NCBI GenBank assembly: GCA_964010765.1
Contig: CAXGMD010000095.1
Span: 1-10,758, forward strand
Origin: an uncultured bacterium
Lineage (GTDB): Bacteria; SAR324; NAC60-12
Reading direction: 5' to 3'
DNA length: 10,758 bases
Position 1 is the stretch's first letter; every line of letters starts with the position of its first letter. This document shows, one piece after another, positions 1-10,758 of this stretch. Below the pieces are notes generated by a model. The model made no database searches. It worked only from the letters and a program-made list of their open reading frames with translations, and was not told the origin of the DNA. The position numbers and the translations under genes were made by a program.

Positions 1-389
1 AATGGGGGACGAGCTATCATGGTGCTGGTTGGTGCCCACGCCATATTGAGGGCACTGATCACTTTCTGTTTTACACGCTTGAGAAAATGACAGGTCAGAA
101 ATTCCTACACGGTCAGCCAGTTGGACTAGGAGTCATCGTGGGATCTATGCTTCATGAGGATGGGGCAGAAGAGATGCTGGATACCATCTCAAGTATTGGA
201 TTGGACATCAGGCCAGAGGCAATGGGGCTGACCTGGAATCAATTAGTGGAGGGACTCAAGCTTTTACGAAGCTATGTAAACGAAGTTGGCCTCTGGCATT
301 CCATTGCTCACGATGTGAACATCAGTGACGGATTTATCGCTGATTTAAGAAGTAGACTTAACCAGGCCTATCATTACAAGAATGCTTAG
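1..389 (+). CDS. 3' part (5'-truncated by window edge) of a glycerol-1-phosphate dehydrogenase / glycerol dehydrogenase-like metal-dependent polyol dehydrogenase (dehydroquinate-synthase-like superfamily)
   Basis: The frame of ORF 87..389 is open back to position 3: WGTSYHGAGWCPRHIEGTDHFLFYTLEKMTGQKFLHGQPVGLG. This parallels the G1PDH pattern 'RPASGSEH...LHGEQVG' with both metal-binding His positions kept. Stop TAG at 387-389. Confidence 0.65.
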   Translation, partial: WGTSYHGAGWCPRHIEGTDHFLFYTLEKMTGQKFLHGQPVGLGVIVGSMLHEDGAEEMLDTISSIGLDIRPEAMGLTWNQLVEGLKLLRSYVNEVGLWHSIAHDVNISDGFIADLRSRLNQAYHYKNA

Positions 390-416
390 TTGAAAAACCA
401 TTTTTTGAAACTTGAC

Positions 417-1388
417 TCAATAGTTTGTTTTTTCGTTTACCCAATCTAAAGATTTCTCCCATCTTTCCCAAGAAAGATCTGAGATTGGCTGCATTCCGAC
501 CACTGCTTTTTCCAAGTCTACTAGCTCTCCGTGACTATGCAGCGCAAGGTCACAACCCACCTCAAGGCAGCGTTGAATTCTCTCGGGCATCGTTCCGGAA
601 AGTGCCTTCATGAACAGACAATCTGTGACCAGCACTCCTTTAAAACCAATCCAATCACGAATGATGTCGCTGATGATTTTTTTAGAGAGTGTGGCCGGCC
701 ATTTGTCATCGAGTTCAGGGAATAGCAAGTGACTGGTCATGCCCCATGGAAGGTCAGCTAGCATCTGAAAAGGAAGAAAATCTGACTTTTTCAAAAAATC
801 CTCGGTCTCTCGAACAATCGGCAGTTCTTCGTGAGGATCTACAGCGGCTCGGCCATAGCCTGGCAGGTGCTTGACCGTTGGAATTACTCCGGCCTCACCT
901 AGCCCGTTAGCGCAGGCTCTAGCAAATGCTGCGACATCATTGGGATCGGAAGCAAAAGCTCGATCTCCAATTACGTCATGTGCATCGGGTATTAGTAGGT
1001 CGGCTACAGGAGCAGCATCCACCGTAATGCCCAAATCTTTGAGTCCTTTGCCAAGTTGCCAATAATTTTGGTGAATCCTTTGTTGGCTTTTCTCCTTGGT
1101 TCCCCCATCTTCCACGAGTGATCTTGCGGAGGGATAACGCTTCCAATTGGGCTGAGGCAATCTCTGAACCCGCCCCCCTTCTTCATCAATCAAGATGGCA
1201 AGATCTTCACGATCACAAACTTCGTGAAATTGTTGAACCAACCAGATGATTTGCTTTGGTTCCTTCAGATTTCTTGCAAATAGAATAAAGCCAAAGGGGG
1301 AGACCTTCTGAAAAAAATCAGCCCATTCTTTTTCAATCTCCAAGCCTGGGATTCCAAAAATAATGGGAAGTACGGGTTTTTTATCCAT
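417..1388 (-). CDS. nagZ: Beta-N-acetylhexosaminidase, single-domain GH3 (NagZ type)
   Basis: Motifs GFILFARN, IDEEGGRVQRL, APVADL, VIGDRAF, KHLPGYGRAAVDPH (variant of KH(F/I)PGHGxxxxDSH) and the nucleophile region GVLVTDCLFMKAL. Start taken at ATG 1388 (MDKKPVLPIIFG); the ORF-track extension to 1481 does not look NagZ-like. No signal peptide is visible. Confidence 0.9.
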   Translation of the reverse strand: MDKKPVLPIIFGIPGLEIEKEWADFFQKVSPFGFILFARNLKEPKQIIWLVQQFHEVCDREDLAILIDEEGGRVQRLPQPNWKRYPSARSLVEDGGTKEKSQQRIHQNYWQLGKGLKDLGITVDAAPVADLLIPDAHDVIGDRAFASDPNDVAAFARACANGLGEAGVIPTVKHLPGYGRAAVDPHEELPIVRETEDFLKKSDFLPFQMLADLPWGMTSHLLFPELDDKWPATLSKKIISDIIRDWIGFKGVLVTDCLFMKALSGTMPERIQRCLEVGCDLALHSHGELVDLEKAVVGMQPISDLSWERWEKSLDWVNEKTNY

Positions 1389-1540
1389 GAATGGGGAACT
1401 CAAATATGAATGTAGGGAGCTGGTTTGAGAATTTTTGAAAATATCAGAAAGACATTTTCTTTGATTTAGTGAAAGCCACAAATAGTTAAGAAAAGAAAAA
1501 CTAAAATAACCGTAGCAACTTCTGGCCCTTCAAAAAAAAG

Positions 1541-1569
1541 TTGTCTGATGAATCGAGCTGTTGTAATTT
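1541..1569 (+). promoter_or_regulatory. Candidate sigma70-type promoter for the ngcE operon
   Basis: TTGTCT (1541-1546), 17 nt spacer, TAATTT (1564-1569), preceded by an A-tract, in the divergent nagZ/ngcE intergenic region. Partial consensus match only. Confidence 0.3.
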
Positions 1570-1669
1570 CGCGCCTGCGATTGAGGTTCTCAAGGGCACA
1601 ATCAGGGTCTTTGAGCAAATACGATTTCAATGAGGGTTTTTTTCGCCTCATCTGTTCATTGGAGCTCGC

Positions 1670-3067
1670 ATGAAAAAATCGGGAATTTCACGAAGACGCT
1701 TTATTGAATACACGGGTGCAGCTGGTCTGGGTATTGGTCTCAGCTCGGTATTGCCTCAGATTTCGCTTGCCAAAACAGGCATTAAGGTAGCTTCAGGTGC
1801 CGCAAATCCATTGGGTTTGGCAGCAAATACTCAGGCTGAGGGTGTTTTCTTCAGTGGTGGATTCGGTCACGCTTATATCGAATACGCTGCAGAAATTTTT
1901 GCAGAAGTCCACCCAGGCAGCAGCATGTCGGTGGAAGGAATACAGAGAGTTGGTGAACGCTTACGGCCCAGAATCATCGCAGGGAATCCACCAGACGTAA
2001 TTGACAACAGTGGTGCTGGTAATCTGGACACGGGAGCCCTGGTTGGTGAAGGTGAAATCATGGATCTTGGGCCCCTGATGTCAGCACCAGCTCTTGATAC
2101 TCCAGGTAAAACATTTGGGGAGACCTTGTTTCCTGGTTCACAAACTTCTGGTCTTTTCGACGGCGTACAGCGCTACGTGAACATTGCTTTTACAGTCTTT
2201 GGAGTGTGGCATAGCAAGTCTCTCTTTGAAGAGAAGGGCTGGAATTACCCAACCACTTGGGACGGAATGCTCTCACTTTGTGACACCATCAAGTCATCGG
2301 GCATTGCACCTTGGACCTATCAAGGGAAATATCCTCAATACATGCTCTTTGGTCTCTTAGAGCCAATGGTCTCAAAAATTGGTGGGCCACAGATTTGGAA
2401 AGATGTTGATAACTTGGTTCCTGGCGCTTGGGAGCATCCTGCGATGCTACAAGCACTGAACATGATGAGGGCCTTGCATGACAACGGCTACATTATGGAA
2501 GGTACTCCTGGATTGACCCATACAGAATCTCAGGCTGAGTGGCTGCAGAAGAAGGCGGCCTTCATTCCATGTGGAACCTGGCTAGAAAATGAGATGCGCA
2601 GCATCACCCCGGTTGGATTCGACATGGTCATCAAGCCAGTACCATCTGACGATGCTTCCAAATTAAGCTGGATTGATGCGAGTTCCGGTGAGCCATTCAT
2701 GGTCTTTTCAAATGGGAAAAATCCAGTTGCAGGCATGGAGTTTTTACGCTGCTTGCTGAGCAAAGAATCTGCAAAGTGGTTTGCCCAAAATGTTGGTTCG
2801 ATTATGCCAGTGGTTGGTGGAGCAGAGGGAGTGGATTTGAGTTCTGCGATGACTTCTGCACTCACCGCAGTGGAGAATGCAGGGCCAAATATCCTAGACA
2901 GACCATCTTTCCCAGGCTGGTATTCTGACATCTACAGCGAAGTCAAGGATAGCATGGGTGCATTGCTGACAGGTCGTGCCAGCGCAGAGGAATTCATCGA
3001 GAGAGTTCAAGAGGCTTCCGACGAAGTTCGTGAAGATCCTGATATCGTCAAATTTAAACGAGCCTAA
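1670..3067 (+). CDS. ngcE: N-acetylglucosamine/diacetylchitobiose ABC transporter substrate-binding protein (NgcE family, CUT1), Tat-exported
   Basis: Twin-arginine motif SRRRFI and an h-region ending SLA|KT. NgcE-like segments ANPLG, FSGGFG, PRIIAGNPPDVIDNSGA, WTYQGKYPQY, GLTHTESQ, AAFIPCGTWLENEM and GEPFMV. SD GGAG at 1661-1664. Followed by two CUT1 permeases. Confidence 0.88.
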   Translation: MKKSGISRRRFIEYTGAAGLGIGLSSVLPQISLAKTGIKVASGAANPLGLAANTQAEGVFFSGGFGHAYIEYAAEIFAEVHPGSSMSVEGIQRVGERLRPRIIAGNPPDVIDNSGAGNLDTGALVGEGEIMDLGPLMSAPALDTPGKTFGETLFPGSQTSGLFDGVQRYVNIAFTVFGVWHSKSLFEEKGWNYPTTWDGMLSLCDTIKSSGIAPWTYQGKYPQYMLFGLLEPMVSKIGGPQIWKDVDNLVPGAWEHPAMLQALNMMRALHDNGYIMEGTPGLTHTESQAEWLQKKAAFIPCGTWLENEMRSITPVGFDMVIKPVPSDDASKLSWIDASSGEPFMVFSNGKNPVAGMEFLRCLLSKESAKWFAQNVGSIMPVVGGAEGVDLSSAMTSALTAVENAGPNILDRPSFPGWYSDIYSEVKDSMGALLTGRASAEEFIERVQEASDEVREDPDIVKFKRA

Positions 3068-3091
3068 TTGTAAAGGCTTCCTTCCTTCCAG

Positions 3092-3148
3092 GGGTAGATT
3101 TAAAACCTTTTTGAATCTACCCACGGGGCTTTTTAAGTTGTAAGCCCC
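3092..3148 (+). terminator. Tandem stem-loops between the binding-protein and permease genes (mRNA stabiliser or partial terminator)
   Basis: GGGTAGATTTAAAA-cct-TTTTGAATCTACCC (3092-3122; 14 bp stem with one G-U), then GGGGCTT-N10-AAGCCCC (3125-3148). No U-tract follows the second stem. Confidence 0.55.
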
Positions 3149-3177
3149 CTGCTCCCTCAGTTCCATCAAACTTTGGT

Positions 3178-4053
3178 ATGCGCCGCCACAAGTATAGGAT
3201 TATCATTCCATTCCTGGCTCCTGCCCTCATTCTATACAGCCTTTTCGTCATTTACCCCTACGCGCAGGCAATGTATGTGGCCTTCACAAAATGGAAAGGC
3301 CTCCGAAAGTCTCCGAGATTTGTGGGTCTCGACAACTTTGAAAAAATGCTTGGTGATGATCAATTCTGGAATGCACTCTCCAACAATCTGATTTATCTTG
3401 TTTTTTTGCCAATTATAACTCTTGGTTTTGCTTTGTTCATGGCCTTTATGATTTCTCAAAAGGTCCGGTTCAGTAATTTTTATCGGGTTACTTTCTTCTT
3501 TCCACAAGTGATGTCTGTGGTAGCGATCGGGATTCTTTGGAGTTTCGTTTATCATCCAACCATCGGCATTTTTAGTTCATTGCTCAAAGCAGTTGGCATT
3601 GAGAGGCCACCGATTTGGCTGGGGGATCCAGATACAGCCCTCTGGTCGATTGTGGCTGTAACGGTTTGGCAGTCGGCAGGATTCTTTATGGTGATTTTCA
3701 TGGCTGGCATGCTCTCTATCCCAAAATCACTTTATGAAGCGGCAGCGCTCGATGGGGCTGGTAGAGGATCAACCTTTTTTCGAATCACATTTCCCTTACT
3801 TTGGGAAAACACTCGATCTTCGCTCGTTTTCATCACTGTCATCGCGATGGACATGTTTGGCATTACCTTCACGATGACTCAGGGAGGACCTGATCGGTCG
3901 ACTGATGTGCTGGCTACGCTCTTATACGAACACGCGTTCTTACATAGTCGTTTTGGATATGCCACTAGTATTGCGATGGTTTACTTTGTCATTGTAATCG
4001 TTCTGACATTACTGATTTTCCGTGTGACGCGTCGAGAGACGATTGAATTCTAG
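3178..4053 (+). CDS. ngcF: Carbohydrate ABC transporter permease 1 (CUT1, NgcF/MalF-like)
   Basis: About six hydrophobic segments. Motifs FVGLDNF, FFFPQVMSVVAIGILWSFVY and WLGDP, plus the EAA loop IPKSLYEAAALDGA...FFRITFPLL. Symbol assigned from synteny with ngcE. Confidence 0.9.
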   Translation: MRRHKYRIIIPFLAPALILYSLFVIYPYAQAMYVAFTKWKGLRKSPRFVGLDNFEKMLGDDQFWNALSNNLIYLVFLPIITLGFALFMAFMISQKVRFSNFYRVTFFFPQVMSVVAIGILWSFVYHPTIGIFSSLLKAVGIERPPIWLGDPDTALWSIVAVTVWQSAGFFMVIFMAGMLSIPKSLYEAAALDGAGRGSTFFRITFPLLWENTRSSLVFITVIAMDMFGITFTMTQGGPDRSTDVLATLLYEHAFLHSRFGYATSIAMVYFVIVIVLTLLIFRVTRRETIEF

Positions 4054-4065
4054 GTAGGAGTTCGC

Positions 4066-4902
4066 ATGTACCAAGTGAGCCGCTGGTCTGCGGTATCCAC
4101 ACAAACGGTTCTGATTGGTTGGGCAGTAACCGTGATCTTTCCAATGATCTGGATGATCTATAGTTCGTTTAAGACCGATCAGGAATTGTTCTTCAGCCCA
4201 TGGGCCCCACCCGTGGAACTGCAGTGGGATAACTTCGCGAGAGCCTGGACAAAAGCTCATGTGGGAGATTATCTATTGAATACTCTGATTGTGGTTGTGC
4301 CTGCTCTGCTGTTGACATTAATTATCTCTGCGATGGCAGCTTATGTTTTGGCACGATTTGAATTTGTTGGGAGGCGTTTCCTCTTCTACATGTTTCTTTC
4401 TGGAATGCTATTCCCTGTATTTCTAGCCCTAGTGCCGCTCTTTAACTTGGTAAATCAATTAAAGATGCTCAACACCTTCCATGGATTGATTCTAGTCTAC
4501 ATCGCCTATTCTCTTCCCTTCACCATTTTCTTTCTGACAGGCTTCTTCAAAACTCTCCCAACTGAAATAGAAGAATCAGCGATTATGGATGGTGCTAATC
4601 CCTATCAGGTGTTCTTCAAGGTGATGCTACCAATGGCGTCACCTGGATTGATCAGCATGGGCATTTTCAACTTTTTGGGGATGTGGAACCAGTATGTTTT
4701 GCCCCTGGTATTGATCAGTGATGAGAGTAAGTACATGCTCTCTCAAGGTCTGGCATTCATGCTGTTCAAGCAATTCTATGAGAATGACTGGAGCGCTCTG
4801 TTTGCAGCGTTAACAATCATTATGGTGCCTACATTAATTGTATATATAACGTTTCAAAAGCAGATTCAGGATGGCATCACGACAGGTGCTTTAAAGGGTT
4901 GA
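4066..4902 (+). CDS. ngcG: Carbohydrate ABC transporter permease 2 (CUT1, NgcG/MalG-like)
   Basis: Motifs FPMIWMIYSSFKT and AAYVLARFEF, EAA loop LPTEIEESAIMDGA...FFKVMLPM, WNQY and the typical C-terminus GITTGALKG. SD AGGAG at 4056-4060. Symbol assigned from synteny. Confidence 0.9.
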   Translation: MYQVSRWSAVSTQTVLIGWAVTVIFPMIWMIYSSFKTDQELFFSPWAPPVELQWDNFARAWTKAHVGDYLLNTLIVVVPALLLTLIISAMAAYVLARFEFVGRRFLFYMFLSGMLFPVFLALVPLFNLVNQLKMLNTFHGLILVYIAYSLPFTIFFLTGFFKTLPTEIEESAIMDGANPYQVFFKVMLPMASPGLISMGIFNFLGMWNQYVLPLVLISDESKYMLSQGLAFMLFKQFYENDWSALFAALTIIMVPTLIVYITFQKQIQDGITTGALKG

Positions 4903-4935
4903 AGTTATTAACTTTACTTGCTTTATGGAAATCGA

Positions 4936-5643
4936 ATGAAAGTTCTTCTTGCGGGGGGCAGTGGAAGGGTAGCAACCCTAGTGATCCCCTTTCTCAAAAA
5001 GCAGCATGAGCTACGAGTCTATGATCGAAATCCCCCAGTGGATCAGTCATTGGAATTTCTTCAAGGAGAATTAACAGATCCTGTTGGTCTAGAAAAAGCC
5101 GTTGAGGGGATGGATGCTTTGATTTATCTGGCAATGGGTAGCGAAGACTGGGACACCTGGCAAGGGGTTGACTCTGCGTACGACGTGAATGTCAAGGGTC
5201 TACATTTCTTGATGAGAAGCGCTCAGGCAGCAGGGATTCAACAAGCTGTATATTGCAGCAGTATGTCGGTCTATGCGGATCTCCGGAAGCGCTACTTTCA
5301 AGATGAGGAAATCCCACCAGATGAAACAGCGCTTTATGGTTTCACGAAGTGGCTTGGAGAGGAAATTTGCCGCAATGCCTGGCGAAGATGGGGAATGCAT
5401 ACTAATGCTCTGCGTCTCTGTCATCCTACCTTGAAAGAAAAGTGGCTGAGCGAGACCCAACAAGGAGTTACTACAATAGCGACAACTGATGAAGATGTTG
5501 CCTCTGCAATGCTGGCAGCACTTGAACTGAAGGCAGGTTTTCAGGCTTTCATGATCAGTGGAGACTATGCGCAAAAAATTATGTGCATGACCAAGGCTGA
5601 ACGAATGTTGGGTTGGACGCCAAAGGCTAGACCAGCCACATAA
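4936..5643 (+). CDS. NAD(P)-dependent oxidoreductase, extended SDR (epimerase/dehydratase family; uronate/aldose 1-dehydrogenase-like)
   Basis: Rossmann start KVLLAGGSGRVA, acidic residue at the end of beta2 (VYDR), YCSSMSVY, catalytic YxxxK (LYGFTK), and ALRL. Start taken at ATG 4936 rather than TTG 4918. Confidence 0.82.
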   Translation: MKVLLAGGSGRVATLVIPFLKKQHELRVYDRNPPVDQSLEFLQGELTDPVGLEKAVEGMDALIYLAMGSEDWDTWQGVDSAYDVNVKGLHFLMRSAQAAGIQQAVYCSSMSVYADLRKRYFQDEEIPPDETALYGFTKWLGEEICRNAWRRWGMHTNALRLCHPTLKEKWLSETQQGVTTIATTDEDVASAMLAALELKAGFQAFMISGDYAQKIMCMTKAERMLGWTPKARPAT

Positions 5644-5732
5644 AGCTTATTTGGTAATTGATATTTCATTAGATCTGCTTCATCAAAATCCTGAGTCTGC
5701 TGAACAAACCTAACAATCTAGGAGGAATGAAA

Positions 5733-6254
5733 ATGGCTTTTATGGTAAAGAAACGTGGAAAGTTAACCTACTACTATGAGGGTGAAGATCCTGTCTTGTC
5801 AGCAATGGTGGTAGAAGAACAACCTGATGGAGACCTAAGAATTCACTTCTCAGGGCTTACCGGAGGGCACTCTGCAACAAAGGTTCTTCAGTTGGATTCA
5901 GTCACAAGCATGGAACCTGCGATTGAAGTTCCACTGGTCTTTCGTTGCTGGGAATATTGGTTACAGGAGGCTGGAATCTGTCAGTCGATCGCAGAAATAG
6001 ACTTCATCGAAATTCACGCATTTGGAGCTCAACCAAAATCTCCCAGCCCCCTCTCTGATCCAGCAGGTTATCGCAAAGAGCAGGAACGAGTACGTGCAGA
6101 ATATGCAAAGGCTTACCGTAATTTCTTCAAGGAGAAATGTCCTCAAAATGGAGTTCCAGCTCGTTTTACTGTCCATGTTGTCGACTTTCCGGATGAAGCC
6201 GCCTCCTATGAGTTCTATGGTGTAGGTCTGTTGCAGCAAGATCATGGTGAATGA
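5733..6254 (+). CDS. Hypothetical protein, probable divergent RidA/YjgF/YER057c/UK114-fold protein
   Basis: Strong SD AGGAGGA (5720-5726) fits ATG 5733. IHFSGLTG resembles Rid 'vf.SGq.g'. AYRNFF...PARFTVHVVDFP...YEFYGVG resembles Rid 'vY.efF...PARt.v.V..LP...vEie.iA'. CDS status is confident; the fold call is less so. Confidence 0.6.
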   Translation: MAFMVKKRGKLTYYYEGEDPVLSAMVVEEQPDGDLRIHFSGLTGGHSATKVLQLDSVTSMEPAIEVPLVFRCWEYWLQEAGICQSIAEIDFIEIHAFGAQPKSPSPLSDPAGYRKEQERVRAEYAKAYRNFFKEKCPQNGVPARFTVHVVDFPDEAASYEFYGVGLLQQDHGE

Positions 6255-6327
6255 GATTCAGAGACACAGAGCGCTGACGTAATGAAGATTCATCATTGCT
6301 AAACCATATGTTTCCCGAAAGGAATCC

Positions 6328-7434
6328 ATGAGTTCGAATTACAAATCGCTTGGGATTCGGCCTGTTATCAATGCGAATGCTACCCTCACGAAACTTGGTG
6401 GTTCACTGATGCCTGCAGAGGTTCGTCAGGCGATGCAGGATGCTGCACAATCCTTCGTTGACATGCATGATCTTCAGCAGAAAGTGGGGGTCCGCTTGGC
6501 AGAAATCACACGGAATGAAGCTGCCTTCGTAAGTTGTGGCGCTGCGACAGGGTTGCTGCTGGCAACGGCTGCATGCATCCAAAAAGTTTCCGGAGCAACC
6601 TATGAGAGCTTCCCCAATCCCCCTGGAACACAGAATGAGGTCATTGTTCAAAGGATGCACCGAAATCCATACGACTATGCTGTGAGGCAAGCAGGTGCCT
6701 ATTTGGTGGAAATTGGGACGATGGATGGAACTTCCCTAGAGGACTTGGAAAACGCTTACAGCGCTTCAACTGTTGCTATTTTCTGGTTTCAGGGTGCGAT
6801 GAATCAGCCGAATGAACTCTCTTTGGAAGATGTCATTCAATCCGCCAAAAAGCGGAGTGTACCTGTCATTGTGGATGGAGCTGCCCAGCTGCCACCTGCT
6901 AATAATCTTTGGAACTTCACACATTTAGGGGCTGATCTGGCAATTTTCAGCGGAGGCAAGGACTTGTCAGGCCCACAAGCATCGGGACTAGTAGTTGGAA
7001 AGTCGGAATGGATTGAGCGGATCAGGATATTGGGTGCTCCCAACCATGGAGTGGGAAGACCGATGAAGGTAGGCAAGGAGGAAATGATGGGCCTCTTGGC
7101 AGCAGTAGAACGCTACGTGAGCCTTGATCACAAACAGTTGCTGGAAGTTTACGAGCGTCGTGTTCAGATCTGGATCCAAGGCTTGAACGGAAAAGGTGGA
7201 CTCTCAGCCAAAAGAGATTATCCCAATGAAGCCGGACAACCTGTCCCCAGAGCCCTTGTTCAGATTCCCGACAATTGGTCAAAGGATCAACTTGTAGACA
7301 AATTGATGGCAGGCGAACCTGCAGTATCTGTTGCGCCCTCTGAGAGACTAAACGCCATTTTTCTCAATCCAATGACGGTGAGTGATGAAGAGACGCAGAT
7401 TGTGTTGGAGCAGATTCTCAAGGTAATCAACTAA
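6328..7434 (+). CDS. SelA-related PLP-dependent enzyme, DgaE-like (D-glucosaminate(-6-phosphate) ammonia-lyase family)
   Basis: GIRPVINANATLTKLGGS, VSCGAATGL, NEVIVQRMH, PVIVDGAA, PLP-Lys motif FSGGK (K211, codon 6958-6960) followed by GPQASGLVVG, and GRPMKVGKEEMMGLLAAVE. At 368 aa it lacks the N-terminal domain of true bacterial SelA. Confidence 0.82.
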   Translation: MSSNYKSLGIRPVINANATLTKLGGSLMPAEVRQAMQDAAQSFVDMHDLQQKVGVRLAEITRNEAAFVSCGAATGLLLATAACIQKVSGATYESFPNPPGTQNEVIVQRMHRNPYDYAVRQAGAYLVEIGTMDGTSLEDLENAYSASTVAIFWFQGAMNQPNELSLEDVIQSAKKRSVPVIVDGAAQLPPANNLWNFTHLGADLAIFSGGKDLSGPQASGLVVGKSEWIERIRILGAPNHGVGRPMKVGKEEMMGLLAAVERYVSLDHKQLLEVYERRVQIWIQGLNGKGGLSAKRDYPNEAGQPVPRALVQIPDNWSKDQLVDKLMAGEPAVSVAPSERLNAIFLNPMTVSDEETQIVLEQILKVIN

Positions 7435-7491
7435 TTTGTTATCTTTTGCCATCAATCTGAATCAACGATGTTTTTGAAATAAAGGAGTTTT

Positions 7492-8427
7492 GTGCCCAAA
7501 CCAAATCTATCTGCTCATCCTACGGAAGTGGTCAAACCGGATGACTTTGACCACTTTTGGCAGGAAATCATGGCGGAAGTCGACTCCATCCCACTGAATG
7601 CCGCGATTGAGTTGGATCCTTTGCGTTCCAGTGAGGAAGTCGAGGTGTTCGAAGTCAAATATGACAGCCTTGATGGTTTGCGAATCGCTGGCTGGTATTG
7701 TCTGCCTAGAGAAAGAACCAAACCTCTTCCTGCCCGTGTTTTCTATCCAGGCTACATCAGTGAGCCAACCCTGCCAAAATCACATGCTGCCCAAGGTTAT
7801 TCTACCTTTGGTGCTGCACCACGGGGCAAATTACGGAGCAATGCTGCATTCAATCCCGGATATCCCGGATTGTTAACTCACAACATCAATGATCGAGACC
7901 ATTATGGTTACAAGGGATTTTACATTGATGCAGTGCGGGTGATTGATTTTCTACTTGAGCAACCAGAAGTAGACTCAGATCGGATTGGAATCCAAGGGAG
8001 TAGCCAGGGTGGTGCATTGACTCTTGTTGTGTCCGCACTCCGTCAACAAGTTAGAGCGGCCTCAGCTGGAGCCCCTTATCTTGCGGGAGTCGTTGATGCC
8101 TTTAAGTTGACCCGAACTTATCCGTATGAGGAGATCAACGATTATCTGGGAATTCAACCAGAACATAGCTCTGCGATAGCGAATACTTGGAATTATTATG
8201 ACTGCTTTAACTTTGCAGAGCGGATTCAATGTCCAATTATTGTCTACATTGGCCTGCAAGATGACGTCTGCCCCCCAGAGACTGCATATCCCTTGATGGA
8301 AAAGATTGGTACGTCGAATAAAAAGCTCTACGAATACGAAGGACATGGTCATGACGCCAATCATCATGAGCATGATCATGTGGTGGATGCTTTTTTTGAC
8401 GACCAATTGAAACCAGCGCGATCTTGA
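7492..8427 (+). CDS. Acetylxylan esterase / cephalosporin-C deacetylase family (CE7, AXE1), catalytically intact
   Basis: GTG start with SD AAGGAG (7482-7487). PDDFDHFW N-terminus, nucleophile elbow GSSQGG (7996-8013), acid in GLQDDVCPP, His in GHGHD, and YPYEEI. Confidence 0.88.
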   Translation: MPKPNLSAHPTEVVKPDDFDHFWQEIMAEVDSIPLNAAIELDPLRSSEEVEVFEVKYDSLDGLRIAGWYCLPRERTKPLPARVFYPGYISEPTLPKSHAAQGYSTFGAAPRGKLRSNAAFNPGYPGLLTHNINDRDHYGYKGFYIDAVRVIDFLLEQPEVDSDRIGIQGSSQGGALTLVVSALRQQVRAASAGAPYLAGVVDAFKLTRTYPYEEINDYLGIQPEHSSAIANTWNYYDCFNFAERIQCPIIVYIGLQDDVCPPETAYPLMEKIGTSNKKLYEYEGHGHDANHHEHDHVVDAFFDDQLKPARS

Positions 8428-8457
8428 GTCACCGAGCTCTGAAAAATACAAGGAATC

Positions 8458-9324
8458 ATGAAACCAAAGGACTTTGATCAATTTTGGGCTGGTATTGAAA
8501 GCGACTTGAATTCAGTGGTCCCAGAGCCTGAATTGAAGGAACTTCCCATTCGCAGCAAACCTCAATTCACTGTGTACGGGTTGTGGCTATCAAGTGTGAA
8601 AGGTTATCGAATCTTTGCTTACTACAGTGTGCCAAAAGGTGAAGGACCTTTCCCAGTCATTTACCATCTCCCAAACTATGGGAGCGTGGTTCACATCCCA
8701 CCATTTGAAGAGCGTTGTAAGTATATCTGTGTAGCCTTGTGTCATCGAGGCCAACGACTCTCTGATGAGCCTTTTGCGGCTGCATACCCGGGTTTATTGA
8801 CCTTGGGTATTGAAGCTGCGGAATCTTACATTTACCGTGAGATTGCTGGAGATTGCTTGTCTGTCATGGAATTTTTGAAAAGTCGTGAAGAAGTGGACCG
8901 TCGAAGAATTTGCTTACTTGGTGGTGAATTAGCGCTTTGGACAGCAGCCCGTAGATCTGAGGCAGCGGCACTGCACTATACCCCTGCGCTCCATTACAAC
9001 TCCCTGAAGAGAGCATCTCAGACTAGCAACTATCCTCTCGAAGAATTCAACGATCACTTACGAGGCTCAGCATCCTCTCGATTGTCCGTAGAGAAAACTC
9101 TGTCTTATTTCGAACCAGTTCATCACGCTCCCCAAATTAAAATGCCCACCATGTTAGTTGAAGACTCTGTGGGGTTCTGTGATGCTTTGTTTGAGGCTTT
9201 TGCCGGGCCTGTTGATAGAGTGCCTTTTCAGCACTCGAGTTATCGAGATGGGGTTCGACAAGCAAACTGGATTGCAGACAAGCTTGATAATGGCCAGCCG
9301 ATCCTACCAGCCCATTGGTGCTAG
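8458..9324 (+). CDS. CE7/AXE1-family paralogue lacking the GxSQG nucleophile motif (probable pseudoenzyme)
   Basis: Own SD AAGGA and ATG. KPKDFDQFW, RIFAYYSVPKGEGPFP, HRGQ, YPGLLT, EVDRRRI and YPLEEFNDHL align with the upstream CE7. The elbow reads ICLLGGELAL with no Ser. The reading frame is intact (288 aa). Confidence 0.8.
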   Translation: MKPKDFDQFWAGIESDLNSVVPEPELKELPIRSKPQFTVYGLWLSSVKGYRIFAYYSVPKGEGPFPVIYHLPNYGSVVHIPPFEERCKYICVALCHRGQRLSDEPFAAAYPGLLTLGIEAAESYIYREIAGDCLSVMEFLKSREEVDRRRICLLGGELALWTAARRSEAAALHYTPALHYNSLKRASQTSNYPLEEFNDHLRGSASSRLSVEKTLSYFEPVHHAPQIKMPTMLVEDSVGFCDALFEAFAGPVDRVPFQHSSYRDGVRQANWIADKLDNGQPILPAHWC

Positions 9325-9344
9325 ATTTTCGGTCAATCACAATT

Positions 9345-10481
9345 TCACTGGAATCGTAGACTGCACTCAGCATGATTTGACCCCTGAACAGCGAGCAGTG
9401 GATGAATCAACTGAGTTAAAGTGAGATGATCCCCAAGGCTATCTTCGACTGAAATATTTGCCTCATCTACCCGGAACACCGTTAGGTCTGCGTTCTGGCC
9501 AACTTTCAACCAATCTTTACCCTCAGTGGGGTCTAAAAAGGAAGAGGGTCTTGTTGATCCAGCTGCAATGACTTGATCCAGCGGCATTCCCAGATTCAAA
9601 AGTTTTGAAAGGGTTGTAGGCAGGTCGTAGGCGGGTCCCTTGATGCTGTTGCGGTGCAGGTCGGTGCTAATCAAATCTGTTTCAATTCCCTGCTCTCTCG
9701 CAAAGCGCATCACCTTGAAGGAAAAAGAGGCTGCACCATGCCCAACGTCCAATAAAACCCCTCGAGCTCGAGCTTCGTGGACAGCGGCAAGTGACCTTGG
9801 ATCCTCCATCAGATTACCCCCGGGTTTCCCATGAAAGGCATGGGTGACCACATCCCCTTCCTCAAGAAGATCAAGCACGTCTTCCAACAAGGGTGGTGGT
9901 TCCCCAACATGGACGATCAGTGGCAAGCCTGCGACACGGGCTACCTTCCTAGCTACTCGTACCGCTTCAGCCCCCAAGTCTCCAGTTATGACCTGACTAG
10001 CCCTGCACTTGATCCCCCGAATTAGTTCAGGATAATTCTCAATGGTTTTTAAAGTTCGTTCGACATTGACTGAGCGAAACCCAAGAGAAAGTTCACTGAT
10101 TCGATTGCAGGCGACAAGCCCGATGCTGCCGATGTTCAAGAACGCAAAGAGTCTCTCCTTGGCCTGTTTAGCAATGAATTCTGAAAACCCAACAAAGTTG
10201 GCTTCCCCTGCAGAGCCACAATCAACTAAAGTAGTCACTCCAGTTTCAAGTCCAGCCTGTTCAGGCCGGATGGAGATGTCGGTCGCCCCAAAATAAACGT
10301 GTACGTGCAGATCCACCCAACCTTTCGAAATCAGGGCATCTTCAAATACATACTCTCTAAGACCCTTTGGGTTGTCCAGCTGAGATCCAAGGCGCGAGAT
10401 CTTACCGTCTTCGATTTCAAGATCAATTGGTTGTGATGCGGTATTTAGGCTGTTCAAAGGGGTGACTTTTCTGATGATCAT
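9345..10481 (-). CDS. Amidohydrolase-superfamily metallo-deacetylase, COG3964 / EF_0837 / Atu3266 type (often mis-annotated as dihydroorotase)
   Basis: DLHVHV (HxH), GVTTLVDCGSAG, AFLNIGSIGL, IRGIKCR (carboxylated Lys position), IVHVG, VTHAFHGK, LLDVGHGAASFSF, STDLH (catalytic Asp) and ADLTVF. Start ATG 10481 has SD AGAAGGAA (complement of 10486-10493). Confidence 0.85.
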   Translation of the reverse strand: MIIRKVTPLNSLNTASQPIDLEIEDGKISRLGSQLDNPKGLREYVFEDALISKGWVDLHVHVYFGATDISIRPEQAGLETGVTTLVDCGSAGEANFVGFSEFIAKQAKERLFAFLNIGSIGLVACNRISELSLGFRSVNVERTLKTIENYPELIRGIKCRASQVITGDLGAEAVRVARKVARVAGLPLIVHVGEPPPLLEDVLDLLEEGDVVTHAFHGKPGGNLMEDPRSLAAVHEARARGVLLDVGHGAASFSFKVMRFAREQGIETDLISTDLHRNSIKGPAYDLPTTLSKLLNLGMPLDQVIAAGSTRPSSFLDPTEGKDWLKVGQNADLTVFRVDEANISVEDSLGDHLTLTQLIHPLLAVQGSNHAECSLRFQ

Positions 10482-10758
10482 TGGGTTCCTTCTACAAATC
10501 ATTTATTTGAAAATGCGAGATTTTGCTGCCCATCATTCCAGCAAGGTAACTTTTTCATCCGACCAAAAGTATGAACTTAAGGAATTTAGTCGAGCAATTT
10601 TTGGTGATTTAGACATCATTTATCAAAATTCAGTTGTCTTTTTCCTTAGAAATTGACTTATGTCCCTGATAATTTTTTTCTTATTCGAAAAGGAAATCAT
10701 TACCATTCCAATGCGAACGAAGTTAAATAGTTCAATATCAACTATCTAGGGTAGATAT

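Follow-up and report, generated by a model that had tools for sequence, protein, structure and literature searches.

Gene content of the locus

The window analysed here, 10,758 bases long, is one entire contig of a MAG of an uncultured marine SAR324 bacterium, and the locus is therefore truncated at both ends. A row of genes on the same strand encodes, in this order, an NgcE-type binding protein, two permeases, an SDR, a 175-aa orphan protein (U175), a DgaE-like PLP enzyme and two CE7 paralogs, with a GH3 NagZ gene divergent from this row and a COG3964 amidohydrolase gene convergent to it. This arrangement is not a product of chance, since the same gene row is kept in other genomes. All genes named in the initial annotation were recovered by profile searches or structural modelling and, in agreement with it, no kinase, PTS, NagA or NagB was found among the 11 ORFs of the window scanned with Pfam and NCBIfam profiles; the two CE7 genes, which lie inside the range it gave for the cluster (positions 417–10481), were left unaccounted for.

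The left end of the window is occupied by the C-terminal 128 aa of a Fe-ADH_2/glycerol-1-phosphate-dehydrogenase (G1PDH)-like gene (3–389, plus strand; NF002022 34.4 bits, far under the cut-off). Its product is 91% identical to residues 225–352 of the orthologue in locus L010, while residues 1–264 of that orthologue match C30:35310-36101, the N-terminal part forming the end of contig C30 of the host genome. The orthologues in L010 and L009 both match PF13685 (Fe-ADH_2). Contigs from RNA libraries (four runs from four studies) cover 26–30 of the 30 window bins at 95% likeness or more; they bridge the orphan/DgaE-like, DgaE-like/CE7 and CE7/CE7 junctions. Such contigs may include DNA carry-over, and one of them crosses the divergent NagZ/NgcE promoter region.

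The NagZ-like GH3 beta-N-acetylhexosaminidase (417–1481, minus strand) matches PF00933 with 172.1 bits and scores 185.9 against NF003740, below the cut-off of 207. Its true start is probably downstream of position 1481, since the SAR324 orthologues are 323–329 aa long. The gene was previously taken for a member of the cluster; it is present here, but an orthologue accompanies the cluster in just 6 of the 80 loci described below, all of SAR324 type.

The ABC substrate-binding protein (1670–3067, plus strand) carries a twin-arginine signal (TIGR01409, 21 against a cut-off of 16.7) and is assigned to the NgcE type by TIGR03851 (461.5 against a cut-off of 399.65). Its closest solved relatives bind GlcNAc-containing oligosaccharides: 9h0n (2.9e-30) is reportedly a Bifidobacterium HMO-block binder, and NagB1 (7ehp) and NagB2 (7eho) bind chitin oligosaccharides. 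Two permeases follow in NgcF-like and NgcG-like positions (3178–4053 and 4066–4902, plus strand; PF00528 55.5 and 62 bits), the former matching UgpA/MalF-type sugar permeases best. No gene for the importer ATPase is present in the window; in L009, an MsiK/UgpC-type ATPase (ABC_tran and TOBE_2) is encoded upstream between two Fe-ADH_2 paralogs, and many ATPases of this type are encoded elsewhere in the host genome (G000).

The compact NAD-type extended SDR of 235–241 aa (4918–5643, plus strand; PF01370 72 bits) probably starts at the ATG at 4936. It is far under every equivalog cut-off; over its full length it resembles Azf glucose-6-phosphate dehydrogenase weakly, with 53.8 bits against a cut-off of 400. 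GGSG, S108, Y134 and K138 are invariant in 12 orthologues, and structures matched by sequence include 4id9 (6e-16) and the uronate dehydrogenases 3rft and 3ay3 (about 1e-6). Comparison of the model is non-discriminating, uronate dehydrogenase being tied with NDP-sugar epimerases at Z 20–23.

The DgaE-like fold-type-I PLP enzyme (6328–7434, plus strand) belongs to a divergent subfamily below the cut-offs of both TIGR01437 (221.1 against 385.3) and NF047797 (171.7 against 600). Its closest structures are 8t7j (4e-42) and DgaE itself (7lc0, 6e-39 over residues 4–364), and its SGGK motif aligns with SGAK of DgaE, the lysine being kept. SelA aside, it is the single DgaE-like copy in the host genome. 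We propose that it is a 2-amino-2-deoxy-aldonate ammonia-lyase.

Downstream lie two members of the CE7 (AXE1/cephalosporin-C deacetylase) family. The first (7492–8427, plus strand; PF05448 199.6 bits; 1l7a 3e-47) has an intact GSSQGG nucleophile motif, and G(S/G)SQGG is kept in 15 of 15 sequences, while the second (8458–9324, plus strand; PF05448 83.7 bits) lacks the serine nucleophile, GxSQGG being replaced by G(G/N/D)(E/D) and a four-residue gap in 14 of 14 sequences. The paralogs are always paired, both occurring in the same 14 of the 80 loci, and could act as an O-deacetylase or lactonase.

The metal-dependent amidohydrolase-deacetylase of the COG3964/PRK09237 family (9345–10502, minus strand) exceeds the cut-off of NF006689 (376.2 against 371) and falls below that of TIGR03583 EF_0837 (293.3 against 432). 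It matches 2ogj (2.4e-99), the structure of the COG3964 member Atu3266; Atu3266 is said, after Ornelas 2013, to hydrolyse acetyl-(R)-mandelate-type substrates. An N-acetyl-amino-aldonate deacetylase function is proposed for the protein encoded here.

A predicted Rid/YjgF fold of the orphan protein

U175 (5727–6254, plus strand), whose homologues begin at the second Met (5733), has no Pfam or NCBIfam matches and no PDB sequence matches even at E 10. Its 1,695 homologues at E ≤ 0.001 form an unusually tight family with 63–98% identity across phyla, and none of the 120 homologues listed contains a Pfam domain. The AlphaFold model (pLDDT 77.5, pTM 0.76) predicts a Rid/YjgF fold: it aligns with known structures at Z 8–9.2 over 113–126 residues, and the 50 matches listed are all Rid/YjgF-family or uncharacterised proteins. 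The Rid-like call made in the initial annotation thus holds at the fold level.

A homotrimer was predicted with a score of 0.93 (0.93, 0.93 and 0.87 in individual runs; best control 0.00), with at least 93% contact agreement between runs and a partner pLDDT of at least 86. In the calibration, which used two copies rather than three, 20 of 30 proteins whose structures are same-chain pairs scored this high, compared with 1 of 23 whose structures are single chains, and the pass may stem from likeness to solved Rid trimers. The predicted subunit interface takes in residues 141–155, which hold a P-A-R-F-T motif invariant in the family. The predicted fold, the predicted trimer and the P-A-R-x-T motif at its predicted interface match the Rid/YjgF/UK114 deaminases (enamine-imine), and the motif aligns with PPARTT of a true RidA in an alignment that is itself non-significant. 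At the sequence level, however, neither PF01042 nor TIGR00004 is matched and the hhalign probability is 0.66%, and U175 is about 45 residues longer than these proteins.

Conservation of the neighbourhood

Gene neighbourhoods were compared in 80 loci anchored on U175. The DgaE-like gene was found in 45 of them and the COG3964 amidohydrolase gene in 42, with both in 36, and an amidohydrolase of the same family (NF006689 382.6) adjoins U175 in other phyla. The SDR (at least 40% identity) occurs in 16 loci, including loci without NagZ. The initial annotation had held that a lack of co-conservation elsewhere would refute its reading; NgcE and the SDR (each at least 40% identity), DgaE-like and COG3964 genes co-occur in nine of the 80 loci. 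The row of SDR, orphan, amidohydrolase and DgaE-like genes recurs in syntenic form in SAR324, Trueperaceae, Spirochaetaceae and Anaerolineaceae MAGs, and 27 of the 80 loci hold none of the genes other than U175.

Elsewhere, the context of U175 is also one of 2-keto-3-deoxy-acid chemistry. An RraA-like aldolase-family gene adjoins it in 12 of the 80 loci, and a sugar-acid-dehydratase-like MR_MLE gene (at least 77% identical to the L056 query) was found in seven, six of which have it no more than about 2 kb from U175; these MR_MLE neighbours score 177.8 bits as galactonate dehydratase versus 39.3 as L-Ala-D/L-Glu epimerase. In loci L017 and L026 the row itself includes a true RidA (TIGR00004 107.1 against 106.25) and a fold-type-III D-serine-dehydratase-like PLP enzyme; SIS-domain and NagK-like genes are also present, and in L017 a beta-lactamase-family serine hydrolase is encoded between U175 and the amidohydrolase. 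Matches to the M81/MlrC peptidase family, which point towards peptide-like substrates, occur in 14 of the 80 loci (six of them at least 60% identical to the L056 query); such genes accompany the Chloroflexota versions and, in the host genome, one lies about 6–7 kb upstream, on contig C30.

Comparison with known systems

The binding protein scores above the equivalog threshold for the Streptomyces NgcEFG GlcNAc/chitobiose importer, with two permeases next to it and an operon devoid of an ATPase gene; NgcEFG is served by the shared ATPase MsiK. The SAR324 system differs in its host, its TAT signal and the joining of the operon with catabolic enzymes, and its ligand is a prediction. Salmonella DgaE reportedly converts D-glucosaminate-6-P to KDG-6-P and NH3 in a PTS-fed pathway. 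The homologue described here is full-length (6e-39) with the SG(G/A)K lysine aligned, but its score of 171.7 bits is below the 600 bits required of a DgaE equivalog; DgaF/Eda was found in neither the locus nor the genome, and the locus has no PTS and thus no obvious source of a 6-phosphate.

Closest in logic is the ong cluster for oxidative chitin utilisation and GlcNAc1A catabolism in Pseudoalteromonas prydzensis (Jiang et al. 2022, PMC9537276). That paper describes a route from GlcNAc1A via GlcN1A to KDG, with GlcNAc1A converted to KDG-6-P in vitro by OngB, OngC and KdgK; the hexosaminidase OngA cleaves GlcNAc-GlcNAc1A, and OngC has deaminating activity on D-serine and D-threonine as well (PMC9537276). 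The two share the proposed order of reactions after oxidation, in which a hexosaminidase is followed by N-deacetylation of a sugar acid resembling an N-acetyl-D-amino acid and then by elimination with deamination, carried out by a PLP enzyme and giving a 2-keto-3-deoxy acid. Both clusters have a Rid-type protein. The deacetylation-then-deamination logic suggested earlier has an experimental precedent in the ong work. Nevertheless, every enzyme here comes from a family other than that of its ong counterpart: the deacetylase is of COG3964/PRK09237 rather than D-aminoacylase-like as OngB (structure in Wang et al. 2025, PMC12017989), the PLP enzyme is fold-type-I DgaE-like rather than fold-type-III OngC, the hexosaminidase is GH3 NagZ rather than GH20 OngA, and uptake is by an ABC NgcE system rather than TonB and inner-membrane transporters. 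The four PDB matches of the amidohydrolase at E ≤ 0.001 include no D-aminoacylase and neither 9KB1 nor 9KB3. KdgK is missing from the cluster and no LPMO was detected in the genome, while the additional NAD-SDR could produce the oxidised sugar intracellularly. Loci L017 and L026 even have a PLP enzyme of the OngC fold type and a true RidA; because they hold this OngC-like enzyme together with the DgaE-like one, the latter may act on a substrate other than glucosaminate.

A DgaE-based oxidative GlcNAc route predicted in silico for Natrarchaeobius in 2025 (PMC12343721) shares the idea that an amino sugar is oxidised at C1, after which a homologue of DgaE deaminates it and yields a product of the KDG type. 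Its order differs, with CE14 deacetylation first, then glucose dehydrogenase and then an unknown kinase, and no COG3964 enzyme, Rid-fold orphan or NgcE operon is part of it (PMC12343721).

Proposed pathway and alternative interpretations

Building on the gene identities, the modelled fold of U175 and the synteny across phyla established here, we give about even credence to the locus being a cytoplasmic amino-sugar-acid breakdown module, joined in this SAR324 lineage to an importer of sugars that contain N-acetylhexosamine. The TAT-exported NgcE-type protein and the two permeases, energised by an ATPase encoded elsewhere, would take up GlcNAc, chitobiose or a closely related sugar, as the context suggests, and NagZ would split disaccharides. 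The SDR would then oxidise the anomeric carbon to give a lactone or aldonate (GlcNAc1A), and, judging from the chemistry of their families, the COG3964 amidohydrolase would remove the N-acetyl group and the DgaE-like enzyme would eliminate the 3-hydroxyl and amino groups. Finally, trimeric U175 would accelerate hydrolysis of the enamine/imine, yielding a 2-keto-3-deoxy-aldonate of the KDG type and ammonium; we infer the fate of the keto acid from gene context.

The initial annotation thus stood as to gene content, Rid fold and co-conservation, but other parts fared worse. A bypass of NagK, NagA and NagB is not evidently needed, since the host genome contains a NagA-like gene (197 bits, below the cut-off of 225.65), a NagB-like gene (131.8 bits, below 236.9) and one full ROK kinase. 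Sugar C1 oxidation by the SDR is a guess from context, because the protein is below cut-offs and its model fits NDP-sugar epimerases equally well. As for KDG as the end point, Eda was not detected in the 92.4%-complete genome, and KdgK-like or DHDPS-like genes are absent from all 80 loci.

The SDR also bears on a reading, unlikely in our view, in which the bacterium scavenges amino sugars already oxidised by others. Here the importer would take up GlcNAc-GlcNAc1A (chitobionic acid) or GlcNAc1A freed by the LPMOs of other organisms, NagZ would split the former, the deacetylase, lyase and Rid-fold protein would process GlcNAc1A, and the SDR would convert just the released GlcNAc half or have a different role. 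NgcE-type binders are, however, known for neutral GlcNAc and chitobiose, and the retention of the SDR beside U175 in 16 of 80 loci, some without NagZ, suggests that it acts on the main substrate. Scavenging fits the adjoining NagZ in SAR324 loci and the lack of detectable LPMO10 and GH18 chitinase in the genome, although this lack counts for little when the MAG is 92.4% complete, and its deacetylase, PLP-lyase and Rid logic equals that of ong, where OngA splits GlcNAc-GlcNAc1A (PMC9537276).

We regard as quite improbable that the same enzyme types serve another amino sugar, such as an N-acetylhexosamine bearing O-acetyl or other modifications, a derivative of GalNAc or ManNAc, or a sugar of the cell wall, with the CE7 pair first removing O-acetyls, the SDR oxidising a position other than C1 and the DgaE-like protein being a lyase or aminotransferase. 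The two genes of the CE7 O-acetyl-esterase family that accompany the DgaE-like gene in 14 of the 80 loci, the divergence of the DgaE-like protein, the SIS-domain and NagK-like genes of L017 and L026 and the classical role of NagZ in cell-wall recycling are consistent with this, as is the equal closeness of the SDR fold to sugar 4-epimerases and dehydratases; yet the 235-aa SDR is colinear with 265-aa uronate dehydrogenases and has no large C-terminal nucleotide-sugar domain. Moreover, DgaE, the closest characterised PLP relative, is an aldonate ammonia-lyase, and other U175 neighbours are enzymes of sugar-acid chemistry. The best scores of the MR_MLE genes as sugar-acid dehydratases, together with the nine loci that couple the core to an NgcE-type importer and SDR, likewise argue against a core that degrades N-acyl-D-amino acids or peptide-derived hydroxy-amino acids, with a secondary NgcE link in SAR324, which seems very unlikely. 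The M81/MlrC genes beside the Chloroflexota cores and on contig C30, the serine hydrolase of L017, the activity said of Atu3266 and the deamination of D-serine and D-threonine by OngC would agree with it. Since N-acetyl-glucosaminate is itself an N-acetyl-D-amino acid, such chemistry is compatible with the sugar reading.

The proposed amino-sugar-acid module was initially thought not to have been described as a pathway, which stands for this enzyme set but not for the chemistry following oxidation, in print since 2022 with the ong pathway; the enzymes proposed to carry it out here are non-orthologous to those of ong.

Gene content and genomic setting

The locus belongs to a SAR324 MAG (genome G000) of 3.86 Mb in 266 contigs, 92.4% complete, and the window represents its entire contig C95. 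Scanning against Pfam and NCBIfam showed that it is filled by 11 ORFs. A same-strand row with gaps of 12–110 bases consists of an NgcE-type binding protein gene, two ABC permease genes directly after it (3178–4053 and 4066–4902, + strand), a compact extended-type SDR oxidoreductase (4918–5643, +), a 175-aa orphan protein (5727–6254, +), a DgaE-like PLP enzyme (6328–7434, +) and two CE7/AXE1 genes. A COG3964/PRK09237 amidohydrolase (9345–10502, −) is convergent with this row, and the left part of the window holds a GH3 NagZ-like hexosaminidase (417–1481, −) and the tail of an Fe-ADH_2/G1PDH-like gene (3–389, +), the front of which is encoded at the terminus of contig C30, from which the left window end continues (G000 C30:35310–36132). 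No kinase, PTS, NagA or NagB was found among the 11 ORFs with either model collection. The inventory in the initial annotation was thus correct on this point and for every gene it listed, but it was incomplete, since the two CE7 genes had been omitted.

The closest public loci are in MAGs of SAR324 or 'Deltaproteobacteria', with 87–98% protein identity for the central gene. The Fe-ADH_2/G1PDH-like gene is likewise found upstream of NagZ in SAR324 relatives, and in one related locus (L009, 1287–4610) two paralogs of it flank an MsiK-type ABC ATPase. Further upstream of the left window end, C30 (stretch L096, 4823–11137) encodes an M81/MlrC peptidase-family protein, a PdxA-family dehydrogenase, a GntR/FCD regulator and a TctABC tripartite transporter. 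The genes for TauD and GFO, right-hand neighbours in relatives, sit inside contig C19 of G000, behind a TRAP transporter. Promoter and terminator scans returned fewer sites than shuffled sequences did (10 versus 13.2 and 9 versus 11.2, respectively), and the inverted repeats in both promoter regions were unremarkable.

The orphan protein and its predicted fold

The 175-aa protein had no Pfam or NCBIfam match at E ≤ 0.001 and no PDB sequence match. It has 1,695 homologues at E ≤ 0.001, and the 120 listed are 73–98% identical and unnamed or annotated as 'hypothetical protein'. A HMMER search against 1.84 billion representatives yielded 148 hits, which were largely partial sequences of this family and included no distant named relative, and a query of the ESM Atlas gave nothing beyond a 'hypothetical protein' cluster (score 0.86).

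An AlphaFold model built from a 20-sequence alignment (pLDDT 77.5, pTM 0.76) retrieved Rid/YjgF structures and nothing else as top Foldseek hits (E 3e-4 to 2e-3), and re-alignment to these structures gave Z scores of 8–9.2 with an rmsd of about 3 Å over 113–126 residues. Prediction of three copies passed with a score of 0.93 (runs 0.93, 0.93 and 0.87) against 0.00 for the best control, a mark reached by 20 of 30 same-chain-pair structures and 1 of 23 single-chain structures, although this pass may mirror likeness, since the calibration was on two copies and Rid trimers are already in the PDB. At least 93% of contacts agreed between the runs, and partner pLDDT was at least 86. The predicted interface includes residues 141–155 with the invariant P-A-R-F-T motif, so that the invariant R146 lies inside it. 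In the RidA subfamily, a conserved arginine is needed for imine hydrolysis. 'PARFT' aligns to 'PPARTT' of the RidA in related locus L017, in an hhalign comparison that is non-significant (probability 0.66%, E 0.087).

The orphan is predicted to be a homotrimer of the Rid/YjgF (chorismate-mutase-like) fold, and the models suggest that the locus carries an unrecognised Rid-fold family. The earlier description of this protein as Rid-like agrees with the structural comparison and the trimer prediction but does not extend to sequence membership, as neither PF01042 nor TIGR00004 matched.

One apparent SDR–orphan fusion (P0269, 423 aa) was rejected. It matches the SDR over residues 1–148 only and the orphan over 2–51 only, with unrelated sequence between, and is thus a gene call across frameshifted sequence; it confirms just the adjacency of the two genes on another contig. 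Longer forms of the orphan other than this one lack a telling domain or, in single sequences, carry unrelated ones (His_Phos_1, MerR).

Enzymes and importer

The DgaE-like protein aligns with Salmonella DgaE (7lc0) over its full length (residues 4–364, 6e-39), and its 'FSGGKDLSGP' segment matches 'YSGAKAFNAP' of DgaE, retaining the lysine of 'SG(G/A)K', which we take to be the Schiff-base lysine. Its scores are below the family cut-offs (221.1 bits versus 385.3 for TIGR01437 and 171.7 versus 600 for NF047797), and neither the mannose-family PTS nor DgaF/Eda, the partners of DgaE, is encoded in the window; Eda was not found in the genome with TIGR01182 or PF01081 either. Besides SelA, this is the sole such copy in G000.

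The amidohydrolase exceeds the NF006689 cut-off (376.2 bits versus 371) and has four PDB matches at E ≤ 0.001, namely 2ogj, the nearest (2.4e-99), 8wzy, 2ics and 8je0. The 2ogj enzyme reportedly hydrolyses acetyl-(R)-mandelate-type substrates (work attributed to Ornelas et al., 2013); by analogy, such an activity would suit an N-acetyl-D-amino-acid-like sugar acid. No paper was found for PDB entries 8T7J, 8JE0 and 8WZY.

The SDR possesses a GGSG NAD motif and the invariant Ser-Tyr-Lys, and its full-length matches are weak (Azf, 53.8 bits against a cut-off of 400; uronate dehydrogenases, about 1e-6). Its model (pLDDT 77) is colinear with 265-aa uronate dehydrogenases at Z 20–21.2, while NDP-sugar epimerases reach Z 20–22.

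CE7 gene 1 (7492–8427, +; PF05448, 199.6 bits) carries the nucleophile motif GSSQGG, conserved as G(S/G)SQGG in 15 of 15 sequences. CE7 gene 2 (8458–9324, +; PF05448, 83.7 bits) lacks the GxSQG motif; in 14 of 14 sequences GG(E/D) stands in place of the serine motif, together with a four-residue deletion, while RG(Q/K) is kept. The paralogs are always paired, in the window as well as in related loci L009–L016, L028, L035, L036, L044, L047 and L056, and the product of gene 2 may be a conserved serine-less partner subunit.

The binding protein has a TAT signal and scores 461.5 bits with TIGR03851 (NgcE), above the equivalog cut-off of 399.65. Its nearest solved relatives are 9h0n from Bifidobacterium, which comes from a paper on uptake of fucosylated lacto-N-biose blocks, and Paenibacillus chitin-oligosaccharide binders. 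By this score, and with two permease genes following, it is of the NgcE type (GlcNAc/diacetylchitobiose binders), and its ligand may be of that kind.

Conservation across related loci

The search anchored on the 175-aa gene identified 95 relatives in one-per-species genomes, and the ORFs of the 80 loci kept were compared with the window proteins (blastp, E ≤ 1e-10, at least 50% query coverage). Contig ends truncate many of the loci, which makes every count a minimum: the DgaE-like gene was found in at least 45 of the 80 loci, the COG3964 amidohydrolase in 42, both together in 36, and the amidohydrolase within 1.5 kb of the orphan in 33. The SDR was present in 20 loci at any identity and in 16 at 40% identity or more, followed by the NgcE-like gene (17), both CE7 paralogs (14) and NagZ (6); 27 loci had none of the compared genes. 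The combination of NgcE, SDR, DgaE-like and amidohydrolase genes, whose co-occurrence the initial annotation had suggested as a check, does recur, in 9 of the 80 (L009–L011, L013, L014, L017–L019 and L026).

A row of SDR, orphan, amidohydrolase and DgaE-like genes is kept in MAGs of SAR324, Trueperaceae, Spirochaetaceae and Anaerolineaceae. The amidohydrolase next to the orphan in other phyla shares only some 30% identity with the window's enzyme, yet scores 382.6 bits with NF006689, above the cut-off. Among 88 genomes of the window's phylum, 9 (G000 included) have the SDR orthologue; within the same genus, it is present in 6 of the 8 further genomes. This patchy distribution suggests an accessory, transferable module.

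In loci L017 (994–13500) and L026, the row comprises NgcE, two permeases, a SIS-domain protein, the SDR and a true RidA (TIGR00004, 107.1 versus a cut-off of 106.25), followed by a fold-type-III D-serine-dehydratase-like PLP enzyme, the orphan, the amidohydrolase and the DgaE-like enzyme. Two different PLP lyases thus occur within one row. In L017 only, a DeoR regulator and a NagK-like kinase stand at its head; a beta-lactamase-family hydrolase is also part of the L017 row.

Elsewhere the orphan has other partners. In Chloroflexota it follows an MR_MLE protein whose top score is that of a sugar-acid dehydratase (177.8 bits, galactonate dehydratase); this gene occurs in 7 loci at 77% or more identity to the query, and in 6 of these it lies no more than about 2 kb from the orphan. 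An RraA-like aldolase-family gene lies directly after the orphan (about +0.8 kb) in 12 of the 80 loci (L074, L075, L077–L084, L086 and L087). The latter belong to Latescibacterota, Gemmatimonadota and unclassified MAGs, lack the window's other genes, and include sulfatases, Zn-ADH and PhyH dioxygenases among the neighbours. The MR_MLE and RraA-like neighbours would all make or split 2-keto-3-deoxy acids.

Amino-sugar genes elsewhere in the genome and RNA libraries

Contig C72 (stretch L007, 3628–17644) encodes an N-acylglucosamine 2-epimerase-like protein, a NagB-like protein (131.8 bits, cut-off 236.9), a sulfatase, an Opp-type ABC system, a NagA-like protein (197 bits, cut-off 225.65) and glucuronate isomerase, a set suggestive of a pathway for sulfated amino-sugar or uronate oligomers. 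A GntR regulator and a PhyH-like dioxygenase are also present there, and the sulfatase is inserted in the Opp-type ABC system. The genome further contains one full ROK kinase, one KdgK-like PfkB gene on contig C162 (184 bits, cut-off 400), and six DHDPS-family and six RraA-like genes. Searches of the 92.4% complete genome found no Eda (TIGR01182, PF01081), LPMO10 (PF03067) or GH18, which does not prove their absence. Of the kdgK/eda pair to be checked in the host, a KdgK-like gene below the cut-off is thus present, but no Eda was found with two models; RraA-like or DHDPS-family proteins, with six genes of each, might replace an Eda-type KDPG aldolase.

In 17 runs recorded as RNA, 35–63% of sampled words of window positions 1500–9400 were present, and contigs of four RNA runs from four studies covered 26–30 of 30 bins of the whole window at 95% or more likeness, bridging the orphan/DgaE-like, DgaE-like/CE7 and CE7/CE7 junctions. 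These contigs are assembled, may contain DNA and carry no strand, transcript-end or expression-level information. One of them spans the divergent promoter region, and for these reasons the coverage is at most consistent with transcription. Just past the stop of CE7 gene 2, contigs from two runs part from the window sequence (loose ends at 9324 and 9333), which suggests strain variation in the short convergent intergenic spacer (9324–9345).

Comparison with known pathways and proposed role

Catabolism of N-acetyl-glucosaminate (GlcNAc1A) has been described for the ong cluster of Pseudoalteromonas prydzensis. There, LPMO-made GlcNAc-GlcNAc1A is split by OngA (GH20), the fold-type-III PLP deaminase OngC makes 2-keto-3-deoxygluconate (KDG), KdgK converts it to KDG-6-P, and the cluster also holds a RidA, OngD (PMC9537276); the acetyl group is removed by OngB, a D-aminoacylase-like deacetylase (PMC12017989). 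According to Jiang et al., complete ong clusters are almost confined to Gammaproteobacteria (PMC9537276). A DgaE-based oxidative route has been predicted in silico for Natrarchaeobius (PMC12343721).

The window locus would follow the same reaction logic as ong without an orthologous enzyme. Its amidohydrolase belongs to COG3964, unlike OngB, and no D-aminoacylase, 9KB1 or 9KB3 is among its four PDB matches; its PLP enzyme is SelA/DgaE-like, of fold type I, whereas the fold type of OngC was seen only in related loci L017 and L026. The window contains no PfkB kinase and the genome no AA10 LPMO (PF03067), while an SDR that could oxidise the sugar internally is added. The Salmonella DgaE system differs as well: homology is full-length and the lysine is kept, but family cut-offs are not reached and no PTS or DgaF/Eda partner accompanies the enzyme. 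Judged from sequence, this is probably the same kind of pathway as the known ones, with a differing enzyme set. A literature search found no description of the window's gene set; most subscription journals were outside this search.

The likeliest function of the locus, to which we give an even chance, is that it takes up an N-acetylhexosamine-type sugar and converts it by an oxidative, non-phosphorylative route into acetate, ammonium and a 2-keto-3-deoxy acid. The analysis shows the gene identities, the orphan fold (as a model) and the synteny. We infer the deacetylation and deamination steps from the enzyme families, and the substrate, oxidation site, what the CE7 pair does and what becomes of the keto-acid from context only. 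The initial pathway proposal is upheld in gene content, fold and synteny but not in C1 oxidation by the SDR, which stays a putative function because epimerases score the same as uronate dehydrogenase. Nor was the proposed bypass of NagK, NagA and NagB borne out: with NagA-like, NagB-like and ROK kinase genes in the genome, the classical route is not obviously lacking. A peptide-type substrate is also possible in view of the recurring M81/MlrC genes, matched in 14 loci (6 at 60% or more identity to the query); in G000 itself, one such gene lies about 6–7 kb upstream on C30.

A more specific version of the amino-sugar reading, tentative and rather improbable as a joint claim, is an LPMO-free, phosphorylation-free GlcNAc/chitobiose pathway with new enzymes, a CE7 lactonase and gene transfer. 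The uronate-dehydrogenase-like SDR would make N-acetyl-glucosaminate inside the cell, and the COG3964 deacetylase and a new DgaE subfamily would convert it to a 2-keto-3-deoxy acid. The orphan would represent a hitherto overlooked, extremely conserved Rid-superfamily branch dedicated to imine hydrolysis or tautomerisation, and two CE7 subunits, one active and one serine-less, would form a heteromeric lactonase. Gene transfer would have carried the module between uncultured members of SAR324, Chloroflexota, Deinococcota and Spirochaetota.

In the sea, amino-sugar polymers such as chitin form a major pool of carbon and nitrogen, and SAR324 is an abundant, uncultured lineage of the deep ocean. 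The four core proteins are small, and testing them in vitro would be easy. If the proposal is true, a first function would be assigned to the 175-aa Rid-fold family (1,695 homologues, none in Pfam), to a DgaE subfamily and to COG3964, and the internal oxidation step would free the route from LPMOs. Amino-sugar-acid catabolism would then reach beyond the Gammaproteobacteria and would have at least two separate origins that use unrelated enzymes.
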